NCBI GenBank assembly: GCA_022827725.1 | Contig: JAJEIJ010000019.1 | Location: forward strand, 20,382 to 84,381 | Reading direction: 5' to 3' | Origin: Acidimicrobiia bacterium | GTDB taxonomy: Bacteria > Actinomycetota > Acidimicrobiia > Acidimicrobiales > Bin134 | DNA: 64,000 nt | Shown here: piece after piece, positions 1 to 64,000 of the stretch | How positions within the stretch are numbered: position 1 is the stretch's first letter | Layout: each line of letters opens with the position of its first letter | The notes under the pieces: model-generated | Seen by the model: only the letters and a program-made list of their open reading frames with translations | Databases searched by the model: none | Told to the model about the DNA's origin: nothing | Program-made: the position numbers and the translations under genes

Positions 1-521
1 CATTGCTGCGCCGCTGGCCGGGGCCACGTGCGCAGTATCACTTCGCCGAGCAATCCCAGCGTGCCCAGCGATCCCACCAGCAAACGGCACAAGTCGAAGC
101 CCGATACGTTCTTCACCGTCGGGCCGCCTGCGGTTACTAGACGACCGTCGTCGGCTACATAGACCACCTCCAGCAGAGCGTCCCGAAGCCGCCCCCGGCC
201 CAGAGCATGCACGTCGTCGCGGCCCACGGCCAGCACACCGCCCACGGTGGCTCCAGGCAATACCGGCAAGTTGGCCCGTTGGCCAGCCTCGGCTAGCGCA
301 GCGTCGAGTTCCTCTACCGGTGTACCGGCGCCCACTCGAATGGTCATGTCGGCGGGATCAAAGCCACGCACTCCAACCGGGGCCCGCACCAAGCGGGTCT
401 CCTCCGGGCACTGGCCCCCAATCTCCCATTGAGTGCGCCCACCGACCACCGCCACCGGGCCATCCGTCCCCACCTCAGCAGCGAACGATTCCAGATCTGC
501 TGGCACCTCTCGGCTGGACAC
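1..521 (-). CDS. FAD-binding oxidase subunit, GlcE-like (N-terminal ~173 codons; rest lies beyond window edge)
   Basis: Absent from ORF track because it runs off the edge. Minus-strand translation from GTG(521): VSSREVPADLESFAAEVGTDGPVAVVGGRTQWEIGG...GATVGGVLAVG...GPTVKNVSGFDLCRLLVGSLGTLGLLGEVILRTWP, typical PCMH-type FAD-binding domain. Start abuts the glcD-like stop at 522. Confidence 0.6.
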   Translation of the reverse strand, partial: MSSREVPADLESFAAEVGTDGPVAVVGGRTQWEIGGQCPEETRLVRAPVGVRGFDPADMTIRVGAGTPVEELDAALAEAGQRANLPVLPGATVGGVLAVGRDDVHALGRGRLRDALLEVVYVADDGRLVTAGGPTVKNVSGFDLCRLLVGSLGTLGLLGEVILRTWPRPAAQQ

Positions 522-1964
522 TTATCCCCAAACCCCTTCAGGGATCTTGTCGAGTGCTTTCACGTCGGCGCAGCTCGCTCCGGTGGGCAGCACCTTGCCG
601 GGGTTGGCCATCTCTTCGGGGTCGAATGCTCGCCTCAACCGCGCTTGGGCATCCAGGTCGGCCTCGCTGAACATCAGTGGCATGAAGTCCCGTTTCTCTA
701 TGCCGATGCCGTGCTCGCCCGACAGCACCCCGCCCACGGCCAGCGATGCCTCAATGATCGCCGATCCGGCGGCATGCACCCGATCCATGATCCCCGGTTC
801 CCGGCCGTCGTATAGCAATAGCGGATGAAGGTTGCCGTCACCGGCATGGAACACGTTCATCACCTGCAAGTCGTGCTCGTCGACGATCTCGTACACCTGG
901 TTCATCACCTCAGCCAGCCGAGTCCGGGGAACCACCGTGTCGTGCAGGTAGTAGTTGGGCTTGATCTGGGCAATGGCCCCGAACGCGCTCTTGCGCCCCT
1001 TCCATATCAATGCGCGCTCGTGGTCGTCGGCGGCCCTGCGCACGCTCCCGCCTCGCTCGACAGCAAGTTCGGCCACGCGGTCAGCTTCGGCCGCTACTCC
1101 GCCGGGAAGGCCGTCCACCTCCACGATCACAACTGCGGCCGCGTCGGTGGGAAACCCGGCCCCAACGAAGTTCTCCACTGCCCAGATGATGTTCTTGTCC
1201 ATCATTTCTATAGCCGCGGGCACGATGCCATCGGCGATCACCGCGCTAACGGTCTGGGCCGCCGCGTCAACCGTGTCGAAGGCCAACAGCAGGGTTTCCA
1301 CCGCAGGAGGGTTGCGGGTAAGCCGTACTGCGATGGCAGTTGTGATCCCAAGCATCCCCTCAGATCCCACATACGCCCCCCGCAGATCCAAGCCGGGGGT
1401 CCAACCGTCGGCATCGCCCAGCATCACGGCCTCGCCCGACATCAGCACCACTTCGGCGGCCAGCACATGGGCGCTGGTCACTCCGAGGGCCAGGCAATGG
1501 GGACCGCCCGCGTTGGTGCCCACATTGCCGCCCAGAGAGCACACCTGTTGGCTGGAGGGGTCGGGTGCAAAATGCAGGCCATGGGGCGCAAGAGCTCGAC
1601 TGAGGTCCAGGTTGATCATGCCTGGCTGCACCCAAGCCACCCGCTGTTCGGCATCCACCGACAGCAAGCGGTTCATCTTGGTGGCAACCACAACCACCGG
1701 TTCTTCCAGAGGAACCGCTCCCCCGGCCAGCCCGGTCCCCGCTCCCCGGGGCACCACCGCACGGCCATGGCGGCGTGCGGCATCTACGCAGCCCTGCACC
1801 TCCTCGGTACTGTTGGGGAAGCACACCGGTCCGGCTCGGCCACCTTCGAAGATCGACGCGTCCCGACCCATGATCGAGCGCTCCAAGGGGGCTACCCTCA
1901 CCCGGTCGGCAGGCAGCACCCGCCGAAGGTCTCGCAGCAAGGGGTCGGCCTTCCGAAACTTCAT
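522..1964 (-). CDS. glcD: FAD-linked oxidase, glycolate oxidase subunit GlcD-like
   Basis: Track ORF 522..2177 trimmed to ATG 1964 (MKFRKADPLLRDL...). Motifs PRGAGTGLAGGAVP (FAD_binding_4) and C-terminal GEHGIGIEKRDFM are typical of the GlcD/D-lactate dehydrogenase family. Confidence 0.8.
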   Translation of the reverse strand: MKFRKADPLLRDLRRVLPADRVRVAPLERSIMGRDASIFEGGRAGPVCFPNSTEEVQGCVDAARRHGRAVVPRGAGTGLAGGAVPLEEPVVVVATKMNRLLSVDAEQRVAWVQPGMINLDLSRALAPHGLHFAPDPSSQQVCSLGGNVGTNAGGPHCLALGVTSAHVLAAEVVLMSGEAVMLGDADGWTPGLDLRGAYVGSEGMLGITTAIAVRLTRNPPAVETLLLAFDTVDAAAQTVSAVIADGIVPAAIEMMDKNIIWAVENFVGAGFPTDAAAVVIVEVDGLPGGVAAEADRVAELAVERGGSVRRAADDHERALIWKGRKSAFGAIAQIKPNYYLHDTVVPRTRLAEVMNQVYEIVDEHDLQVMNVFHAGDGNLHPLLLYDGREPGIMDRVHAAGSAIIEASLAVGGVLSGEHGIGIEKRDFMPLMFSEADLDAQARLRRAFDPEEMANPGKVLPTGASCADVKALDKIPEGVWG

Positions 1965-1998
1965 CCGCCAGTAGAATACCGGCAGTGAGTCACACAGG

Positions 1999-3711
1999 AT
2001 GCAAGCGCTCCAAGGTCTCCTAACGGGACGAATCGCACGGTCAGGGGTGGAGTTGCTCGCCTCGTTCCGACCGCGTCGGGCCTTTCCCGCCGTGATGGTG
2101 CTCTCCATCGTCACCGGGGCTCTCGTCGGGTTGTTGGTAGCTGGCTTTGAACAGCTCACCGTTGAAGTGCTGCTCAAGAGGCTTTTAGAGGGCCCGCTTT
2201 GGTGGCAGGCGGCGGCTCCAGCCGTTGGCTTGTTTGCCGCCGTCGCAATCTTGCGCTATCTCGGGCGGGGCACCTCTCCTTCGACCTCCGACGAGTACGT
2301 GCGGGCATTCCACGAACGCCACCCCCGACTCCCCCTCTCCCAGCTTCCCGCAAAGCTCCTCGCCGGTGTGGCCACCATCGGCCTGGGCGGCTCGATGGGA
2401 CTGGAGGGCCCCTCGGTGTACGCCGGTGCCACCGTCGGCCACAGCACCCAGCGGCTGTTTTCACGATGGCTGCGCCGGGAGGAAGCCAAGATGCTGCTCA
2501 CCGCGGGAGCGGCTGCTGGCATCGCCGCCGTGTTCAAGACCCCGGCAACCGGGGTGATCTTCGCCCTGGAGGCCCCATATCGCGACGACGTGGCCCGCCG
2601 GGCCCTGTTGCCCGCCCTGCTGGCGTCGGCCTCCGGTTATCTGGTGTACGTGGCCATTCTGGGCACTGATCCGGTTATTGATCTGGGTAGCCACAGCGGC
2701 AATCTCAGCATCATCCATCTGGGCGGGGGGGCGCTGCTTGGTCTCGTAGCCGGCCTCGGGGGACGGGGATTCGCCTGGCTGGTACGCCAGGCCAAAGGAC
2801 TCGAACAGCACTACCCGGTAATTGTCAGGATCCTGGTGGGCGGGGCGGTGCTGGCTGGACTGGTGGTGGCGACCGAGGCAGTGTTCGACCAGCCCCTGAG
2901 CCTGGGTCCTGGGGTGGAGGCCACCCAATGGCTGCAAGACGACGATCACACTCTGCTTCTCATCGGAAGCCTGCTTGCCTTTCGGGTGATCGCCACCCTC
3001 ACCACCGTGGGCGCCGGAGGCACCGGCGGGCTGTTCATTCCCCTGGCCGTTCAGGGGGTGATCGTGGGCAGCTTCGTGGGCCAAGCCTTGGGAACGGCCG
3101 ACATCGGGCTGTACCGCACGCTCGGGCTGGCCGCCTTCTTGGGCGCCGGGTACCGGGCGCCCATCACCGCAGTGATGTTCGTGGCCGAGAGCACCGGCGC
3201 ATCAGTGTTCGTAGTTCCCGCGCTCATAGCCGCCGCAGTGTCCCAGCTGGTGGCCGGATCCAGCTCGGTGGCCTCCTATCAGCTGGACAAGCGGGAGGGC
3301 TTGGTGGAACGCCGGCTCGCCTTGCCCCTCACCTCTGCACTCACCACCGACACACTCACAGTGCCCCCCGATGCCACGGTCAGTGAATTGGTGTACATCC
3401 ATCTTCTTGGTCGACGTGAACGAGAAGTGCCGGTAGTCGACGGTGGAACCTATCTCGGGATGTGCGGCTTGGAGCAGATGAGCGACCTAGAACGTGACGT
3501 GTGGAACGACACGCTGGTTGCCGACATCGCTCGGCGCGATCTTCCCACGGCCCGTCCGTCTTGGACATTGCGCGATGCAGTGGCCCAGATGGACGCCAAC
3601 GACACCGACCAATTGCCGGTGACCGACGACGACGACACCTTCATCGGGGTGGTGCGGGCCGACGACATCCTTCGACTCGACGAGATCCTCGATGAGACGG
3701 AGGGAGTATGA
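1999..3711 (+). CDS. ClC-family voltage-gated chloride channel with C-terminal CBS-like region
   Basis: GSMGLEGPSV (GxEGP selectivity motif), GGTGGLFIPL, many TM helices, and a soluble C-terminal ~150 aa resembling tandem CBS. The true start may lie downstream of 1999. Confidence 0.85.
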   Translation: MQALQGLLTGRIARSGVELLASFRPRRAFPAVMVLSIVTGALVGLLVAGFEQLTVEVLLKRLLEGPLWWQAAAPAVGLFAAVAILRYLGRGTSPSTSDEYVRAFHERHPRLPLSQLPAKLLAGVATIGLGGSMGLEGPSVYAGATVGHSTQRLFSRWLRREEAKMLLTAGAAAGIAAVFKTPATGVIFALEAPYRDDVARRALLPALLASASGYLVYVAILGTDPVIDLGSHSGNLSIIHLGGGALLGLVAGLGGRGFAWLVRQAKGLEQHYPVIVRILVGGAVLAGLVVATEAVFDQPLSLGPGVEATQWLQDDDHTLLLIGSLLAFRVIATLTTVGAGGTGGLFIPLAVQGVIVGSFVGQALGTADIGLYRTLGLAAFLGAGYRAPITAVMFVAESTGASVFVVPALIAAAVSQLVAGSSSVASYQLDKREGLVERRLALPLTSALTTDTLTVPPDATVSELVYIHLLGRREREVPVVDGGTYLGMCGLEQMSDLERDVWNDTLVADIARRDLPTARPSWTLRDAVAQMDANDTDQLPVTDDDDTFIGVVRADDILRLDEILDETEGV

Positions 3712-3724
3712 CCCGGGTTTAGCA

Positions 3725-3788
3725 AGACCGGCTCTGTCAGGAAATAGCTCGTCTTGAGAAGACCGGCTCAGTCGGGAAATAGCTCGTC
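3725..3788. repeat. 29-bp imperfect direct repeat x2 (period 35)
   Basis: agaccggctcTgtcAggaaatagctcgtc (3725-3753) versus agaccggctcAgtcGggaaatagctcgtc (3760-3788). The second copy contains the last codons and stop of the 72-aa ORF. Confidence 0.85.
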
Positions 3789-3986
3789 AACGCTGTCAGC
3801 GCTCGGGGTGTCCCGGTATTCGCACCAGGGCTTCGCCCCTACCTTCACCAGTCGGCATTCCTCACCGGGGATGGCTCCACACTCGACGCATGGATCCTCG
3901 TTCTCTTCAAACATGACGTCGAAGTCGTCGCTTGTGTGCTTCAGCGCACGAGCTTCTTCGTAACGACGGTGGCGTCCCTTTTTCAT
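3768..3986 (-). CDS. small acidic Cys-containing hypothetical protein (72 aa)
   Basis: ORF MKKGRHRRYEEARALK...DPCVECGAIPGEECRLVKVGAKPWCEY with four Cys in a zinc-ribbon-like spacing. No family recognised. Confidence 0.45.
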   Translation of the reverse strand: MKKGRHRRYEEARALKHTSDDFDVMFEENEDPCVECGAIPGEECRLVKVGAKPWCEYRDTPSADSVDELFPD

Positions 3987-4135
3987 GGGCGGCTCCGCAA
4001 TATCAAGCCGGCGGCTCTTTAGCTCCGGCAGCAGGGGGAACGCACCCCCTAACCTCTCATAAGGGCCAGTCTAACCACTCGGTTGCCGTATCTTGCACAC
4101 CGCTAATTCCAAGAATGCCTGGCCGCGACATACGA

Positions 4136-4648
4136 CTAAGCGTCGAGAACTTTGTGGCGGGCCTCTTCCGCACTCACCAGGGGCCGATCCGTGGACCACG
4201 GAAAATTGATCCACTGGTCAGTTCGCTTCCACACGTAATCGCACTTCACCAGGGAATGCGACTTCTCATAGAGCACTGCGGAGCGCACATCGCCAACCCG
4301 CTCAACACAGAAGTCGTAGACCATTTTGAGAGTGTGGCCGGTGTCGGCCACGTCGTCGGCAATGAGGATCTTGGAGTTGCGGTGATCCACCAGGTCAACG
4401 GCAGGTGGCAGCATCACTGGAACGGGAAGTCGCTCATCCACCCCGGTGTAGTACTCGCAGTTCATCACGTAGATGTTCTTGATCGACAGGGCATAGCCGA
4501 GCGACCCTGCGCAGAAGAGTCCGCCTCGGGCGATGGCCAAGATCATCTCCGGCCGGTAGCCATCGTCAGCCACCAGCGCGGCCAACTCCCGCACCGCCCG
4601 GCCATAGGAATCCCAGTCGAGCCATTCCCGGTCTGCTGCTTCGCTCAT
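4136..4648 (-). CDS. type I phosphoribosyltransferase (purine PRTase-like)
   Basis: PRPP-binding loop KILIADDVADTGHTLK and upstream LAIARGGL motif; 170 aa. Confidence 0.8.
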   Translation of the reverse strand: MSEAADREWLDWDSYGRAVRELAALVADDGYRPEMILAIARGGLFCAGSLGYALSIKNIYVMNCEYYTGVDERLPVPVMLPPAVDLVDHRNSKILIADDVADTGHTLKMVYDFCVERVGDVRSAVLYEKSHSLVKCDYVWKRTDQWINFPWSTDRPLVSAEEARHKVLDA

Positions 4649-4711
4649 GTGCTTCCTTTCAATGGATCAGCGGAATTCGGTTTCAAAGAGCGCTCCTCAC
4701 TCATGCGTCTC

Positions 4712-5923
4712 CTAAATCGCTCGCCCTGAGCGCTCCTCAAGCGTGAGCTTGCCTTGGCTGTCGAAGGCTACTGCCGCGGTCCCGCTCAACAATCGCTGGA
4801 CTGGTGCCGCGATGATGTCGGCTCGCCACCCCTTGAGAGCCCGACAATCTGGATCGCCCCGCAGCAGAGCCTCGATATCGCTGCGAGTGGCTACGAGGGC
4901 TGGATCGATATCGGCGTCGGCGGCGTGCTGGGCGGCCCACGACGTGATGAGATTGACCGCCGGCTTGAGCGATGGATCCAACTTGGACGGCTTGCTGGCC
5001 GGCTCGACCGCCAATTCAGCGTCTTTGAGCCCGTCAAGGAAGGCCAGCAGCTCCTTGTCGGCGCCCTTGCGTAGGTTGCGAGGCTCGACACCCCGTATCT
5101 CCCGCAACTGGGCGAGCGACTTGGGCATGCGTTGGGCCACAACCGCAACCCCCAGATCCGACAGCACATGGCGAACGGGCTTATTCAAACGGGCGGCGTA
5201 CTCTTCCCGCCATCGGGCCACTGCTTGGGCTATGCCCTTTTGTCGACCCTCCATGCGGCGGACCTCTTTGATCCGGTGCCAGGCGGTTTCGGGAGACCGG
5301 CCTGTGTCGGCCCGCTTCAACAAGAGCGCACACTCTTCCTCAGCCCACTCCAGACGACCTCGGGCATGAAGTTCCTTCTGCAGGATGTCGCTGATCTCCA
5401 GTAGGCGCTCTACATCGGCCGCGGCATAGGCCAGCATGCGATCGGGCAGCGGCCGTTGAAACCAGTCGGACAGACGAGCTTCCTTGGCCAGCTCCACCCC
5501 CAGCAGGCGATCGTGGAGCGCGGCCAGCGAAGGCGAGCTGTAGCCGATGAACCCGGCCCCGATCTGAGTGTCGAAAATCCTCCGGGGCCGCGTCCCGCAC
5601 TCGTAGCAGAGCACCTCCAAGTCCTGCTCCGCGGCATGGAGCACGGCAAGCCCCTCACCGTCCAACAGCTTGGCCAGCGGGTTGATGGGAACGGCCAACG
5701 GATCGATGATGGCCAGCTGATCGCGCCAGGCGATCTGAACCAGTGCGAGTCGGGGGTAATAGGTGCGCTCCCGGTGGAATTCGGTATCCAAGGCATAGGC
5801 ATCTGCGGTCGATGCGTCAGCCACCACTGCGGCCAACTTGCGCCGAGAGGTGACTAGGGCTTCCACCCTGTGCAGGCTAACGGGCTGCGTGGGCTCAGCC
5901 GAGGTCTTCGGGGGTGTCGACAT
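4712..5923 (-). CDS. rnd: ribonuclease D (DEDDy 3'-5' exonuclease + HRDC)
   Basis: Trimmed to ATG 5923 (MSTPPK...). Exonuclease motifs ALDTEFHRERTYYPRLALVQIA, LHAAEQDLE and YAAADVERL, with an HRDC-like C-terminal part. Confidence 0.8.
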   Translation of the reverse strand: MSTPPKTSAEPTQPVSLHRVEALVTSRRKLAAVVADASTADAYALDTEFHRERTYYPRLALVQIAWRDQLAIIDPLAVPINPLAKLLDGEGLAVLHAAEQDLEVLCYECGTRPRRIFDTQIGAGFIGYSSPSLAALHDRLLGVELAKEARLSDWFQRPLPDRMLAYAAADVERLLEISDILQKELHARGRLEWAEEECALLLKRADTGRSPETAWHRIKEVRRMEGRQKGIAQAVARWREEYAARLNKPVRHVLSDLGVAVVAQRMPKSLAQLREIRGVEPRNLRKGADKELLAFLDGLKDAELAVEPASKPSKLDPSLKPAVNLITSWAAQHAADADIDPALVATRSDIEALLRGDPDCRALKGWRADIIAAPVQRLLSGTAAVAFDSQGKLTLEERSGRAI

Positions 5924-6437
5924 CTGCCACTGCCGATGGCGGCGCGGGAACGTCGACAACAGCCAATTCATCGAGCAGCAAGGCAACCGCGCGCTGGCCG
6001 GATTCGAACAGGCGCTCGGCCAGTGCTGCGGCTGCTGTATCGATGGCCAGGGGCAGATAGTGGCGCCGTTGGTCGGTGAATACGGCCGCTGAGGGGGCGG
6101 CAGCCGGAGACTCCCGAACTGCCTGCACCAGCACCGCCACATCCTCAGGGCTGATAGCGGGGAGATCACAGGGCAAGATCATCGTTACTGGATGGTCGGC
6201 CCATGCCAACGCGGTGGCCACTGCCCCAAGAGGACCCTCGCCAGGCCAGCGGTCGGAGATGTGCCGGGCATCGGCTAAGGCCGCAGCATCCTCTAGGCGG
6301 GGATCGTCGCCGCCGACGATGAATCGCTGCGAAGCATGGGCCAATGCCTCCAAAGCGCAATCGATAAGTCTTCTGCCCCCCACCAGGATGAACGCCTTAT
6401 CCGCGCCCATCCGTCGGCTCTGCCCTCCCGCCAGCAC
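5895..6437 (-). CDS. mobA: molybdenum cofactor guanylyltransferase MobA-like
   Basis: C-terminal ~180 codons of track ORF 5895..6923: (V)LAGGQSRRMGADK signature and LPCDLP motif. The upstream part of the track ORF overlaps the flavin reductase gene in another frame. Start (GTG ~6437) is uncertain. Confidence 0.65.
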   Translation of the reverse strand: MLAGGQSRRMGADKAFILVGGRRLIDCALEALAHASQRFIVGGDDPRLEDAAALADARHISDRWPGEGPLGAVATALAWADHPVTMILPCDLPAISPEDVAVLVQAVRESPAAAPSAAVFTDQRRHYLPLAIDTAAAALAERLFESGQRAVALLLDELAVVDVPAPPSAVADVDTPEDLG

Positions 6438-6463
6438 TACACCGGTGAAGTCGGACTCGATTT

Positions 6464-7027
6464 CTAGCCTCCGTAGTTCATGCGGGTGTCTTCCATGCGA
6501 AGAACGGGGGTGTCCTCCTCGTGCTGGAAACCGCAGTCGACCACTTCGCCGATGAAAAGGGTGTGGGCGCCAGTAACCACTGCGTCGCGCACCTCGCAGT
6601 CGAGAAAGGCGGGAGCGCAGTCCAAGATGGGGGCGCCGGTAACCCCGTCGTGAAAGCCGAAGCCGTTGAGGGTCATTGCCGCCAAATCCACATCCACGGG
6701 CTTGGTGAACTTGCGCACGATGGCCCGGTCGTCTCTGGCGATAGTGCAAAGGCTGAACACTCCGCCCTCGGAAATGAGCTCGTGGGTGTAGGCGGGATGC
6801 TCCACGCCAATACCCACCAGCTTGGGCTCGAAGGCCAATTGCGTGGCCCAGTTGAGGGTCATGCCGTTGCGCCGCTCCCCAGCTCGCGACCCCACCACAT
6901 ACAGCCCATAGGGCAAGCTCCACAGCACCCTTCTGCGGAGTCGATCGTAGGCGTCTTGCGCCTCAGGATCGTCCCCTACATGCTCGGGGTATGGGCCGAT
7001 AGGTCCGGTGCCACCTGGTGACGCCAC
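6464..7027 (-). CDS. flavin reductase-like FMN-binding domain protein
   Basis: LPYGLYVVGSRAGERRNGMTLNWATQLAFEPKLVGIGV is typical of the Flavin_Reduct family. GTG start; 187 aa. Confidence 0.8.
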   Translation of the reverse strand: MASPGGTGPIGPYPEHVGDDPEAQDAYDRLRRRVLWSLPYGLYVVGSRAGERRNGMTLNWATQLAFEPKLVGIGVEHPAYTHELISEGGVFSLCTIARDDRAIVRKFTKPVDVDLAAMTLNGFGFHDGVTGAPILDCAPAFLDCEVRDAVVTGAHTLFIGEVVDCGFQHEEDTPVLRMEDTRMNYGG

Positions 7028-7028
7028 G

Positions 7029-7475
7029 TCAAGTCCTCCAGTCGGCTGGAGGCCACGACGGATCGAGTTGGTGCAAGAAGAGAAGGCAGCGCTCCTCCTC
7101 GTCGGTCTCCCCGATTGCCGCCGCGGTGGCCTGCAATCCGGCCAAGGCCCGCAGGAAGCCCCGGTTCACCTCGTGGGCCCAGCGCACATAGCCCGATCCT
7201 CGCCAGCCATTCTGGCGCAACCGGTCCAGTCCCCGGTGATATCCCACCCGGAAGGCGGCATACGCCTCCGCCTGGTCGCGGGCCAGCAATCCCAGTCGGG
7301 CCCAGCCGTCCAGGAAACGGGGAAATCGGGCAACCAATTCGGCCACCGCTTCCCTTCTAAGGGCCTCATCCAAACTCATCGCCTCGGCCAGCCCGAGCAG
7401 TGCTTCGGCCGGCTCCGGATCCAGAACAGTCTCGGGTGGCCCTGAGCGGGTCAGATTCACCGGTGCATCGGTCAT
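7029..7475 (-). CDS. DUF3151-family protein
   Basis: Trimmed to ATG 7475 (MTDAPVNLTRSG...). FPRFLDGWARLG...AYAAFRVGYHRGLDRLRQNGWRGSGYVRW matches my memory of the actinobacterial DUF3151 family. Confidence 0.65.
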   Translation of the reverse strand: MTDAPVNLTRSGPPETVLDPEPAEALLGLAEAMSLDEALRREAVAELVARFPRFLDGWARLGLLARDQAEAYAAFRVGYHRGLDRLRQNGWRGSGYVRWAHEVNRGFLRALAGLQATAAAIGETDEEERCLLFLHQLDPSWPPADWRT

Positions 7476-7494
7476 AAGCGCAATCCTCCTACGG

Positions 7495-8913
7495 TCAGTG
7501 GATGCGCACCAAGCGCAGCACGTCGGTGGCCTCTTCCATGCCAGCCAGAACGGCAACCACATCCCCAGGGACAACATGCCCGGCTTCTTTGGCCAGGCTT
7601 AATGCCTCGGCCACTCGAGCCTCGTAGGTGCCCGGCTCGCAGGCCAGAATGGGAGTAACCCCCCAGCTCAGGGTGAGCTGTTGAACGGTGCGCTCGGAAG
7701 TGCTGAACCCCAATATGGCCGTTTGGGGGCGGAACCGGGCCATCGACCGGACGGTGAACCCAGAGGCCGAGATGCACACAATGGCGGCCAGGTTCAGCTC
7801 GTTGGCCGCGGTGGCGGCCGCCCCGGTCATGGCGTCGGTGACCGAAGTAGGGGCGTCCGCATCGGTCATGCGCAAGCGGCGGATGTTCTCCCCCCAGCGG
7901 ACGTAGTCGAACTCCTCGTCAGCCCGCTCGGCGATTCGGGCCATGGTGGCCACCGTGGCCGCCGGATGGGCCCCAATGGCGGTCTCGGCGGAAAGCATCA
8001 CCGCGCTGGTGCCATCGAACACCGCGTTGGCCACATCCGACACCTCGGCTCTGGTCGGGGTGGATGCCTGGACCATGGAGTCCAGCATCTGGGTGGCGGT
8101 GATCACCGGCAAGCCCCCGGCGATGCAGTCGCGGATGATCCGCTTCTGAAGGTGAGGGGTCTCCTCCAACGGGCATTCAGTTCCGAGGTCGCCGCGGGCC
8201 ACCATGATGCCTGCCGACGCTTCGATGATGTCGTCCAGGTTCTGAACGGCCGCCTGAGTCTCGATCTTGGCGATCACCAGCGGGCCGTCGGGATGGGGTT
8301 CCACCTTCACCCGGCGTATGTCGTCTCCCGATCGCACGAACGAAACAGCCACCATGTCCACTGCTTCACTTACGAACGCGTCCAGGCACTGCAAGTCCTC
8401 TGGCGTCGGCGTGGGCATGCTGAGCCGGTCGGAGGGGATCCGAAAGCCAGGCCGCCCGTGGATCACATCACCGTGAAGGATCACCCCAGTGGCCTTGTCG
8501 GCGGACACGTCGGCCACTTGCAGTCGCACTTGTCCATCGCCTAGCGCTATTTGGTCGCCAACGGCGATGTCGTGGAGGAGGTCCTCATAGTCCACTTCAA
8601 CCACCGAAGCTGAGCTCTGGGTGTCGCCCACCCGAATCTCCACCTCGGTGTCGGCCCGCAACTCCACGCCTTCTTGGCCAAAATTCGCCGTACGCACCTT
8701 GGGACCGGGCAGGTCCACCAACACCCCCACCCGCCGACCCGCCTCCTGGGCCACCTGGCGCACGAGGTGCATCCGCCCAAGGGCCTCGTCCAGCGTTCCA
8801 TGAGCCAGCCCGATGCGAGCCACGTCCATGCCCGCGTCCACCATGGCCCGCAGCATCTCGGGCGATTCCGATGCTGGGCCAATGGTGGCGATGATCTTGG
8901 TTCGGCGGGGCAC
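7495..8913 (-). CDS. pyk: pyruvate kinase
   Basis: MPRRTKIIATIGPAS..., MVARGDLG and other full-length pyruvate kinase motifs; 472 aa. Confidence 0.95.
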   Translation of the reverse strand: MPRRTKIIATIGPASESPEMLRAMVDAGMDVARIGLAHGTLDEALGRMHLVRQVAQEAGRRVGVLVDLPGPKVRTANFGQEGVELRADTEVEIRVGDTQSSASVVEVDYEDLLHDIAVGDQIALGDGQVRLQVADVSADKATGVILHGDVIHGRPGFRIPSDRLSMPTPTPEDLQCLDAFVSEAVDMVAVSFVRSGDDIRRVKVEPHPDGPLVIAKIETQAAVQNLDDIIEASAGIMVARGDLGTECPLEETPHLQKRIIRDCIAGGLPVITATQMLDSMVQASTPTRAEVSDVANAVFDGTSAVMLSAETAIGAHPAATVATMARIAERADEEFDYVRWGENIRRLRMTDADAPTSVTDAMTGAAATAANELNLAAIVCISASGFTVRSMARFRPQTAILGFSTSERTVQQLTLSWGVTPILACEPGTYEARVAEALSLAKEAGHVVPGDVVAVLAGMEEATDVLRLVRIH

Positions 8914-8976
8914 GAGATTTAACGCTACCGCCCACTCGGGCTGAATTCGCGGTCTATAGGAAGCCGGTCTCTTCCC

Positions 8977-9762
8977 TTAGTTCATGCGGGCACGAGCCAG
9001 GGTGGCCAGTCGTTGAAGCTGGTCCTCATCATCGTCCTCGGCAACTTGGGCCAATTGCTCGAACCGTCGGGCGGCCTCGTCGAATCGGCCCCGCTCCATA
9101 TTGATCATGCCGAGTTGTTTCGCCTCACCAGCTGGAACCGACGGACACATCGTCCGCAACTCCAGCACCCACTCCAGGTTGGCGTAGTCCTTGTTCTGGG
9201 CGTAGATCGCTCGAAGGTTCCCCAGCATTCGCTCCATGATCGACGAATGATCCACCGGTGCCAGGTAAGCGGGGTGGAAGCCCTTGTCACCCCCGGTGAT
9301 CTGGTGGAAAAGCTGTTCGCAACCCTGGGCGTCGAGCAGCGCTCCCCCGGCATACACGTCGATGAACACGTCGGTCTCGCTGCGGTCCCGGATCAGGAAG
9401 TGCCCTGGAAGCCCGATGCCGTCAAAGTCATTGCCGGTGAGCTGTCCGATGGCGATTGTGAGCACAGCAAGGCTGATGGGAATGCCGGTGCGCCGATGCA
9501 TGACCTCGTTCAGGAAGGAGTTCCGCGGGTCGTAGTAATCCGCTCGGTTGCCGTGAAATCCCAGTTCGCTGAACAGTGAATGCAGCATTCCGTCTCGACT
9601 GGACCGGTCGCAGCGGTCGACCAGTGCGTGGAGCCGGTCGAGTTCAGCTTGGAAATCCATTCCAGGGCAGCCGTGGGCCGCGATGCACAAAGCACCCTCA
9701 TGGAGCGCGAACTCCTCGCCTAGGAGCAGTTGCCTGAACTTCTCCGCGGGATCCCAAGCCAC
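8977..9762 (-). CDS. SirB1-like transglutaminase-like/TPR protein (UPF0162-type)
   Basis: RRTGIPISLAVLTIAIGQLTG...GLPGHFLIR plus a TPR-like C-terminus. Start trimmed to GTG 9762 to avoid overlapping the divergent gene; uncertain. Confidence 0.55.
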   Translation of the reverse strand: MAWDPAEKFRQLLLGEEFALHEGALCIAAHGCPGMDFQAELDRLHALVDRCDRSSRDGMLHSLFSELGFHGNRADYYDPRNSFLNEVMHRRTGIPISLAVLTIAIGQLTGNDFDGIGLPGHFLIRDRSETDVFIDVYAGGALLDAQGCEQLFHQITGGDKGFHPAYLAPVDHSSIMERMLGNLRAIYAQNKDYANLEWVLELRTMCPSVPAGEAKQLGMINMERGRFDEAARRFEQLAQVAEDDDEDQLQRLATLARARMN

Positions 9763-9799
9763 GAATAGTGAATCTACTCCTACTACTACTCTTTCGCTG

Positions 9800-10555
9800 G
9801 TGAGTGCTTGGCCGTTCTTGGACCATGACGGCCCGATTCCCATCGCCCATAGGGGCGGCGCCGCGGAGGGGCCGGAGAACACCATGGCCGCGTTCGCCGC
9901 CGCCATCGACCTCGGCTACCGATATGTCGAGACCGACGTGCACGCCACCCGCGACGAAGTGCTGGTGGCGTTCCACGACGAGGGGTTGCAGCGGCTCAGC
10001 GGGAGGCCCGAGGCCATCGCCGACTTGAACTGGCGGGATCTGAAAACAGTACGAGTCGGCGGTGGACACGCCATCCCCCGGTTCGAGGAACTCTTGGAAG
10101 CCTGGCCCGACCTCCGGATCGCGGTCGATCCCAAACACGACCAGGCCACTGTGCCGCTGATCGGTGCCCTCCAACGAGCCGACGCCGTCGACCGCGTCTG
10201 CGTCGGCTCGTTTTCCGGCCGCCGACTGGCCCTCGCCCGGCGGTTGGGAGGATCCCGCTTGTGTACCGGACTGAGTCCCAAGGAAGTCGGCCAACTCCAG
10301 GCTGCATCGGCTGGTTTGCCAGTAAAGGTCAAGGCCGGCGCGTGCGCCCAGGTTCCCCCAAGCGCCAAGGGTGTTCCGCTAGTCCACCAGCGATTCGTGG
10401 ACGCTGCCCATGCCCAAGAACTTTCAGTGCATGTGTGGACCATCGACGACGCCGACGAGATGCACCGACTCCTCGACATGGGGGTGGACGGCATCATGAC
10501 CGACCGTCCCACCGTGCTACGCGAGGTTCTTTTGGCGCGCGGGATGTGGTCTTGA
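9800..10555 (+). CDS. glycerophosphodiester phosphodiesterase (GDPD) family
   Basis: PIAHRGGAAEGPENTMAAFAAAIDLGYRYVETDVHATRDEVLVAFHDEGL carries the GDPD catalytic motifs. Start GTG 9800 inferred. Confidence 0.8.
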   Translation: MSAWPFLDHDGPIPIAHRGGAAEGPENTMAAFAAAIDLGYRYVETDVHATRDEVLVAFHDEGLQRLSGRPEAIADLNWRDLKTVRVGGGHAIPRFEELLEAWPDLRIAVDPKHDQATVPLIGALQRADAVDRVCVGSFSGRRLALARRLGGSRLCTGLSPKEVGQLQAASAGLPVKVKAGACAQVPPSAKGVPLVHQRFVDAAHAQELSVHVWTIDDADEMHRLLDMGVDGIMTDRPTVLREVLLARGMWS

Positions 10556-10661
10556 GGGTCGATCCAGGCCCCAAATCGGGCTTGTGCCTGTGGTTAAATC
10601 CAGGTTTCTTGGGGATTTCTACTCACAGCAGTGGAAAACCCTGTGGATTTTGATTTTCCGC

Positions 10662-10689
10662 TTGACCTGGGTTTTTTCCGCGCTATGGT
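10662..10689 (+). promoter_or_regulatory. sigma70-like promoter TTGACC-16 nt-TATGGT
   Basis: TTGACC at 10662-10667 and TATGGT at 10684-10689, in a locally AT-richer patch downstream of the GDPD gene. Confidence 0.5.
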
Positions 10690-10695
10690 ATGCCC

Positions 10696-10970
10696 ACCTA
10701 CCAGAGACAAGCGGGGTGACTCGAGAGAGCAAGCGCCCGAGAGGGCGAGGGTTCGAAAGGGTCCGCAGGGTCACTGGAACGGGCCGAGGAAGTCGGTGGC
10801 ACCACCGAAAGCCGAGGGCCGGGAAGGCGACCAGGTGCCGCGAGGGTCTGGGAGGTAGGGACCGGGGAACCGGAGGGCGCAAGCCAGCCGGGGAACCGAG
10901 ACCGAACGGGACGGCCCCGAGAAGTCGACCGGTTTAGGCCGGGAGGCTACTCGGGGCCTCCTACTTTTCT
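10696..10970 (+). ncRNA. candidate structured RNA (free-standing sRNA or long 5' leader), family not recognised
   Basis: Bounded by the promoter above and an intrinsic terminator. Purine-rich. GNRA-capped hairpins at 10734-10747 (GAGA), 10749-10764 (GAAA), 10862-10873 (GGAA) and 10876-10885 (GCAA). Enclosing helices 10716-22/10768-74 and 10798-803/10834-39. No credible ORF. Confidence 0.45.
10941..10970 (+). terminator. intrinsic terminator
   Basis: GGGAGGC (10941-47) / GCCUCC (10956-61) stem with an 8-nt loop, followed by UACUUUUCU. The U-tract is present on the plus strand only. Confidence 0.6.
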
Positions 10971-11007
10971 CTGACGCTTCGCTAGTTGCTCTTCAGCCGT
11001 CACTAGT

Positions 11008-11700
11008 GTGAGCGCCGTGAGCGGACCCGCAGTCGCATTGCTACACGGACTGGCCGGCTCGGCCCGGAGGACTTGGGGCGACAACGCCTGGATGGACCTC
11101 TTGGCCGATGCCGGTCGGGAAGCAATCGGTGTCGACCTGATGGGCCACGGCACCGCTCCCAAACCCCACCATCCCGAGGGTTATGCCAATTTCGAAGAGC
11201 ATGTGATCGACCACTTCCCCAACGAGCCCATCGACGCCATCGGGTTTTCGTTGGGGGCCTACACCCTGTTGTCCATCGCCTCAAAGACCCCGGAGCGATT
11301 TCACAAGCTGGTTGTATCCGGGGTGGGCAAGAACCTATTCGAACGGGATGAGGACCACAGCCGCATGATCCTTCACGCCGTCACCGGTGAGCCCGACCCC
11401 GAGAACCCCGAAGCACTCCACTTCTCCACCCTGGCCGATGATCCCGAAGCCGACCGGGAGGCACTGGCCGCCCTGTTGGCCAGCCGCACCGCCTTCGACA
11501 CCGATTGCCTCGCCCATGTCGCGGTGCCCACCCTCGTGGTGGTGGGCGATAAGGACTTCGCCTACCCCGCTGACCAGTTGGTGGAAGCCCTGCCCGACGC
11601 CCGCCTCGTGGTCCTTAGGGGCGTCGATCATTTCGCCACCCCCAAATCATTCGACTTCATCGACGCCGCCCTCGACTTCCTCGACGCCCGCCCCTTCTAG
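11008..11700 (+). CDS. alpha/beta hydrolase
   Basis: VALLHGLAGSARRTWG (HG oxyanion region), nucleophile elbow GFSLGA, and C-terminal GVDHF. Confidence 0.8.
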   Translation: MSAVSGPAVALLHGLAGSARRTWGDNAWMDLLADAGREAIGVDLMGHGTAPKPHHPEGYANFEEHVIDHFPNEPIDAIGFSLGAYTLLSIASKTPERFHKLVVSGVGKNLFERDEDHSRMILHAVTGEPDPENPEALHFSTLADDPEADREALAALLASRTAFDTDCLAHVAVPTLVVVGDKDFAYPADQLVEALPDARLVVLRGVDHFATPKSFDFIDAALDFLDARPF

Positions 11701-11708
11701 AGGAGGGG

Positions 11709-13169
11709 CTAGCGGAGCTGTTGGGCGGTTGGAACTAGAGGTGTGGGCAGCAGGGTGTCGCCGGTGAGGTACTCGTCGACGGCAGCGGCGGCGGCCCGGC
11801 CTTCGGCGATAGCCCACACGATGAGGCTCTGGCCTCGGCCGATGTCGCCGGCCACGAACACGCCGGGCACGGTGCTCATCCAGTTGTCGTCGCGGGCCAC
11901 ATTGCCCCGGTCGGTGAGCTCCACCCCGAGGTCGTCAAGCAAGCCGCCGGTCTCGGGGCCGACGAATCCGAGGGCCAATAGCACCAGATCGGCCTGAAAC
12001 TCCCGCTCCGTGCCCTCGATGGGATTGAAGCTCATCCGCCCGCCTTCGAACGACTGCTCTACATCCACCGTGTGCAACGCCTCCACCTTGCCGCCCGATC
12101 CGGTGAACTCCACGGTGTTGATGGCGTAGATCTGGGTGCCGCCCTCTTCATGGGCTGACGACGACCGGTACATGAGCGGCCACGTGGGCCACGGGGTGGA
12201 GTCGTCACGCTCGTCGGGTGGCCGGGGCAGGATTTCGAACTGGTGGATGGAGGCTGCCCCGTGGCGGTGGGCGGTGCCCAGGCAGTCGGCGCCGGTGTCA
12301 CCCCCGCCGATGATGATCACGTGCTTGTCCTCCGCCGAGAACGGGTGTTCTTCCAGATCACCCTCCTGCACCCGGTTGGCCGGGGGCAGGTACTCCATGG
12401 CCTGGTAGATGCCCTCTAGCTCCCGGCCCGGAATGGGCAGGTCCCGCCACTGAGTGGCCCCCCCGGCCAACACCACGGCGTCGTACTGCTCAGTTAGCTC
12501 GGCCGCGCTGATATCTACTCCTACGTTCACCTCTGTCTTGAATACCGTTCCCTCGGCCTCCATCTGGGCCAGCCGGAGATCGAGATGGCGCTTCTCCATC
12601 TTGAACTCAGGGATGCCATAGCGCAACAGCCCGCCGATGCGGTCGGCCCGCTCAAACACCACCACGTCGTGGCCTGCCCGGGTGAGCTGTTGGGCCGCAG
12701 CCAGACCCGCCGGCCCCGACCCCACCACCGCAACCGAGCGGCCGGTGCGGTCGTCACACACCACTGGGGTGATCCATCCCTCTTCCCAAGCCCGGTCCAC
12801 GATCTCCACCTCAACCTGCTTGATCGTCACCGGGTCTTCGTTGATGCCCAGTACGCAGGCGGCCTCGCACGGGGCTGGGCACAGCCGCCCGGTGAACTCA
12901 GGGAAATTGTTGGTGGCGTGCAGCCGCTCGATGGCCTCCCGCCAGTGATCCCTATAGACGAGGTCGTTCCAGTCGGGGATCAGGTTGCCCAACGGACAGC
13001 CGTTATTGCAAAACGGAATCCCGCAGTCCATGCAGCGCGAGGCCTGAGTGCGCACCGACTCGGCATCGAAGTCTCGGTAGACCTCGTTCCAGTCCTTGAT
13101 CCGCACCGGCACCGATCGGCGCACGGGCAGCTCCCGACCGTGCTTGATAAACCCGCGAATGTCACCCAT
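11709..13169 (-). CDS. gltD: glutamate synthase (NADPH) small subunit
   Basis: N-terminal Cys clusters ([17 protein letters not shown]), [14 protein letters not shown] dinucleotide fold. 8-nt overlap with the gltB stop. Confidence 0.95.
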
Positions 13170-16100
13170 GGGCGGCCGCCATGATCGCTGCTTCGGCGTC
13201 GGTGCCGGTGCGCTCGGCCTCGGCCAGCGCGGCGAGCACCCGCTTGTAGTCCTTGGGCATCACCTTCACGAAGCGGTCAGCCTCGGTGGCCCAGTTGGCC
13301 AGGATCCGCTCCGCCACTGTGGAGTCGGTGTTCACCATGTGCTGGCTGATGCGATCCCGCAGCCACTCCCGGTCACCGTCGTCGGGCGTCTCCAAGTCCA
13401 CCATCTCTGGGTTCACCTTGGCGGGAAACACCCCGTCAGGGTCGTGCACATAGGCGATGCCGCCCGACATGCCGGCACCGAAGTTCCTGCCCGTGGGACC
13501 GAGCACCACGGCCCGGCCGCCGGTCATGTACTCGCAGCCGTGGTCCCCCACCCCCTCCACCACCGCGACGGCACCGGAGTTGCGGACGCAGAACCGCTCC
13601 CCCACCAGCCCTCGCAGGAAGAGTTCGCCGCTGGTGGCGCCGTAGCCGATCACGTTGCCTGCAATCACGTTTTCCTCGGCAACGAACCGGGCCTGCGGAT
13701 AGGTGGTCACGATGATGCGCCCGCCCGACAGGCCCTTGCCCACATAGTCGTTGGCATCGCCGGTTAGCTTCATTGTGATGCCTCGGGGCAGAAACGCTCC
13801 AAAGCTGTTGCCGGCCGACCCGGAGAAGTTGATGCGGATGGTGTCGTCGGGCAGGCCGTCAGACCCCCATTTTGACGTCACCTGATGGCCGAGCATGGTG
13901 CCCACTGTTCGGTTCACGTTGCCGATGGGGAGGTCAATCTCCACCGCGAGGCCGTCTTCCAAGGCGGACTCGGCCATCAAGATGAGCTGTTGGTCAAGGG
14001 CGCGGTCGAGGCCGTGGTCCTGGGGTTGGGTGCAATGCCGATCGGCATCCGGATCGATGTCGGGGGCATACAGGATGGGCGACAGGTCGAGCCCTGACGC
14101 CTTCCAGTGGTCTACCGCGTCGCTCACGTCCAAGCACTCCACCCGCCCGATGGCCTCGGCCAGAGTGCGGAAGCCGAGCGCGGCCAGCAGCTCGCGCACC
14201 TCCTCGGCTATGTACTCCATGAAGTTGATGACGAACTCCGGTTCGCCGGTGAACTTCTTGCGCAGCTCCGGATCCTGGGTGGCCACCCCCACCGGACAGG
14301 TGTCCAGATGGCAGACCCGCATCATCACACACCCCGCAACCACCAAGGGCGCGGTTGCGAATCCGAATTCCTCGGCCCCCAGCAGCGCGGCGATCATCAC
14401 ATCCCGGCCGGTCTTTAGCTGGCCATCGGTCTGCACCACGATCCGGTCCCGCAGCCGGTTCAGCAACAGCGTCTGCTGGGTCTCCGCCAGCCCCAGTTCC
14501 CACGGGGTGCCCGCGTGCTTGATGGAGGTCAACGGCGAGGCTCCGGTGCCCCCGTCGTGGCCCGAGATCAGCACCACATCGGCGTGGGCTTTGGACACCC
14601 CCGCTGCCACCGTGCCCACTCCCAGTTCCGACACCAGCTTCACGTGGATGCGGGCTTCTGGGTTGGCGTTCTTCAGGTCGTGGATGAGTTGGGCCAGATC
14701 CTCGATCGAATAGATGTCGTGATGCGGGGGCGGCGAGATCAGCCCCACGCCGGGGGTGGAGTAGCGGACCTCGGCGATCCAGGGCCACACCTTGTGGCCG
14801 GGAAGCTGGCCGCCCTCGCCCGGCTTGGCCCCTTGGGCCATCTTGATCTGGATGTCGTCGCTGTTCACCAGGTATTCGCTGGTCACCCCGAACCGCCCCG
14901 ACGCGGCCTGCTTGATGGCCGAGCGGCGCAAATCGCCATTGGGGTCGGGCACATAGCGGGCGGGGTCTTCGCCCCCCTCGCCGGTGTTCGACTTGCCGCC
15001 GATGCGGTTCATGGCGATGGCCAGGGTCTCGTGGGCCTCGGCGGAGATCGATCCGTATGACATGGCCCCGGTGGAGAACCGGGTGACGATGCTGGAAACC
15101 GGTTCCACCTCTTCGATGGGAATCGGCTCTCGCCGTCCAGTTCGGAATCGGAACAGCCCTCGCAGAGTGGCCAGGCGCTCCGACTGGGTGTCTACCTTCT
15201 CGGTGTACTGCTTGAAGATGTCGTAGCGGCCTTCCCGGGTGGCGTGCTGGAGCTTGAACACCGTCTCGGGGTTGAACAGGTGGTACTCGCCCTCCCGGCG
15301 CCACTGGTACTCCCCTCCCCCTTCCAGAGTGCGATGGGCCCGTTCATCGGGGTTCTCCGGGTAGGCGATGCGGTGGCGAAGCCGCACCTCCTCGGCAAGC
15401 TGTGGGAAGCCGATGCCGCCTAGGCGGCTGACCGTGCCAGTGAAGCACTCCTGGATGATGGGGTGCCCCAGGCCGATGGCCTCGAAGATCTGGGCCCCCA
15501 CATACGACTTCACCGTGGAGATGCCCATCTTGGACATAACCTTCAGCACACCCTTGTCACATGCCTTGATGTAGTTGCGATGGGCCAGCGCCTTGTCGTC
15601 GTCGGGCAAGAAGCCGCACAGACCCTCGTCGATCATCTGGTCGATGGTCTCGAATGCCAGATAGGGGTTGACCGCAGTAGCTCCGTACGCCAGCAGCAAG
15701 CAGATGTGGTGTACCTCGCGGGCGTCGCCGGTTTCCACCACCAAGCCCACCCGGGTCCGGGTCTTCTCCCGAATCAGGTGGTGATGTACCGCCGCGGTGG
15801 CCAGCAATGAGGGGATCGGGGCCGAATCGAGACTGGCCCCCCGGTCGGACAGCACGATGATGCTCTTGCCCGCATCAATGGCTCGGCTCACCTGCTCCCG
15901 GATGCGCTGGATGGCGATCCGCAGCCCCGGCCCACCATCGTCCACCGCATACAGGCAGGGAACTACCTCAGTGGACCAATGGCTGTGGCCTCCGGGCCCG
16001 TCCACCTCCACCAGGTTGGCCAACTGCTGGTCGGTGATCACCGGGTGGGGGGTGAAGATCTGGCGGCATGATTCGGGCCGGGGATCGAGCAAATTCCCCT

Positions 16101-17781
16101 CGGGGCCGAGCCATCCACAGGTGGCGGTGATGATCTCCTCCCGGATGGCGTCCAGCGGTGGGTTGGTCACCTGGGCGAACAATTGCTGGAAGTAGTCGTA
16201 CAGCAAACGGGACCGGTTGGAGAGAACAGCCACCGGGGTATCAGTGCCCATCGACCCCAGCGCCTCTTTGCCGTCGCGGGCCATGGGGGCCAGCAGGATC
16301 TTGAGCTCTTCATGGGTGTAGCCGAACATCTGTTGGCGAACCACCAGCGGGGTGTCGTCCGGCTCGGGCCGCGGGCGGTCGACCAGATCGTCGAGATCCA
16401 CTTGGTTGTCGGCCAACCACTGCCCATAGGGGTGGGCCGAAGCCAACCGCTCCTTGATCTCGGTGTCCCGTACGATGCGGCCCTCAGAGGTGTCGATCAA
16501 GAACATGCGGCCCGGCTGCAAGCGGCCCTTCTCCACGATGGCCGCCGGGTCCACGTCCATCACCCCGACTTCCGACGCCATGATCACCAGATCGTCGTCG
16601 GTCACCCAATACCGGGAGGGGCGCAGGCCGTTGCGGTCGAGCACCGCGCCAATAAGCGTGCCATCGCTGAACACGATGTCGGCGGGACCGTCCCACGGCT
16701 CCATCAGCGAGGCGTAGTAGCGGTAGAAGGCCCGCAGCTCTGGCGCCATCGACTCATGGTTCTCCCACGGCTCGGGGATCATCATGAGCACCGCCTGAGG
16801 CAGCGAGTAGCCGCCCATGTACAGCAGCTCCAGCACCTGGTCGAAGCTGGCGGTGTCGCTCACCCCCTCGGCGCACACCGGGAATAGCCGCTCCAAGTCG
16901 CCAGGGAGGTGGGGCGAGCTCAACAGCGCCTCACGGGTCCGCATCCAGTTGCGGTTGCCCTGCACGGTGTTTATCTCGCCGTTGTGGGAGATGAAGCGGT
17001 AAGGGTGGGCCAGCGGCCAGGACGGAAAAGTGTTGGTGGAGAACCGGGAATGGATCATGGCCAGGGCACTGGTCACCCGGGTGTCGCTCAGATCGGAGTA
17101 GAACTCTCCGAGCTGAGGGGTGGTGAGCATGCCCTTGTAGACGATGGTCCGGTTGGAGAGGCTGGCAAAGTAGCCATAGGTCAGCTTGCGGGTTTTCGAC
17201 CCCAGTGCCCCAGTATCGGCCTGGTCATCGGTCTCATAGGCGACCTCGTTGCGAATGCGGGTTCGCACGATGTAGGCCCGCCGCAAGAGTGCATCGGCAT
17301 CGAGCCCGTCGCCAGAGTAGAACGGCTGCCAGAACGAGGGCATGGTGGCCAGCGCCTGCGCCCCCAGCTCGTCGGGACAGGTGGGCACCTCCCGCCATCC
17401 CAGGGGAGTCAGCCCCTCGTCGACAGCGATGGCGTCCATGGCCGCTCGGGCATGGGTCGCGGCCTCGGGGGTGTCGGGGAGGAAGCCGATGCCGGTGGCG
17501 TAGTGTCCCGCCGGCGGCAGATCGAAGTCGCACACCTGGCGGTAGAAGTCGTCGGGCACCTGAATCAGCAATCCCGCGCCGTCGCCGGTGTTCGCTTCCG
17601 CGCCCAGCGCCCCCCGGTGTTGGAGGTTGCACAGCGCCCCGTAGCCCACCGACACAATCTCGTGTCGCGGCCGGCCCTTCAGGTCCACCAGAAAGCCCAC
17701 CCCGCAGCCGTCGTGCTCGTTTCGGGGGTCGTAAAGCCCCTGGGGGTGTGGCAGACCGGGAGGCTGCGGCCAGTTCCTCAT
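13162..17781 (-). CDS. gltB: glutamate synthase large subunit
   Basis: 1539 aa. N-terminal amidotransferase Cys (EHDGCGVGF), FMN/GltS central domain and C-terminal GXGXG beta-helix region. Confidence 0.95.
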
Positions 17782-17940
17782 TGCGTCCTTTCCAGCGTGT
17801 TTGCGGTGCGCGCCGAGACGACATTGGCCAGCGGCAGGGCTGCAATTTTACCGCCGCAACCCGGCCCTCTACCAAGTCTGTTCTGCTCGGGAGACTCCCA
17901 GGAGGCATGATTACAGGGTGGAATCGTCTGTTGATGATGA

Positions 17941-17958
17941 GGCTGGAGTGGCTGGAGT
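17941..17958. repeat. 9-bp tandem duplication GGCTGGAGT x2
   Basis: ggctggagt ggctggagt g. Each copy creates an in-frame GTG (17948, 17957) at the predicted aminopeptidase start. Confidence 0.8.
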
Positions 17959-19210
17959 GAAAGCAATCCGCGGTATTGACGGCTTGCTCGACTTCATCGA
18001 CGCCTGTCCGACGCCTTTCCACGTGGTCGATCGAGCGGCCGATGTCCTGAGGGCTTCAGGGTTCACCGAAATGGACGAAGCCGACGAATGGCCCGACGCC
18101 GTCGGCAGCCGCTACGTGCGCCGAGGCGGCAGCCTGGTGGCGTGGCGGCACCAGACCAGCGATGCCGGCTTTCGAATCATCGGCGCCCACACCGACAGCC
18201 CTAACTTGCGCATCACTGCCCAGCCCGACACCGGTCAGGCCGGTTATCGGCAACTCGGCGTGGAAGTGTACGGGGGCGCGTTGCTCAACAGCTGGCTGGA
18301 TCGCGATCTTGGGGTGGCCGGTCGAGTAGCCACTCCAACGGGCACACGGCTGTTCTGTATCAATCGGCCCGTGCTCCGAGTGCCCCAACTCGCCATCCAC
18401 CTCGACCGGGAGGTCAACCAAAAGGGGCTGTTGCTCAATCCCCAGACCCACATCGTCCCCGTATGGGGGCTGGGGCTGCGCACCCCCGGCGAATTCGCCT
18501 TGACGGCGGCCGAGGCGGCCGGTGTCGATGCCGATGAGGTGCTGGCCTGGGATGCGATGCTCCACGACCTCACTCCATCGGTGATCGGCGGCATCGACAG
18601 CGAGTTCATCTATGCTCCTCGCATCGACAACCAGGTGTCGTGCTGGGCCGGTCTCCAGGCCCTGATCGACGCCCCGGCCGACTCGCCTCCCAGCGCAGTG
18701 CTGTGCCTTTTCGACCACGAAGAGGTCGGCAGCACCTCAGCACAGGGGGCAGCCTCCACCCTGCTGCCCGCCGTGTTGGAGCGAATTGTCGGCAGCCGCG
18801 GCGCGCTGCATCCCGCGCTGGCCCAGTCGCTGTGTGTGTCGGCTGACGGGGCCCACGCCACCCACCCCAACTATCCCGAGCGCCATGAGCCCGACCATCA
18901 CATAGCCATGGGCGATGGACCGGTGATCAAGCGCAATGCCAATCAGCGCTACGCCACCGACGCGGTGGGTGAGGCCGCATTCGCCGCGGCGTGCGAGAAG
19001 GCCGGAGTGGGCCACCAACTCTACGTCCACCGCGGCGACATGCCCTGCGGCAGCACGATCGGCCCGTTCGCGGCCTCGACTACCGGGGTGACCACCATCG
19101 ACGTAGGCGTAGCCCAACTCTCTATGCACTCTGCCCGTGAGATGTGCGGTGCCCAGGATCCCGTGGACTTCGCGCTGGCCCTCAGCGCGTTCCTCAGCGC
19201 CGCAGCTTGA
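17948..19210 (+). CDS. M18-family aspartyl aminopeptidase
   Basis: LDFIDACPTPFHVV, IIGAHTDSPNLRI, DHEEVGS and MHSAREM motifs. Start is GTG 17948 or 17957 (inside a 9-bp duplication). Confidence 0.85.
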   Translation: MAGVKAIRGIDGLLDFIDACPTPFHVVDRAADVLRASGFTEMDEADEWPDAVGSRYVRRGGSLVAWRHQTSDAGFRIIGAHTDSPNLRITAQPDTGQAGYRQLGVEVYGGALLNSWLDRDLGVAGRVATPTGTRLFCINRPVLRVPQLAIHLDREVNQKGLLLNPQTHIVPVWGLGLRTPGEFALTAAEAAGVDADEVLAWDAMLHDLTPSVIGGIDSEFIYAPRIDNQVSCWAGLQALIDAPADSPPSAVLCLFDHEEVGSTSAQGAASTLLPAVLERIVGSRGALHPALAQSLCVSADGAHATHPNYPERHEPDHHIAMGDGPVIKRNANQRYATDAVGEAAFAAACEKAGVGHQLYVHRGDMPCGSTIGPFAASTTGVTTIDVGVAQLSMHSAREMCGAQDPVDFALALSAFLSAAA

Positions 19211-20774
19211 CCCTGCTCACCCGGCGGGTTCGCTCGTAGGCCGACACCAACACCAAGAAGATGGCGAAGAACTCAAGCCGGCCGATGAGCATCATCGACA
19301 TCAGCACCGCCCGGGCCGGGCGGGAAAACACCAAGTAGTTGGAGGTGGGCCCGGCGTCGCCCAAGGCGGGTCCCATATTGCTCAATGCACTGATAGCCGC
19401 AGATGAGGAGGTGATCAGGTCTTGCCCCAACGCGGCCAGAACCAAGGTGGCCACGAGCGCCGACAGCGCGTAGAGGGCCACCAGCCCCGCCACCCGCTGG
19501 AGTATCGGCTCCGACACCACCATTTTGCCGAGCTTCACCCGTGCCACCACCCTGGGATGCTTTACTCGCAGCAGCCCGACCCGCATGTATTTCGCCATCA
19601 CTTGGGCGCGCAGCACCTTCAGCCCCCCGGCGGTGCTCCCGGTCATGCCCCCCATCACCATGAGGGGCAGCAGCAATGCCTGCGCCCCCGGCGTCCAAGC
19701 CGCGAAATCGCCGCCCGGATTGGTGCTAGAGGCGTTGCCGAAACCGCCGCTGGTGCCCAAGGTCACCGCGCCGAAGATCCCGTTGCGGAGACTGTTGGCC
19801 AGATCAGAAAGGTCGTTCAGCCAGTTCAGCAGGGACGCGAACAGCGCGACCGCGAGAATCACAAGGAGATAGGTGCGAAACTCAGAAGACCGTCCATAGA
19901 CCCTCGGGTTGCCCGACACCGCCCGCCAGTGGAGGGTGAAGCTCACCCCTCCCACCAGCATCCCAACAATCATCACCACTTCCACCGCAATGCTGTCGAA
20001 GTGGCCGATGGAGTCGTCGTAAGGCGAGAAGCCCCCGGTGCCTGCGCTGGTGAAGGCATGGGCCACTGCGTCGTAGAGGCTCAACCCGGCAATCATCAGG
20101 GCGGCCGCTATCGCGAGGGTGATGCCGCCGTAGAGTGCCCACAGCCTCCGAGCGGTGGAACTCACCCGAGGCGCCAGCCGGTCGGACGTGGGACCGGGAG
20201 CCTCCGCAGTGATGAGGCTCAGCCCTCCGACCCCCAGGAACGGCAGAATGGTCACCGCCAGCACCACCATGCCCATGCCGCCATACCACTGCATGATCTG
20301 GCGCCACATGAGCACGCCTCGGCCCGTCCCCTCTATGGGGCTGAGCACGGTAGAGCCAGTGGCGGTGACACCCGACACCGCCTCGAACAGGGCAGTGTCG
20401 AAGCTACCCAGCTCGCCGGAAAACCACAGCGGTAGCGCGGCGAATAGCGACAATCCGATCCACGTCCATGCTACTGCCGCGAAAACCGAGACCGGGGGCA
20501 TGTCCTCGTCGAGTCGGGTGAAGGTCACCAACAGCCCCCCTCCAGCAAGCGTGACCAGCGCTCCCATTCCCAGAGCGACCTCATCGTCCGATACTGACGA
20601 ACCCCACTCCACCAGGGTGGCCAACAGCATCCCCGGCACCATGAACAGCAGCCCCAGCCCGACCACGAACCCCACTCTGCTTGTCACATTCCAGGGTCGG
20701 TCCACCAGCAGTTGGGACACGGCCCATTTCACCGCGGCCCTCCCCCGACGGGCGGCCGTCAAGACCGCGGTCAT
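19194..20774 (-). CDS. trkH: TrkH/KtrB-family potassium transporter (copy 2)
   Basis: 526 aa polytopic protein with repeated (S/T)GG/GFG pore-loop motifs (TATGSTV, TSAGTGGFS, GTSGGFG, GSTAGGLK). Confidence 0.85.
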   Translation of the reverse strand: MTAVLTAARRGRAAVKWAVSQLLVDRPWNVTSRVGFVVGLGLLFMVPGMLLATLVEWGSSVSDDEVALGMGALVTLAGGGLLVTFTRLDEDMPPVSVFAAVAWTWIGLSLFAALPLWFSGELGSFDTALFEAVSGVTATGSTVLSPIEGTGRGVLMWRQIMQWYGGMGMVVLAVTILPFLGVGGLSLITAEAPGPTSDRLAPRVSSTARRLWALYGGITLAIAAALMIAGLSLYDAVAHAFTSAGTGGFSPYDDSIGHFDSIAVEVVMIVGMLVGGVSFTLHWRAVSGNPRVYGRSSEFRTYLLVILAVALFASLLNWLNDLSDLANSLRNGIFGAVTLGTSGGFGNASSTNPGGDFAAWTPGAQALLLPLMVMGGMTGSTAGGLKVLRAQVMAKYMRVGLLRVKHPRVVARVKLGKMVVSEPILQRVAGLVALYALSALVATLVLAALGQDLITSSSAAISALSNMGPALGDAGPTSNYLVFSRPARAVLMSMMLIGRLEFFAIFLVLVSAYERTRRVSRVKLRR

Positions 20775-20779
20775 GGCCC

Positions 20780-20816
20780 CAGCCTCATGTCTCCAGCCTC
20801 ATCGTTTCAGCCTCAT
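20780..20816. repeat. 9-mer ATGAGGCTG (minus strand) x3 at 14-nt period across the trkH/trkH junction
   Basis: Plus-strand cagcctcat at 20780-88, 20794-802 and 20808-16. The middle copy supplies the TGA stop of upstream trkH. Confidence 0.85.
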
Positions 20817-22103
20817 CCGCTGGACCTCGCCTATACCCCAGCCGATCACCACAACCACCGGGTAGATCGACAGCCGGCCCAAGAACATCAGGGCAATCAA
20901 CACCCCTCGAGCCGGGGCGGCCAGCACCGTGGCATCGGCAAAACCCGAGAGATCGCCCAAGCCAGGTCCGGCGGTAGCCAGTGCGGAGATCGACCCCGAC
21001 ACCGCGGTCTGCAGGTCTCCCCCGAGCGAGGCGATGCCGAACACCCCTGAGGCGGCGGCCAGCACCCACAGGATCTGGAAGTTGTGGACCCGGGTGAGCG
21101 AAGCCTCCGAAGCCACCGCTCCCGACACCCTCACCGGCACCACCGCCCGAGGATGGAGTTGCACCACTAGTTCCCGCCGCACGATGCCCAAAATCTCGAT
21201 TACCCGTAGCACCCGGAAACCGCCCCCGGCCGAGCCCGCCATCGAGCCCACCCCGATAAGCAAGAGCAGCAGAATTTGGGGCGCGGCCACCCAATAGCCC
21301 CAATCTGCGACTCGGAAACCGGTGGTGCTGATCGACGAGGTGACGACAAAAAACGACTCTCGGATGGTGTCGGCACCCCCGCCGGTATCGGTCCACGTCC
21401 ATGCCGCCACCAGCACCGTCGACCCAACGATCAGGCAGGCGTAGAGCTTGAGCTCGGTCGATCGCCACAAGGCCTGCACTTTCCCCCGCACCATCCATAC
21501 CAACGCGGCCACGGACACGCCGGCAAGGGCCATGGCTCCGGCGCCCACCCACTCGATTGCCGCCGAGTCGAAGTGGGCGAATGAGTCTCGGTAGTTGGCG
21601 AATCCTCCGGTGGATGCGGTGGTGAGCCCGAAGGTCGCGGCGTCAAACACGCCCATACCCGCCGCGTAGTAGGCCGCAAACACCAGGATCGTGAGGCCCA
21701 TATAGGTCAAGACCACCCGTTGGGTGTTGTGCGACCACGTCCTCGCCAGCACTGCCCGCCGCCCCCGGCCCTCGGCCACCTCGCTCAGCCGCCGCTGTCC
21801 CCCGAAGGCCGGCACCACCACCAAGGCGAGCATCAGGCCGCCCAAGCCGCCCAGCCACTGGGTCAAGGCCCGCCATGTGAGGAGCCAGGTGGGCAGGGCC
21901 TCGGGGTCCACCACAGTGAGAGAGGTAGTGGTAAAGCCAGCCACCGACTCGAAGACGGCGTCGTCCACCCCACTTATCTCTCCCGAGGCCAGGTACACCA
22001 CGGTGGAGATCACCACAAGGGAAGCGGCCGTGGCCACGACAGTGGTCAGCACCCTGACTGCGGACCGGTGCCAGGGGAAGCGAACCCGAGACGGGTCGCT
22101 CAT
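20799..22103 (-). CDS. trkH: TrkH/KtrB-family potassium transporter (copy 1)
   Basis: 434 aa polytopic protein with pore-loop motifs (TASTGGFA, SISTTGF, GSAGGGFR). Confidence 0.85.
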   Translation of the reverse strand: MSDPSRVRFPWHRSAVRVLTTVVATAASLVVISTVVYLASGEISGVDDAVFESVAGFTTTSLTVVDPEALPTWLLTWRALTQWLGGLGGLMLALVVVPAFGGQRRLSEVAEGRGRRAVLARTWSHNTQRVVLTYMGLTILVFAAYYAAGMGVFDAATFGLTTASTGGFANYRDSFAHFDSAAIEWVGAGAMALAGVSVAALVWMVRGKVQALWRSTELKLYACLIVGSTVLVAAWTWTDTGGGADTIRESFFVVTSSISTTGFRVADWGYWVAAPQILLLLLIGVGSMAGSAGGGFRVLRVIEILGIVRRELVVQLHPRAVVPVRVSGAVASEASLTRVHNFQILWVLAAASGVFGIASLGGDLQTAVSGSISALATAGPGLGDLSGFADATVLAAPARGVLIALMFLGRLSIYPVVVVIGWGIGEVQRMRLKR

Positions 22104-22110
22104 TCCATGC

Positions 22111-22215
22111 TCACCCGAAGAAGCGCTTCACTTCGTCCACGGTGTCCGGCCGCGCAGGATCATGTCCTATCACCCGAAGAAGCGCTTGACTTCGTCAACC
22201 GTGTCCGGCCGCGCA
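22111..22215. repeat. 46-bp direct repeat x2 (period 59) duplicating the trkA 3' end
   Basis: tcacccgaagaagcgcttCacttcgtcCacGgtgtccggccgcgca (22111-56) versus the same with 3 mismatches (22170-215). The distal copy is the real trkA terminus. Confidence 0.9.
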
Positions 22216-23513
22216 AAGACCACGATGTGGTCGCGGCTGCGGAGCTGGCTGCGACCCCGTCCGATCTGTGCCTTGCCGTCTCGCACATAGGCGCCAACGA
22301 GCACGTCCTTGGGCAGACCCAGCTCTCTCACCACGGCCCCATCGGCCTTCGACCCCGCCTTGATCTCAACCTCGATGACCTCGAAGTCGCCCGACAGGTA
22401 GGTGGCCACTTGGGCCACCTCGCCCCGCACATAGCGGAGCACTCCGTTAGCGCTGGCCGTTCGGGGCGACAATGCCACGTCGATGCCCACATCCCGCAGC
22501 AGCGTGCGCAGCGCCAAGTTGTGCAACACGGCGATGGTCCCGCTCGCTCCCATCGACTCGGCATACAGACAGGCCAGGATGTTGGCGTCGTCTTTGCCGG
22601 TGAGAGCGATCACTGCGTCGAACTTGCCGACATCCTCGGATTCCAGCAACTCGGCGTCGGTGATATCGCCGTGGATCACCAGCACTGCATCCAGTTCCTC
22701 ACTCAGCGTCTGGGCCCGCTCCAGATTCCGCTCGATGAGCACTACCTCGGCATGGCGCTCACTCAGTCGCCGGGCCAATATCTCGGCCGTCCGGCCCCCG
22801 CCGAGCAGCATCACCCGGCGATGGGTGCCCGGCGCCAGACCCAAGAGCGGCAACAGCGTCGATCGGGCTCGCCGCTTGCATACCACCCGCAGAAGATCGC
22901 CGGGCTCAAGTGTGGTATCGGCCCGGGGAATCTGGGTCTTGCCCTCACGGGTGAGCACGGCCACAAGGAAGTCCCAGTCGGGCTCATACTCTTCGGCGAT
23001 ATCGACCAATCGCCGATTAGCCCAGGGTGCGTCGGCGGTGAGCTTCGCCCCCACCACCACAACCTCCCCATCGGCCATCACCGTAACGTCGGTGGCCCCC
23101 GGATATGACAGGAGGTCCATGATCTCGTGGGCGGTCTCCTCGTCGGGGTCGATGATGGTGTCGGCCTGCATCGCCTCCCGCAGCTCCCGGGCGTCCTTCT
23201 CCCGCAGGTTGCGGGCCTGGATACGGGCGATGGTGCGTCCCACGCCGTGCTGCTTGGCCAGCAAGCAGGCCACCAGGTTCACCTCGTCGTGGGCGGTGAC
23301 CGCCACCAGCAGGTCGGCCTTGTTGATGCCCGCCTCGACGAGAACGTGAGGATGGGTGCCGCTCCCCTCCACTGCCAACACGTCCAGGTCTTCAGCCAGG
23401 CTGTGCAGCTTCTTGGCGTTCACCTCCACGACCGACACGGTGTTGCCCTCTTCGCTCAAAATCTGAGCGACATGGGAACCCACCTCGCCAGCGCCCACGA
23501 CCACGATGCGCAC
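22170..23513 (-). CDS. trkA: Trk system potassium uptake protein TrkA (two RCK/NAD-binding modules)
   Basis: Trimmed to GTG 23513 preceded by AAGGA: (M)RIVVVGAGEVGSHVA. A second Rossmann module (VMLLGGGRTAE) gives the typical tandem TrkA-N/TrkA-C architecture. Confidence 0.9.
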   Translation of the reverse strand: MRIVVVGAGEVGSHVAQILSEEGNTVSVVEVNAKKLHSLAEDLDVLAVEGSGTHPHVLVEAGINKADLLVAVTAHDEVNLVACLLAKQHGVGRTIARIQARNLREKDARELREAMQADTIIDPDEETAHEIMDLLSYPGATDVTVMADGEVVVVGAKLTADAPWANRRLVDIAEEYEPDWDFLVAVLTREGKTQIPRADTTLEPGDLLRVVCKRRARSTLLPLLGLAPGTHRRVMLLGGGRTAEILARRLSERHAEVVLIERNLERAQTLSEELDAVLVIHGDITDAELLESEDVGKFDAVIALTGKDDANILACLYAESMGASGTIAVLHNLALRTLLRDVGIDVALSPRTASANGVLRYVRGEVAQVATYLSGDFEVIEVEIKAGSKADGAVVRELGLPKDVLVGAYVRDGKAQIGRGRSQLRSRDHIVVFARPDTVDEVKRFFG

Positions 23514-23579
23514 TGCTACATCCTTACTGAAAATCCACGAGGGTGCGAGCACTCCCCCGGTTCTGGGGTCGCACGCCGA

Positions 23580-24185
23580 TCACTGGCGGGCCCGGCGCGA
23601 CAACGCTTTGCTGAACACCCGCACCCGCTCTTCGGTGACCACCGCATCCATGGTCACATCGCCGGGGTGGGACGGCACCCCATCCACGAGCTGACACTCA
23701 TAGGCCAGCCCCACTACCAGCGGCTTGGCTGGGCGGGGCCCGTTGAGCAAAAAGGACAGCGCCCGGTCGTAATAGCCCTGGCCTCGGCCGGCGCGATGGC
23801 CAGCAGCGTCGAACACCACTACAGGGGCGAACACCACATCAAGCTCCCGGGCCGACACCAGAAACTCGACATCGACATCAGGCTCGGGAATCCCAAACCG
23901 GTTGAGCACGAACGTAGTGTCCGGCCCGGCGGGGGCGAACTGGATGGGAGCGGGATCGCGCATCACCGGGAAATACACCTCGATGTCCCGCAGGCGGCAA
24001 GCGGTCACCAGTGGGGCCGGATCGATCTCGCCGTCGTCGGCCACCGTGGCTGACACCCGACCCACGCCGTCCAGCCAGCCAAGGGAGGTAACCGCGTTGC
24101 GCACTGCTCGCGCCGCACCCTCGGGATCAGAAAACAAGCGCCGGGCCTCCCGGGCTTCGGTCCGCAACCGGCTGAGGCTGACCAC
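23580..24185 (-). CDS. 5-formyltetrahydrofolate cyclo-ligase
   Basis: GHRAGRGQGYYDRAL signature near the C-terminus; 201 aa. Confidence 0.8.
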   Translation of the reverse strand: MVSLSRLRTEAREARRLFSDPEGAARAVRNAVTSLGWLDGVGRVSATVADDGEIDPAPLVTACRLRDIEVYFPVMRDPAPIQFAPAGPDTTFVLNRFGIPEPDVDVEFLVSARELDVVFAPVVVFDAAGHRAGRGQGYYDRALSFLLNGPRPAKPLVVGLAYECQLVDGVPSHPGDVTMDAVVTEERVRVFSKALSRRARQ

Positions 24186-24295
24186 GGTTCCAGATTATCG
24201 CTAATGACCCGAAATTGGTTATCCCAAATGGCAACCTTGGCAGGTCATATTCTCGCTGGCTAACTTCGCCTAGTTATCTCAAACAGGGGGTCAAC

Positions 24296-26392
<2,097 letters not shown>

Positions 26393-26432
26393 TCCGGCCC
26401 CGTAGCGGTCTCGAACATGGCAACATGACCCG

Positions 26433-27221
26433 ATGCCGATAGCCAAAGTCCGCGACCTCGACCTTTACTTCGAGTTGCACGGGTCGGGGCCGCCCCTGCT
26501 CAATATCAGCGGCAGCGGGGGCGACTTGCGCATGACTGCCCCCGACCTGAACCCGCTCAACAGTGCCTTCTCCGTGGCCCACTACGACCAGCGGGGCCTT
26601 GGCCAAACCTCCACGCCGCCGTTGCCATGGACCATGGCCGACTACGCCGCCGACGCCGTCGCTTTCTTGGACTTCTTGGGGTGGGATTCAGTGCCGGTGG
26701 TGGGCACCAGCTTCGGCGGGATGGTGGGCATGAACATGGCCGTGCTCCATCCGGGGCGGATCAGCAAGCTGGTGCTCAACTGCACCTCCCCCGGTGGGCC
26801 CGAATACAGCTCATGGCCCCTGCACACCCTGGCCGACCTCGATCCCAACGAGCGGGGCGAGGTGGCGTTGGAGATCATGGACACCCGCTATGAGCGGGGC
26901 GGCCCGCTGCCCCCCGGCGTGGAGATGTTCGTGGTCAATGCGCGCCCCGACGGCCCCGCCCTGCCGCTCGAAACCCCCGGCGCGCTCGGCCAGCTGGAAG
27001 CCCGCCGGGGCCACGATGTGGTCGACCGCCTGAGCGAGATCCACGCGCCCACGCTGGTGTGCGCCGGCATCCACGACGGCATCGCCCCCATGCGCAACAG
27101 CGAACTGCTGCGAGACCGAATCCCCAACGCCCGCCTAGCCACCTTCGACGGGGGCCACATCTTCATGATGCAAGACCCCTCCGCTTACCCCACCATCCTG
27201 GAGTTCCTCGCAGAAGACTGA
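26433..27221 (+). CDS. alpha/beta hydrolase
   Basis: GSGPPLLNISGSGG region, nucleophile elbow GTSFGG, C-terminal GGHIFMMQDP. Confidence 0.8.
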   Translation: MPIAKVRDLDLYFELHGSGPPLLNISGSGGDLRMTAPDLNPLNSAFSVAHYDQRGLGQTSTPPLPWTMADYAADAVAFLDFLGWDSVPVVGTSFGGMVGMNMAVLHPGRISKLVLNCTSPGGPEYSSWPLHTLADLDPNERGEVALEIMDTRYERGGPLPPGVEMFVVNARPDGPALPLETPGALGQLEARRGHDVVDRLSEIHAPTLVCAGIHDGIAPMRNSELLRDRIPNARLATFDGGHIFMMQDPSAYPTILEFLAED

Positions 27222-27249
27222 AGGGCAGCGAACGCCCTACCGTGGTGGC

Positions 27250-27783
27250 GTGAACCGGGAGCGGGCGCTGAGAACACTAGGGCTGGAAAAGGGGGCGCAG
27301 GCTGACGACGTCAATCGGGCATATCGAGCGCTGATCCGCCAAGCCCACCCTGATGCCGGGGGCAGCACTGTGGTGGCGGCTCGCATTACCGAGGCCTACC
27401 ACTGGCTACAGCGGGCCGGAGTTGAGCCTCCCCCGACTCCGAAACCAGCTCCCCCACCCCAACCAGCCCCTTCGGCGGCCGACGACGCCTCTGCGCTGAT
27501 CCTCCCTCCAGGCGACATATTCGCCCGGCTGGTAGAGGCAGGACACCAGTTGGGCGAGGTGAGCTACATCGACCACGACGCCGGCATCGTGCAGATCACC
27601 TTCACCGCCCAAAACGGAGTGGTCTGCCAGCTAGCAGCCACGATCGCCCCAATGCCGTCCCGAACCAGCCGGGGCGAAGCCAGAGTCGAATTCACCCTCG
27701 ATCCCCTGGCCAGCGGCGAGGCCCCACCCATCGACCAAGTTGTCGCCCAATTCGCCCGAATCTTCCAACGCACCCATACCTAG
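27250..27783 (+). CDS. J-domain (DnaJ-like) protein with uncharacterised C-terminal domain
   Basis: LGLEKGAQADDVNRAYRALIRQAHPDAGGS carries the HPD motif, followed by a Pro-rich linker and an unknown ~90 aa domain. Confidence 0.75.
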   Translation: MNRERALRTLGLEKGAQADDVNRAYRALIRQAHPDAGGSTVVAARITEAYHWLQRAGVEPPPTPKPAPPPQPAPSAADDASALILPPGDIFARLVEAGHQLGEVSYIDHDAGIVQITFTAQNGVVCQLAATIAPMPSRTSRGEARVEFTLDPLASGEAPPIDQVVAQFARIFQRTHT

Positions 27784-27821
27784 CTCAAACTGTCACTGGT
27801 CGTCCGTAGAGTGATCGGCCC

Positions 27822-28469
27822 ATGTCAGTTGCTGCCCCACCATCCGAGCGATACAGCGCCATTGCCCAGCCCGCGCTGTGGAGCATGCAGGAGCCCGTCG
27901 CTCTTGAGTTGGCCCCTAACCGGGTCGATCTGGGTGACGAAGCGTGGGTCGACACGATGACCGGCTTCGTCCGGGGCGGCGACTCCCTCTTGGGCACTCT
28001 GGTGAACACAGTGCCCTTGTCCACTGGGAGACGGCCCATGTACGACAACATGGTGGATGTCCCGCGGCTGTCGAGCCATCTCCCCACTGACGTAGTGGGC
28101 GCAGCCTCACCCGTGATCGGCGACATCGCAGCGATGCTGGGTGCCCGCTATCGCAAGGCCTTCACCCGGGTGGGAATCAATCTCTACCGCAACGAACACG
28201 ACAGCGTGGCCTGGCACGCCGACAAGATCGGCCGGGTCATGCACCAGCCCGTCATCGGCCTGGTGTCGCTGGGTGCGGCCCGCCCCTTCCTGCTCCGGCC
28301 CCTCGGCGGCGGCAAGTCCCGAAAGTTCGTTCTCGGCTCTGGTGACCTACTGGTGATGGGCGGCAACTGCCAGCACCGCTTCGAGCACTCCGTCCCCAAG
28401 CTCACCCACCCCACCGCCCCCCGCCTCAGCATCACCTTCCGCCACGAATCCTCAGAAAGGAGCCCTTGA
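27822..28469 (+). CDS. alkB: AlkB-like Fe(II)/2-oxoglutarate-dependent dioxygenase
   Basis: NLYRNEHDSVAWHADK (HxD), QHRFEHSVPK (distal His) and RLSITFR (2OG-binding Arg); 215 aa. Confidence 0.8.
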   Translation: MSVAAPPSERYSAIAQPALWSMQEPVALELAPNRVDLGDEAWVDTMTGFVRGGDSLLGTLVNTVPLSTGRRPMYDNMVDVPRLSSHLPTDVVGAASPVIGDIAAMLGARYRKAFTRVGINLYRNEHDSVAWHADKIGRVMHQPVIGLVSLGAARPFLLRPLGGGKSRKFVLGSGDLLVMGGNCQHRFEHSVPKLTHPTAPRLSITFRHESSERSP

Positions 28470-28471
28470 AT

Positions 28472-30550
28472 ATGCCGGACCCGCAAGCAGAATATTTTGC
28501 TTCCGAAGCTCATGACCGCTTACGAGCGTTGACTGCCAATCAGTCATCGACCTTCCGCCCTGGACAGCTTGAGGCCATTGAACGACTGGTCTTGCAGCGG
28601 AAGAGAGTTCTCTTGGTTCAGCGAACAGGTTGGGGGAAGAGCGCGGTTTACTTCATCGCTACTCGGCTCTTGCGCGATCGAGGTGCGGGTCCCACCCTGT
28701 TGGTGTCTCCTTTGTTGGCATTGATGCGGAACCAGATCGAAGCCGCTCAGCGCATGGGTGTCCGGGCGACCACGATCAATAGCTCCAACCAGGAGGAATG
28801 GGAGGCGGTGTATGCCGCCATTGCCTCGGACCAGATTGACATTCTGTTGATCTCACCGGAGCGGCTAGCCAATCGGGATTTCCGCACCGAGCACCTCCCG
28901 TCGCTCGCCCAGCGGGGCGGCCTCTTGGTGGTTGACGAAGTTCACTGCATTTCCGATTGGGGACACGACTTTCGGCCCGACTACCGACGAATCAAGAGAG
29001 TCTTGGACCTGCTTCCTCAAGGAATTCCCGTCTTGGGCTGCACTGCGACGGCCAATGATCGGGTCGTGGCAGATGTAGCTGAACAGCTTGGGGCTGAACT
29101 GGATCGCATTCGAGGTCCCCTGGGCCGTGAGGGGCTCCGGCTCCGCGTCTACGAACCAGCACCCCAGCAGAAACGACTGGCGTGGATGGCTGAAACAATT
29201 CCCAAGCTGTCTGGGACCGGCATCGTCTACTGCCTCACGGTCCGTGACGCTGAGAGAGTTGCAGCCTGGCTTTCCTCTCAGGGAATAATCGCTGTCGCCT
29301 ACTCGGGCGATTCTGCCAATGACAGCCGATTGGAGATCGAACAACAACTGCTAGGCAATCAGGTGAAGGTCGTCGCTGCGACTTCCGCACTGGGAATGGG
29401 ATTCGACAAACCCGACCTCTCCTTCGTCATCCACTATCAGGCACCGGGCTCCCCGATTGCCTACTACCAACAGGTGGGAAGGGCCGGGCGTAATCTGACC
29501 GAGTCGTGGGGCATCCTGCTTCAGGGCTACGAGGACGCTGCCATCCAAAGCCACTTCATCGACACGGCATTCCCGACCGTTGACCAAGCCCATGAAATTG
29601 TGGGGCTGTTGGAACGAACGGCAAGCCCCTTGAAGCTCACTGAGATTGAACGTGCCGTGAACATCCGACGCTTGCGGCTTGAGCAGCTCCTGAAGATTCT
29701 GGAGGTCGACGGCGCAGTTGAGCGTGTCCCTGCCGGTTGGCAGCGAAGGCTTCAACCGTGGAACTACGACAGTGAGCGGGTTGAAAAAGTCACTGACCTG
29801 CGGTGGGCGGAACAGGCTCAGATGGCTGAATATGCCAGCACTGGCCAGTGCCGAATGAACCTACTCAGGTCGTACCTGGACGATCCACAGACGCATCCTT
29901 GCGGAATCTGCGACAACTGCCTCTCAGACCGCAGAGAGCTCGGGGTGAGCACCCAAGCGGTTCAGGCCGCAGTCGACTTCCTACGGGGAGCAGAGCTCGC
30001 GATTAAGCCCCGAAAACAGTTCGCTGGCGGGGGCAGTATCCCCACGGATCAACGCTGTGAATCTGGTCGCGTGCTGGCCTTGTGGGGTGATGGGGGCTGG
30101 GGAGCACTCGTCCAAGAAGGCAAGGCCGAAGGACGATTCGACGACAAACTGGTTGAGGCTTCAGCGAACTTGATCCTAGAAAACTGGAAGCCTGACCCTG
30201 CACCTGCCTGGGTGACCTATGTGCCTTCCCTCAAGAATCCTGAGCTTGTCCGAGGATTCGCCCAGCGCATCGCCCAGGAACTGGGGCTACCGTGCGATGA
30301 TGCAGTTGTCAAAACTCAGGACACCCAGCCGCAGAAGTTCATGCAGAACAGTGCCAAGCAATACGCAAACATCGTGGATGCATTCAGGATCGTCTCAGAG
30401 ATTCCTTCTGAGCCTGTGCTGTTAGTGGACGACATCGTGGACTCCCGGTGGACGTTCACAGTAATCGCTGCTCAGCTTCGGAGAGCTGGTGCCGGACCGG
30501 TTTACCCGTTCGCCTTGGCAGATACGGCGGGAAGGTCGGCGCGTGACTGA
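28472..30550 (+). CDS. RecQ-family helicase fused to a C-terminal phosphoribosyltransferase-like domain (PsyrT/ShosT-like)
   Basis: ATG 28472 preceded by GAAAGGAG. Helicase motifs QRTGWGKSAVY, DEVHCISDWGHDFRPDY, GCTATA and HYQAPGS..YYQQVGRAGR. C-terminal VLLVDDIVDSRWTF is a PRPP-loop-like (ComF/PRTase) motif. Locally lower GC. Confidence 0.85.
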   Translation: MPDPQAEYFASEAHDRLRALTANQSSTFRPGQLEAIERLVLQRKRVLLVQRTGWGKSAVYFIATRLLRDRGAGPTLLVSPLLALMRNQIEAAQRMGVRATTINSSNQEEWEAVYAAIASDQIDILLISPERLANRDFRTEHLPSLAQRGGLLVVDEVHCISDWGHDFRPDYRRIKRVLDLLPQGIPVLGCTATANDRVVADVAEQLGAELDRIRGPLGREGLRLRVYEPAPQQKRLAWMAETIPKLSGTGIVYCLTVRDAERVAAWLSSQGIIAVAYSGDSANDSRLEIEQQLLGNQVKVVAATSALGMGFDKPDLSFVIHYQAPGSPIAYYQQVGRAGRNLTESWGILLQGYEDAAIQSHFIDTAFPTVDQAHEIVGLLERTASPLKLTEIERAVNIRRLRLEQLLKILEVDGAVERVPAGWQRRLQPWNYDSERVEKVTDLRWAEQAQMAEYASTGQCRMNLLRSYLDDPQTHPCGICDNCLSDRRELGVSTQAVQAAVDFLRGAELAIKPRKQFAGGGSIPTDQRCESGRVLALWGDGGWGALVQEGKAEGRFDDKLVEASANLILENWKPDPAPAWVTYVPSLKNPELVRGFAQRIAQELGLPCDDAVVKTQDTQPQKFMQNSAKQYANIVDAFRIVSEIPSEPVLLVDDIVDSRWTFTVIAAQLRRAGAGPVYPFALADTAGRSARD

Positions 30551-31571
30551 GTTCGGACGAATCGGGTGCGGGAGCACGGCTAACCAGGACTCGCTGGCCG
30601 CGCTGTTGCTCACCAGCAGGCTGGCTTCGGAAGGGGTCAAGCCGTTTACCTCTGCGGAGTACTGGCAACGATCAGATCTTGCCAGCCGACCAAGCGCGCT
30701 TTTTGACACACCGCCTGAATCGCTGTGCAGCGTGCATGGTCTTGCCGAAGAGATGGCTTCCAGGATTGCCGCCCTCTTTGATCGAGCTATCGCGATGGCC
30801 TTTGAGGTCGACCGCTTGATGCAATCTGGCATTCACACCATCACTCCGTTTGATGAGCACTATCCATGTCTGTTCAGGTATCGGCTGAAGGAGAAAGCCC
30901 CGGTGGTGTTACACGCTGCTGGCCCCCTTGATCTCTTCGACCGCCCAGGTCTCGGAGTGGTCGGAAGCCGAGATATTGGCGAAGAAGGCGCCGAAGTCGC
31001 CAAGGGCGCGGCTCGGTTGGCTACCCGGCTGGGTTTGCCGGTGGTTTCCGGCGGTGCTCGAGGAGTGGATCAGGTGGCCATGAACGCGGCTGTTGGTGAG
31101 GAGGGAGCAGCGGGTGCCGCGATTGGCTTTCTGGCTGACTCGATGGAGCGTCAGCTTAAGCGGCCGGACACCCGACGGGTCATCCTCGATGGCTGTGCTC
31201 TGTTGTGTACCCCCTATAAGCCCGACGCCCGGTTCACAGCGGGAACGGCTATGGGCCGCAACAAGCTCATCTATGCCGGTTCGCTGACAACGCTGGTCGT
31301 GGCAAGCGACGTGGAATCTGGTGGGACATGGGCAGGGGCGGTCGAATCGCTCAAACACGGCTTCGGACCGGTCGCCGTATGGCGAGGGCCGGGTGAGGGC
31401 CCAGGCAACGAACGCTTGGAGCAACTGGGAGCGATGCCAGTCAGCTCGTTGGATGAATTGGAGGCCCTGCTCATCGAGGTACAAAACGAGCCGATGCCGA
31501 GTGAATCGGCTACGCCAGTAGGAGACGAGGCTCGGCTTCCGTTCCCCTCAGAGTTCAGCAACCAGAGCTGA
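30543..31571 (+). CDS. DprA/Smf-like Rossmann-fold protein (PsyrA/ShosA-like)
   Basis: GTG 30543 overlaps the helicase stop (GTGACTGA). GVVGSRDIGEEG...LPVVSGGARGVDQVAMNAAV is the DprA core motif. Confidence 0.8.
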   Translation: MTEFGRIGCGSTANQDSLAALLLTSRLASEGVKPFTSAEYWQRSDLASRPSALFDTPPESLCSVHGLAEEMASRIAALFDRAIAMAFEVDRLMQSGIHTITPFDEHYPCLFRYRLKEKAPVVLHAAGPLDLFDRPGLGVVGSRDIGEEGAEVAKGAARLATRLGLPVVSGGARGVDQVAMNAAVGEEGAAGAAIGFLADSMERQLKRPDTRRVILDGCALLCTPYKPDARFTAGTAMGRNKLIYAGSLTTLVVASDVESGGTWAGAVESLKHGFGPVAVWRGPGEGPGNERLEQLGAMPVSSLDELEALLIEVQNEPMPSESATPVGDEARLPFPSEFSNQS

Positions 31572-31595
31572 GAACGATTCGGAACCGACGACAGA

Positions 31596-32693
31596 TCAGC
31601 TCAGGTTGAAGACGGTTCTGATGCCGATGCTCGCTCGGAGGTCTTCTAGGCCGTCGTTGATCTCGTCGATGGGGCGGCGGGCGGTGATCATGGGCTCCAG
31701 GTCGAGGCGGCCGTTCTGCCACAGGGCCAGCAGGCGGGGAACCTCTCGCTGGGAGTTGCAGCCGCCGTACAGACAGCCCAGCAGCTTCTTCTCGGCGGTG
31801 AGATACATGACCGCGGGATTGATGGTCACGGTGTGCTCGACGGCGGGGGCGCCCACCATCACCGTGGTGCCGCCGTTGCGGGTGGCGGCCAGACCGGCCT
31901 CCACCAGCGGGCCGGCTCCGGCGGCGTCGAAGGCGTAGTCGGCCCCGATACCGGCGGTGGCCTCCTGCACATGGGCCACCACGTCGGTCTCGTTCGGATC
32001 AAGCAGGTCGGTGGCCCCGAATGCCACCGCGGCGTTGCGGCGGTCGGCCACCGGGTCGGAGGCGAAGATGCGGGACGCACCGGCCAGGCGGGCACCTTGC
32101 ACCACCGACATGCCCACACCGCCCAGGCCCATCACCAGCACGGTGGCGCCTTCCTCCACCTTGGCGGTGTTGAGCACCGCGCCGACGCCAGTCTGGATGG
32201 CACAGCCGATCACAGCAGCGACTTCCAGGGGCACGTCGGGATCGATCTTCACCGCAGCGGTTTCAGCTACCAAGGTGAGCTGCCCGAATCCGGCTACGCC
32301 CAGACCCCGGTACACCGGCTGGCCGTCCATCGTGAACGGAATCGAGCCGTCGGGCATCGTTCCCATAAACATCGACGCCGCCGACGCGCACAACGTCATC
32401 TCCCCCCGCACGCACCAGTAGCACGCCCCGCACGGGCCGAACGGTGACAGCATCACATGGTCACCCTCCGCCAGGGTGTCCACTCCGGGACCTACCGCGT
32501 CGACAATCCCGGCGGCCTCGTGGCCCAAGATGATCGGGGTCATCATCTCGGGAGCATCGATCATGGTCAGATCGGAGTGGCACAGGCCGCAGTGGGTGAC
32601 CTGCACCCGCACCTGCCCCGGTCCGGGATCAACACAATCCACGTCGGCCATCACCAACGGCGTGGCCGGCGATGCCAAAAGTGCTGCCTTCAT
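31596..32693 (-). CDS. zinc-dependent alcohol dehydrogenase
   Basis: Trimmed to ATG 32693 (MKAALL...). GLCHSD, GHEAAG, structural-Zn Cys cluster (GPCGACYWC) and GLGGVG NAD fold. Confidence 0.85.
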   Translation of the reverse strand: MKAALLASPATPLVMADVDCVDPGPGQVRVQVTHCGLCHSDLTMIDAPEMMTPIILGHEAAGIVDAVGPGVDTLAEGDHVMLSPFGPCGACYWCVRGEMTLCASAASMFMGTMPDGSIPFTMDGQPVYRGLGVAGFGQLTLVAETAAVKIDPDVPLEVAAVIGCAIQTGVGAVLNTAKVEEGATVLVMGLGGVGMSVVQGARLAGASRIFASDPVADRRNAAVAFGATDLLDPNETDVVAHVQEATAGIGADYAFDAAGAGPLVEAGLAATRNGGTTVMVGAPAVEHTVTINPAVMYLTAEKKLLGCLYGGCNSQREVPRLLALWQNGRLDLEPMITARRPIDEINDGLEDLRASIGIRTVFNLS

Positions 32694-32712
32694 GGAAATC
32701 TCTTTTCTGGGT

Positions 32713-33471
32713 CTATTTCTTTCCGGCCTTCCAACCGGTGGTGGCACCGGAAACCATGCCGTAAGGGCCTGACGGCCACCGGAAGCAGTCCACCATGAGC
32801 TGATCGACTTCTTCCCGGCTGGCCACACCCTCGGCCACTACCGCGTTGGCCTCTCGGATCATGGCCCCGTACACCCGATTGGTGACGTAGCCCCAGCTCA
32901 TGGCCGAGTCTTTGATGACCACGGGGTTCTTGCCTGCGGCTGCCGCCAGGCGGCAGATGGTCTCGGTGGTCTCATCGGAGGTTTGCGGCGCCCTCACGAT
33001 CTCGGCCAGTTTCATCACCGGCGGCGGCGATGCCCAGTGCCAGCCGATCACCCTGTCGGCTCGATCGGTGGCCACCGCCAGGGCCTGTACCGGATAGCCG
33101 CTGGAGTTGGACGCCAGAATGGTGTGGTCGGGGCACTCCTTGTCGAGCTCTCGGAACAACTGAATCTTGAGGTCCAGGCGCTCGGGGACCGCTTCGATGA
33201 TCACATCGACAGCCGCAGCCGCACCTCGGTCAGTGGTGAAGTCAATGCGGCCCAGCGCAGCTTCAGCCTCGGCATCGGTCATCTTGCCCCGGGCCACTGC
33301 CCCCTGGATGCCAAACCGGCCCTCGGCCACCAGACCGGGCGCGGCCGCAACGATGTCGGGATCGATGTCGAAGGCCACCACGGGATGGCCAGCGATGGCC
33401 ATCACCTGCGCGATGCCCGAGCCCATCACCCCCGAGCCGATGACCCCGATTTTCTCTGCGCCGGCGGTCAC
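32713..33471 (-). CDS. 3-hydroxyacyl-CoA dehydrogenase (NAD-binding)
   Basis: Trimmed to GTG 33471 (GTGA overlap with the upstream stop). KIGVIGSGVMGSGIAQV Rossmann motif and SNSSG region. Confidence 0.8.
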   Translation of the reverse strand: MTAGAEKIGVIGSGVMGSGIAQVMAIAGHPVVAFDIDPDIVAAAPGLVAEGRFGIQGAVARGKMTDAEAEAALGRIDFTTDRGAAAAVDVIIEAVPERLDLKIQLFRELDKECPDHTILASNSSGYPVQALAVATDRADRVIGWHWASPPPVMKLAEIVRAPQTSDETTETICRLAAAAGKNPVVIKDSAMSWGYVTNRVYGAMIREANAVVAEGVASREEVDQLMVDCFRWPSGPYGMVSGATTGWKAGKK

Positions 33472-34184
33472 GACAGATGCGTGCCGAACCAGGCTGCCAT
33501 GCGCGACCAGCCGTCGGAGGCGGCGTCGGTGTTGTACGACGGGCGCTCGTCGCACAGGAACCCGTGGTCGGCATCGGCGTAGCGCACGATGTCGGTGGGC
33601 TGGGCATTGCCCTCGAGGTCGGACCGAAGTTGCTCGACACCCTCGACCGGGATCATGCCGTCGAGGTCGCCGAACAGGCCCAGCCACGGGCACTGGAGGT
33701 CGCCGTGTCGGTCGGCCAGCTTGGGCTGGCCCGGGGTGAACCCGTCGGTCACGATGGCCCCGCCGTAGTAGGTGACCGCCGCGCCCACTGGGCGGCTGAT
33801 GGCCGTCAGGAAGGTGACCCGGCCGCCCATGCAGAATCCGGTGATGCCCACCTTGTTGGACGGAATCCCCTGGTCGGCCAGATAGCCGAGAGCGGCATCC
33901 ACGTCCATCAGGGAGTGGGAGTCGAGGAGGTTGCCCATCATCTCGAATATCTTGTCCATCTCGTCGTAGCCGGCCAGATTGTTCTCATAGCGGTGATAAA
34001 GATCAGGGGCCACCGCCAGATAGCCCTCGGCTGCTACCCGTCGGGTTACGTCCTCGATATGGCCATTCAGCCCGAAGGCCTCCATGATCACGATTACCGC
34101 GGCACTCGGCTCGCCATCGGGGCGGGCGACGTACAGCCTCATCGGGCCATCGGCAGTGGAGAGTTCTACGTTCTCGGTTTCCAT
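33468..34184 (-). CDS. dienelactone hydrolase family protein
   Basis: VIVIMEAFGLN, GITGFCMGG (Cys nucleophile elbow) and C-terminal ADHGF. Confidence 0.85.
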   Translation of the reverse strand: METENVELSTADGPMRLYVARPDGEPSAAVIVIMEAFGLNGHIEDVTRRVAAEGYLAVAPDLYHRYENNLAGYDEMDKIFEMMGNLLDSHSLMDVDAALGYLADQGIPSNKVGITGFCMGGRVTFLTAISRPVGAAVTYYGGAIVTDGFTPGQPKLADRHGDLQCPWLGLFGDLDGMIPVEGVEQLRSDLEGNAQPTDIVRYADADHGFLCDERPSYNTDAASDGWSRMAAWFGTHLS

Positions 34185-34219
34185 GGCTGCCGATGGTAGT
34201 TCTCGGTTCGACCAGCGGC

Positions 34220-34768
34220 CTATTGGTCAGGACGGGGAGCATAAACCGGATCAGAGCGGTCTCGGCTGCCCCGCAAGAAGCGCTCATCGAAAGGACGGAA
34301 CTGCTCTTCTCGCACCCATTCCGTGGTAGCCACCCGCCGTTGGATGAGCCAAGGTCCGCCGCCTCGCCGGCACAAGTCGTCAATGAAGCGGAAGCCCACC
34401 GACAGGTTCAATTCCGGCGGCCCTCCCTCAGTCCAATGCCGGGCGATGCCGTGAGCTTCGGAGCGAGCCCATTGCACAGTGCCCCCATCGGCAGAAGTTG
34501 CCAACTCCGGGTCGACTTCCACGAACACGTTCAACACGTTGTGGACCGAGCCGGTGTAGCGACGCAACAGACGCTCGCTCCACACCAGATACTCGTCCAC
34601 AGTGCCCTCGAAGGTGCCGTGGGAATCGGTGGCGTCCGGGTGGTAGCACGAGCGGACCAGCTCCATGTCGAGGCGGTCCACCCCCCGGCAGTACCGATAC
34701 AGCAGTTCGATGATCTCTTGCTTGGACAAAAGTTCGGCAAGCTGGGCCTGGCTGTCCACAGCCGCCAT
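34220..34768 (-). CDS. SnoaL-like / NTF2-fold protein
   Basis: Trimmed to ATG 34768 (MAAVDSQAQLAELLSKQEIIELLYRYCRGVDRLD...), typical of the SnoaL_4 type. The upstream part of the track ORF is low-complexity and overlaps a plus-strand gene. Confidence 0.7.
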   Translation of the reverse strand: MAAVDSQAQLAELLSKQEIIELLYRYCRGVDRLDMELVRSCYHPDATDSHGTFEGTVDEYLVWSERLLRRYTGSVHNVLNVFVEVDPELATSADGGTVQWARSEAHGIARHWTEGGPPELNLSVGFRFIDDLCRRGGGPWLIQRRVATTEWVREEQFRPFDERFLRGSRDRSDPVYAPRPDQ

Positions 34769-34814
34769 TCTGCCCTGCCAGCAGGCTGTTGGTCTGGTTA
34801 GACTCAGCATTGAG

Positions 34815-35117
34815 TTGGCAGCGAACCCCGAGCCCGAGGCCTCTTGGCATACCGACCCATTCGGGCGGCATGACGCCCGATGGTGGGATGGTGCAAAATG
34901 GACTGAAAAGGTCCGCGACGGAGAGCAGCCCGGTATCGACCCGCCTGGCATCGCAGTGGCCCCCCAGGCAATCCCCCTTAACGAGCCAGCCCCGCCCATC
35001 CCCAGCCGGCGAATGATCCGCCTCTTCGGCAAACGGCTGCCCGGTGCCATGCTGCTGGCGTCAGTGACCCTCGTTGCCGTGATCGTGCTGGTAATCGTGG
35101 TGGCGGTGCTCATCTGA
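34815..35117 (+). CDS. DUF2510-like small membrane-anchored protein
   Basis: WHTDPFGRHDARWWDGAKWTEKV (W..DP.G....RWWDG..WT motif) and C-terminal TM LLASVTLVAVIVLVIVVAVLI. Start (TTG 34815) is a guess. Confidence 0.5.
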   Translation: MAANPEPEASWHTDPFGRHDARWWDGAKWTEKVRDGEQPGIDPPGIAVAPQAIPLNEPAPPIPSRRMIRLFGKRLPGAMLLASVTLVAVIVLVIVVAVLI

Positions 35118-35173
35118 AGGGCCCAGAGCTCTCAACAACTCCTTGATCGACATCTCCCGGTAGTGTCCTGGCC

Positions 35174-35917
35174 GTGGCAAAACGAGAGATCATCTTGCAC
35201 GAGTATGTCGACATCATGGGCCAGGCGGCGTGGCCCTACATGGAGCACATCAAGATCCAGAACCGGGACGCCCGGGTCGGTTTCGAGCTCCTGGGCACTT
35301 GGTACACCATGGGGATCACTGCCCGCTGGCCTCAGGTGGTGAACCTGTGGGACTCGGGGGGCTGGGACGGCTGGCTCGAGCGGGTGGATCGGCTCAACTT
35401 GAAGCGCAAGTCCAACAACCTGCTCGACGAATGGTGGGAGGAGGCCTACAAACTCCGCACCGGAGGCTACGACCGAGTGCTGGGATCAGTGCCCGAATCG
35501 CCTCCGATAGCATCGGTGCTCGCCGGTGAGGTGCGGGGCACGCTGTACATCCACGAGTTGACCGAGGTGCGGCCGGGATCGGCCCGCGATTATCTGGCCG
35601 CCATGGCTGCCGACTACCTGCCCGCCGCCACCGACTACGGCTACACCTGCATGGGGCTGTGGGAGGTGCTGCACCACGACTATGAGGTGTGCACGGTGTG
35701 GGCCGCTTCCCCTGAGGCCTATATTCGACTGAACAAAGCTACCGACGCGGCCGGCGGATTCGACGAGGGGGTCGACGGCGACGACCGGCTCGTAGCGTGG
35801 CGGACCACGGCCCAGCAGTACACCACCCGCTTTAGGGAGGAGCTGATGACCCCAGCCCCCGGCACGCTCACCGGCCCCGAGGCATACGAAGACGACACCT
35901 ATATCAATCGGCCATAG
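35174..35917 (+). CDS. hypothetical protein, possibly NIPSNAP-like
   Basis: 247 aa ORF with normal composition and two repeats of a ferredoxin-like pattern (GTWYTMG...NLW; MGLWEVLHHDYEVCTVWA). Family assignment is tentative. Confidence 0.5.
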   Translation: MAKREIILHEYVDIMGQAAWPYMEHIKIQNRDARVGFELLGTWYTMGITARWPQVVNLWDSGGWDGWLERVDRLNLKRKSNNLLDEWWEEAYKLRTGGYDRVLGSVPESPPIASVLAGEVRGTLYIHELTEVRPGSARDYLAAMAADYLPAATDYGYTCMGLWEVLHHDYEVCTVWAASPEAYIRLNKATDAAGGFDEGVDGDDRLVAWRTTAQQYTTRFREELMTPAPGTLTGPEAYEDDTYINRP

Positions 35918-35953
35918 GCATCAAACGGTCATAGGCAGAGAGGAGCACCAACC

Positions 35954-37078
35954 ATGCGGGGCATCTTGTTCGACGGCGAGGGCGCGGTTGTGGTCGATGG
36001 GCTCGGGGTGACCGATCTCGAACCCGATCAGGTTCGAGTGCGGATCGGGGCAGCCGGGGTGTGTCATTCCGACGTGTCGGTGATCAACGGGACCTTTGGA
36101 CAGATGTTCTCTCCGCCATTCGTGATGGGCCATGAGGGTGCCGGACAGGTGGTGGCGGTGGGCAGCGATGTGACAACCGTGGAGGCCGGCGATCACGTGG
36201 TGATCGCCACCATCGACAACTGCGGGCGCTGCTCGGTGTGTGCCACTGGCCACCCCACCTTGTGCCAGACCTCCAAGCTCGGTGCGGCCATCGCCAAGCG
36301 CAACGAGACCGGCGAGGAGCCCGGCCCCGGCGACTTGCCCGCCTACTTCACCTACCAGGGCGAGGAGATCATGGGCTTCGCCAACACCGGCGTGTTCGCC
36401 GAGGAGGTTGTGGTCGGTCAGGGCCAGGTGGTGGCCATCGACAAGCGGGTGCCGTTCACCAGCGCCTGCCTCATCGGCTGCGGCGTGCTCACCGGCACCG
36501 GCGCCATCTTCAACCGGGCCCAGGTCTACCGGGGCGACTCTGTGGCGGTAATCGGCGTGGGGGGCATCGGCCTCAACGTGATCCAGGCCGCCCGCATCGC
36601 CGGGGCCACCAAGATCGTCGCCGTCGACAACAACCCCGCCAAGGAGGGATTTGCCCGCCAATTCGGCGCCACTCACTTCGTGGACTCCGGCCAAGACCCG
36701 TCAATCGAGACCGTGCGGGAGATCACCGCAGGCGGGGTGGACTGCTCGGTGGAATGCGTGGGCAACACCTCGCTGATGATGGACGCGGTGGAGATGCTGC
36801 GCCCCGGCGGCAGCATGGTGATCTTGGGAGTGGCGGGCATGGACTCCCGGATGGAGCTCGCCCCGTTCAAGCTCTACCAGAACAAGTCGATCATGGGCTG
36901 CCGCTACGGATCAGCCCGCCCCGCGTTCGACATTCCCGCCCTGGTGGACTTGTATCTCGACGGCCGCCTGCTGCTGGACGAGTTGGTGTCGGCCACCTAC
37001 GACCTAGCCGAGCTCGACAAGGCGTTCGAAGACCTCGAGGCCGGGAAGCTGGCCCGAGGCGTGCTCGATCTGAGTTGA
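35954..37078 (+). CDS. zinc-dependent alcohol dehydrogenase (class III/formaldehyde-dehydrogenase-like)
   Basis: GVCHSD, GHEGAG, structural Zn site CGRCSVCATGHPTLC, and GVGGIGLNVIQ NAD fold. Confidence 0.85.
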   Translation: MRGILFDGEGAVVVDGLGVTDLEPDQVRVRIGAAGVCHSDVSVINGTFGQMFSPPFVMGHEGAGQVVAVGSDVTTVEAGDHVVIATIDNCGRCSVCATGHPTLCQTSKLGAAIAKRNETGEEPGPGDLPAYFTYQGEEIMGFANTGVFAEEVVVGQGQVVAIDKRVPFTSACLIGCGVLTGTGAIFNRAQVYRGDSVAVIGVGGIGLNVIQAARIAGATKIVAVDNNPAKEGFARQFGATHFVDSGQDPSIETVREITAGGVDCSVECVGNTSLMMDAVEMLRPGGSMVILGVAGMDSRMELAPFKLYQNKSIMGCRYGSARPAFDIPALVDLYLDGRLLLDELVSATYDLAELDKAFEDLEAGKLARGVLDLS

Positions 37079-37117
37079 TCCTCAGGCCGCTCGGTACTCC
37101 CGAGGGGCCCTGGATCC

Positions 37118-38284
37118 CTAGGCTGCCGGCGTCTCGGTGATGTCGGCGTCGAGGTCTAGCTCGAAGTACTTGGCCGGGTTCTCCAACAGCACCTTGCGGG
37201 AGATCGACTCGTCCACCTTGGTGAAGTTCTCCTCGATGAACTCCTGGGAGTCGGGGAACGACCCCACCGAGTGGGGGAAGTCGGTGCCCCACATGATGTT
37301 GTCCCACGGGATGATATCGACCATGTCGAACACCACCGGATCGCGGATCACGCTGAAGTGGAAGTGGTCGAGTATCTGCTCGCTGGGCTTGCGCTCGTAG
37401 TTCACCTTGAACCAGTCGCCGAACAGGTCGTAGTTGTCGTCCATGAAGTAAAGCGTGCCGGGCAGCCAGCTCGCGTTGGTCTCGGCGAAGTAGAACTTGA
37501 TCTCCGGGAACCGCTCCAGCACGCCAGCGGCGATGAGCTGGGCCATGCAGTACACCGGGGCGTGGTTGCCGGCCCGCTGCACCAGAGCGGAGGCCCATGG
37601 GCTGTCGGACGTTCCCTTGGCCGCCGATTGGGCCGGTGCCTGCCCCGCGCCGAAGCCGAAGTGGGGGGCCAGCTTGAGGCCCAGTTCCAGGCTCTTCTCC
37701 CAGAACCGGTCGTCCACCGGGTCGGCATAGGGGGTGCCGTTGGGAAAGTTGTAGAATGCCACCGAAGGCAGTCCCGCTTCCGCGACGAACTCCAGTTCCT
37801 CCACCGCATGGTCGATGCCGGTGATGGGGGTCACCGCGTTGCCGATGAGCCGGTCGGGGGCCACCGAGCAGTAGTCATGGGCCAAGAAGGTGTTGTAGGC
37901 CCGGATCATGGAGCGGTACACGTCGGGGTCCTTGATGCCCTCGAGGAACCGGCTGGCGAACACCGGCGGGAACAGCACCTCAGCGTCGATGCCGTCGAGA
38001 TCTTGTTCCCGGAGGCGCTGCTCGGCGGGACCGGCGCCCTCAGCAGGACTGCCGTCGTCGTTGAAGTAGGTGCCGCCAGAGAACTTCACCTTGTCGCGCC
38101 CAGCAATGTTCTGGCCGTTGCGAAGCATGGGCTGGCCCTCAATGAGCCACCCCTCTCCCCCTTCGGGGAGGTGGATCAACCGGGGTGCCCGATCCTTGTA
38201 TTGCTCGGGGACATACTTCACGAATACATCAGGAGGCGTCTCCACATGCCCGTCAGCGCTGATTACCTTGTACTTTCGGCCCAT
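37118..38284 (-). CDS. amidohydrolase_2 family protein (ACMSD-type decarboxylase/hydrolase), paralogue 1
   Basis: MGRKYKVISADGHVETP (metal-binding N-terminus) and C-terminal IMWGTDFPHSVG. Confidence 0.85.
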   Translation of the reverse strand: MGRKYKVISADGHVETPPDVFVKYVPEQYKDRAPRLIHLPEGGEGWLIEGQPMLRNGQNIAGRDKVKFSGGTYFNDDGSPAEGAGPAEQRLREQDLDGIDAEVLFPPVFASRFLEGIKDPDVYRSMIRAYNTFLAHDYCSVAPDRLIGNAVTPITGIDHAVEELEFVAEAGLPSVAFYNFPNGTPYADPVDDRFWEKSLELGLKLAPHFGFGAGQAPAQSAAKGTSDSPWASALVQRAGNHAPVYCMAQLIAAGVLERFPEIKFYFAETNASWLPGTLYFMDDNYDLFGDWFKVNYERKPSEQILDHFHFSVIRDPVVFDMVDIIPWDNIMWGTDFPHSVGSFPDSQEFIEENFTKVDESISRKVLLENPAKYFELDLDADITETPAA

Positions 38285-39599
38285 GGTCGGAGCTTATTCT
38301 TCTCAAGCGGAATCAAGTAAACCTGGACTGCTCAAGAACAGAGCGCTCGCAGCCTGGATTGCTGTTGGGCTGGCCTTAGCCCTGATCACTGCGGGGTGCT
38401 CTTCCAACGACGACGATTCGCAGCCTGCCGCGCCCATCGTTGAACAGCCGACCGAGGCACCCACGCCTGCCCCAACCGAGACGCCGACGCCAACCGAAGC
38501 CCCCACACCAGCGGCAACGCCCGAACCTGAACCCACGGAGGCATCAGTACCGACTCCCGAGCCGACGCCACAACCCACCCCGGCGCCCACTCCCGCTCCC
38601 CCTCTGGTCTTCACCGAGTTCGGCGACCTCCCCGTAGGGGTGAGAACCCTTGAGTTGGGAGAAGAACCCGGACAGCAGCCCCTGTCTGTTTGGTATCCCG
38701 CCGACTCAGCCGCGGTGGCGGGCATGGAAACTGAGGTCTATGACTCGGCCCAGGCCATTCCGGCAGCATTTCGAGCCTTGATTCCCGAGAGCATGCAGAG
38801 CGCGGTAGAGACCAACTCTTATCGCGATGCGCTGCTGGCCGACGGGGACCCCTATCCGGTGGTCATCTACAGCCACGGGTTTGGTGGCCACCGAGACGTT
38901 GCCATCTTTCTGACCACCCATTTGGCTTCGCACGGCTTCGTGGTTGCGTCCCCCGAGCACATCCACAGGAATCTGCCTGCCCAGGCCTTTGGCACCGCAG
39001 AGTTCAGCCCCGAGAAAGATCAGGCCGATGTGGCCAACACCCTGGCTGCGCTGGAATCGGCACTCGGAGACGCCGTCGACACCGCCAAAGTGGGAGTAAT
39101 CGGGCATTCCGCGGGGGCAAGAACCGCACTGGACGCGCTGGCCAACGAGGCGGTTTTAGCCGCTATACCACTGGCCGGCGGCGGAGAATCTCCCCCGGAG
39201 GCCGCCGACAAATCGATTCTGGTGGTGGTCGCAGAATTGGATCTCACCGTGCCCACCGAAAACAGCCTGGCCAGCTACGACTCAGCCCCCGGACCTAGAA
39301 CGTTCGTCAATCTGGCTCGGGCCGGCCACAACAGCTTCACCGACAGCTGTCCTGTCATCCTTGCGGGCGGTGGGCTGGGCATGCTCGAACCTCTTCTCGG
39401 TGCAGAGCAGGTAGCCCGGGCCGAAGACGGATGCACTCCGGAAAACGCTGATCCCCTGGCCATGCAAGCCGCCCTCAAACACCTGGCGACAACTTTTTTC
39501 CTGGTCAATCTGACCGGTCGGCCCGGTGCTGGGGTCACCCCCGAATTCGCCGACCTCATTGACGGTGTCGAACTAGCCGATTACCGCGCCGGGGGTTGA
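38283..39599 (+). CDS. secreted/lipoprotein alpha/beta hydrolase (PAF-acetylhydrolase-like) with Pro/Thr-rich linker
   Basis: Signal/lipobox-like AAWIAVGLALALITAGCSS, PT-rich linker (about 38440-38610), YPVVIYSHGFGGHRD and GVIGHSAGA nucleophile elbow. Start is uncertain (ATG 38283 or a downstream alternative). Confidence 0.7.
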   Translation: MVGAYSSQAESSKPGLLKNRALAAWIAVGLALALITAGCSSNDDDSQPAAPIVEQPTEAPTPAPTETPTPTEAPTPAATPEPEPTEASVPTPEPTPQPTPAPTPAPPLVFTEFGDLPVGVRTLELGEEPGQQPLSVWYPADSAAVAGMETEVYDSAQAIPAAFRALIPESMQSAVETNSYRDALLADGDPYPVVIYSHGFGGHRDVAIFLTTHLASHGFVVASPEHIHRNLPAQAFGTAEFSPEKDQADVANTLAALESALGDAVDTAKVGVIGHSAGARTALDALANEAVLAAIPLAGGGESPPEAADKSILVVVAELDLTVPTENSLASYDSAPGPRTFVNLARAGHNSFTDSCPVILAGGGLGMLEPLLGAEQVARAEDGCTPENADPLAMQAALKHLATTFFLVNLTGRPGAGVTPEFADLIDGVELADYRAGG

Positions 39600-39605
39600 G
39601 GGCAC

Positions 39606-40577
39606 TCAGTCCAAACCCAGATGGCCGCGCACAAAGCGGCGATATCCGGCTGCGCTCCAGTTGTCGTGGTCCTCCCCCCAGCCAACCGCGTCCCCAAACG
39701 TCCACTCGCTGAGGCAGTTCCACGTCCATAGGTTGGGGTTGAGGTGTACGCCGATCCGGTTCACCGCTCGACTGGTGGCCACCAGCTCACGCCCCGCCTC
39801 ATCTTCCGCCTCGATACGCACCACAGTAGGAGCGCCAGTACCGGGGTCGCGCTCCAGCACGTCGCGGCGGCCCTGGCCGGGCACTAGCCGGGAGTACTCG
39901 CCCTCGCGCAGGTAATAGCCGTGGATCACGGTGCAGTCGGGGTCGTCGCCCTCTCCGTAGGCCATGGTCAGGGCGTGGAAGCCGTCGGTGTCCGATGCAG
40001 TGGCGTAGCTGTAGCCACCCCGAACCGCCCCGTGCAGCGTGGCGCCGAACTGGCTGCGAGACCCCCACGATCGGTCCCTCATCCCGTAGGCGTCTACCTC
40101 ATAGACATCGTCGCCCAACCGGATGGTGCCTTGGTAGCGGCCCGGCTGGTCCAAATGTCCGTCGCCCAAGTAGTTGGGTGGGCACACCGCGGTGAATGTC
40201 AGGTCCACCTCGGCTTCCCCGTCGTCTTGGCATAGGAATCTGATCCGGTACTTCTTCAGCGGCTCGATCGCCTGGTAGCGGATGCCATTGGGGAGCTCGA
40301 TATCGCTCAGCGGCTGATCGGGCAGGGGCAGGTGCCAGAAGTTCTTGGCATAGCGGCAGTTCCAAATCTGGTCACCACCGGTGTCCCAGAAGAACGCTCC
40401 GCCCGATGTGACCCCCTGGTTGGGTCGGAAGAACGGGTACAGCTGGCCCGAAAGCTGGTGCTCTGGGGCGGCGAAAGTGAACCAACAGGTCTCGGTCCAG
40501 TAGGGGTCGTCGGACGTCGGCGGGTGGAACTCGTCGTCGGGATGAGTGGCGGAGCCAGTAGAGGGGTTAGCGGACAT
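39606..40577 (-). CDS. conserved hypothetical protein
   Basis: Well-behaved ~320 aa ORF (DDPYWTETCWFTFAAPEHQLSGQLYPFF...YGMRDRSWGSRSQFG). Start set at ATG 40577. No family recognised with confidence. Confidence 0.55.
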   Translation of the reverse strand: MSANPSTGSATHPDDEFHPPTSDDPYWTETCWFTFAAPEHQLSGQLYPFFRPNQGVTSGGAFFWDTGGDQIWNCRYAKNFWHLPLPDQPLSDIELPNGIRYQAIEPLKKYRIRFLCQDDGEAEVDLTFTAVCPPNYLGDGHLDQPGRYQGTIRLGDDVYEVDAYGMRDRSWGSRSQFGATLHGAVRGGYSYATASDTDGFHALTMAYGEGDDPDCTVIHGYYLREGEYSRLVPGQGRRDVLERDPGTGAPTVVRIEAEDEAGRELVATSRAVNRIGVHLNPNLWTWNCLSEWTFGDAVGWGEDHDNWSAAGYRRFVRGHLGLD

Positions 40578-40590
40578 GGGGTGCCATGCT

Positions 40591-41406
40591 ATGGGAGTGA
40601 CCCTAGATCCTGACGATCTGGTGCTCAGCTCGGGTTCGCTGGACAATCCCTCAATTGAGGTGCTGGTGGAGGCCGCAGTGATTGGAGGTTTCGCCGGGTT
40701 GACCCTGTGGCCGGCGATCTATCCCCCCGATCCGACCATCGGCGAGCGCATTCGCGATGCCGGGCTGGCGGTTGTGGACATGGACGCCGTCATCGTATGG
40801 GTGGGACCAGACGACCCTGGCGGGCCGTACTACGAGGAAGCCCCTCGCGAATTGGTGTTCGAAGCAGCCGCCGCGCTGGGGGCCACCGGGGTGAACAGTC
40901 TCTTGGTATGCCCCGGAACGGCCTCCAAAGAACAGGCAACGGAAGCCATGGCCGATTTGGCCGATCAAGCGGCAGCCATCGGAGTGGACGTGTACATGGA
41001 GTTCAGCCGCAGTCGGCCCATCCCCGACCCGCAGACCAGTGCTGAGGTGGTAGCCGCCACCGGCCGGGCCAACTGCGGCCTGACAGTGGACTTCTGGCAC
41101 GTGCACTACGGGCCCGGAGACTTTGCCGACTTCGCCTCCATTCCCGGTTATCTGATCGGAGCCATCCAACTCAACGACGCTCCAGCCGATGTTCCCGACG
41201 ACCTGGGATGGGCTACCCGCTATCAGCGCTGCGTGCCTGGCGAGGGGGTCATGGAACTGACCAACGCGCTGCGCACCCTGCGGGACGCCGGGTGCCAGGC
41301 GCCTCTGACCTTGGAGGTGTTCGATGGCAGCCGCCTAGAGGCGCTGGGGGCCGTGGGATTTGCCCGCCTGCTGGGCGACGCCACCCGCCAGCTAATCCAA
41401 AACTAG
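40591..41406 (+). CDS. sugar phosphate isomerase/epimerase (xylose-isomerase-like TIM barrel)
   Basis: GFAGLTLW, VYMEFSR, DFWHV and LTLEVF patterns typical of AP_endonuc_2/TIM barrel proteins. Start is ATG 40591 or 40576. Confidence 0.75.
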   Translation: MGVTLDPDDLVLSSGSLDNPSIEVLVEAAVIGGFAGLTLWPAIYPPDPTIGERIRDAGLAVVDMDAVIVWVGPDDPGGPYYEEAPRELVFEAAAALGATGVNSLLVCPGTASKEQATEAMADLADQAAAIGVDVYMEFSRSRPIPDPQTSAEVVAATGRANCGLTVDFWHVHYGPGDFADFASIPGYLIGAIQLNDAPADVPDDLGWATRYQRCVPGEGVMELTNALRTLRDAGCQAPLTLEVFDGSRLEALGAVGFARLLGDATRQLIQN

Positions 41407-42440
41407 ATGCCTACCCTGACGGGTAAACCAGCGGCCTGATACACCGCGTCGATCAGCTCCATGGTCTTGATCGACTCAGATGGCGGATACAGGTTGGGGC
41501 CGCCGTCCTCGACGCAAGCTCGAAAGGCCCGGAGCTGACAGGTATAGGTGGCTACTTGCTCAGCGGCCTCGTGGATGAGCACTTCACCGTGTCGGTCGGT
41601 CACCGTAAGCCCGCTGCCCCACATGGGCGCTAGCGGGTTGTCGATGAGGAGCCGCCCCTCGGTCCCGGTCACCACCACGTCGGCCTGGAACTCGAACTCA
41701 AACGCCTCAGGGTCGACAGCCTCAGGATCGCCCAATTCCGCCTTCTGATCGGTGCCGGTGAATGCCGAGGTGATGGCCGCGGTGGCATCGCTATCTAGGT
41801 AGCGCAGTTCTGCGGTCATGCGGACATCCACATCGGGGGCCATCTCCTCGGCCTCGGCCCGTACCACCTCGAGTTCGCCGAACGCCCGCAGATTGCTGAG
41901 GGCATAGGAGCCAGTGTCCATAAGGGCGCCGCCGGCCAGGTCGTAGCGGTAGCGGATGTCGTCGGGGCCGTGCATCGACGGGAACACCATGGCCACCTCC
42001 ACATGCCTAACCTCCCCCACCACTCCATCGGCGACTAGCTGAATGGCTCGCTCGGCCTGGGGGTGGAAGCGCCAGTGATAGGCCTCCATCACCACCAACC
42101 CGGTCCGCTCAGCGACATCGGCCACCTGGCGGGCCTCGTCGGCATTGGCGGTGAACGGCTTTTCCAGCAGCACCGGCTTGCCCGCTTCTAGTGCAGCGAT
42201 GGTCCAGCGGGCGTGGTGGGAGTTGGGCAGCGGGTTGTACACCGCGTCGATCTCCTCTGAGGCCAACAGATCGTCGTAGCTGTCGAACACCAGAGGAATG
42301 CCATGCTCGGTGGCATAAGCACGAGCCCGCTCCCGATCGCGGGCCGCCAACGCAACCACGTCCGCTCCGTCGACCTCTTTCGCCGGCTCGATGAGCCCCA
42401 TCGGCCCGATCCACGCCGCCCCCAACATGCCGATTCGCAT
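41403..42440 (-). CDS. Gfo/Idh/MocA-family oxidoreductase
   Basis: MRIGMLGAAWIG Rossmann N-terminus, DAVYNPLPNSHH, GKPVLLEKP. Confidence 0.85.
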   Translation of the reverse strand: MRIGMLGAAWIGPMGLIEPAKEVDGADVVALAARDRERARAYATEHGIPLVFDSYDDLLASEEIDAVYNPLPNSHHARWTIAALEAGKPVLLEKPFTANADEARQVADVAERTGLVVMEAYHWRFHPQAERAIQLVADGVVGEVRHVEVAMVFPSMHGPDDIRYRYDLAGGALMDTGSYALSNLRAFGELEVVRAEAEEMAPDVDVRMTAELRYLDSDATAAITSAFTGTDQKAELGDPEAVDPEAFEFEFQADVVVTGTEGRLLIDNPLAPMWGSGLTVTDRHGEVLIHEAAEQVATYTCQLRAFRACVEDGGPNLYPPSESIKTMELIDAVYQAAGLPVRVGI

Positions 42441-42453
42441 AACGGCAGGTTAG

Positions 42454-43215
42454 CTAGGCGGCAAATGCCGCCTTGAGATCAGAGGCCAACTCTGGGCGGC
42501 AGATGAGGATGCCCCATTGGGCTAGGTCGCGGCGGTTGTAGCACAGCGGAGATCCGTCAAGGTGGGAAACATGCAGCCCAGCGGCCAACGCGATGGCGGC
42601 CGGGGCACAGGTATCCCACTCGTAGAGCCCCCCGGCGTGAACCCAGGCGTCGGCCTCGCCGATCACCACGGCCATGGCCTTCACCCCTGCGGAACCCACG
42701 CCGTACACGTCGGCGTCCAAATGGCGGGCCAGGCGATGGCCGTCCCATCGCACCCGAGAGCGCGACATCACCACCAGCGGCCGCTTGCGGCCAGAATCAG
42801 CGGGAGGCCCCTCAGCGCTCATAGTGCTGAATGTGCGGTTCCAAGGAGGCACTGAAACTGCCCCGACTGCTGGTTCGCCGTTAACCGCCAGTCCCACGTG
42901 TACCGCCCAGGTATCGCTCCACTGATCGGCATAGTCGGAAGAGCCATCCAACGGGTCGACGATCCATACCCGCTCGGCGTCCAGTCGAGTGCCGTCGTCA
43001 CGGCCTTCTTCGGATAGCACGATGTCGTCGGGCCTGAACTGAGCCAACGCCCCGGTGAGGTAGCGATGGCTGAGCTGGTCCCCCGCCATCTCCCGGTGGA
43101 GGTAGCCAGCGCGGGATTCCTCCATCTCGTCTGAAAGGGCCTGGAGCTGTTCCCCTGCCTGCTGGGCCAACCAGTGAGCCAGCTCGTGGTCGCTCGGTTC
43201 CGGGGTGTCGCTCAC
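42454..43215 (-). CDS. inositol monophosphatase/CysQ-family phosphatase
   Basis: Trimmed to GTG 43215 (GTGA overlap with the upstream stop). SEEG, WIVDPLDGSSDY and YEWDTCAPAAI motifs. Confidence 0.8.
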   Translation of the reverse strand: MSDTPEPSDHELAHWLAQQAGEQLQALSDEMEESRAGYLHREMAGDQLSHRYLTGALAQFRPDDIVLSEEGRDDGTRLDAERVWIVDPLDGSSDYADQWSDTWAVHVGLAVNGEPAVGAVSVPPWNRTFSTMSAEGPPADSGRKRPLVVMSRSRVRWDGHRLARHLDADVYGVGSAGVKAMAVVIGEADAWVHAGGLYEWDTCAPAAIALAAGLHVSHLDGSPLCYNRRDLAQWGILICRPELASDLKAAFAA

Positions 43216-44243
43216 GGGGCCAGCACAATCGGCCGCCAATCGAGCACGGGCACCGGATCAGCACCGCTCCGTTCAGCCCGCACAATCACTGTGAAGGCCA
43301 GTAGACGGCCGTTGGCCACCGGCTCGGTCGCTTCGAGGGTGGCGGCCACGTCAACCACATCATCTTCGAACACCGGTCCGGTGTGATCGCACAGATGCCA
43401 GCCCACCACGGTGGCCGCGGTGGGCAGCAGACGGACCAACCCGGCCTGGGCCAGTCCCACGGTGTGCCCGCCGTACACCAGCCGCTTCCCTCCTTGCCCC
43501 AGGGACGCATCCCGGTGCGGCGGGGCCAGATTCTGGGTGAGCCGCACTAGCGCGGGGGCATCGGTCACCGTGTCTCGGAGCGGATCGCGCCGGGTTTCCC
43601 CGGTCGGCCACTCCTGGGGCTCTCCCAAAGGAGACAGATCCCAGCCAACAGGAGCGGCCTCCGCGAATGTGGCCATGTCGATCTCTTCGGGATTTCCTCC
43701 GAGATCGTCTTCGTGCCCTGTGGGGGCATCAGAGCGGCGGCGGACAAGGGCGCACCGTTCGAAGTCCAGCACTAGGCGACCCTGATCGTCGACCGTTTGC
43801 ATGCCGAGCAGCACCAACCCCCTAGGGGGCCGATCGGGGCGGGCCGAAGCCTCCCGCAGGCCCCGAACGGTCACCGTCGTGGTAAGTGTGTCTCCTACTC
43901 GCACCGTGCGGAGTTGCCGCACCCCTCGGTAGAACAGGTTGGCCACCACTTTGCGGGTGGCCACGGTGGACTGGCCGATGGCCACTTGCAACACCAGCGC
44001 GGGGTTGACCACTGAACCGGGCTCACCGGTAATGGCCTCGGCCAGCGGACGGCTCAGGCTGATGGCCAAGGGATCGCCGCAAATGGCCTGATAGACCGCG
44101 GCTTCACCCGGTCCGATGGTGATGGCCGGGGCAGGGTCGAGCCGCTGACCCACCTCAAAACCCTCGAACCAGGGACCGTCTCCTGCCGGTGCAACCACGC
44201 CCCGCAGTAAACCACGCCAGACGGTGACTTCCTGAACTGGCAT
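43212..44243 (-). CDS. MaoC-like (double hot-dog) dehydratase
   Basis: 343 aa with two hot-dog-like halves. The second half (LVYGGHTVGLAQAG...) is typical of MaoC dehydratases. Confidence 0.65.
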   Translation of the reverse strand: MPVQEVTVWRGLLRGVVAPAGDGPWFEGFEVGQRLDPAPAITIGPGEAAVYQAICGDPLAISLSRPLAEAITGEPGSVVNPALVLQVAIGQSTVATRKVVANLFYRGVRQLRTVRVGDTLTTTVTVRGLREASARPDRPPRGLVLLGMQTVDDQGRLVLDFERCALVRRRSDAPTGHEDDLGGNPEEIDMATFAEAAPVGWDLSPLGEPQEWPTGETRRDPLRDTVTDAPALVRLTQNLAPPHRDASLGQGGKRLVYGGHTVGLAQAGLVRLLPTAATVVGWHLCDHTGPVFEDDVVDVAATLEATEPVANGRLLAFTVIVRAERSGADPVPVLDWRPIVLAP

Positions 44244-44255
44244 TAGGGTCTGGCC

Positions 44256-45155
44256 ATGACAGCAGCTTCACCCGAGGAAGTCCCGGCCATCATCGAGGTG
44301 GCCATCAACGGAATCACCAGCCCCGAAATCAACCCCAACGTGCCCTTGAGCCCTGAGGCAATCGCCGCCGATGCCCTGGACTGCATCGAAAGGGGTGCGG
44401 CCATCATTCACACCCACAACCACGACATCAGCCTTACTGGCCGCGATGCCGCCGACCCCTACATCGAGGCTATGGCCCCGGTGCTAGCCGCCCGTCCTGA
44501 CGCCCTGTGGTACCCCACGCTCACCTCTGGGGACCATCAGGCCAAGTACGCCCACATGGCCATGATCTCCGAGGAACTGCCCCTGCGAATGGTGGCCGTG
44601 GACCCCGGCTCTACCAACATCGGCGGCGCCGGACCCGATGGCCTCCCGGTGGGCGGCACCTACAAGAACGACTACGCCGAAATCCGGGCCAGCTTCGACT
44701 TGTGCCGCGACAACGGCTGGGCCCCGGCAATGGCCATCTACGAGCTCGGCTTCCTGCAATGCGTGCTCACCTACCACCGCGTCGGCCAGTTGCCTGGGGG
44801 CTCGATGGCCAAGCTCTACTTCGGCGCCGAGTGGGGGCTCTCCCGCCGCTCCAAGGGGGTCACCTTCGGGCTGCCCCCTACCAAACACGCCCTGCTGGCC
44901 TATCTAGACATGCTGGAGGGCACCGACATCCCCTGGTCGGTGTCGGTATGGGGCGGCGACCTCATGGCCACCCCTGTGGCCCGGCTTGCCCTAGAGATGG
45001 GCGGCCACCTCCATGTGGGCATCGAGGAGTTCTACGACCCCGACCGCTCCCCCACCAATCAGGAGCTCTTGTCTGAAGCCGTGGCCCTGTGCAACGAGGC
45101 CGGCCGCCCTTTGGCCACCTGTGACGAGACAGCCGAAATGCTGGAGCTGCCCTAG
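44256..45155 (+). CDS. 3-keto-5-aminohexanoate cleavage enzyme family (BKACE/DUF849)
   Basis: IIEVAINGITS...LSPEAIAADALDCIERGAAIIHTHNHD is the DUF849 N-terminal signature. Confidence 0.8.
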   Translation: MTAASPEEVPAIIEVAINGITSPEINPNVPLSPEAIAADALDCIERGAAIIHTHNHDISLTGRDAADPYIEAMAPVLAARPDALWYPTLTSGDHQAKYAHMAMISEELPLRMVAVDPGSTNIGGAGPDGLPVGGTYKNDYAEIRASFDLCRDNGWAPAMAIYELGFLQCVLTYHRVGQLPGGSMAKLYFGAEWGLSRRSKGVTFGLPPTKHALLAYLDMLEGTDIPWSVSVWGGDLMATPVARLALEMGGHLHVGIEEFYDPDRSPTNQELLSEAVALCNEAGRPLATCDETAEMLELP

Positions 45156-45159
45156 CGGC

Positions 45160-45984
45160 CTAGACGCAAGGGTTGTCCATTGCGCCGAGACCCTCGATCT
45201 CGGAGCGGATCACATCCCCGGGCTTGAGGTAAACGCCTTGGGCATGGCCGACCCCTCCGGGGGTGCCGGTGAAGATGAGATCTCCGGGGTGCAAGGTGAG
45301 GATGGACGATAGATATGCCACCATCTCCGCTACCGGGCGCATGAGGAAGCTGGTGCGGCTGTTTTGGCGCAAGTCGCCGTTGACTTCGCAGGAGATGGCC
45401 AAATCGTCGGGGTTTTCCACCAAGTCGGGGCTCACCAGTGCAGGGCCGATGGGGCCAAACGACTCCCGTGACTTGCCCAGGGAGAACTGAGGCGGGGAGG
45501 CCGCGGTCTGCAAGGCCCGGTCGGAGATGTCCTGGCCGATCATCAGCCCGGCTACCCGGTCCCAGGCCTGAGCCTCGTCCACCTCGCGGGTCTCGGTGCC
45601 GATCACCGCAACCAGCTCGCATTCGTAGTCGCAGTGTTCGCCCACCAACTTCACCGGCGCGGCCGGCCCAACCAGGCAGGTGGGGAACTTGGTGAACACC
45701 ACCGGTTCCTCGCTGGCGGTCCGGCCCATGGGATCGACTCGATCGATCTCCTCGATATGGTCCCGGTAGTTGAGCCCGTAGCCGAACACCTGCTGTGGGT
45801 TGGGTACTGGGGGGCCTAGCTCGGCTGGGCTCAGCTGACCGTCGGGCAAGCCTCGGTTGGCCCAGAGGCGGTGGAGATCGTCGATGTCGGCTAGGGCGTC
45901 CATCGGATCGATGCCCATCGACCAGAAGTCGGCGCCGTCCAGCAACACCGCCTCTCCCGCCCGGTTTGCCAATCGATAGCTCAT
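45160..45984 (-). CDS. fumarylacetoacetate hydrolase (FAH) family protein
   Basis: YECELVAVIG, and LHPGDLIFTGTPGGVG near the C-terminus. Confidence 0.85.
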   Translation of the reverse strand: MSYRLANRAGEAVLLDGADFWSMGIDPMDALADIDDLHRLWANRGLPDGQLSPAELGPPVPNPQQVFGYGLNYRDHIEEIDRVDPMGRTASEEPVVFTKFPTCLVGPAAPVKLVGEHCDYECELVAVIGTETREVDEAQAWDRVAGLMIGQDISDRALQTAASPPQFSLGKSRESFGPIGPALVSPDLVENPDDLAISCEVNGDLRQNSRTSFLMRPVAEMVAYLSSILTLHPGDLIFTGTPGGVGHAQGVYLKPGDVIRSEIEGLGAMDNPCV

Positions 45985-46001
45985 CGCCAGTCCTTCGGGA
46001 G

Positions 46002-48008
46002 TTAGAGCGCGGCGGCTAGCTCGACCGCTGACTTCATGGCACCCTCCAGAAAACCGGGTTGAGCGCAGTCACCCACGGCATGGACTTCAGCTCCAGCAGA
46101 CCGCAACTCGTCGGCCAGCGACGTGTCTGGAGCTAGTTCCGAGGTCACAACCACCAGATCAGCGGGCGTCGTCTGCTCGTCACCGTTGGAGCGCCACACC
46201 ACCCCTTGGTCGGTGACTGCCACCACCTGTGCGCCGGTAACCAGGTTCACCCCTGCTTGGCCGAGGTCGTTGACAACCCGCCAGCGGCCAGGGAGCCCTA
46301 GAGAAAAGCCGAACGCCGGACCGGACTCGATGAGCGTTACCTCGGCCCCTTGGTGGTGGGCGGTCTCGGTCACCCCAATGCCGGGCAGGTCACCACCCAG
46401 CACAGCCACACGGGCGGCATCCAACGAAGCGCCGTCGAGAAGCCAAGGAGCCAAATCGTCCACCCCCCAAACCTGGGGGCCATCGATGCCGTCCACATCG
46501 GGACGGCCCCACCGGCCGCCCACTGCGACCACCACAGCATCGGGCGAGAGCGCGCTTGCAGCGGATGCGTCCAGACGGGTGTCGAGACGCACATCCACTC
46601 CGAGCTGATCCAGCTGGCGCTCGAACCACTCCATGAGCTCGGCGTTCACGTCGCTGGTGGCCGACGCCAGCGCCCAACGGCCCCCCAGCCGATCAGATGC
46701 GTCGGCCAGGATCACCTCATGGCCCCGCAGGGCGGCCACCCGGGCGGTCTCCATTCCCGAGGGCCCTCCGCCGATCACCAGCACCTTCTTGGCCGCCGTC
46801 GCGGCCTCGGCGGTGAGCTCGTCCTCCCTGCCCAAAAAGCCGTTGCCCGCGCACCGAGTTCCCACCCGCAAGAAGATGTTGCCGATGCAGCGGTAGTGGT
46901 AAACGCAGGGACGCACGTCTTCGGACTGACCCGCGGCCAGCTTGTTGGGCAGATCGGGGTCGGCCAGGATCTTGCGGCCCATGGCCACAAAGTCGTACTT
47001 GCCCTCGGCGATGTGCTGGTCGGCAGCTTCAGGGCTGATCCGTCCCACGGCAATGATCGGCACGTCCACCTCGGCTTTGACCGCGGCCGCGTTGGGCACC
47101 AGCAACTCGGGCACGTGAGGCCCATAGGAGTCGGTGGGCCCGGTGGCGATGCCCGGATCGTGGTAGGCCGACACGTGGATGGCGTCGGCCCCCGCCGCGG
47201 CTGCAACCCGGGCGTTGTACAGGGCGTCGTCTAGGACGATGCCGTCAATGCCCACCTCGGTGCTGTTAAGCCGCACCCACACCGGGTAGTCGTCGCCCAC
47301 CCGCCGGCGGATCTCAGTGAGGATCTCCTCCAGGAAACGAGCCCGGTTCTCTACCGGCCCGCCGTATTCGTCGTCTCGGGTGTTGATGGTGGGCGACAAG
47401 AAGGCGTCGATGAGATAACCATGGCCGCCGTGCAGTTCCACCGCGTCCACTCCGGCCTCTCGGGCCCGCACGGTGGCTGCCGCGAATTGGTCGATAACCG
47501 TGGCGATGTCGTCGTTGTCCATCACCCGGTAATGGGGGTTGGACGTGGGCGCCATGAAGGGCTCGGCCATCATGGCCCCTTCTTCGGCGGTGACCATCCC
47601 GTAGAGAGGGTCGACGGTCATCGGCCCCGGCTCTGACGGGACCCACATAGGGCGCCCGGCCATGGTGTCCTGAAGACCCATCTTGCCGGCGTGGGTGAGC
47701 TGCATGGCGATCTTGCCGCCATGATTGTGGACCCGATCGGCGGCCCGTCTCCACGATGGGATGAACCGGTCTTCGGAGATGGCGGTCTGGCGCTTGTTGG
47801 AACAGCCCACCGGATGGGCCACGCCCACCGAGCCCAGCATGACCACGGCCATCCCCCCTTTGGCCCGGGCCTCCAGGTACGCGGCCTGGTCGTCGGAAAC
47901 CTCTCCGTTCTCGTCGCCCAGCTCCTCGCCCATAGGGGCCATGATCAGCCGGTTGCGCAGTTCCAGAGCGCCAATGCGCCCCGGTGACAGCAGATGCTCG
48001 TAGCTCAT
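46002..48008 (-). CDS. NADH:flavin oxidoreductase (OYE TIM barrel) fused to FAD/NAD(P)-binding domain, 2,4-dienoyl-CoA reductase-like
   Basis: LRNRLIMAPM, HGGHGYLIDAFLSP, 4Fe-4S-like CVYHYRCIGN...C and VLVIGGGPSGME; 668 aa. Confidence 0.9.
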   Translation of the reverse strand: MSYEHLLSPGRIGALELRNRLIMAPMGEELGDENGEVSDDQAAYLEARAKGGMAVVMLGSVGVAHPVGCSNKRQTAISEDRFIPSWRRAADRVHNHGGKIAMQLTHAGKMGLQDTMAGRPMWVPSEPGPMTVDPLYGMVTAEEGAMMAEPFMAPTSNPHYRVMDNDDIATVIDQFAAATVRAREAGVDAVELHGGHGYLIDAFLSPTINTRDDEYGGPVENRARFLEEILTEIRRRVGDDYPVWVRLNSTEVGIDGIVLDDALYNARVAAAAGADAIHVSAYHDPGIATGPTDSYGPHVPELLVPNAAAVKAEVDVPIIAVGRISPEAADQHIAEGKYDFVAMGRKILADPDLPNKLAAGQSEDVRPCVYHYRCIGNIFLRVGTRCAGNGFLGREDELTAEAATAAKKVLVIGGGPSGMETARVAALRGHEVILADASDRLGGRWALASATSDVNAELMEWFERQLDQLGVDVRLDTRLDASAASALSPDAVVVAVGGRWGRPDVDGIDGPQVWGVDDLAPWLLDGASLDAARVAVLGGDLPGIGVTETAHHQGAEVTLIESGPAFGFSLGLPGRWRVVNDLGQAGVNLVTGAQVVAVTDQGVVWRSNGDEQTTPADLVVVTSELAPDTSLADELRSAGAEVHAVGDCAQPGFLEGAMKSAVELAAAL

Positions 48009-48042
48009 AGATGCTCCTAGCTCATTGATGCTCGTAGCTCAT
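47992..48042. repeat. 17-bp tandem repeat x3 containing the start codon of the OYE/FadH-like gene
   Basis: Minus strand: ATGAGCTACGAGCATCA / ATGAGCTAGGAGCATCT / ATGAGCTACGAGCATCT. The third copy is the real start (MSYEHL...). Confidence 0.9.
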
Positions 48043-48165
48043 GGCCCCATCATGGCCCATTGTTGGCAATCCGGTCAGAACCAAAGAGCCTCTGCGACTG
48101 TTGGCAACCGCCACCGGAGGGTTTATGACTGCTACCCGGCATCTCCCTAGCCGTAACCTGCCTGA

Positions 48166-49112
<947 letters not shown>

Positions 49113-49113
<1 letters not shown>

Positions 49114-49907
49114 TGGCCCGCGCCGCGGTAGTTCCCAGTACAAGGCTGGCGGTGGAGTACTGGCTATTGACTTATCGCCGCAACTGGAAGGGATCGATCC
49201 TCACCAGCTTCTTGAGCCCGGTTCTGTTCCTAGCGGCCATGGGCCTGGGCCTGGGTTCGCTGGTCGATGCCGAGATCGGTTCCGGTCGTGACTTGGGTGG
49301 GCTTGATTATCTGGACTTCCTGGCCCCTGGGCTTTTGGCCGGCAACGCCATGATGCTGGCGGTCAACGAGTCCACCTATCCGGTGCTGGGCGGCTTCAAG
49401 TGGTACCGCACCTATATGGCCATGGCCGCCTCCCCGCTGCGGGGCCGCGACATCCTGCTGGGCCACTTCGCCTATATGGCCTTCCGGGTGACGTTGGCCA
49501 GCTTCGTGTTCTTGGGGGTCATGGCCGCATTCGGGTCGGTGTCGTCGCCGCTGGCGGTGTTGGCCCCGTTCTGCGCCGCTCTGTGCGGCATGGCCTTTGC
49601 CACTCCCACCGCGGCCTTCGTCGCCACTCGGATCAACGCTGACAACTTCAGCACCTACACCCGATTCGTGATCATGCCCATGTTCTTGTTCTCTGGGATC
49701 TTCTATCCGGTATCCCAACTCCCCATCGTGCTCGAGCAGCTCGCCTGGCTCACTCCGGTGTGGCACGGGGTGAGGCTGTGCCGGGCGTTGAGCACCGGCA
49801 GCGGAGTGAATTGGGAGCTGGCCGGGCATCTGGCCTATCTGGTAGCGCTCATACTTGCTGGCACGCTGGTCGCCAGCCGGACCTTTACCAAGAGGCTGTA
49901 CGAATGA
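49113..49907 (+). CDS. ABC-2 type transporter permease
   Basis: Six-TM ABC-2 pattern. ATGA-type junction with the ATPase gene stop. Confidence 0.8.
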
Positions 49908-50731
49908 GCCTGGTTAGCCAGGGGCGTCGACCCAACCGGCTGGGATTGGCCGCAGCGGCGGGCTTGCTGCCGTCACGGCGATTCGCCCGCGTCGTGGAGC
50001 GCAACATCACCGTGTATCGGCGGACATGGGTCACGCTGCTATCCGGGTTCTTCGAGCCGGTCTTCTACCTGCTGTCCATCGGAATCGGAATCGGAGAGTT
50101 GGTAGGCGATGTGACCGTGGGAGGACGAACCGTCGACTACCGCACGTTCGTGGCCCCGGGGCTGCTGGCCACCTCGGCCATGAACGGCACCTTCTACGAC
50201 AGCACGATGAACATGTACTACAAGCTCACCTGGGCCAAGATCTACGACGCGGTGCTGGCCACCCCAGTGGGCGTGGTGGACCTGGCCCTCGGCGAGATGG
50301 GCTGGTCGGTGTTGCGGGCCACCCTCTACTCCGGCGGATTCCTGGGCATCATGGCCGGCTTAGGTCTGGTGGACTCCGTGTGGGCCATCGCCGCATTGCC
50401 GGGGGCAACCCTGATCGGCTTCACCTTCGCTGCTCTGGGCATGGCCGCCACCAGCTACATGCGAAGCTGGAACGACCTTGACCTCGTCACCGTGCCCCTC
50501 ATCGTCCAGTTCCTGTTCTCAGCTACGTTCTTCCCGCTCGACACCTACCCACGCGCCGTGCAGTTCCTGGTGCAAGCCACCCCCCTCTATCACGGCGTGG
50601 CCATGGAGCGAGCCTTCATCGCCGGCGACATCAGCCTCGACATACTCACCCACATCGCCTATTTGCTGGCCCTAGCCGCCGCCGGCGCTTTCATAGCCAG
50701 CCGCCGTCTCGGCCAGCTGCTCACACCGTGA
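49904..50731 (+). CDS. ABC-2 type transporter permease (second subunit)
   Basis: Trimmed to ATG 49904 (ATGA overlap with the upstream stop). Paralogous to the preceding permease. Confidence 0.8.
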   Translation: MSLVSQGRRPNRLGLAAAAGLLPSRRFARVVERNITVYRRTWVTLLSGFFEPVFYLLSIGIGIGELVGDVTVGGRTVDYRTFVAPGLLATSAMNGTFYDSTMNMYYKLTWAKIYDAVLATPVGVVDLALGEMGWSVLRATLYSGGFLGIMAGLGLVDSVWAIAALPGATLIGFTFAALGMAATSYMRSWNDLDLVTVPLIVQFLFSATFFPLDTYPRAVQFLVQATPLYHGVAMERAFIAGDISLDILTHIAYLLALAAAGAFIASRRLGQLLTP

Positions 50732-50777
50732 GCAACTTACTTGTCAATTCGCATTGAGCAGATCAGAATTATGACCA

Positions 50778-51047
50778 ATGGAGTCGATACTGCCGTTTTC
50801 TGAAGTCAAGAGTCACCTATCGGAACTTGCCGACCGAGTCGAGCAGGAGCGCGACCGGATCATGGTGACCCGCAACGGGCGCCCTTCATTCATGCTGGTC
50901 AACTGCGACTATCTCGAATCCTTGGAAGAGACCTTGGACATCATGAGGGATCCCGAACTGGTGGCCTCGCTCCGCAAGTCCCGAGCCGAAGCCGAGGCAG
51001 GCCAGCGAATGCACCTGCGCGACCACCTCAGGGACACCAGTGCATGA
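50778..51047 (+). CDS. Phd/YefM-family antitoxin
   Basis: LPFSEVKSHLSELADRVEQERDRIMVTRNGRPSFMLV...LEETLDI is a classic Phd/YefM fold sequence. Locally low GC. Confidence 0.85.
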   Translation: MESILPFSEVKSHLSELADRVEQERDRIMVTRNGRPSFMLVNCDYLESLEETLDIMRDPELVASLRKSRAEAEAGQRMHLRDHLRDTSA

Positions 51048-51303
51048 AGTCGACATCACTCCAGAGGGACACAGAGATTTAGGTCGTCTACCAGACAAGG
51101 TGTACTGGGCGGCCATGGAGGCCATTTTCGGTCTGATAGCCGAGAACCCGCGCCAAGCGGGAAAGCCTCTGCTCTGGGACTTCGAAGGCCTCTTCTCTGC
51201 CCGCCGAGGCGATTATCGAATCATCTACGAGGTCCTCGACTCTGAGAACACCGTCCTCATCCACCGCGTCGACCACCGCCGCAGCGTCTATCGGCCGCTC
51301 TGA
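51040..51303 (+). CDS. RelE/ParE-family toxin
   Basis: 8-nt overlap with the antitoxin. SARRGDYRIIYEVLDSENTVLIHRVDHRRSVY is a typical RelE/ParE C-terminus. Confidence 0.85.
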   Translation: MHEVDITPEGHRDLGRLPDKVYWAAMEAIFGLIAENPRQAGKPLLWDFEGLFSARRGDYRIIYEVLDSENTVLIHRVDHRRSVYRPL

Positions 51304-51337
51304 CACCCGAGCGGGTTTAGGACCAGAGCAGTCCCCT

Positions 51338-51694
51338 CTAGCTGGGCTGGCGGATGATGGTTCCGGGCTCTACGCCGGAGTCAGGGCCGATGCCGTCGAG
51401 TTTGAGGGCCATGAGCATATGGAACTCGTCCTCGTTCTGCACGGTGTGGTCGATGGAGGCAACCGATGTGGAGACTGCCTGATCGCCCACGTCAACCACA
51501 AGGGCGTCGCCCACTTGGACTCGGCCAGCGGTGGCCCTGCCGATCACGAAGAACTCGTCGGCTGACATGGCCTCGGTGCGCACCACCTCAAGTTGGAACA
51601 ACTCTTTGCTGCGGCGCCACCGCTTGAAGAACGTCCGCCAGTTGCGGGGCTGGTCGTCCCACTCCCCTTCCACGATGCCCGGCGAGTTGCTCAC
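51338..51694 (-). CDS. hypothetical protein (C-terminal EF-Tu domain-2-like beta-barrel pattern)
   Basis: FFVIGRATAGRVQVGDALVVDVGD resembles the translation-factor domain II barrel. Start (GTG 51694, or ATG 51568) is uncertain; the upstream track extension overlaps the divergent gene. Confidence 0.35.
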   Translation of the reverse strand: MSNSPGIVEGEWDDQPRNWRTFFKRWRRSKELFQLEVVRTEAMSADEFFVIGRATAGRVQVGDALVVDVGDQAVSTSVASIDHTVQNEDEFHMLMALKLDGIGPDSGVEPGTIIRQPS

Positions 51695-51712
51695 AATTGG
51701 CAAACTAGTGGA

Positions 51713-52918
51713 ATGAGTGACCGCTACACCATCATCTCGGCGGACTGCCACGCCGGCGCCAACCACGAGACCTACCGCGGATTTCTCGAGTCGAAGTACC
51801 ACGACGATTTCGACGCCTGGCGGGAGAAGTACCGCAACCCATTCCGCGACCTCCAAGACGGGGGCCGGGTGCGCAACTGGGACAACGAGCGCCGTCTAAG
51901 CGACCTGTACGCCGACGGGCAGGTGGGCGAGGTGGTGTTCCCCAACACCGTGCCCCCATTCTTCCCCAGCTTCATCCTGTTCGCCCGCCCGCCCCGAGCC
52001 GATCAGCTTGAACACCGCTTGGCCGGGATCCGGGCCCACAACCGCTGGCTGGCCGACTGGTGCGCCCAGTACCCCGATCAGCGGGCCGGGATCGGGCAGA
52101 CCTTCTTGAACGACGTGGACGAAGCCATCAAGGACGTGGAGTTCATCGCCGCCAACAACCTGCGCGGCGGCGTGCTCATCTCGGCCATCCCGCCCGACTG
52201 CAAAGACCTTTCCCCCCTCTACGACCCGGCATACGACCCGTTCTGGGCCGCCTGCGAGGACTTAGGCGTGATCGTCAACAGCCACGGCGGCACCGGCGTG
52301 CCCAACTACGGCAAGTACTCGGTGTCCGATCTGCTGTTCATCACCGAGGTGAGCTTCTACTCCCACCGGCCCTTCTACCAACTGCTGCTGTCGGGGGTGT
52401 TCGAGCGCTTTCCCAAGCTCAAGTTCGTGATGACCGAGCAGGGCTGCGCCTGGCTGGTAGGCGCCTTAGCCCACATGGACGAGACCCTGGCCAAGATCCG
52501 CGACACCGGCCGCATGGGCGAGATGCGCTACGACGAGAGCCACATCCTGCCCAAGAGCGCAACCGAGTACTTCCAGCAGAACTGCTGGGTGGGAATCAGC
52601 CAACCGGGCCACGATGACGCCGCCGCCCGCGAAGTGCTGGGCGTGAACAAGGTGATGTGGGGCTCCGACTATCCCCACAACGAGGGAACCGGCCCCTTTA
52701 CCCGCGAGCACCTGCGCCAGGTGTTCTGCGACACCGACCCAGTGGAACTCCAGCAGATTCTGGCCTGCAACGCCGCCGACCTCTACGGATTCGACCTCGA
52801 CGCCCTGGCCCCACTGGCCGCCCAGCATGGCCCAACCCACAACGAGATCGCTGTCCCCCTAGGCGAGCTCCCCGCTGAGCCCAACGAAGCGCTGCTCAAG
52901 AACGTCATCGCCGCCTGA
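51713..52918 (+). CDS. amidohydrolase_2 family protein, paralogue 2
   Basis: Trimmed to ATG 51713 (MSDRYTIISADCHAGAN...). C-terminal VMWGSDYPHNEG. Confidence 0.85.
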   Translation: MSDRYTIISADCHAGANHETYRGFLESKYHDDFDAWREKYRNPFRDLQDGGRVRNWDNERRLSDLYADGQVGEVVFPNTVPPFFPSFILFARPPRADQLEHRLAGIRAHNRWLADWCAQYPDQRAGIGQTFLNDVDEAIKDVEFIAANNLRGGVLISAIPPDCKDLSPLYDPAYDPFWAACEDLGVIVNSHGGTGVPNYGKYSVSDLLFITEVSFYSHRPFYQLLLSGVFERFPKLKFVMTEQGCAWLVGALAHMDETLAKIRDTGRMGEMRYDESHILPKSATEYFQQNCWVGISQPGHDDAAAREVLGVNKVMWGSDYPHNEGTGPFTREHLRQVFCDTDPVELQQILACNAADLYGFDLDALAPLAAQHGPTHNEIAVPLGELPAEPNEALLKNVIAA

Positions 52919-52995
52919 CAGGGCTGGTCGACAACAGAGCTAGCCGCATTGGCCTGATTCGCTCGCGTCCTTCGGCAAGCCCAAGAGAGCCAAGG

Positions 52996-53024
52996 GGAAC
53001 CAAAGACCATCACTGGGCGTCGTT
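52996..53024 (+). promoter_or_regulatory. candidate ECF-type promoter GGAAC-N17-CGTC(GTT)
   Basis: GGAAC at 52996-53000, then a 17-nt spacer, then CGTCGTT at 53018-53024, immediately upstream of the ECF sigma start. This would imply a leaderless or very short-leader mRNA. Confidence 0.35.
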
Positions 53025-53029
53025 GCCAA

Positions 53030-53566
53030 GTGATGAAGACTATCCCTTGGATGGCTTCGGGAGTTTCAGAGGGCAACCAGCCGATTTGGTATGGGCCCAC
53101 GACAACTGGCGAGATTCCGCGGCTGACGAGCTTCGACGACCTATACCGAGACGAATACGGGCCGATGGTGCGCCTCGCCCGAGGGTTGGTGGATGTGCAG
53201 GAAATCGCAGAAGAGATCGTCCAGGACGCCTTCGCCAGGGTGTACGAGCGCTGGAGCCGGCTCGACCACCCCGGTGGCTATCTGCGCACCGCGGTGGTAA
53301 ACGGCGCCCGCAGTGAGCTGAGGAAGCGAGAAGTAAGGCGGCGGATTGGCCTTCGGCCGTTCATTCCCCCCCAACCTGAGGATCAGGACTACCTGCTTGA
53401 TGCCCTCGACCAGCTCTCATCCCGTCAGAAAACCGTCCTTGTCTTGAAGTTCTACGCCGATATGACCGAAAAAGAGATCGCCCAGGCCATGGGAGTCCGG
53501 CCGGGCACGGTGAAAAGCGCCACCTCCCGAGGATTGGCCGAACTGCGAAAGGTGGTGGATCAATGA
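53030..53566 (+). CDS. ECF-type RNA polymerase sigma factor
   Basis: Region 2 (EIVQDAFARVYERW...YLRTAVVNGARSELRKR) and region 4 (LSSRQKTVLVLKFYADMTEKEIAQAMGVRPGTVKSATSRGLAELR). Confidence 0.85.
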   Translation: MMKTIPWMASGVSEGNQPIWYGPTTTGEIPRLTSFDDLYRDEYGPMVRLARGLVDVQEIAEEIVQDAFARVYERWSRLDHPGGYLRTAVVNGARSELRKREVRRRIGLRPFIPPQPEDQDYLLDALDQLSSRQKTVLVLKFYADMTEKEIAQAMGVRPGTVKSATSRGLAELRKVVDQ

Positions 53567-55533
53567 GCGACGAGCGCCGCAACCCTGAGAACCCGACTGC
53601 CCCCGACGATCAGGCCCTCGGCGAGGCCTTGGGCTCCGCCATCCGAGGACGTGTCGATGCCCCGACTGCCCGGCCACCGGTGTCATCGATTGCCGATCGG
53701 GCCGCCGCCCGGGCCAAGGCCCGCAACACCCGGAGGGCGGTTGTGGGCATCGCCGCTTCGGTTGCCCTGGTAACTGGCGGAATCGCTGCCTGGAATGCCT
53801 TGGAGGATGATCAACCCACTGAGGTAGTCGTGGTCGATGATCCCACTGCCTCCCCTGTGCCCGAGCCGAGTGCAGAACCGACCCCGGCACCAGCCTCGGA
53901 AACTCCGAATGAGCCAGAAGATGCGCCCCAGACTGATCCTGAGGTTGGCTCCGAACCCAAAACGCCGGAGAGCCTGTCCACCATCCCAGCGGTCGCCTGG
54001 ACAGAGTTCGAGCCAGCCCAGGTTTTCGGTGCGGGCTTGCCCGACGCCCACCACATTTTGTCTGTAGGTGACGGTCGGATGCTGGCCCAGGCCTACGGCC
54101 CCGACGGCAACCAGGTCATGGTGACTGAGAACGGCCGCGACTGGACGGTGGTTCCCATGCCAGCAGACTTCACACCCGAGAGATTCGACATCGCTGGGGA
54201 TCGCTGGCTGGTAACTGGTTCGAGATTCAACGAAACCAGCTTCGAGACCCAGGCATTCTTCTCTGACGACCGAGGAACCACGTGGACTGATCTAGCCCTC
54301 GACATTGTTGACCCCGACGAGACCTCCCGTGTCGAAGCCGCAGCGGTGTCCGGGCAGAACATGGTGCTGGCGGTCGAGAGCCGCGTCCACGTCGACATCG
54401 CCGCGGTAATCGTGGCTCGTGGCCTGGTGCCCGACAAAGAGTCGATAGGGGGCTGGATGGGCGTGGAAGGCAACACGGTGAGCTTTACTCGACACGAGTC
54501 GTCGCCGCCCGAGTCGTTTGAGCTGACCGCCCAGGAGGAGGATTTCCTCTACGGGGGCGATCGGAGCTTTATCCGCATCTTCCACAGCGACGGCGGAACT
54601 GCGGAACTCGTGGCCGAGTATTCGGGCTGGGATGTTGCCGGTTACGGCGCGACCAATGGCTTCCACCTTTTGATGCTGGCCGACGGGGGGGCGCTGGAAC
54701 TCACCTCCTCGGATGGCCGCCAATGGAGCCAATCTCCTTTGTCCACTGGTGATGGTTCTCCCGTCGACCGGCTCTCCAACTACTACGGGTCAACCAATGA
54801 GACGGTCTGGACTTCGGGTGGAGCAGCAGGCGAGTACCGAGTCGAGCGTCTCAATGGCGTGTACACCACCCCCCTGGCCGCTGAGCTTCCGGAAGGCATT
54901 GCCCATGTGAATCGTTTCTCGGTCGGCCCTTCGGGCGTCGCCATGGTGGCGGTGCCCGGAAGCTTCCCCGATGCTGACCTCGAGTTGAACTTGCGGGTCG
55001 CCAAAGACGGCTATGAGCTGCGCTACGCCGAGCCCGAGGGCGGCTTCACCCTGTGGGACTTGACCGAGGACGCAGCCGTCTACGTGTTCGATGCCGAGGG
55101 TGAGCAGAGCAACATGCTCCCTGAGGGCATCCGGATTGTGGAGGACGGCGACGGCGCTCCCGAACTGCTGGTCTTTGAGGATCCGGATACCGGCGAACAT
55201 CTTGTGTCGTTCACCAGGGAAGAACTGGAACCTTGGGCGAACGCTGAGAGCTTCTTGGCCGCCCCAGACATCAGACCCCAGCGGGTTGAAGCGTGGGTGG
55301 GATGGTCGGCCGACGGCACCAACTGGGTGTGGCAGACCCTTTCCGAAGCCTTTGGCCTGACTGGCCTCTCCGATGTTGAGAAAGAGCTCACCAACGTGGA
55401 ACTGGCCGTGGGCCGCGACTTCGTGATTGCCAGGGTCCAGCCCAACCAAGTCGATCCCTCTGATGTCCCCGGCGACGACAGCCTCATGGTCACCGGCGAA
55501 CCCACCCGCTGGTTCATCGCCAATTTGCAGTGA
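53563..55533 (+). CDS. putative anti-sigma/membrane protein with large extracytoplasmic BNR(Asp-box)-containing domain
   Basis: ATGA overlap with the sigma stop. Single TM AVVGIAASVALVTGGIAAW, a Pro/Glu/Thr-rich linker, and Asp-box-like SDDRGTTW, SSDGRQW and SADGTNW. Confidence 0.6.
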   Translation: MSDERRNPENPTAPDDQALGEALGSAIRGRVDAPTARPPVSSIADRAAARAKARNTRRAVVGIAASVALVTGGIAAWNALEDDQPTEVVVVDDPTASPVPEPSAEPTPAPASETPNEPEDAPQTDPEVGSEPKTPESLSTIPAVAWTEFEPAQVFGAGLPDAHHILSVGDGRMLAQAYGPDGNQVMVTENGRDWTVVPMPADFTPERFDIAGDRWLVTGSRFNETSFETQAFFSDDRGTTWTDLALDIVDPDETSRVEAAAVSGQNMVLAVESRVHVDIAAVIVARGLVPDKESIGGWMGVEGNTVSFTRHESSPPESFELTAQEEDFLYGGDRSFIRIFHSDGGTAELVAEYSGWDVAGYGATNGFHLLMLADGGALELTSSDGRQWSQSPLSTGDGSPVDRLSNYYGSTNETVWTSGGAAGEYRVERLNGVYTTPLAAELPEGIAHVNRFSVGPSGVAMVAVPGSFPDADLELNLRVAKDGYELRYAEPEGGFTLWDLTEDAAVYVFDAEGEQSNMLPEGIRIVEDGDGAPELLVFEDPDTGEHLVSFTREELEPWANAESFLAAPDIRPQRVEAWVGWSADGTNWVWQTLSEAFGLTGLSDVEKELTNVELAVGRDFVIARVQPNQVDPSDVPGDDSLMVTGEPTRWFIANLQ

Positions 55534-55579
55534 CGACGAACTCGTCCTCCACCTCAAACAGGACGGTGGAACTGCTGTA

Positions 55580-55612
55580 GGCGGTTGGTGCGTCCCCTCC
55601 GCACCAACCGCC
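55580..55612 (+). terminator. perfect 13-bp stem hairpin (terminator-like, no U-tract)
   Basis: GGCGGTTGGTGCG (55580-92) / CGCACCAACCGCC (55600-12) with a 7-nt loop, 47 nt after the anti-sigma stop. Confidence 0.5.
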
Positions 55613-55663
55613 CGCAGCACCACTCGCAAGCCCCGCTGGCTGGCCGCCACTTAGACTCGGCGC

Positions 55664-56824
55664 ATGATCATCGATGTGGATACCCACTGGGAGATCACGG
55701 GAGACTCGGCCGAGGTCGACCCCATGAAGCCGTGGGCGGATCAGATTCCCGACAATCGGACGCATCTGGCCAACGCCATCGCTGGCGACCTGCTCCAGGT
55801 GCTTCCCACCGATCGCCTGCCAAGCCCAGCGGAACTCCTGCCCAAGCTGTTCGAGCGGGCCGAAGACTCGGGCGGACCAGTGATCCTCCATCCCCGCCAC
55901 GACTCAACTGCGGCTGAACGGGTGGCGTGGATGGATTCGGTGGGCATCAACCACTGCCTGGTGAACCCTGGCGGTTACTGGCAGAAGCTCGACTACCTGC
56001 GGCCCGACGATCGGGTCATCGCCGCCCAGAGGTGCAACGACTTCCTCACCGAACAGCTTTGGGACCAGCGCGACCGGCTCCACTCGGTGGCCACTATCGA
56101 CTTCTCCGATCTGGACGATGCGGTGGCCGAGTTGGGGCGGTGCCGGGAACGAGGAGCCCGGGCGTTCTTCCTCTACACCTGCCGGGGCGCGCCCGCAGGA
56201 GGCCCGCCCGGCCACCCCGACTGGGACAAGGTGTGGGCCGCGGCCACCTCTTTGGGCATGGTGGCAGTGATCCATGTGGGCAACACCGAGTCGGACTTCT
56301 CGAAGTGGGCCGACATCGGCTGGGACCTGCCCGACGGGGCCGGCATCGGCGGGCTGATCCGACTGGCCAACACCCAGCGGCTCCATGCCGCTCAGAACCT
56401 CATCGCCAGCATGCTGTTCGGCGGGGTGTTCCATCGGTTCCCCAACCTCACCGTACTGGTGGAGGAGATGCGCGCCGGGTGGCTGCCCTGGTATGTGGCC
56501 ACGCTGTCGCGCCAGTGCCTTTCGTCGCCGTCATTGGGCGATTGGCCGTGGCCGGTCAGCGGCGAGGAGATGCTGCACCGCAACCTGCGGCTCACTCCCC
56601 TGCCCGGCTTCGGCGACACCGACGCCCTCGACGTGCTGGCCGCCCTGCCCGACATGGTGGTGTTCTCCTCCGACTACCCCCACCAGGAGGGCAACGCCGA
56701 CCCCATCGAGCTCTACCAGCCGGCGCTCGATGGACTCGACGACGGGGTGAGGACCGCGTTCATGGGAGCGACCAGCGCCGAGTGCTTCGCCCGCATCGGC
56801 GATCCGCTGCCCGCGGTGGGTTGA
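55664..56824 (+). CDS. amidohydrolase_2 family protein, paralogue 3
   Basis: MIIDVDTHWE N-terminus and C-terminal VVFSSDYPHQEG. Confidence 0.85.
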   Translation: MIIDVDTHWEITGDSAEVDPMKPWADQIPDNRTHLANAIAGDLLQVLPTDRLPSPAELLPKLFERAEDSGGPVILHPRHDSTAAERVAWMDSVGINHCLVNPGGYWQKLDYLRPDDRVIAAQRCNDFLTEQLWDQRDRLHSVATIDFSDLDDAVAELGRCRERGARAFFLYTCRGAPAGGPPGHPDWDKVWAAATSLGMVAVIHVGNTESDFSKWADIGWDLPDGAGIGGLIRLANTQRLHAAQNLIASMLFGGVFHRFPNLTVLVEEMRAGWLPWYVATLSRQCLSSPSLGDWPWPVSGEEMLHRNLRLTPLPGFGDTDALDVLAALPDMVVFSSDYPHQEGNADPIELYQPALDGLDDGVRTAFMGATSAECFARIGDPLPAVG

Positions 56825-56837
56825 AGCTAGCTAGAGC

Positions 56838-57995
56838 TCAGCGCCCCACAGGCTGCATGTAGAAGGTGATGCCGCTGGGGGCCTCTTGCTCGGTGAGGGC
56901 GTCGCGGGCCGCCGCCAAAGTCTTGCCCGCTTCAGTCTCCTCGTAGAACCATGCCTCTGCCTGCCGTGCACCCGGAGGCGGACCCCCGGCCAACTCCAGG
57001 GCGGCCTCCTGGTAATAGGCCCGGATGTCATGGGCGATCGCGATGGTGTCCAACCGGGGCCCGTACACCTCTTTCCAGTGTTCTCCGGCAGCCACCCGCT
57101 CGAGGTCGCCAAGCGCTGCGGCCACACCGTCGGCATCGACGGCCCGGCCCACCTCGGTGGTGCCCCGTCGGGCCACCGCCCGGTCGTAGGCGGCCCGCAG
57201 ACCCTGGGCCTCATCGATAGACGGCGCGATATCGGGGTCGTAGCGAGGCGGCAGCGCACAGGCCAGAGGCGTCTCTACCGCTTCCACCACTTCGGGATAG
57301 TCCACCAGCACGGGGCCCGAGGGGGCGTTGAGCAGGTCGAATGCCGCGCCAAGCACACCGTGTTGGAATTGGGCGTTGTCGGGCATGCCCAACGGGCGGC
57401 CCAGGGGGAACTCGCAGTACAGCACCCTGGGCACGCTCATCCGCTCAGCCACCGGTCGCATAGACGCCAGCACCACGGTGGCGATCCCGGCGTCTTCCAG
57501 CACGTGGGCCAGCACACACACGGTGCGCGTGCACAGTGGTCAAACCGGGGTCAAGATGGCCACGTCCACCCCGTCGGCCCGCAGCTCGGCCGCGGCGGCG
57601 GGTCCGGTATCAAGACGCACCTCTGAAACCGTGTCGGGCTGGTTGCCGGCGAAAGCCACATGCCGGGGTGCCACTGCCCCGATGGTTCCGTCAATGGCCA
57701 ATTCCTCCAACCGGTCGATGGGATACACCACGTTGTGATCGGACACATACGCAGCCCGGTCGAAGTTCGAGCTCCAATGGCCCAAGATCAGCTCCCGATC
57801 ACCCCGGTCGAGCATCCGATAGCTGGTATCCCCACGACCCTCGAAGCGTTCCTGATCAGCCCGGTGCAATCCAGCACTGGTCACGATGGCCACCGTGGCC
57901 TCGCTGAGCGGCGGCGGCGACGCCCACGGTGTGGACTCGAATTCTGGCACGGGCAGGTTGGCCATCATGTCGCGCATCACTTGGTCACTGGACAT
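56838..57995 (-). CDS. GrdB-family (glycine/sarcosine/betaine/D-proline reductase component B-like) selenoprotein; TGA 57540-57542 read as Sec
   Basis: Track ORFs 57540..58148 and 56838..57521 are in the same frame, joined by TGA plus 6 sense codons: ...ADGVDVAILTPV-U-PLCTRTVCVLAHVLEDAGIATVV. This aligns by eye with clostridial GrdB ...ADGVDAVILTSTUGTCTRCGATMVKEIERAGIPVV. Start set at ATG 57995. Confidence 0.7.
57512..57528 (-). promoter_or_regulatory. candidate SECIS-like hairpin downstream of UGA
   Basis: Minus-strand RNA GCGCAC-CGUGU-GUGUGC (6 bp including one G-U, loop containing GU) starting 12 nt after UGA. Alternative pairings exist because of GUGC/GCAC repeats. Confidence 0.3.
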
Positions 57996-58023
57996 GGGCC
58001 TACTCTCCCACAGCCCGGCTTTA

Positions 58024-59502
58024 TCAATCGGATTGAAGTGGGAACGATCTCTGGCGCAGCTCCGCGTACCGGGCTCTGACCTCATCGCCTGCGATACCGG
58101 CAGGAGGTTCCACCTGCTCTCCCCTCCCGAGCGGCCATTCGGCGGCAACTTCAGCCGGATGGCGGTCGGTGGCGACCGCCGCGGCCTGCACCGCCGCTCC
58201 TACCGCCACGGTTTCATCGTCGTCGGGCACGGTGACCGACTCGCCGTGGAGGGTGGCGGCTCTCAGTCGGTAGGCCTTCGAGCGAGCCCCGCCTCCGATG
58301 AGGTGCAGCGTGCCTCCTACGTCCACCCCGGCGGCCCTCAGAGCGTCGAGACCGTCGAACAACCCGCAAAGCACTCCATCATGGGCGGCCAGAGCCAACT
58401 CCTCGCGGGTGGTGTCGTTTCGCAGTCCGGCAACTAGTCCGGTGGCGTCTGGCAAATCGGGGGTGCGCTCCCCATCGAAGTAGGGGACCAGGACCGGCGG
58501 GTTCGGGCCGCCGGTCGCGGCTAGAGCCAGCTCGGCCAGGCCGGGGGCGTCCACGCCGAGCCATTGGGCCACCGTGTCGGTGACACGGGTGGCATTGAGG
58601 GTGCACACCAAGGGCAGGAAGCCGCCGGCGGCGTCGGCGAATCCTGCCACCGCTCCCGTCGGGTCGCTGGTCGGTGTGCGGGACATCGAGTAGGCCGTGC
58701 CAGAAGTGCCCAGGGAGATGACCATGTCGCTGGGCTTGAGCCCCAGGCCGAGGGCCGCGCCCATGTTGTCGCCGGTGCCGGGGCCGACCAACACCGACTC
58801 GGGCAGCCCCAATGCGGCGGCCGCGTCCGGGGCGATCTCACCAGCAGCAGCGTCGGGGGCCAGCACTCGGGGCAGGCGCGGCAGCCAGCTCTCCGGGTCA
58901 CCCACCGCTAATCCCAAGAGATCATCAGCCAGTTCGTTTCTGGCGGGATCGAACCACCCGGTGCCCGAGGCGTCACCACGGTCGGTGACATGGGCGCCGG
59001 TCAGCCGCCAGGTGATCCAGTCGTGGGGCAGCATGATCTGAGCAATCCGGTCGCCCAACTCGGGCTCGTGCTCCAACACCCAGGCCAGCTTGGCGATGGT
59101 GAAAGATGCCAGCGGCACCGACCCGCAGCGCTCGGCCCACTGCTCTGCGCTGTGACGAGCCACCAGATCTCGGGCCTGCGGTGCGGAGGTCGTGTCGTTC
59201 CACAGCTTGGCCGGACGCAAGACCGTTCCGTCCTCGTCTACCAGCACCAGTCCGTGCTGCTGGCCAGCCACACTCACTGCCGCCACGTTGGACCTGTTGG
59301 CATCGGTGAATTGGGCCAAGCAGGCCGCGAGCGCCTCCCACCAGGTTCCCGGTTCCTGCTCGCTCACTGGTGGTTCCCAGCATGCGTGGGTGTGTGGGGC
59401 GCTGGTCCGGTCCACCAGCCGACCCGAGTCGATTTCTCGCAATTCGACCTTGGTGGACTGGGTGGAGGAGTCCACCCCGGCCACCAGCGCGCGGTTCGCC
59501 AT
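58024..59502 (-). CDS. xylB: xylulokinase (FGGY family)
   Basis: VAGVDSSTQSTKV N-terminus and FGGY C-terminal motifs (GGGARS). 1-nt stop/start junction with xylA. Confidence 0.9.
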   Translation of the reverse strand: MANRALVAGVDSSTQSTKVELREIDSGRLVDRTSAPHTHACWEPPVSEQEPGTWWEALAACLAQFTDANRSNVAAVSVAGQQHGLVLVDEDGTVLRPAKLWNDTTSAPQARDLVARHSAEQWAERCGSVPLASFTIAKLAWVLEHEPELGDRIAQIMLPHDWITWRLTGAHVTDRGDASGTGWFDPARNELADDLLGLAVGDPESWLPRLPRVLAPDAAAGEIAPDAAAALGLPESVLVGPGTGDNMGAALGLGLKPSDMVISLGTSGTAYSMSRTPTSDPTGAVAGFADAAGGFLPLVCTLNATRVTDTVAQWLGVDAPGLAELALAATGGPNPPVLVPYFDGERTPDLPDATGLVAGLRNDTTREELALAAHDGVLCGLFDGLDALRAAGVDVGGTLHLIGGGARSKAYRLRAATLHGESVTVPDDDETVAVGAAVQAAAVATDRHPAEVAAEWPLGRGEQVEPPAGIAGDEVRARYAELRQRSFPLQSD

Positions 59503-60839
59503 CAGTTCGGCGTGGACCAGATGATGCGGTTTACTTCATTCTCCAGCCGCTCCTGACGCCCCGACACCGGCTGGGGGTCGAGCCTGTCGGCCACCGCTTG
59601 GTCGCCCAACGCGGCCAGGTCCACCTCGCCCTTCATGATTTCCGCGCCCAGACCCGAGTCCCACTTGCCGTAGCGGTCGGACCGGGCCTGCTCGATGGCG
59701 CCGTCGGCCAGCATGGCCTCGGCCACCAGCAGGGAGCGGGCCAGCGTGTCGATGCCGCCGATGTGACCCCAGAACAGGTCGTCTCGGGCCATGCTCTGGC
59801 GCCGGAGCTTGGTGTCGAAGTTGAACCCCCCGGTGGTGAACCCCCCGCCTCGCAAGATCTCGTAGAGAGCCAGGGACAGTTCGTCCACCGAGTTGGGGAA
59901 CTGGTCGGTGTCCCACCCGTTCTGAGGATCGCCCCGGTTGGCGTCCACGCTGCCGAAGATGCCGTTGTCCACCGCGTAGGCCACCTCGTGGTGGAAGGAA
60001 TGGCCCGACAAGGTGGCGTGGTTCACCTCGATGTTCACCTTGAACTCATCGACGAGGCCGTAGCGGTCTAAGAAACCGTGGACCGAGGCGCAGTCGTAGT
60101 CGTACTGGTGCTTGGTGGGCTCCTGGGGCTTGGGCTCGAGGAGCAATGTGCCGGTGAAGCCGATCTTGTGCTTGTGCTCGGCCACCAGGGTCAAGAAGCG
60201 GGCGAGTTGGTCGGCCTCTTGGCGCAGACGGGTGTTGAGCAGCGTCTCGTAGCCCTCACGTCCTCCCCACAGCACGTAGTTGGCCCCATTTAGGCGGTGG
60301 GTGGCCTCGAGCATGTGGCGAACCTGGGCTGCGGCGTGGGTGAACACATCCGGGTCGGGGTTGGTGGCCGCCCCCGCGGCGTAGCGGGGGTGGGAGAACA
60401 GGTTGGCGGTACCCCACAGCAGCCGCACGCCGGTGGCCTCCATCTTGTCGGCCGCCCGCTCCACCATGGCGTCCAGGTTGGACCGGCTCTCGGCTAAGTC
60501 GGCACCCTCAGGGGCCATGTCCACGTCGTGAAAGCAATAGAACGGGGTGCCCAGCTTCTCGAAGAACTCGAAGGCGGCATCTTGCTTGGCCATAGCAGCG
60601 GCCATCGGGTCTTGGTCGGGCTCCAGCCAGGGGCGGTCAAACGTGCCGTGCCCGAAGATGTCGCTTCCCGGCCAGTTGAAACTGTGCCAGTAGCACACCG
60701 CAATGCGCAGGTGGTCCTCCATGCGACGCCCCATCACCACCCGATCGGGGTCGTACACCCGGTAAGCCAACTGGCCGAGCCCCGCGCGACTTCCGGCATG
60801 CGCCACCGGCTCGGGAACAGTGTCGAAGAATTCAGTCAT
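59502..60839 (-). CDS. xylA: xylose isomerase
   Basis: [39 protein letters not shown] and [17 protein letters not shown] signatures. Confidence 0.95.
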
Positions 60840-60976
60840 GGTGAGCCTCCGTCATGGCGCCGTTGCTGCCACCGCCCGATTCTAAGGATCGCCCCCGACA
60901 CTCGCCCGATCACACGTCGAATGTCCGTGTACGCTTGCGGGGTTGACATCGAGCATCGAGTATGAGAGGCGGGTCC

Positions 60977-62674
60977 ATGTCTTTTCCTTCTGATCTCGAG
61001 ATTGCCCGCGGGGCGAATCTCCGACCGCTTACTGAAATCGCTGAAGAAGCTGGCATCCCGGTTGAGATGCTGGAGCCCTACGGGGCGGGGGCGGCCAAGA
61101 TCAGCCTGGACGCCATCGAGGCGCTGGCCGACCGACCCAAAGCCCGCTATGTGGTGGTGACCGCCATTACCCCCACACCGCTGGGCGAGGGCAAGACCAC
61201 CACCACGGTGGGGCTGGGCCAGGGGTTCGGCCATATCGGCAAGCGGGCCACCATCGCCATCCGCCAGCCTTCGCTGGGGCCGACGTTCGGCATCAAGGGC
61301 GGCGCGGCCGGCGGCGGCTACAGCCAGGTGGTGCCCATGGAGCTGTTCAACCTCCACCTCACCGGCGACATGCACGCGGTGACCGCGGCCCACAACATGT
61401 GCTCGGCCATGCTCGACGCCCACATCTACCACGGCAATGAATCGGGCCTTGATCTGCACAACATCACCTGGCGACGGGTGGTGGACATCAACGACCGGGC
61501 CTTGCGCAACGTGGTGATCGGCCTGGGCGGCCGACTCGACGGAGTCCCCCGGGAGAGCGGCTTCGACATCACTGCCGCGTCCGAGGTGATGGCCACCTTG
61601 GCGCTAGCCACGTCGCTGTCGGACTTGCGGGCCCGGCTGGGCCGGATCGTGGTGGGCTACACCAAAGCGGGCGACCCGGTGACCGCCGAGGACCTGAAGG
61701 CCGCCGGGGCCATGGCCGTGCTGTTGAAGGACGCCCTCAAGCCCAACCTGATGCAGACCCTGGAGGGTGGACCCGCCCTGGTACACACCGGGCCGTTCGG
61801 CAACATTGCCACCGGCAACTCCTCCATCGTGGCCGACCGCATCGCCATCCGCACCGGCGACTTCTTGGTAACCGAGGCCGGGTTCGGCGCCGACATGGGT
61901 GCCGAGCGGTTCTTCAACATCAAATGCCGCTACTCGGGCATCGATCCCGATGCTGCGGTGATGGTGGCCACCGTGCGGGGGCTCAAGGCCCACTCCGGCA
62001 ACCACCGGATCGTGGCCGGGCGTCCTCTGCCTGAGGCGCTGCTGGCCGAAAACCCCGACGAGGTACACGCCGGGGGTGACAACCTCCGCAAGCAGCTTTC
62101 AAACATGAAAGCCCACGGCGTGACCCCGGTGGTGGCCATCAACGCCTTCCCCGGCGATCACGACGCCGACCTGGCCGCCATCGGCGAGATCGCCGATGAG
62201 TACGGCGCCCGCTGCGCGGTGACCACCCACTTCTCCGACGGCGGCGCGGGCGCGGCCGAGCTGGCCGAGGCAGTGGCCGAAGCCTGCGAGGAACCCAGCT
62301 CGTTCAAGGTGCTTTACGAAGATGACCTGTCCTTAAAGGACAAGATCGCGGCAGTGGCCACCACCGTGTACGGCGCCGACGACGTGGAGTATTCGGCCAC
62401 GGCCAACCGCCAGCTCGACACCTACGAGTCCGCTGGTTTCGGCCACCTCCCGGTGTGCATCGCCAAGACCCACCTGTCCATCTCGTCCGACCCCTCCCTC
62501 AAGGGAGCCCCCACCGGCTGGACCTTGCCGGTGCGGGAGGTGCGGGCCTCGGTGGGCGCCGGGTTCGTCTATCCCATCTGCGGCGACATGCGCACCATGC
62601 CCGGCCTCGGCCGCCAACCCGCCGCCATGGGCATCGACCTCGACGAGAACGGCGAGATCGTCGGCCTGAGCTAA
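60977..62674 (+). CDS. fhs: formate--tetrahydrofolate ligase
   Basis: Start ATG 60977 (MSFPSDLEIA...). VTAITPTPLGEGKTTTTVGL P-loop and GFGADMGAEKFF-like GFGADMGAERFF. Confidence 0.95.
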   Translation: MSFPSDLEIARGANLRPLTEIAEEAGIPVEMLEPYGAGAAKISLDAIEALADRPKARYVVVTAITPTPLGEGKTTTTVGLGQGFGHIGKRATIAIRQPSLGPTFGIKGGAAGGGYSQVVPMELFNLHLTGDMHAVTAAHNMCSAMLDAHIYHGNESGLDLHNITWRRVVDINDRALRNVVIGLGGRLDGVPRESGFDITAASEVMATLALATSLSDLRARLGRIVVGYTKAGDPVTAEDLKAAGAMAVLLKDALKPNLMQTLEGGPALVHTGPFGNIATGNSSIVADRIAIRTGDFLVTEAGFGADMGAERFFNIKCRYSGIDPDAAVMVATVRGLKAHSGNHRIVAGRPLPEALLAENPDEVHAGGDNLRKQLSNMKAHGVTPVVAINAFPGDHDADLAAIGEIADEYGARCAVTTHFSDGGAGAAELAEAVAEACEEPSSFKVLYEDDLSLKDKIAAVATTVYGADDVEYSATANRQLDTYESAGFGHLPVCIAKTHLSISSDPSLKGAPTGWTLPVREVRASVGAGFVYPICGDMRTMPGLGRQPAAMGIDLDENGEIVGLS

Positions 62675-62745
62675 CGGCGGTCGAGGCCTTACCGGGCCGA
62701 TAGGCTTGAGCAACCTCAAGGTGTCTCTGGGGGAAAGGGGTGCAA

Positions 62746-64000
62746 ATGGCGAGGCGGGAACGTTTAACCGTGCCGATGGTGCGGGACAACGGGAGCCTGC
62801 GAGAAGCGACGTGGGAAGAGGCTCTTTCGCGGGCTGCGACTGGGTTCAACCAGGTGCTGTCTGAGCATGGGCCGCAGGCGTTCGGGATGTTCAGCTGCTC
62901 CAAGGCCACCAACGAGATGAACTACATCGCCCAGAAGTTCATCCGCACGGTGGTGGGATCCAACAACATCGACTCCTGCAACCGAACTTGACACGCTCCC
63001 TCGGTCGTCGGTCTGGCGACAGTGTTCGGAGCGGGAGGGGGCACTTGCTCCTACCAGGAGGTTGAAGAAACCGACGTGATCTTCTTGTGGGGATCCAATG
63101 CCCGCGAGGCCCACCCCATCTTCTTCCACCATGTTCTCAAGGGCATCGACAACGGTGCCCGCATGTACTGCGTTGACCCCCGCTACACCTCGTCGGCCCA
63201 ATTCTCCGACGTGTGGGTGGGCATTGACGTGGGCACCGACATCGCCCTGGCCAACGGCATCGGTCGAGAGATCATCCACGCCGGTCTGGCCAACCAAGAC
63301 TTCATCGCCCACTCCACCCAGGGATTCGAGGCCTACGCCGCCTCGGTGGAGCCGTTCACCCCCGAGGCAGTGGCCGCCATCTGCGGCATACCCGCCGAGG
63401 TAGTGGTGGAGATGGCTCACGCCTACGCCACCGCCGACAAGGCCCAGATCCTGTGGACCCTGGGCATCACCGAGCACCACAACGCGGTCGACAACGTGCT
63501 GTCGTTGTGCAACCTGGCCCTGCTCACCGGCCACGTGGGTCGGTGGGGGTCGGGCCTGGTGCCGCTGCGGGGCCAGAACAACGTGCAGGGCGGCGGCGAC
63601 ATGGGGGCTATCCCCAACAAGTTCCCCGGATTCGCCGGCGTGGACGACCCTGACCATCGGGCCCGCTTCGAAACTGCCTACGGTCGGGAGCTCAACCCGG
63701 TTCCCGGATTGCACCTGACTCTCATGTTCGAAGCTATGGAGCGGGGCGATCTTCGGGCGCTGTATGTGATCGGCGAGAATCCGGCTGACTCCGAGGCTGA
63801 TGTGCTCCACGCCCGGGCCCAGCTCAAGAGCTTGGACATCCTGGTGGTGCAGGACATCCTGATGACCCGCACCGCGGAGATGGCCGATGTAGTGCTGCCC
63901 GCGTCGGTGGCCTGGGCCGAAAGCAACGGCACCGTCACCTCCAGCGAGCGCCGGGTGCAGCGAGTCCGCCCCGCGGTCTCCCCTCCCGGCCAGGCCCGCC
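62746..64000 (+). CDS. fdhA: molybdopterin formate dehydrogenase alpha subunit, selenocysteine-containing (TGA 62989-62991 = Sec); 3' end beyond window
   Basis: The track ORF stops at ...NNIDSCNRT-TGA, but the same frame stays open to the window end: HAPSVVGLATVFGAGGGTCSYQE...RGQNNVQGGGDMG... Matches the FdhF active-site context C.R.UH.PSV. SECIS hairpin downstream. Confidence 0.85.
62994..63033 (+). promoter_or_regulatory. bacterial SECIS element
   Basis: Lower stem CGCUCC (62994-99)/GGAGCG (63028-33). Upper stem GUCGUC (63004-09)/GGCGAC (63015-20). Apical loop GGUCU, as in the E. coli fdhF SECIS. Begins 3 nt after UGA. Confidence 0.65.

Follow-up and report, generated by a model that had tools for sequence, protein, structure and literature searches.

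The locus and its transcription signals

In the window, which is the whole 64-kb stretch of DNA (64,000 nt) analysed here, the intergenic gap at 10556-11007 is bordered on the left by a GDPD gene (stop at 10555) and on the right by an alpha/beta hydrolase gene (GTG at 11008), in a gene neighbourhood consisting of GDPD, alpha/beta hydrolase, pyk and gltDB. Every sequence string quoted for this gap in the initial annotation was found in the window where that annotation had placed it. The features of the gap are listed in Table 1. The 5' end of the RNA would lie at about 10695-10697, i.e. 6-8 nt past the -10 element, and its 3' end within the U tract at 10965-10970. The gap had been described as holding no credible ORF, and the stretch 10695-10970 on the plus strand is indeed not coding. 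A Pfam search with the mechanical ORFs 10584-10937 (117 aa) and 10631-10858 gave no match, the variable alignment columns showed no 3-base periodicity (phases 36/31/32), and length differences of 1 nt between close relatives destroy every reading frame; a protein-coding gene or small ORF was thus ruled out.

The plus strand had also been noted as purine-rich, which agrees with a purine content of 64% (41% G) in the RNA versus 49% over the whole window. On this strand, the minimum free energy (MFE) of the RNA was -145.5 kcal/mol (z = -6.0), a value reached by 0 of 200 shuffles, and the fold z-score of the minus strand was -1.3. Sequence conservation ends right at the U tract, and the spacer that follows is not alignable. 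The Shine-Dalgarno-like (SD-like) motif GGAGG was observed in 3 copies versus about 1.8 expected from composition.

The near-consensus promoter that the initial annotation had seen in an AT-richer patch was confirmed. It was the only site found in a promoter scan of 10300-11300 (0.1 expected from shuffles), and the patch has a GC content of 48% compared with 65% for the window. Its TTGAC...TAnnnT layout is kept in 30 of 31 related genomes, the 31st sequence ending short of the promoter position, and is present in all metagenome groups as well. The four direct repeats 5' of the -35 element of the window are spaced 21, 20 and 12 nt from start to start; exact TGKGGAWWW has four matches in the 64-kb window, two of them inside this array. 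Such an array, with three or four copies of CTG(T/G)GGAWWWC, was found upstream of every family member (43 distinct upstream regions). Relative to the start of the -35 element, the repeats lie at about -52, -32 and -20 in the P group and at about -76, -64, -42 and -21 in groups A and B. The conservation of the array stretch equals that of the RNA itself, and the array is probably bound by a regulator.

Table 1 Features of the intergenic gap in the window
Feature	Position	Strand	Sequence or basis
Four direct repeats, 5' of -35	10589-10650	+	consensus CTG(T/G)GGAWWWC; read from sequence
Repeat 1	10589-10597	+	TGTGGTTAA
Repeat 2	10610-10618	+	TGGGGATTT
Repeat 3	10630-10638	+	AGTGGAAAA
Repeat 4	10642-10650	+	TGTGGATTT
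Sigma-70/sigma-A-type promoter	10662-10689	+	TTGACC 10662-67, 16-nt spacer, TATGGT 10684-89
Structured RNA, ~275 nt	10695-10970	+	fold z, alignments of 31-32 homologues, conservation boundary
P1, 5' strand	10696-10714	+	ACCU/CCAGA pairs with UCUGG/AGGU 10847-10856; GCGG 10711-14 pairs with CCGC 10838-41
P2, variable inserted hairpin domain	10717-10763	+	GACUC/GGGUC, GAGC/GUUC, CGCCC-GAGA-GGGCG
P3, long irregular rod	10764-10837	+	tip UCGGUG-GCAC-CACCGA 10793-10808; purine-rich internal loops
P1, 3' strand	10838-10856	+	CCGC...UCUGGGAGGU; mapped fold, kept in L067
P4	10862-10873	+	CCGG-GGAA-CCGG
P5	10876-10885	+	GGC-GCAA-GCC
P6, variable	10889-10898	+	CGG-GGAA-CCG
P7, family-defining 3' hairpin	10908-10962	+	GGGA-GGCCCCGAG-A-AGUC-GA-CCGGU-UUAG-GCCGG-GA-GGCU-A-CUCGGGGCC-UCCU
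U-rich tract, imperfect, completes intrinsic terminator	10963-10970	+	ACUUUUCU

Predicted secondary structure

Because RNAalifold coped badly with the gappy 5' part of the MAFFT alignments, the single-sequence MFE structure was mapped onto the alignments of 31-32 homologues. In the mapped fold, the 5' end of the RNA pairs with 10847-56, about 110 nt short of the 3' end. P1 is kept in L067, a more divergent relative, with a C-G pair changed to G-U and an A.G mismatch to A-U, and the motif GGUAGGGAC, which adjoins the P1 3' strand, recurs in L067 and in group A. The P2 domain is missing in four relatives, reduced to a small hairpin in two and about 90 nt long in one. Its outer helix can be formed by either of two sequence types (GACUC.../GGGUC or UAGCU.../AGUU), and the inner four pairs of its GAGA-capped hairpin, already proposed in the initial annotation, are canonical in 25-26 of 26 cases. 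The neighbouring hairpin GGGUUC-GAAA-GGGUCC, proposed along with it, can form as well, but it represents only one of two possible registers in this variable domain.

Two other helices of the initial annotation, GUGACUC/GGGUCAC and GGCACC/GGUGCC, are not kept, losing to pairings that are canonical in all 32 sequences. For instance, the competing pair 10765/10836 is GU in 25 sequences, AU in 3 and GC in 4, and in those with C at 10836 the earlier pairing would give A.C. Almost every pair of P3 is canonical across the 32 sequences; the pair 10771/10830, for example, is UA in 6, UG in 15 and CG in 11. The largest internal loop of this conserved rod is the 4x4 loop GGAA/GGAA (10776-79, 10822-25). 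L067 keeps the rod with two compensatory pairs, and its counterpart of the GGAA/GGAA loop consists of four Watson-Crick or G-U pairs. The initial annotation had regarded a high density of GNRA loops as typical of large tertiary-folded RNAs; what the relatives show instead are long rod-like predicted hairpins. The GNRA-capped hairpins P4 and P5, both proposed earlier, are retained, and a further one (P6) was added to the set; P4, P5 and P6 are 98%, 95% and 80% paired, respectively, figures that are partly circular since the structure was taken from one of the aligned sequences. L035 carries a 23-nt insertion exactly in the P4 loop. The motif CCGAG(G)AAGUCG does occur twice, as had been pointed out, at 10784-95 and 10917-27. 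Neither a pseudoknot nor a multi-helix junction core was seen to be conserved.

At the 3' end, the terminator scan returned 10941-10962 plus the T run, and the fold extended this hairpin to 10908-10962. In the window, a GC-rich hairpin on the transcribed strand thus runs directly into a U tract, as in an intrinsic (Rho-independent) terminator. Groups P, A, B and C all have the U tract, and the tail sequence after P7 differs between groups. Group D (L046) has P7 without a U tract, which suggests that P7 is more than a terminator. Over 15 distinct sequences from all groups, P7 comprises 21 pairs, including five lower-stem pairs with compensatory changes, while its middle (CGAG-A-AGUY-GA ... GA-GGCU-A-CUCG) is invariant across groups and its core of about 34 nt is almost invariant family-wide. 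P7 probably serves as a terminator stem plus a recognition or stability module.

Distribution and wider family

Conservation in relatives, on which the initial annotation had made its proposal depend, was found in the genomes of 31 species as well as in more distant groups from metagenomes. The 31 genomes all belong to sponge-associated Acidimicrobiia ('Ca. Poriferisocius', Sva0996); the gene is single-copy in them, and its promoter and terminator are present in almost all. Within the P group, the RNA stays beside the hydrolase gene, and the upstream gene varies (GDPD, an HNH gene, an fn3 giant protein or a hypothetical gene). With DNA identities of 83-88% for the RNA and 78-83% for its promoter region, both match the neighbouring coding gene (77-85%) in conservation. 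Covariation inside this close clade is statistically weak: four pairs changed on both sides, a number matched by 40 of 500 shuffles.

L067 (56% GC) shows 57% identity over mapped positions and retains 23 of the 31 P1/P3 pairs, three of them compensatory, and seven loop positions of the window turn paired in it. Its fold z-scores are -4.65 on the plus strand and -0.92 on the minus strand. The RNA is absent from the syntenic site in some Acidimicrobiia (L001, L066 and L069), and none was present at the loci examined in L068 and the Ilumatobacteraceae MAG L069. Tracing the carriers via their GDPD and O-methyltransferase neighbours led only to uncultured Acidimicrobiales, with no cultured or named one among them.

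A search of metagenomes with the P7 motif yielded 23 true family members. One further metagenome hairpin match (L063) was a false positive, as was the single match of the hairpin pattern in viral contigs, which fell in a coding region. In marine and soil contigs, the P7 core and the repeat-array promoter flank longer, G-rich RNAs of 310-600 nt. Lengths in the family range from 227 to 600 nt through gain or loss of hairpin domains between conserved ends. The promoter-to-terminator layout is preserved in about 55 loci. Homology of the RNA middle between groups is based on manual and MAFFT alignment and on the shared ends; in the alignment of groups A and B, 11 of the 197 predicted pairs are compensatory. 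These two marine groups have a convergent gene behind the RNA, the neighbours in group C differ again, and other groups have GT87-like or O-methyltransferase genes. Judged from these sequences, the family appears to extend over Acidimicrobiia from marine, soil and sponge habitats and to be confined, on present evidence, to this class.

Interpretation and alternative explanations

Two readings had been left side by side in the initial annotation, namely a free-standing structured sRNA and a long 5' leader or riboswitch controlling the downstream hydrolase. The first is supported by the RNA's own conserved promoter and terminator, its single copy and its conservation in relatives. We favour, with fair confidence, the reading that 10695-10970 (+ strand) holds an independent gene, present in one copy, whose product is a stable structured ncRNA of an undescribed Acidimicrobiia family. 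This ncRNA would act in trans, either as a scaffold that binds proteins or by sequestering them. P7 would then be its terminator and, in addition, a sequence-specific handle for a protein or for stability, and a regulator bound to the repeat array might set its expression. The leading candidate partner is RNA polymerase, with the RNA as the Acidimicrobiia counterpart of Ms1 (most Actinomycetia) and CoRP; this suggestion, drawn by analogy, is tentative and rather unlikely to be correct as it stands, since the RNA has no large central bubble, no similarity to S. coelicolor Ms1 or to CoRP and a synteny unlike that of Ms1. We see a somewhat better, still less than even, chance for a broader proposal: a class-wide modular family (230-600 nt) unrelated to described RNAs, in which P7 docks a conserved protein, an array of DnaA-box-like or PhoP-like repeats governs transcription, and the RNA is a housekeeping regulator rather than a copy of 6S, Ms1 or CoRP. 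If true, it could, for example, couple replication or phosphate status to gene expression.

The second of the two readings, a cis-acting leader, would have the RNA sense a ligand or signal, with P7 terminating or permitting transcription into the hydrolase gene at 11008. In L067 and in every P-group genome, the hydrolase gene follows the RNA in the same orientation, and in relatives lacking the RNA its orthologues (57-61% identity) lie only 12-42 nt behind the preceding gene, a spacing which suggests that it has no promoter of its own and may depend on read-through in the window's clade; the imperfect U tract would also fit. However, hydrolase orthologues with 57-68% identity have no such RNA upstream and, together with the convergent next genes of groups A and B (and the different neighbours of group C), they do not support this reading. 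Moreover, the stretch leading to the start codon is not conserved and varies from 40 to 200 nt, conservation peaks in the terminator hairpin itself, its internal loops included, no conserved alternative (anti-terminator) pairing with P7 was found, and no riboswitch family matched in the Rfam scans. Two partners are available to the segment GGGAGGUAGG (10850-59), namely the 5' end and CCUCCU plus the U tract, and L067 keeps the 5' pairing. We consider control of the hydrolase as a leader very improbable; as GDPD and hydrolase genes are adjacent in relatives and have the RNA gene between them here, some read-through may occur as a side effect.

A base-pairing regulatory sRNA, whose conserved single-stranded segments (e.g. 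AGAGACAAG at 10703-10711) would pair with target mRNAs, would likewise be a trans-acting RNA with a dedicated promoter and terminator, and a small number of purine-rich segments are indeed both conserved and unpaired. We regard it as improbable: RNAs of 230-600 nt that are nearly all folded and gain or lose whole hairpin domains are unlike seed-based sRNAs, the element invariant across the class is a paired hairpin instead of a single-stranded seed, and the unpaired 5' segment is not retained between groups. The same modular expansions between conserved ends, as in RNase P, SRP and other large RNAs, would suit an orphan large structured RNA with a role other than protein sequestration, i.e. 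a ribozyme, an essential part of a ribonucleoprotein or a ribosome-associated RNA. The many GNRA loops and G.A-rich internal loops, the invariant helix sequences of P7, which suggest sequence-specific recognition, and the lack of matches to known families are all compatible with it. On the other hand, neither a pseudoknot nor a multi-helix junction core was found to be conserved, some relatives lack the gene at the syntenic site, and the conserved internal loop of P3 is simply base-paired in L067, which speaks against a precisely built tertiary core in that part of the RNA, so that such a role seems unlikely to us. Finally, the upstream repeats resemble DnaA boxes or response-regulator direct repeats, and a function at the DNA level could account for part of the conservation, as expected if the gap contained an intergenic DNA element that only resembles an RNA and is conserved, for instance, for regulator binding or replication. 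This is scarcely credible given the strand-specific folding in two genomes of different GC content, the G-U pairs and compensatory changes, the layout shared by the roughly 55 loci and the conservation that stops exactly at the U tract.

Oceans, soils, wastewater and sponges all harbour abundant Acidimicrobiia, hardly any of which are in culture. To our knowledge, they have no described 6S, Ms1 or other global regulatory RNA, and the single copy, strong conservation, class-wide promoter design and 34-nt core make the trans-acting RNA favoured here a good candidate for a global regulator. The near-invariant P7 core offers a simple handle to find the gene in any assembly, and the family shows how a structured RNA grows or shrinks between 230 and 600 nt by whole hairpin domains with its ends kept. 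Should the RNA bind RNA polymerase, Actinobacteria would have solved one problem in three unrelated ways; if not, the RNA would mark a ribonucleoprotein so far undescribed.

Comparison with known RNAs

The initial annotation, which could not place the RNA in a family, had proposed an Rfam scan. Rfam 15 (4227 models) was run at gathering thresholds and by E-value on the window and 16 related loci. No model reached its gathering score, with no matches in the 64-kb window and none in 12 related loci; the E-value scans gave only weak matches of a generic hairpin kind, far below threshold, on the 3' hairpin (F6, 22 bits vs 46; EBv-sisRNA-2, 26 vs 41.8). Short stretches such as GAGGAAGUCGG and GGGAAGG are what we take to be resemblances to RNase P, SRP, tmRNA and 5S; none of these four scored in Rfam. 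HEARO (HNH-associated RNA) was also considered, prompted by an HNH-DUF222 gene immediately upstream of the RNA in L007, but this gene occurs there in L007 alone, and there was no Rfam HEARO match.

Ms1, which binds the RNA polymerase core (MTS2823/Ms1 in Mycobacterium, scr3559 in Streptomyces), is about 300 nt long, with a long irregular hairpin predicted, short hairpins near the ends and a sequence poorly conserved between orders (PMC4191392, PMC9130861). It has been reported solely in Actinomycetia orders and not in Acidimicrobiia, and its conserved neighbours are genes for a HAD-IB hydrolase/phosphoserine phosphatase and for an oxidoreductase (PMC9130861). The RNA described here is likewise actinobacterial, single-copy and apparently free-standing, with a sigma-A-type promoter, an intrinsic terminator, a similar length and an irregular long hairpin. 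However, it is without a large central bubble and is flanked by GDPD and alpha/beta hydrolase genes rather than HAD-IB hydrolase and oxidoreductase genes, and comparison of S. coelicolor Ms1 with the P-group profile (nhmmer) and by blastn at word size 7 gave at most chance matches of 8-19 nt. With both synteny and sequence mismatching, Ms1 was rejected as the family assignment.

CoRP of Corynebacterium glutamicum (516 nt) binds both the core and the holoenzyme of RNA polymerase; it is not homologous to Ms1 and comes from a lineage without recognisable 6S or Ms1, which documents lineage-specific replacement of such RNAs in Actinobacteria (PMC11077062). The two RNAs are alike in being lineage-restricted, long, purine-rich, structured and actinobacterial. 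CoRP, however, is flanked by tRNA genes and undergoes cleavage into two fragments, and there are no common motifs and no common 3' hairpin; since nhmmer and blastn found no similarity, it was rejected as a relative.

The likeness to 6S RNA, a trans-acting, abundant, structured RNA with paired ends, is a functional analogy, and it is the one behind the RNA polymerase guess. RF00013 and its relatives gave no Rfam match even at E<=10, and the differences are structural too: 6S RNAs measure 150-210 nt against 227-600 nt here, their ends form a closing stem whereas here the 5' end pairs with an internal segment instead of the 3' end, and their large single-stranded central bubble, a mimic of an open promoter flanked by helices, has about 15 nt per side, whereas the 4x4 loop is the largest here and is base-paired in L067. 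Riboswitches and attenuator leaders share with the window the order of structured RNA, terminator and co-oriented gene, but across the family the Acidimicrobiia RNA is tied to no single downstream gene. The raiA motif, OLE, ROOL and GOLLD RNAs resemble it in being large and highly folded, in their class- or phylum-level spread, in having their own transcription unit and in having come to light through comparative genomics. Their Rfam models do not match the Acidimicrobiia RNA, which is set apart from them by a signature of its own, the repeat-array promoter combined with the invariant 3' hairpin.

A free-standing RNA gene between the GDPD and hydrolase genes

The gap between the genes for a glycerophosphodiester phosphodiesterase (GDPD) and an alpha/beta hydrolase holds a real, well-bounded RNA gene whose family is absent from Rfam 15. 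As shown by folding, the plus strand of 10695-10975 reached -145.5 kcal/mol against a shuffle mean of -117 (z -6.0; 0/200 shuffles as good), and its reverse complement gave a z of -1.3. The RNA is 64% purine and 41% G, and both of its ends are inferred positions. The Rfam 15 scan of the whole 64 kb found no family at gathering score, in line with the initial annotation of an unrecognised family, and at E<=10 returned nothing but generic hairpin matches, all on the 3' hairpin. The region is non-coding, because its ORFs had no Pfam match, substitutions lacked codon periodicity (36/31/32), and 1-nt indels occur between close relatives; the earlier view that the gap contains no credible ORF is thereby upheld.

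TTGACC-16-TATGGT (10662-10689) was the sole promoter-like site in 1 kb (0.1 expected from shuffles) and lies in a patch of 48% GC (65% for the window), confirming the near-consensus promoter in an AT-richer patch that had been read by eye. Likewise, the terminator scan placed a terminator-like hairpin and subsequent T run at 10941-10970, where a plus-strand GC stem and T run had been noticed. All the strings quoted in the initial annotation were present at their positions.

Features of the RNA gene, its neighbourhood and the related metagenome groups
Feature	Position in window	Description
Upstream neighbours of the GDPD-hydrolase gap		pyruvate kinase, transglutaminase-like gene
Intergenic gap	10556-11007	between GDPD gene (end 10555) and alpha/beta hydrolase gene (start 11008)
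Direct-repeat array	10589-10650	CTG(T/G)GGAWWWC, upstream of -35; same position in related loci L011-L067
P1	10696-10705 with 10847-10856	also GCGG 10711-14 with CCGC 10838-41
P2	10717-10763	variable domain, tip CGCCC-GAGA-GGGCG
P3	10764-10837	long rod, tip UCGGUG-GCAC-CACCGA
P4		CCGG-GGAA-CCGG
P5		GGC-GCAA-GCC
P6		CGG-GGAA-CCG, variable hairpin
P7	10908-10962	
Downstream neighbours of hydrolase		gltD, gltB (opposite strand)
Group A		marine, ~600 nt
Group B		marine, ~348 nt
Group C		soil, ~310 nt
Group D		~567 nt, without U tract

The array repeats are spaced ~12 and ~21 nt and are kept in every group of the RNA family, all of which share one promoter design: three to four repeats at fixed positions ahead of the -35 (TTGAC/TTGAT), then a -10. 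As leads only, we take these repeats to resemble DnaA boxes (TGTGGATAA or TGTGGACAA) and also the direct repeats bound by PhoP/PhoR-type regulators (CCTGTGAA, GCTGTGA). GDPD genes (glpQ/ugpQ) are classic members of the phosphate-starvation response, and the one here adjoins the array. A small hairpin and T run just 3' of GDPD (10599-10613, TCCAGGTTTCTTGGG GATTTCT) overlaps the array. This hairpin may serve to terminate GDPD and is not kept in the related locus L007.

Conservation in sponge-associated relatives

The window host is a sponge-associated member of Acidimicrobiales, its closest proteins being those of 'Candidatus Poriferisocius' and related MAGs. Hydrolase orthologues at 83-95% identity were preceded by the same element in the intergenic region, and the gene 5' of it varied (GDPD, an inserted HNH-DUF222 gene, a giant fn3 protein or a hypothetical). 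A scan for the invariant core GNNGNAGTCGGTGGCACCACNGAAA, covering a single genome from each GTDB species, gave 31 genomes, all sponge-type Acidimicrobiia with one copy each; such exact-pattern scans miss diverged copies, so these carrier counts do not give the true distribution. Nearly all of the 31 genomes also have the promoter and a 3' hairpin followed by the U tract. At the syntenic site, the RNA was missing in three of the relatives checked (L001, L066 and L069). By identity, the RNA (83-88%) and the 105 nt on its 5' side (78-83%) match the hydrolase coding sequence (77-85%) in conservation, and the sequence 3' of the U tract is unalignable.

RNA length in this clade ranges from 227 to 318 nt, and the hairpin domain that follows CAAGCG varies from none at all or a small one to 45 nt (window) or ~90 nt. 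Lineage-specific changes include a P2 of ~90 nt with tandem GGUCRAGAUCA-like repeats in the 5' domain of L009/L018, a 9-nt duplication (GGGACCGGGGAA) preceding P4 in L029, and a 23-nt insertion within the P4 loop in L035. The unconserved spacer between U tract and hydrolase carries tandem duplications in some genomes, with two copies of GAGGCGAAACCGGAGYGGGTCGAAACTAGAGTAGGG in L005 (3925-4000) and a repeated ~77-nt unit in L008 (2830-3000).

The neighbourhood pyk-GDPD-RNA-hydrolase-gltDB is an insertion hotspot: L007 carries an HNH-DUF222 gene between GDPD and RNA (1277-2545), L005 has SLFN/AlbA_2, ParA-like and DUF4096 genes between hydrolase and gltD (4678-7581), and L001 holds rve fragments and another HNH-DUF222 gene (5082-8270). 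On opposite strands, the mechanical ORFs called for the transglutaminase-like gene (8977-9906, minus) and for GDPD (9683-10555, plus) share ~220 nt; judging by its homologues, which are 223-252 aa long, GDPD would start later, near 9800-9890.

Predicted structure of the RNA

The minimum-free-energy fold of the window was mapped onto 32 sequences. Three helices drawn by hand in the initial annotation (CGCCC-GAGA-GGGCG, CCGG-GGAA-CCGG and GGC-GCAA-GCC) stand in the mapped structure, and two give way to competing pairings that are better kept. A strand of GUGACUC/GGGUCAC pairs in P3 in every sequence, even those without P2, and in sequences with the second type of P2 this helix lacks complementarity; GGCACC/GGUGCC would contain an A.C mismatch in the four sequences with C at 10836, whereas the rival pair 10765/10836 is canonical in 32/32. 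Variation among the 32 sequences is mostly one-sided (G-C to G-U) or stepwise, as at 10771/10830 (UA 6, UG 15, CG 11). Across 13 diverse sequences, 92.5% of cells were paired, a partly circular figure, versus 32-50% with partners slid. Only four pairs changed on both sides, a number matched by 40/500 shuffles, so covariation within the close clade is weak; conservation in relatives, which the initial annotation also called for, was found (31 genomes).

The strongest support comes from L067, a lower-GC relative with a genome of 54% GC, an RNA of 56% GC and a GDPD that shares 66% identity with that of the window. It keeps the order GDPD, repeat array, promoter, RNA and hydrolase, and folds into the same architecture (z -4.65 plus, -0.92 minus). 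In a structure-guided gapless mapping (57% identity), the 31 window pairs of P1 and P3 were identical in 16 cases, one-sided in four, compensatory in three and lost in eight. Seven internal-loop positions of the window, the GGAA/GGAA loop among them, are base-paired in L067; therefore, P3 is a rod and not a bubble.

The motif CCGAG(G)AAGUCG, noticed earlier as occurring twice, was found at 10784-10795 and 10917-10927, each copy being the 5' strand entering a hairpin (P3 tip and P7). Groups A, B and D have akin GAGUCGG motifs (GACGAGUCGGACC, AGGAGUCGGUGG). The two copies may have arisen by internal duplication or may represent a binding module used twice.

A wider family in marine and soil metagenomes

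A search of JGI metagenomes for the 3' hairpin, as the pattern CGAGAAGTNGAN{10,18}GGAGGNTACTCG, returned 24 stretches, including one false positive and three of the window's type. The remainder were quite different G-rich sequences ending in the same hairpin, followed by a U tract except in group D, and Rfam matched none of these related loci. Their RNA 5' ends are akin among groups (ACCUACCAGAG, ACGCCGAACAC, CCUGCCGAGAG), each closing a 5' rod domain. Among 15 distinct 3' hairpins, compensatory change affected 5/21 pairs, all in the lower stem, and the centre was invariant; in seven A/B sequences, 11 of 197 predicted pairs were compensatory. GDPD again lies upstream in groups A and D, and the nearest named relatives of a group C neighbour gene are Ilumatobacteraceae and Acidimicrobiia. 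The window RNA and groups A-D would form one family joined by promoter and P7 and, in the middle of the RNA, by manual and MAFFT alignment plus the shared ends; this putative family is conserved in sponge symbionts as well as in marine and soil members of the Acidimicrobiia.

In the group D locus L046 (139-202), the tip of the 3' hairpin is GCAA-capped, its lower stem is compensated, and no U tract comes after it. Termination must work differently there, or the RNA continues. In groups A and B (L050 reverse strand, oriented ~3480-3990; L052, L044, L054), the GDPD gene and the RNA promoter are separated by a small ORF (~170 aa) that has hydrophobic stretches and matched nothing in Pfam.

Function and comparison with known RNAs

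The initial annotation left two readings, a free-standing sRNA or a 5' leader/riboswitch of the hydrolase. Some read-through into the hydrolase is possible in the window's clade, because the RNA gene lies between GDPD and hydrolase, which are adjacent in relatives. The leader reading is nevertheless rejected on gene context: hydrolase orthologues at 57-68% identity have no RNA upstream and follow the preceding gene at a distance of 12-42 nt, and the gene after the RNA is convergent in groups A and B. The free-standing alternative is right, as the RNA has its own predicted promoter and terminator, is kept in relatives and is not tied to one downstream gene. Overall, these results show a free-standing, single-copy RNA that is strongly conserved and highly folded and whose promoter is probably regulated. 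The comparisons also show a 3' hairpin sequence conserved well beyond terminator needs, one group keeping it without a U tract.

We suggest that the RNA would act in trans through protein binding, with P7 as a recognition or stability module, the variable hairpin domains as tolerated expansions, and the repeat array setting when the RNA is made. To our knowledge, no RNA polymerase-binding RNA has been described in Acidimicrobiia. 6S RNA, which has a shorter length range and a central bubble, was rejected, since the window RNA matches no 6S model, has the wrong length and lacks the bubble; in the predicted fold, the missing bubble would argue against a 6S-like binding mode. Ms1 was also rejected (no model match, different flanking genes, no central bubble, no similarity to S. 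coelicolor Ms1), and no similarity to CoRP of C. glutamicum was found. By analogy, RNA polymerase would still be the leading candidate partner, albeit a doubtful one: actinobacterial lineages use unrelated long RNAs, Ms1 and CoRP, on this enzyme (PMC4191392, PMC9130861, PMC11077062).

What the first reader, a model, noticed from the sequence alone, without database searches (positions are those of the whole stretch)
27822..31571. Lower-GC three-gene module: AlkB-like dioxygenase + RecQ-helicase::PRTase fusion + DprA-like protein
SEEN: three co-directional genes are tightly coupled. The AlkB stop is at 28469, and the next ATG at 28472 follows GAAAGGAG. The helicase stop and the DprA-like GTG overlap in GTGACTGA (30543-30550). 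My hand GC counts of 60-nt samples inside the helicase gene give 55-57%, versus 62-73% in two backbone samples. Gene 2 has RecQ motifs (TGWGKS, DEVHCISDWGHDFRPDY, TATA, QQVGRAGR) plus a C-terminal VLLVDDIVDSRWTF PRPP-loop-like segment. Gene 3 has the DprA core SGGARGVDQ. ESTABLISHED (from memory): a RecQ-like helicase paired with a COG0758/DprA-like protein is the psyrTA toxin-antitoxin family found by shotgun-cloning screens. A PRTase-domain toxin with a DprA-like antitoxin is the ShosTA anti-phage system. INFERENCE: this locus combines both toxin architectures in one polypeptide with a DprA-like partner. The translationally coupled AlkB-like dioxygenase is not a described component. It could be a third component acting on nucleic-acid bases. 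Alternatively the trio is an alkylation-repair unit, with the helicase feeding ssDNA to AlkB, analogous to eukaryotic ALKBH3-ASCC3 coupling. Either reading is unusual.
Basis: partly seen in the sequence, partly recalled or inferred. Interest (0 to 1): 0.75.

Follow-up and report, generated by a model that had tools for sequence, protein, structure and literature searches.

The report
PsyrTA defence pair beside resident alkB
Genes 2 and 3 are an ordinary copy of the known PsyrTA (RqlHI) toxin-antitoxin and anti-phage pair that was inserted long ago next to a resident AlkB DNA-repair gene, so AlkB is a neighbour and not a third component of a new system.

Summary
The three ORFs, their junctions and the quoted motifs are all present as described. 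The interpretation does not hold.

Gene 2 matches the PADLOC PsyrT model end to end (901 bits, 11-687 of 692 aa). Published work already defines PsyrT/RqlH as a RecQ-like helicase plus a C-terminal PRTase domain, so there is no new fusion. Gene 3 is PsyrA/RqlI (255 bits).

The low-GC island covers only these two genes (GC3 0.65). alkB (GC3 0.82) matches the backbone (0.81-0.88).

In related Candidatus Poriferisocius genomes the same alkB|ADH slot is found in six states:
- empty (three genomes)
- occupied by intact psyrTA
- psyrTA next to a 76-aa alkB remnant
- psyrT deleted
- alkB frameshifted into psyrT
- filled by a Type IIG restriction enzyme

The 2-nt alkB-psyrT spacing in the window comes from a lineage-specific TGA-to-TCA change at the native alkB stop.

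Across phyla, 0 of 80 PsyrT loci carry an AlkB-family gene within 8 kb. None of 79 more distant AlkB loci carries PsyrT or PsyrA.

Verdict: a known two-gene system in a variable defence slot. Interest is low.

The parts
28472..30550 (+). psyrT / rqlH: toxin made of a RecQ-like helicase, a RecQ Zn-binding region and a C-terminal PRTase-like domain (692 aa)
   Evidence: PADLOC PsyrT E=9e-272, residues 11-687 against profile 6-686 of 689. Pfam DEAD, Helicase_C, RecQ_Zn_bind, and a weak Pribosyltran hit (E=3.4e-4, below the cut-off). TIGR00614 recQ_fam 253.7 bits, above the 219.8 cut-off; weak ComF/GntX hits on residues 578-683.
28628..28642 (+). Walker A motif GWGKS (K56) of the helicase
   Evidence: Translation. 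G53, W54, G55, K56 and S57 are invariant in 31 homologs. It corresponds to K49 of E. coli RqlH.
28934..28945 (+). DEVH box (D155-H158) of the helicase
   Evidence: Translation. D155, E156 and H158 are invariant in 31 homologs.
30416..30451 (+). PRPP-loop motif VLLVDDIVDSRW of the PRTase-like domain (contains DIVD)
   Evidence: Sequence. D653, D657, S658 and W660 are invariant in 31 homologs. The equivalent DIVD663 motif is required for RqlH toxicity in E. coli (PMC4670107).
30543..31571 (+). psyrA / rqlI: DprA-like antitoxin (342 aa). The GTG start overlaps the psyrT stop by 8 nt.
   Evidence: PADLOC PsyrA E=2.6e-76 (255 bits), against ShosA at 61.6 bits. Pfam PF02481 at 97 bits. The dprA equivalog scores 77.7, below its 191 cut-off. 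The same 8-nt overlap and a 341-342-aa product are called in L008, L171 and L175.
28455..28462 (+). GAAAGGAG ribosome-binding site of psyrT, at the left end of the inserted DNA
   Evidence: Sequence. The equivalent AAAGGGAG and GACAGGAG lie after the native alkB stop in L089 and L171.
27822..28469 (+). alkB: a resident 2OG/Fe(II) dioxygenase of the ALKBH3/ALKBH2-like type. It is a flanking backbone gene and not part of the module.
   Evidence: PF13532 at 68 bits, above the 31.2 cut-off. Backbone GC3 of 0.815. Same synteny without psyrTA in L001, L002 and L170. H132, D134, H189, R201 and R207 are invariant in 24 orthologs. Best solved homologs are ALKBH3 (4e-18) and ALKBH2 (1e-9).
28452..28454 (+). 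TCA codon at the position of the native alkB TGA stop. The change extends AlkB by 5 residues (SERSP) and creates the 2-nt gap to psyrT.
   Evidence: Alignment A5: L089, L171 and the empty-slot genomes L001, L002 and L170 have TGA at this codon.
28417..28422 (+). C6 run inside alkB. It is C7 in L178 and L179, where alkB is frameshifted into psyrT (909-aa ORF).
   Evidence: The frameshift replaces RLSITFRHESPERSP* and removes the RxxxxxR motif.
31572..31595 (.). 24-nt spacer between the psyrA stop and the stop of the convergent ADH gene. This is the right border of the insert.
   Evidence: Alignment A6: homology to the empty-slot genomes resumes at the ADH stop (TCA at 31596).

Best explanation
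The locus is a canonical two-gene PsyrTA (RqlHI) toxin-antitoxin and anti-phage module of about 3.1 kb, at roughly 28455-31571. It lies in the ~20-nt spacer between two convergent resident genes, alkB and a Zn-dependent alcohol dehydrogenase, in a Candidatus Poriferisocius genome (Acidimicrobiales).

By homology, PsyrT is a 3'-5' RecQ-like helicase whose C-terminal PRTase domain is genotoxic. PsyrA is a DprA-like protein that binds and restrains it. Infection or loss of PsyrA would release the toxin.

alkB is a neighbouring housekeeping repair gene. psyrTA probably rides on its transcript, but alkB is not a functional component.

Shown here: family membership, insertion borders, composition, slot polymorphism, and the lack of AlkB linkage elsewhere.

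Inferred from the literature or from layout: toxicity, neutralisation, the defence role, and co-transcription.
For: Family membership:
- End-to-end PsyrT and PsyrA matches.
- The published architecture is identical.
- 80 full-length PsyrT loci across phyla. 52 have a PsyrA homolog directly downstream, and 4 more have one nearby in an atypical arrangement.

alkB is resident and independent:
- Only psyrT and psyrA are low in GC3.
- Empty alkB|ADH slots with the same flanks in L001, L002 and L170.
- Base-level borders mapped.
- The native alkB stop is retained 15-18 nt before psyrT in L089, L171 and L175.
- Intact psyrTA next to a 76-aa alkB remnant in L169.
- alkB frameshifted in L178 and L179.
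- psyrT deleted beside an intact alkB in L173.
- A Type IIG R-M enzyme follows a duplicated alkB downstream of the resident alkB in L003.

No linkage elsewhere:
- 0 of 80 unrelated PsyrT loci have an AlkB-family ORF within 8 kb; the best E-value is 0.41.
- 0 of 79 AlkB loci at 39-50% identity have PsyrT or PsyrA.
Against: - Within the genus the adjacency is common and old. PsyrT alleles are only 72-81% identical.
- At least three different mutations have removed the native alkB stop, so that alkB ends at or inside the psyrT start. This is inferred from the AlkB tail classes and the junction alignment.
- No promoter-like or terminator-like site was found on the + strand between alkB and psyrT (the scan is sigma-70-based and poorly suited to Actinomycetota). 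Expression is therefore probably coupled.
- The AlkB is ALKBH3-like, and ALKBH3 is the paralog that works with a helicase in eukaryotes.
- No function was tested experimentally.
Confidence: 0.85

Rival explanations
1. AlkB, PsyrT and PsyrA form a real three-component unit in this genus. The RqlH-type helicase would unwind DNA to feed single strands to the ALKBH3-like AlkB (as in ASCC3-ALKBH3), or AlkB would act on a base adduct made by the PRTase domain.
For: - Same-strand adjacency with a 2-nt gap in the window and a 23-nt overlap in L008.
- Repeated loss of the native alkB stop in occupied genomes.
- A fused 909-aa ORF exists.
- The AlkB is closest to ALKBH3 among solved structures.
Against: - alkB has backbone composition and psyrTA does not.
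- Sister genomes keep alkB alone.
- L169 keeps psyrTA with only an alkB remnant that lacks the HxD motif.
- The fusion arises from a +1 C frameshift that deletes the RxxxxxR 2OG-binding motif of AlkB.
- L173 lost psyrT but kept alkB.
- 0 of 80 and 0 of 79 in the reciprocal cross-lineage tests.
- No paper links AlkB and RqlH.
Confidence: 0.05
2. Regulatory capture only. psyrTA has no promoter of its own and is expressed from the alkB (or longer PPase-to-alkB) transcript. Its level would then follow whatever controls alkB, for example alkylation stress, without any biochemical cooperation.
For: - Gaps of 2-18 nt, or overlaps, at the alkB-psyrT junction in all occupied loci.
- No promoter-like or + strand terminator-like site in 24000-32000.
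- Short gaps of 28-40 nt between the co-directional PPase, hydrolase, DnaJ-like and alkB genes.
Against: - The promoter scan uses the sigma-70 consensus and is not informative for Actinomycetota.
- There are no transcript data.
- L169 retains psyrTA after losing most of alkB and two upstream genes, so a specific alkB promoter is not obviously required.
Confidence: 0.4
3. The pair is not a defence or toxin-antitoxin module here. It would be a housekeeping RqlH-type repair helicase with an accessory DprA-like factor, as proposed for Mycobacterium smegmatis RqlH.
For: - RqlH was first characterised as a chromosomal helicase in M. smegmatis (cited).
- About 18 of the 80 PsyrT loci, mostly Actinomycetota, have at least 1 kb of downstream sequence but no detectable PsyrA partner. 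Solo, apparently non-toxic forms may therefore exist.
Against: - Presence or absence varies among sister genomes.
- GC3 stays foreign.
- PsyrT allele relationships do not follow the backbone.
- One decay state has lost the toxin but kept an antitoxin fragment.
- Relatives elsewhere sit beside BrxL, GmrSD, SIR2, Type I S-subunit and LmuB-like genes.
- PsyrTA gave phage defence in the Millman study.
Confidence: 0.08

Closest known systems
PsyrTA / RqlHI toxin-antitoxin and anti-phage system (Sberro 2013; Russell and Mulvey 2015; Millman 2022)
   Same: - Toxin with an N-terminal RecQ-like helicase, a Zn-binding region and a C-terminal PRTase domain carrying the DIVD PRPP-pocket motif.
- A DprA-like partner immediately downstream with overlapping stop and start.
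- Full-length HMM matches to both proteins.
   Different: - About 50% identity to the nearest proteobacterial copies in the scan, such as Providencia and Pseudomonas.
- PsyrA is 342 aa and matches only positions 4-297 of the 398-position PsyrA profile, so it lacks the C-terminal part (the HTH region of E. coli RqlI, reported as dispensable).
- The host is an uncultured Acidimicrobiales genus, and nothing has been tested experimentally.
ShosTA
   Same: A PRTase-domain toxin paired with a DprA-like antitoxin. The ShosA model hits gene 3 weakly (61.6 bits).
   Different: As described in the ShosTA paper, ShosT couples PRTase and pyrophosphatase activities; no helicase domain is described there. 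Gene 3 scores 255 bits on PsyrA against 61.6 on ShosA. No ShosT model is among the 25 best hits for gene 2.
Competence proteins ComFA/ComFC and DprA
   Same: The domain set is the same: helicase, ComF-type PRTase-like domain and DprA fold. There are weak ComF/GntX hits on PsyrT residues 578-683. Russell and Mulvey noted the analogy.
   Different: The dprA equivalog scores 77.7, below its 191 cut-off, and the ComF model scores 23.4, below its 233 cut-off. The helicase is RecQ-like and not ComFA-like. The genes are fused and behave as a mobile, polymorphic module.
AlkB / ALKBH2-ALKBH3 oxidative demethylases (gene 1 only)
   Same: The 2OG-FeII_Oxy_2 domain scores above the Pfam cut-off. The HxD...H and RxxxxxR residues are conserved. 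The best solved relatives are ALKBH3 and ALKBH2.
   Different: It does not meet the E. coli AlkB equivalog (18.8 bits against a 267 cut-off). The N-terminal 110 residues match no model. It is a resident gene with no conserved helicase partner.
Chromosomal defence hotspots between conserved core genes
   Same: A single slot bounded by conserved genes holds alternative cargo: psyrTA, nothing, or, in L003, an HNH gene and a duplicated alkB followed by a Type IIG R-M enzyme. Toxin-antitoxin modules lie nearby.
   Different: No integrase, tRNA or conserved flanking repeats were seen. Only about 12 distinct genomes were inspected.

Membership tests
PsyrTA / RqlHI | Toxin with an N-terminal RecQ-family superfamily-2 helicase core (Walker A, DExH, helicase C, Zn-binding cysteines) | tested here: met
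   Pfam DEAD 83.5, Helicase_C 59 and RecQ_Zn_bind 30.6 bits, all above their cut-offs. TIGR00614 at 253.7, above 219.8. K56, D155, E156, H158, C460, C477, C480 and C483 are invariant in 31 homologs.
PsyrTA / RqlHI | C-terminal PRTase domain with a PRPP-binding acidic loop (DIVD) in the same polypeptide | tested here: met
   The PADLOC PsyrT profile is covered to position 686 of 689. The VLLVDDIVDSRW motif is conserved. The Pfam PF00156 hit is only 20.4 bits, below its 26.3 cut-off, so support comes from the family profile and the motif and not from the generic model.
PsyrTA / RqlHI | A DprA-like partner encoded immediately downstream in the same operon | tested here: met
   PADLOC PsyrA at 255 bits and PF02481 at 97 bits. 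The 8-nt overlap is conserved in L008, L171 and L175. The partner lies directly downstream in 52 of 80 unrelated loci, with 4 more nearby in atypical arrangements.
PsyrTA / RqlHI | The toxin is growth-inhibitory through its PRTase domain and is neutralised by the partner; the pair protects against phage | not testable with these tools
   Known only for E. coli RqlHI and the Millman donor system. Indirect support: L173 lost psyrT but retains a psyrA fragment.
ShosTA | A PRTase toxin of the ShosT type with a ShosA-type partner | tested here: not met
   Gene 2 carries a full RecQ-like helicase, and its best model is PsyrT. Gene 3 scores 61.6 bits on ShosA against 255 on PsyrA.
Canonical competence DprA | Meets the dprA equivalog model | tested here: not met
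   TIGR00732 at 77.7 bits against a 191.15 cut-off; NF008007 at 59.1 against 495.
Canonical RecQ | Meets the recQ equivalog model (helicase plus RQC and HRDC) | tested here: not met
   TIGR01389 at 295.8 bits against a 640.2 cut-off, with only residues 26-372 aligned.
AlkB-family dioxygenase (gene 1) | 2OG-FeII_Oxy_2 fold with the Fe ligands HxD...H and the 2OG-binding RxxxxxR | tested here: met
   PF13532 at 68 bits, above 31.2. H132, D134, H189, R201 and R207 are invariant in 24 orthologs. Aligned to ALKBH3 over residues 93-207.
Hypothetical three-gene AlkB-PsyrTA system | Co-occurrence of AlkB with PsyrTA in phylogenetically independent loci | tested here: not met
   0 of 80 PsyrT loci from many phyla. 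0 of 79 distant AlkB loci, of which 52 have at least 2.5 kb on one side or the other. No 2OG family among the 25 listed of 42 Pfam families matched by 68 upstream neighbours.
Hypothetical three-gene AlkB-PsyrTA system | The three genes share an evolutionary fate (gained, lost and kept intact together; common composition) | tested here: not met
   alkB alone in L001, L002 and L170. psyrTA with an alkB remnant in L169. alkB frameshifted in L178 and L179. psyrT deleted with alkB intact in L173. GC3 is 0.80-0.88 for alkB against 0.62-0.69 for psyrTA.

The most novel reading that the evidence does not exclude
In Candidatus Poriferisocius, psyrTA may have been domesticated into the alkB operon. An ALKBH3-like AlkB and the RqlH-type helicase would then cooperate, as a bacterial counterpart of ASCC3-ALKBH3. 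Alternatively, expression of the defence toxin would be tied to the alkylation-damage response. The repeated loss of the native alkB stop codon in occupied genomes would reflect selection for translational coupling and not drift.
Probability: 0.06. Interest if true: 0.5.

Novelty: new member of a known kind. Interest (0 to 1): 0.13.

Why it matters
It matters little for new biology. Standard defence-system HMMs would label this pair as PsyrTA, and the apparent third gene is explained by its position. The useful result is a corrected annotation. The public records that carry a name call the helicase only a RecQ family ATP-dependent DNA helicase. The locus also illustrates that tight spacing and an apparent operon layout can arise by insertion next to a resident gene followed by a stop-codon mutation. 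A minor positive result is that the alkB|ADH slot in this genus behaves as a variable defence locus. Its natural variants (empty, intact, toxin-deleted, neighbour-degraded) could serve population studies of how toxin-antitoxin and defence genes turn over.

Tried and rejected
It was weak even on the positive controls (E 0.02-0.36), so I discarded it.
- A loose HxD...H...RxxxxxR regular expression gave 172 non-specific hits and was not used.
- My greedy gene caller mis-called strands in high-GC loci. I used stop-to-stop ORFs plus HMMs for the linkage tests.
- AlkB C-terminal tail length is not a reliable proxy for slot occupancy. The short-tail forms P0018 and P0037 are occupied.
- The genome-contig scan did not return the Poriferisocius genus itself (best hit 63% identity). 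Clade members came from the look-up of encoding contigs and from one metagenome hit.
- I searched for mobility signatures (direct or inverted repeats, integrase) at the insert borders. The only notable hit, a 17-nt inverted repeat, is not conserved in relatives.
- The sigma-70 promoter scan found nothing, but it is not informative for this phylum.
- I considered the 909-aa AlkB::PsyrT ORF as Rosetta-stone evidence for a functional link and rejected it. It is a +1 C frameshift that removes the 2OG-binding motif of AlkB.

Full report
**Observation.** The three co-directional ORFs exist exactly as described: 27822-28469 (215 aa), 28472-30550 (692 aa) and 30543-31571 (342 aa). The alkB stop TGA is at 28467-28469, GAAAGGAG at 28455-28462 and the ATG at 28472. 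The stop of gene 2 and the GTG of gene 3 overlap in GTGACTGA at 30543-30550. All quoted motifs are in the translations. A GC dip is real, but it covers two genes and not three. AlkB has GC 0.656 and GC3 0.815, like the flanking PPase (GC3 0.853) and ADH (0.813). PsyrT has 0.585/0.645 and PsyrA 0.611/0.650. The psyrTA span (GC 0.594) is lower than every sampled 3.1-kb span of the window.

**Genes 2 and 3.** Gene 2 matches the PADLOC PsyrT model end to end (E=9e-272, 901 bits, residues 11-687 on profile 6-686 of 689). Gene 3 matches PsyrA (255 bits) far better than ShosA (61.6 bits). Pfam finds DEAD, Helicase_C, RecQ_Zn_bind and a sub-threshold Pribosyltran hit in gene 2, and DNA_processg_A in gene 3. 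NCBIfam places gene 2 in the RecQ family but below the recQ equivalog, with weak ComF/GntX hits on the C-terminus. Gene 3 falls below the dprA equivalog.

The literature already defines this architecture. Millman et al. state that PsyrTA (also called RqlHI) and ShosTA both have a DprA-like antitoxin and a toxin containing a PRTase domain (10.1101/2022.05.11.491447). Russell and Mulvey describe RqlH as an N-terminal RecQ-like helicase plus a C-terminal PRTase domain. Its toxicity requires the PRPP-pocket motif DIVD663, and RqlI neutralises it by binding (PMC4670107). The window protein carries VLLVDDIVDSRW, and D653, D657, S658 and W660 are invariant in 31 homologs. A scan of species-representative genomes returned 80 loci with full-length matches (query residues about 10-690) from Actinomycetota, Chloroflexota, Pseudomonas, Providencia, Clostridium, cyanobacteria and others. 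A PsyrA homolog lies directly downstream in 52 of them, and 4 more have one nearby in an atypical arrangement. The helicase::PRTase polypeptide is therefore ordinary PsyrT and not a new combination.

**AlkB is a resident gene.** The AlkB protein has many orthologs at 70-90% identity in Acidimicrobiia MAGs. NCBI names the closest relatives Candidatus Poriferisocius sp., a genus of Acidimicrobiales. In L001, L002 and L170 (AlkB 77-82% identical) the gene order around alkB is the same as in the window: hydrolase, DnaJ-like, AlkB, then ADH, 3HCDH and DLH on the opposite strand. L001 and L002 also share the upstream TrkH, TrkA, 5-FTHF ligase and H+-PPase genes, while L170 differs upstream of the hydrolase. 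In all three, alkB and ADH are separated by only about 20 nt and psyrTA is absent. AlkB GC3 is 0.80-0.88 in all relatives examined, and PsyrT/PsyrA GC3 is 0.62-0.69 in the four relatives that carry them.

Base-level alignment places the insert directly after the native alkB stop and before the 22-24-nt spacer that precedes the ADH stop. In L089, L171 and L175 the native TGA is retained, and an RBS plus the psyrT ATG follow 15-18 nt later. In the window that codon is TCA (28452-28454), which extends AlkB by five residues to the TGA just before the psyrT ATG. L008 has a different change that gives a 23-nt overlap. The tight alkB-psyrT coupling is therefore lineage-specific, whereas the 8-nt psyrT-psyrA overlap is conserved.

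**Natural variants of the slot.**
- Occupied and intact: the window with L004-L006, L008, L089, L171/L172 and L175-L177.
- psyrTA intact but alkB reduced to a 76-aa remnant (residues 151-209, lacking HxD), with the hydrolase, DnaJ-like, ADH and 3HCDH genes gone: L169.
- alkB frameshifted by an extra C in a C6 run. This replaces RLSITFRHESPERSP* and runs in frame into psyrT as a 909-aa ORF: L178/L179.
- psyrT and the first ~90 codons of psyrA deleted, leaving a 291-aa DprA-core ORF with low GC3 beside an intact alkB: L173/L174.
- Empty: L001, L002 and L170.
- Other cargo: L003, where the resident alkB is followed by an HNH gene and then a duplicated alkB, a 181-aa ORF and a Type IIG restriction-modification enzyme (PADLOC 2e-77).

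On backbone identity, L171, L169 and L003 are outgroups to the rest, so the occupied state is old. PsyrT alleles are 72-81% identical in a star-like pattern. The closest pair (L089-L169, 81%) has the most distant backbones (DLH 76%), which suggests losses and/or allelic exchange.

**Cross-lineage linkage tests.** I built an AlkB-family HMM from 120 homologs. It detects every positive control at about E-90 but finds nothing better than E=0.41 in ORFs within 8 kb of the 80 unrelated PsyrT loci. In the reverse direction, only one of 80 AlkB-family loci from metagenomes carries PsyrT and PsyrA: L089, the sole clade member (76% identical). The other 79 (39-50% identical) carry neither, although only 52 of them have at least 2.5 kb of flank on one side or the other. 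The co-directional upstream neighbours of 68 unrelated PsyrT loci are heterogeneous. They include BrxL, GmrSD, SIR2, Type I S subunits and DUF1156, and no 2OG oxygenase appears among the 25 listed families of the 42 matched. In L007, psyrTA sits beside an LmuB/mad3-like ATPase and M78 peptidase genes. No paper in the library mentions AlkB together with RqlH.

**Mechanism.** Family membership, borders and independence from alkB are shown here. The following is inferred from RqlHI work and the ShosTA analogy: PsyrT is a helicase whose PRTase domain causes DNA stress and SOS-type filamentation when unrestrained, and PsyrA, with its DprA fold, binds and restrains it. The defence role rests on Millman et al.. 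Co-transcription with alkB is plausible from the spacing and from the absence of + strand terminator-like sites, but the promoter scan is not suited to this phylum.

**Residual points in favour of a link.** The AlkB is closest to human ALKBH3 and ALKBH2 among solved structures. Several occupied lineages have lost the native alkB stop. Both are compatible with drift once a nearby in-frame stop exists downstream, and they do not outweigh the variants in which one partner is lost or broken.

**Verdict.** This is a known two-gene PsyrTA/RqlHI module in a variable defence slot next to a resident alkB. It is a new member of a known kind, and its interest is low.

Noticed in passing
L003:8001-14832: In a related genome the resident alkB is followed by an HNH/DUF222 gene and then a near-duplicate alkB (223 aa, 297 bits on the AlkB HMM). 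That copy is joined by 4-nt overlaps to a 181-aa ORF with no family hit and to a 1058-aa Type IIG restriction-methyltransferase. Another HNH gene lies further on. Whether an AlkB copy next to a methyltransferase has any meaning (for example repair of off-target methylation) is speculation.
   Followed up: partly
L178:4001-6730 and L179:1491-4220 (window equivalent 28417-28422): A 909-aa AlkB::PsyrT fused ORF is caused by one extra C in a C6 run. It removes the RxxxxxR motif of AlkB. The two assemblies may derive from related samples, so an assembly error is not excluded.
   Followed up: yes
L173:6651-7847 and L174:3421-4617: A deletion of about 2.3 kb removed psyrT and the 5' end of psyrA. It left a 291-aa DprA-core ORF (74% identical to PsyrA residues 91-342) and an 80-aa fragment with a P-loop-like GCGKT motif. 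This is a decay state with the toxin lost and part of the antitoxin kept.
   Followed up: yes
L169:7778-8008: alkB is reduced to a 76-aa remnant directly upstream of intact psyrTA. The hydrolase, DnaJ-like, ADH and 3HCDH genes are missing from this genome's locus.
   Followed up: partly
window 28327-28343 and 31561-31577: A 17-nt inverted repeat, 16 of 17 complementary, has one arm inside alkB and the other across the psyrA stop. None of 300 shuffles reached this score, but the search region was chosen after the fact. It is not conserved in L008, L089, L171 or L169 (best 12 of 17). No function is assigned.
   Followed up: yes
window 28472-31571; L008, L089, L171, L169: psyrT and psyrA keep GC3 of 0.62-0.69 in all five clade members, although the alleles are only 65-81% identical (PsyrT 72-81%, PsyrA 65-77%) and the backbone GC3 is 0.79-0.93. 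In a different Acidimicrobiia genome (L007) psyrTA has host-like GC3 (0.84-0.87). The persistent deviation is unexplained.
   Followed up: partly
L175-L177:2637-5249; L089:2600-5300: HicA/HicB-like and PIN/PhdYeFM toxin-antitoxin genes are called between the hydrolase and the DnaJ-like gene in L175-L177. L089 has extra, unannotated ORFs in the same interval. This may be a second variable slot a few kb upstream of alkB.
   Followed up: no
L011, L014, L017, L021, L024, L026, L032, L041, L055, L059, L061, L066, L068, L077, L078, L081, L082, L087: About 18 full-length PsyrT/RqlH loci have at least 1 kb of downstream sequence but no detectable PsyrA homolog on the same strand. They are mostly Actinomycetota (Solirubrobacterales, Microthrixaceae, Ilumatobacter). 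They may be solo RqlH forms or may use a different partner.
   Followed up: no
window 27822-28469: AlkB orthologs evolve faster (69-85% pairwise identity) than the neighbouring ADH (89-97%) and PPase (92-100%). By sequence the protein is closer to human ALKBH3 and ALKBH2 than to E. coli AlkB, which is not found at E<=1e-3.
   Followed up: partly
L007:5057-7899 and 11207-12400: In another Acidimicrobiia genome psyrTA lies between an 807-aa LmuB/mad3-like SMC-type ATPase with a 140-aa partner and HTH plus peptidase_M78 genes. This is a defence-island-like context.
   Followed up: partly
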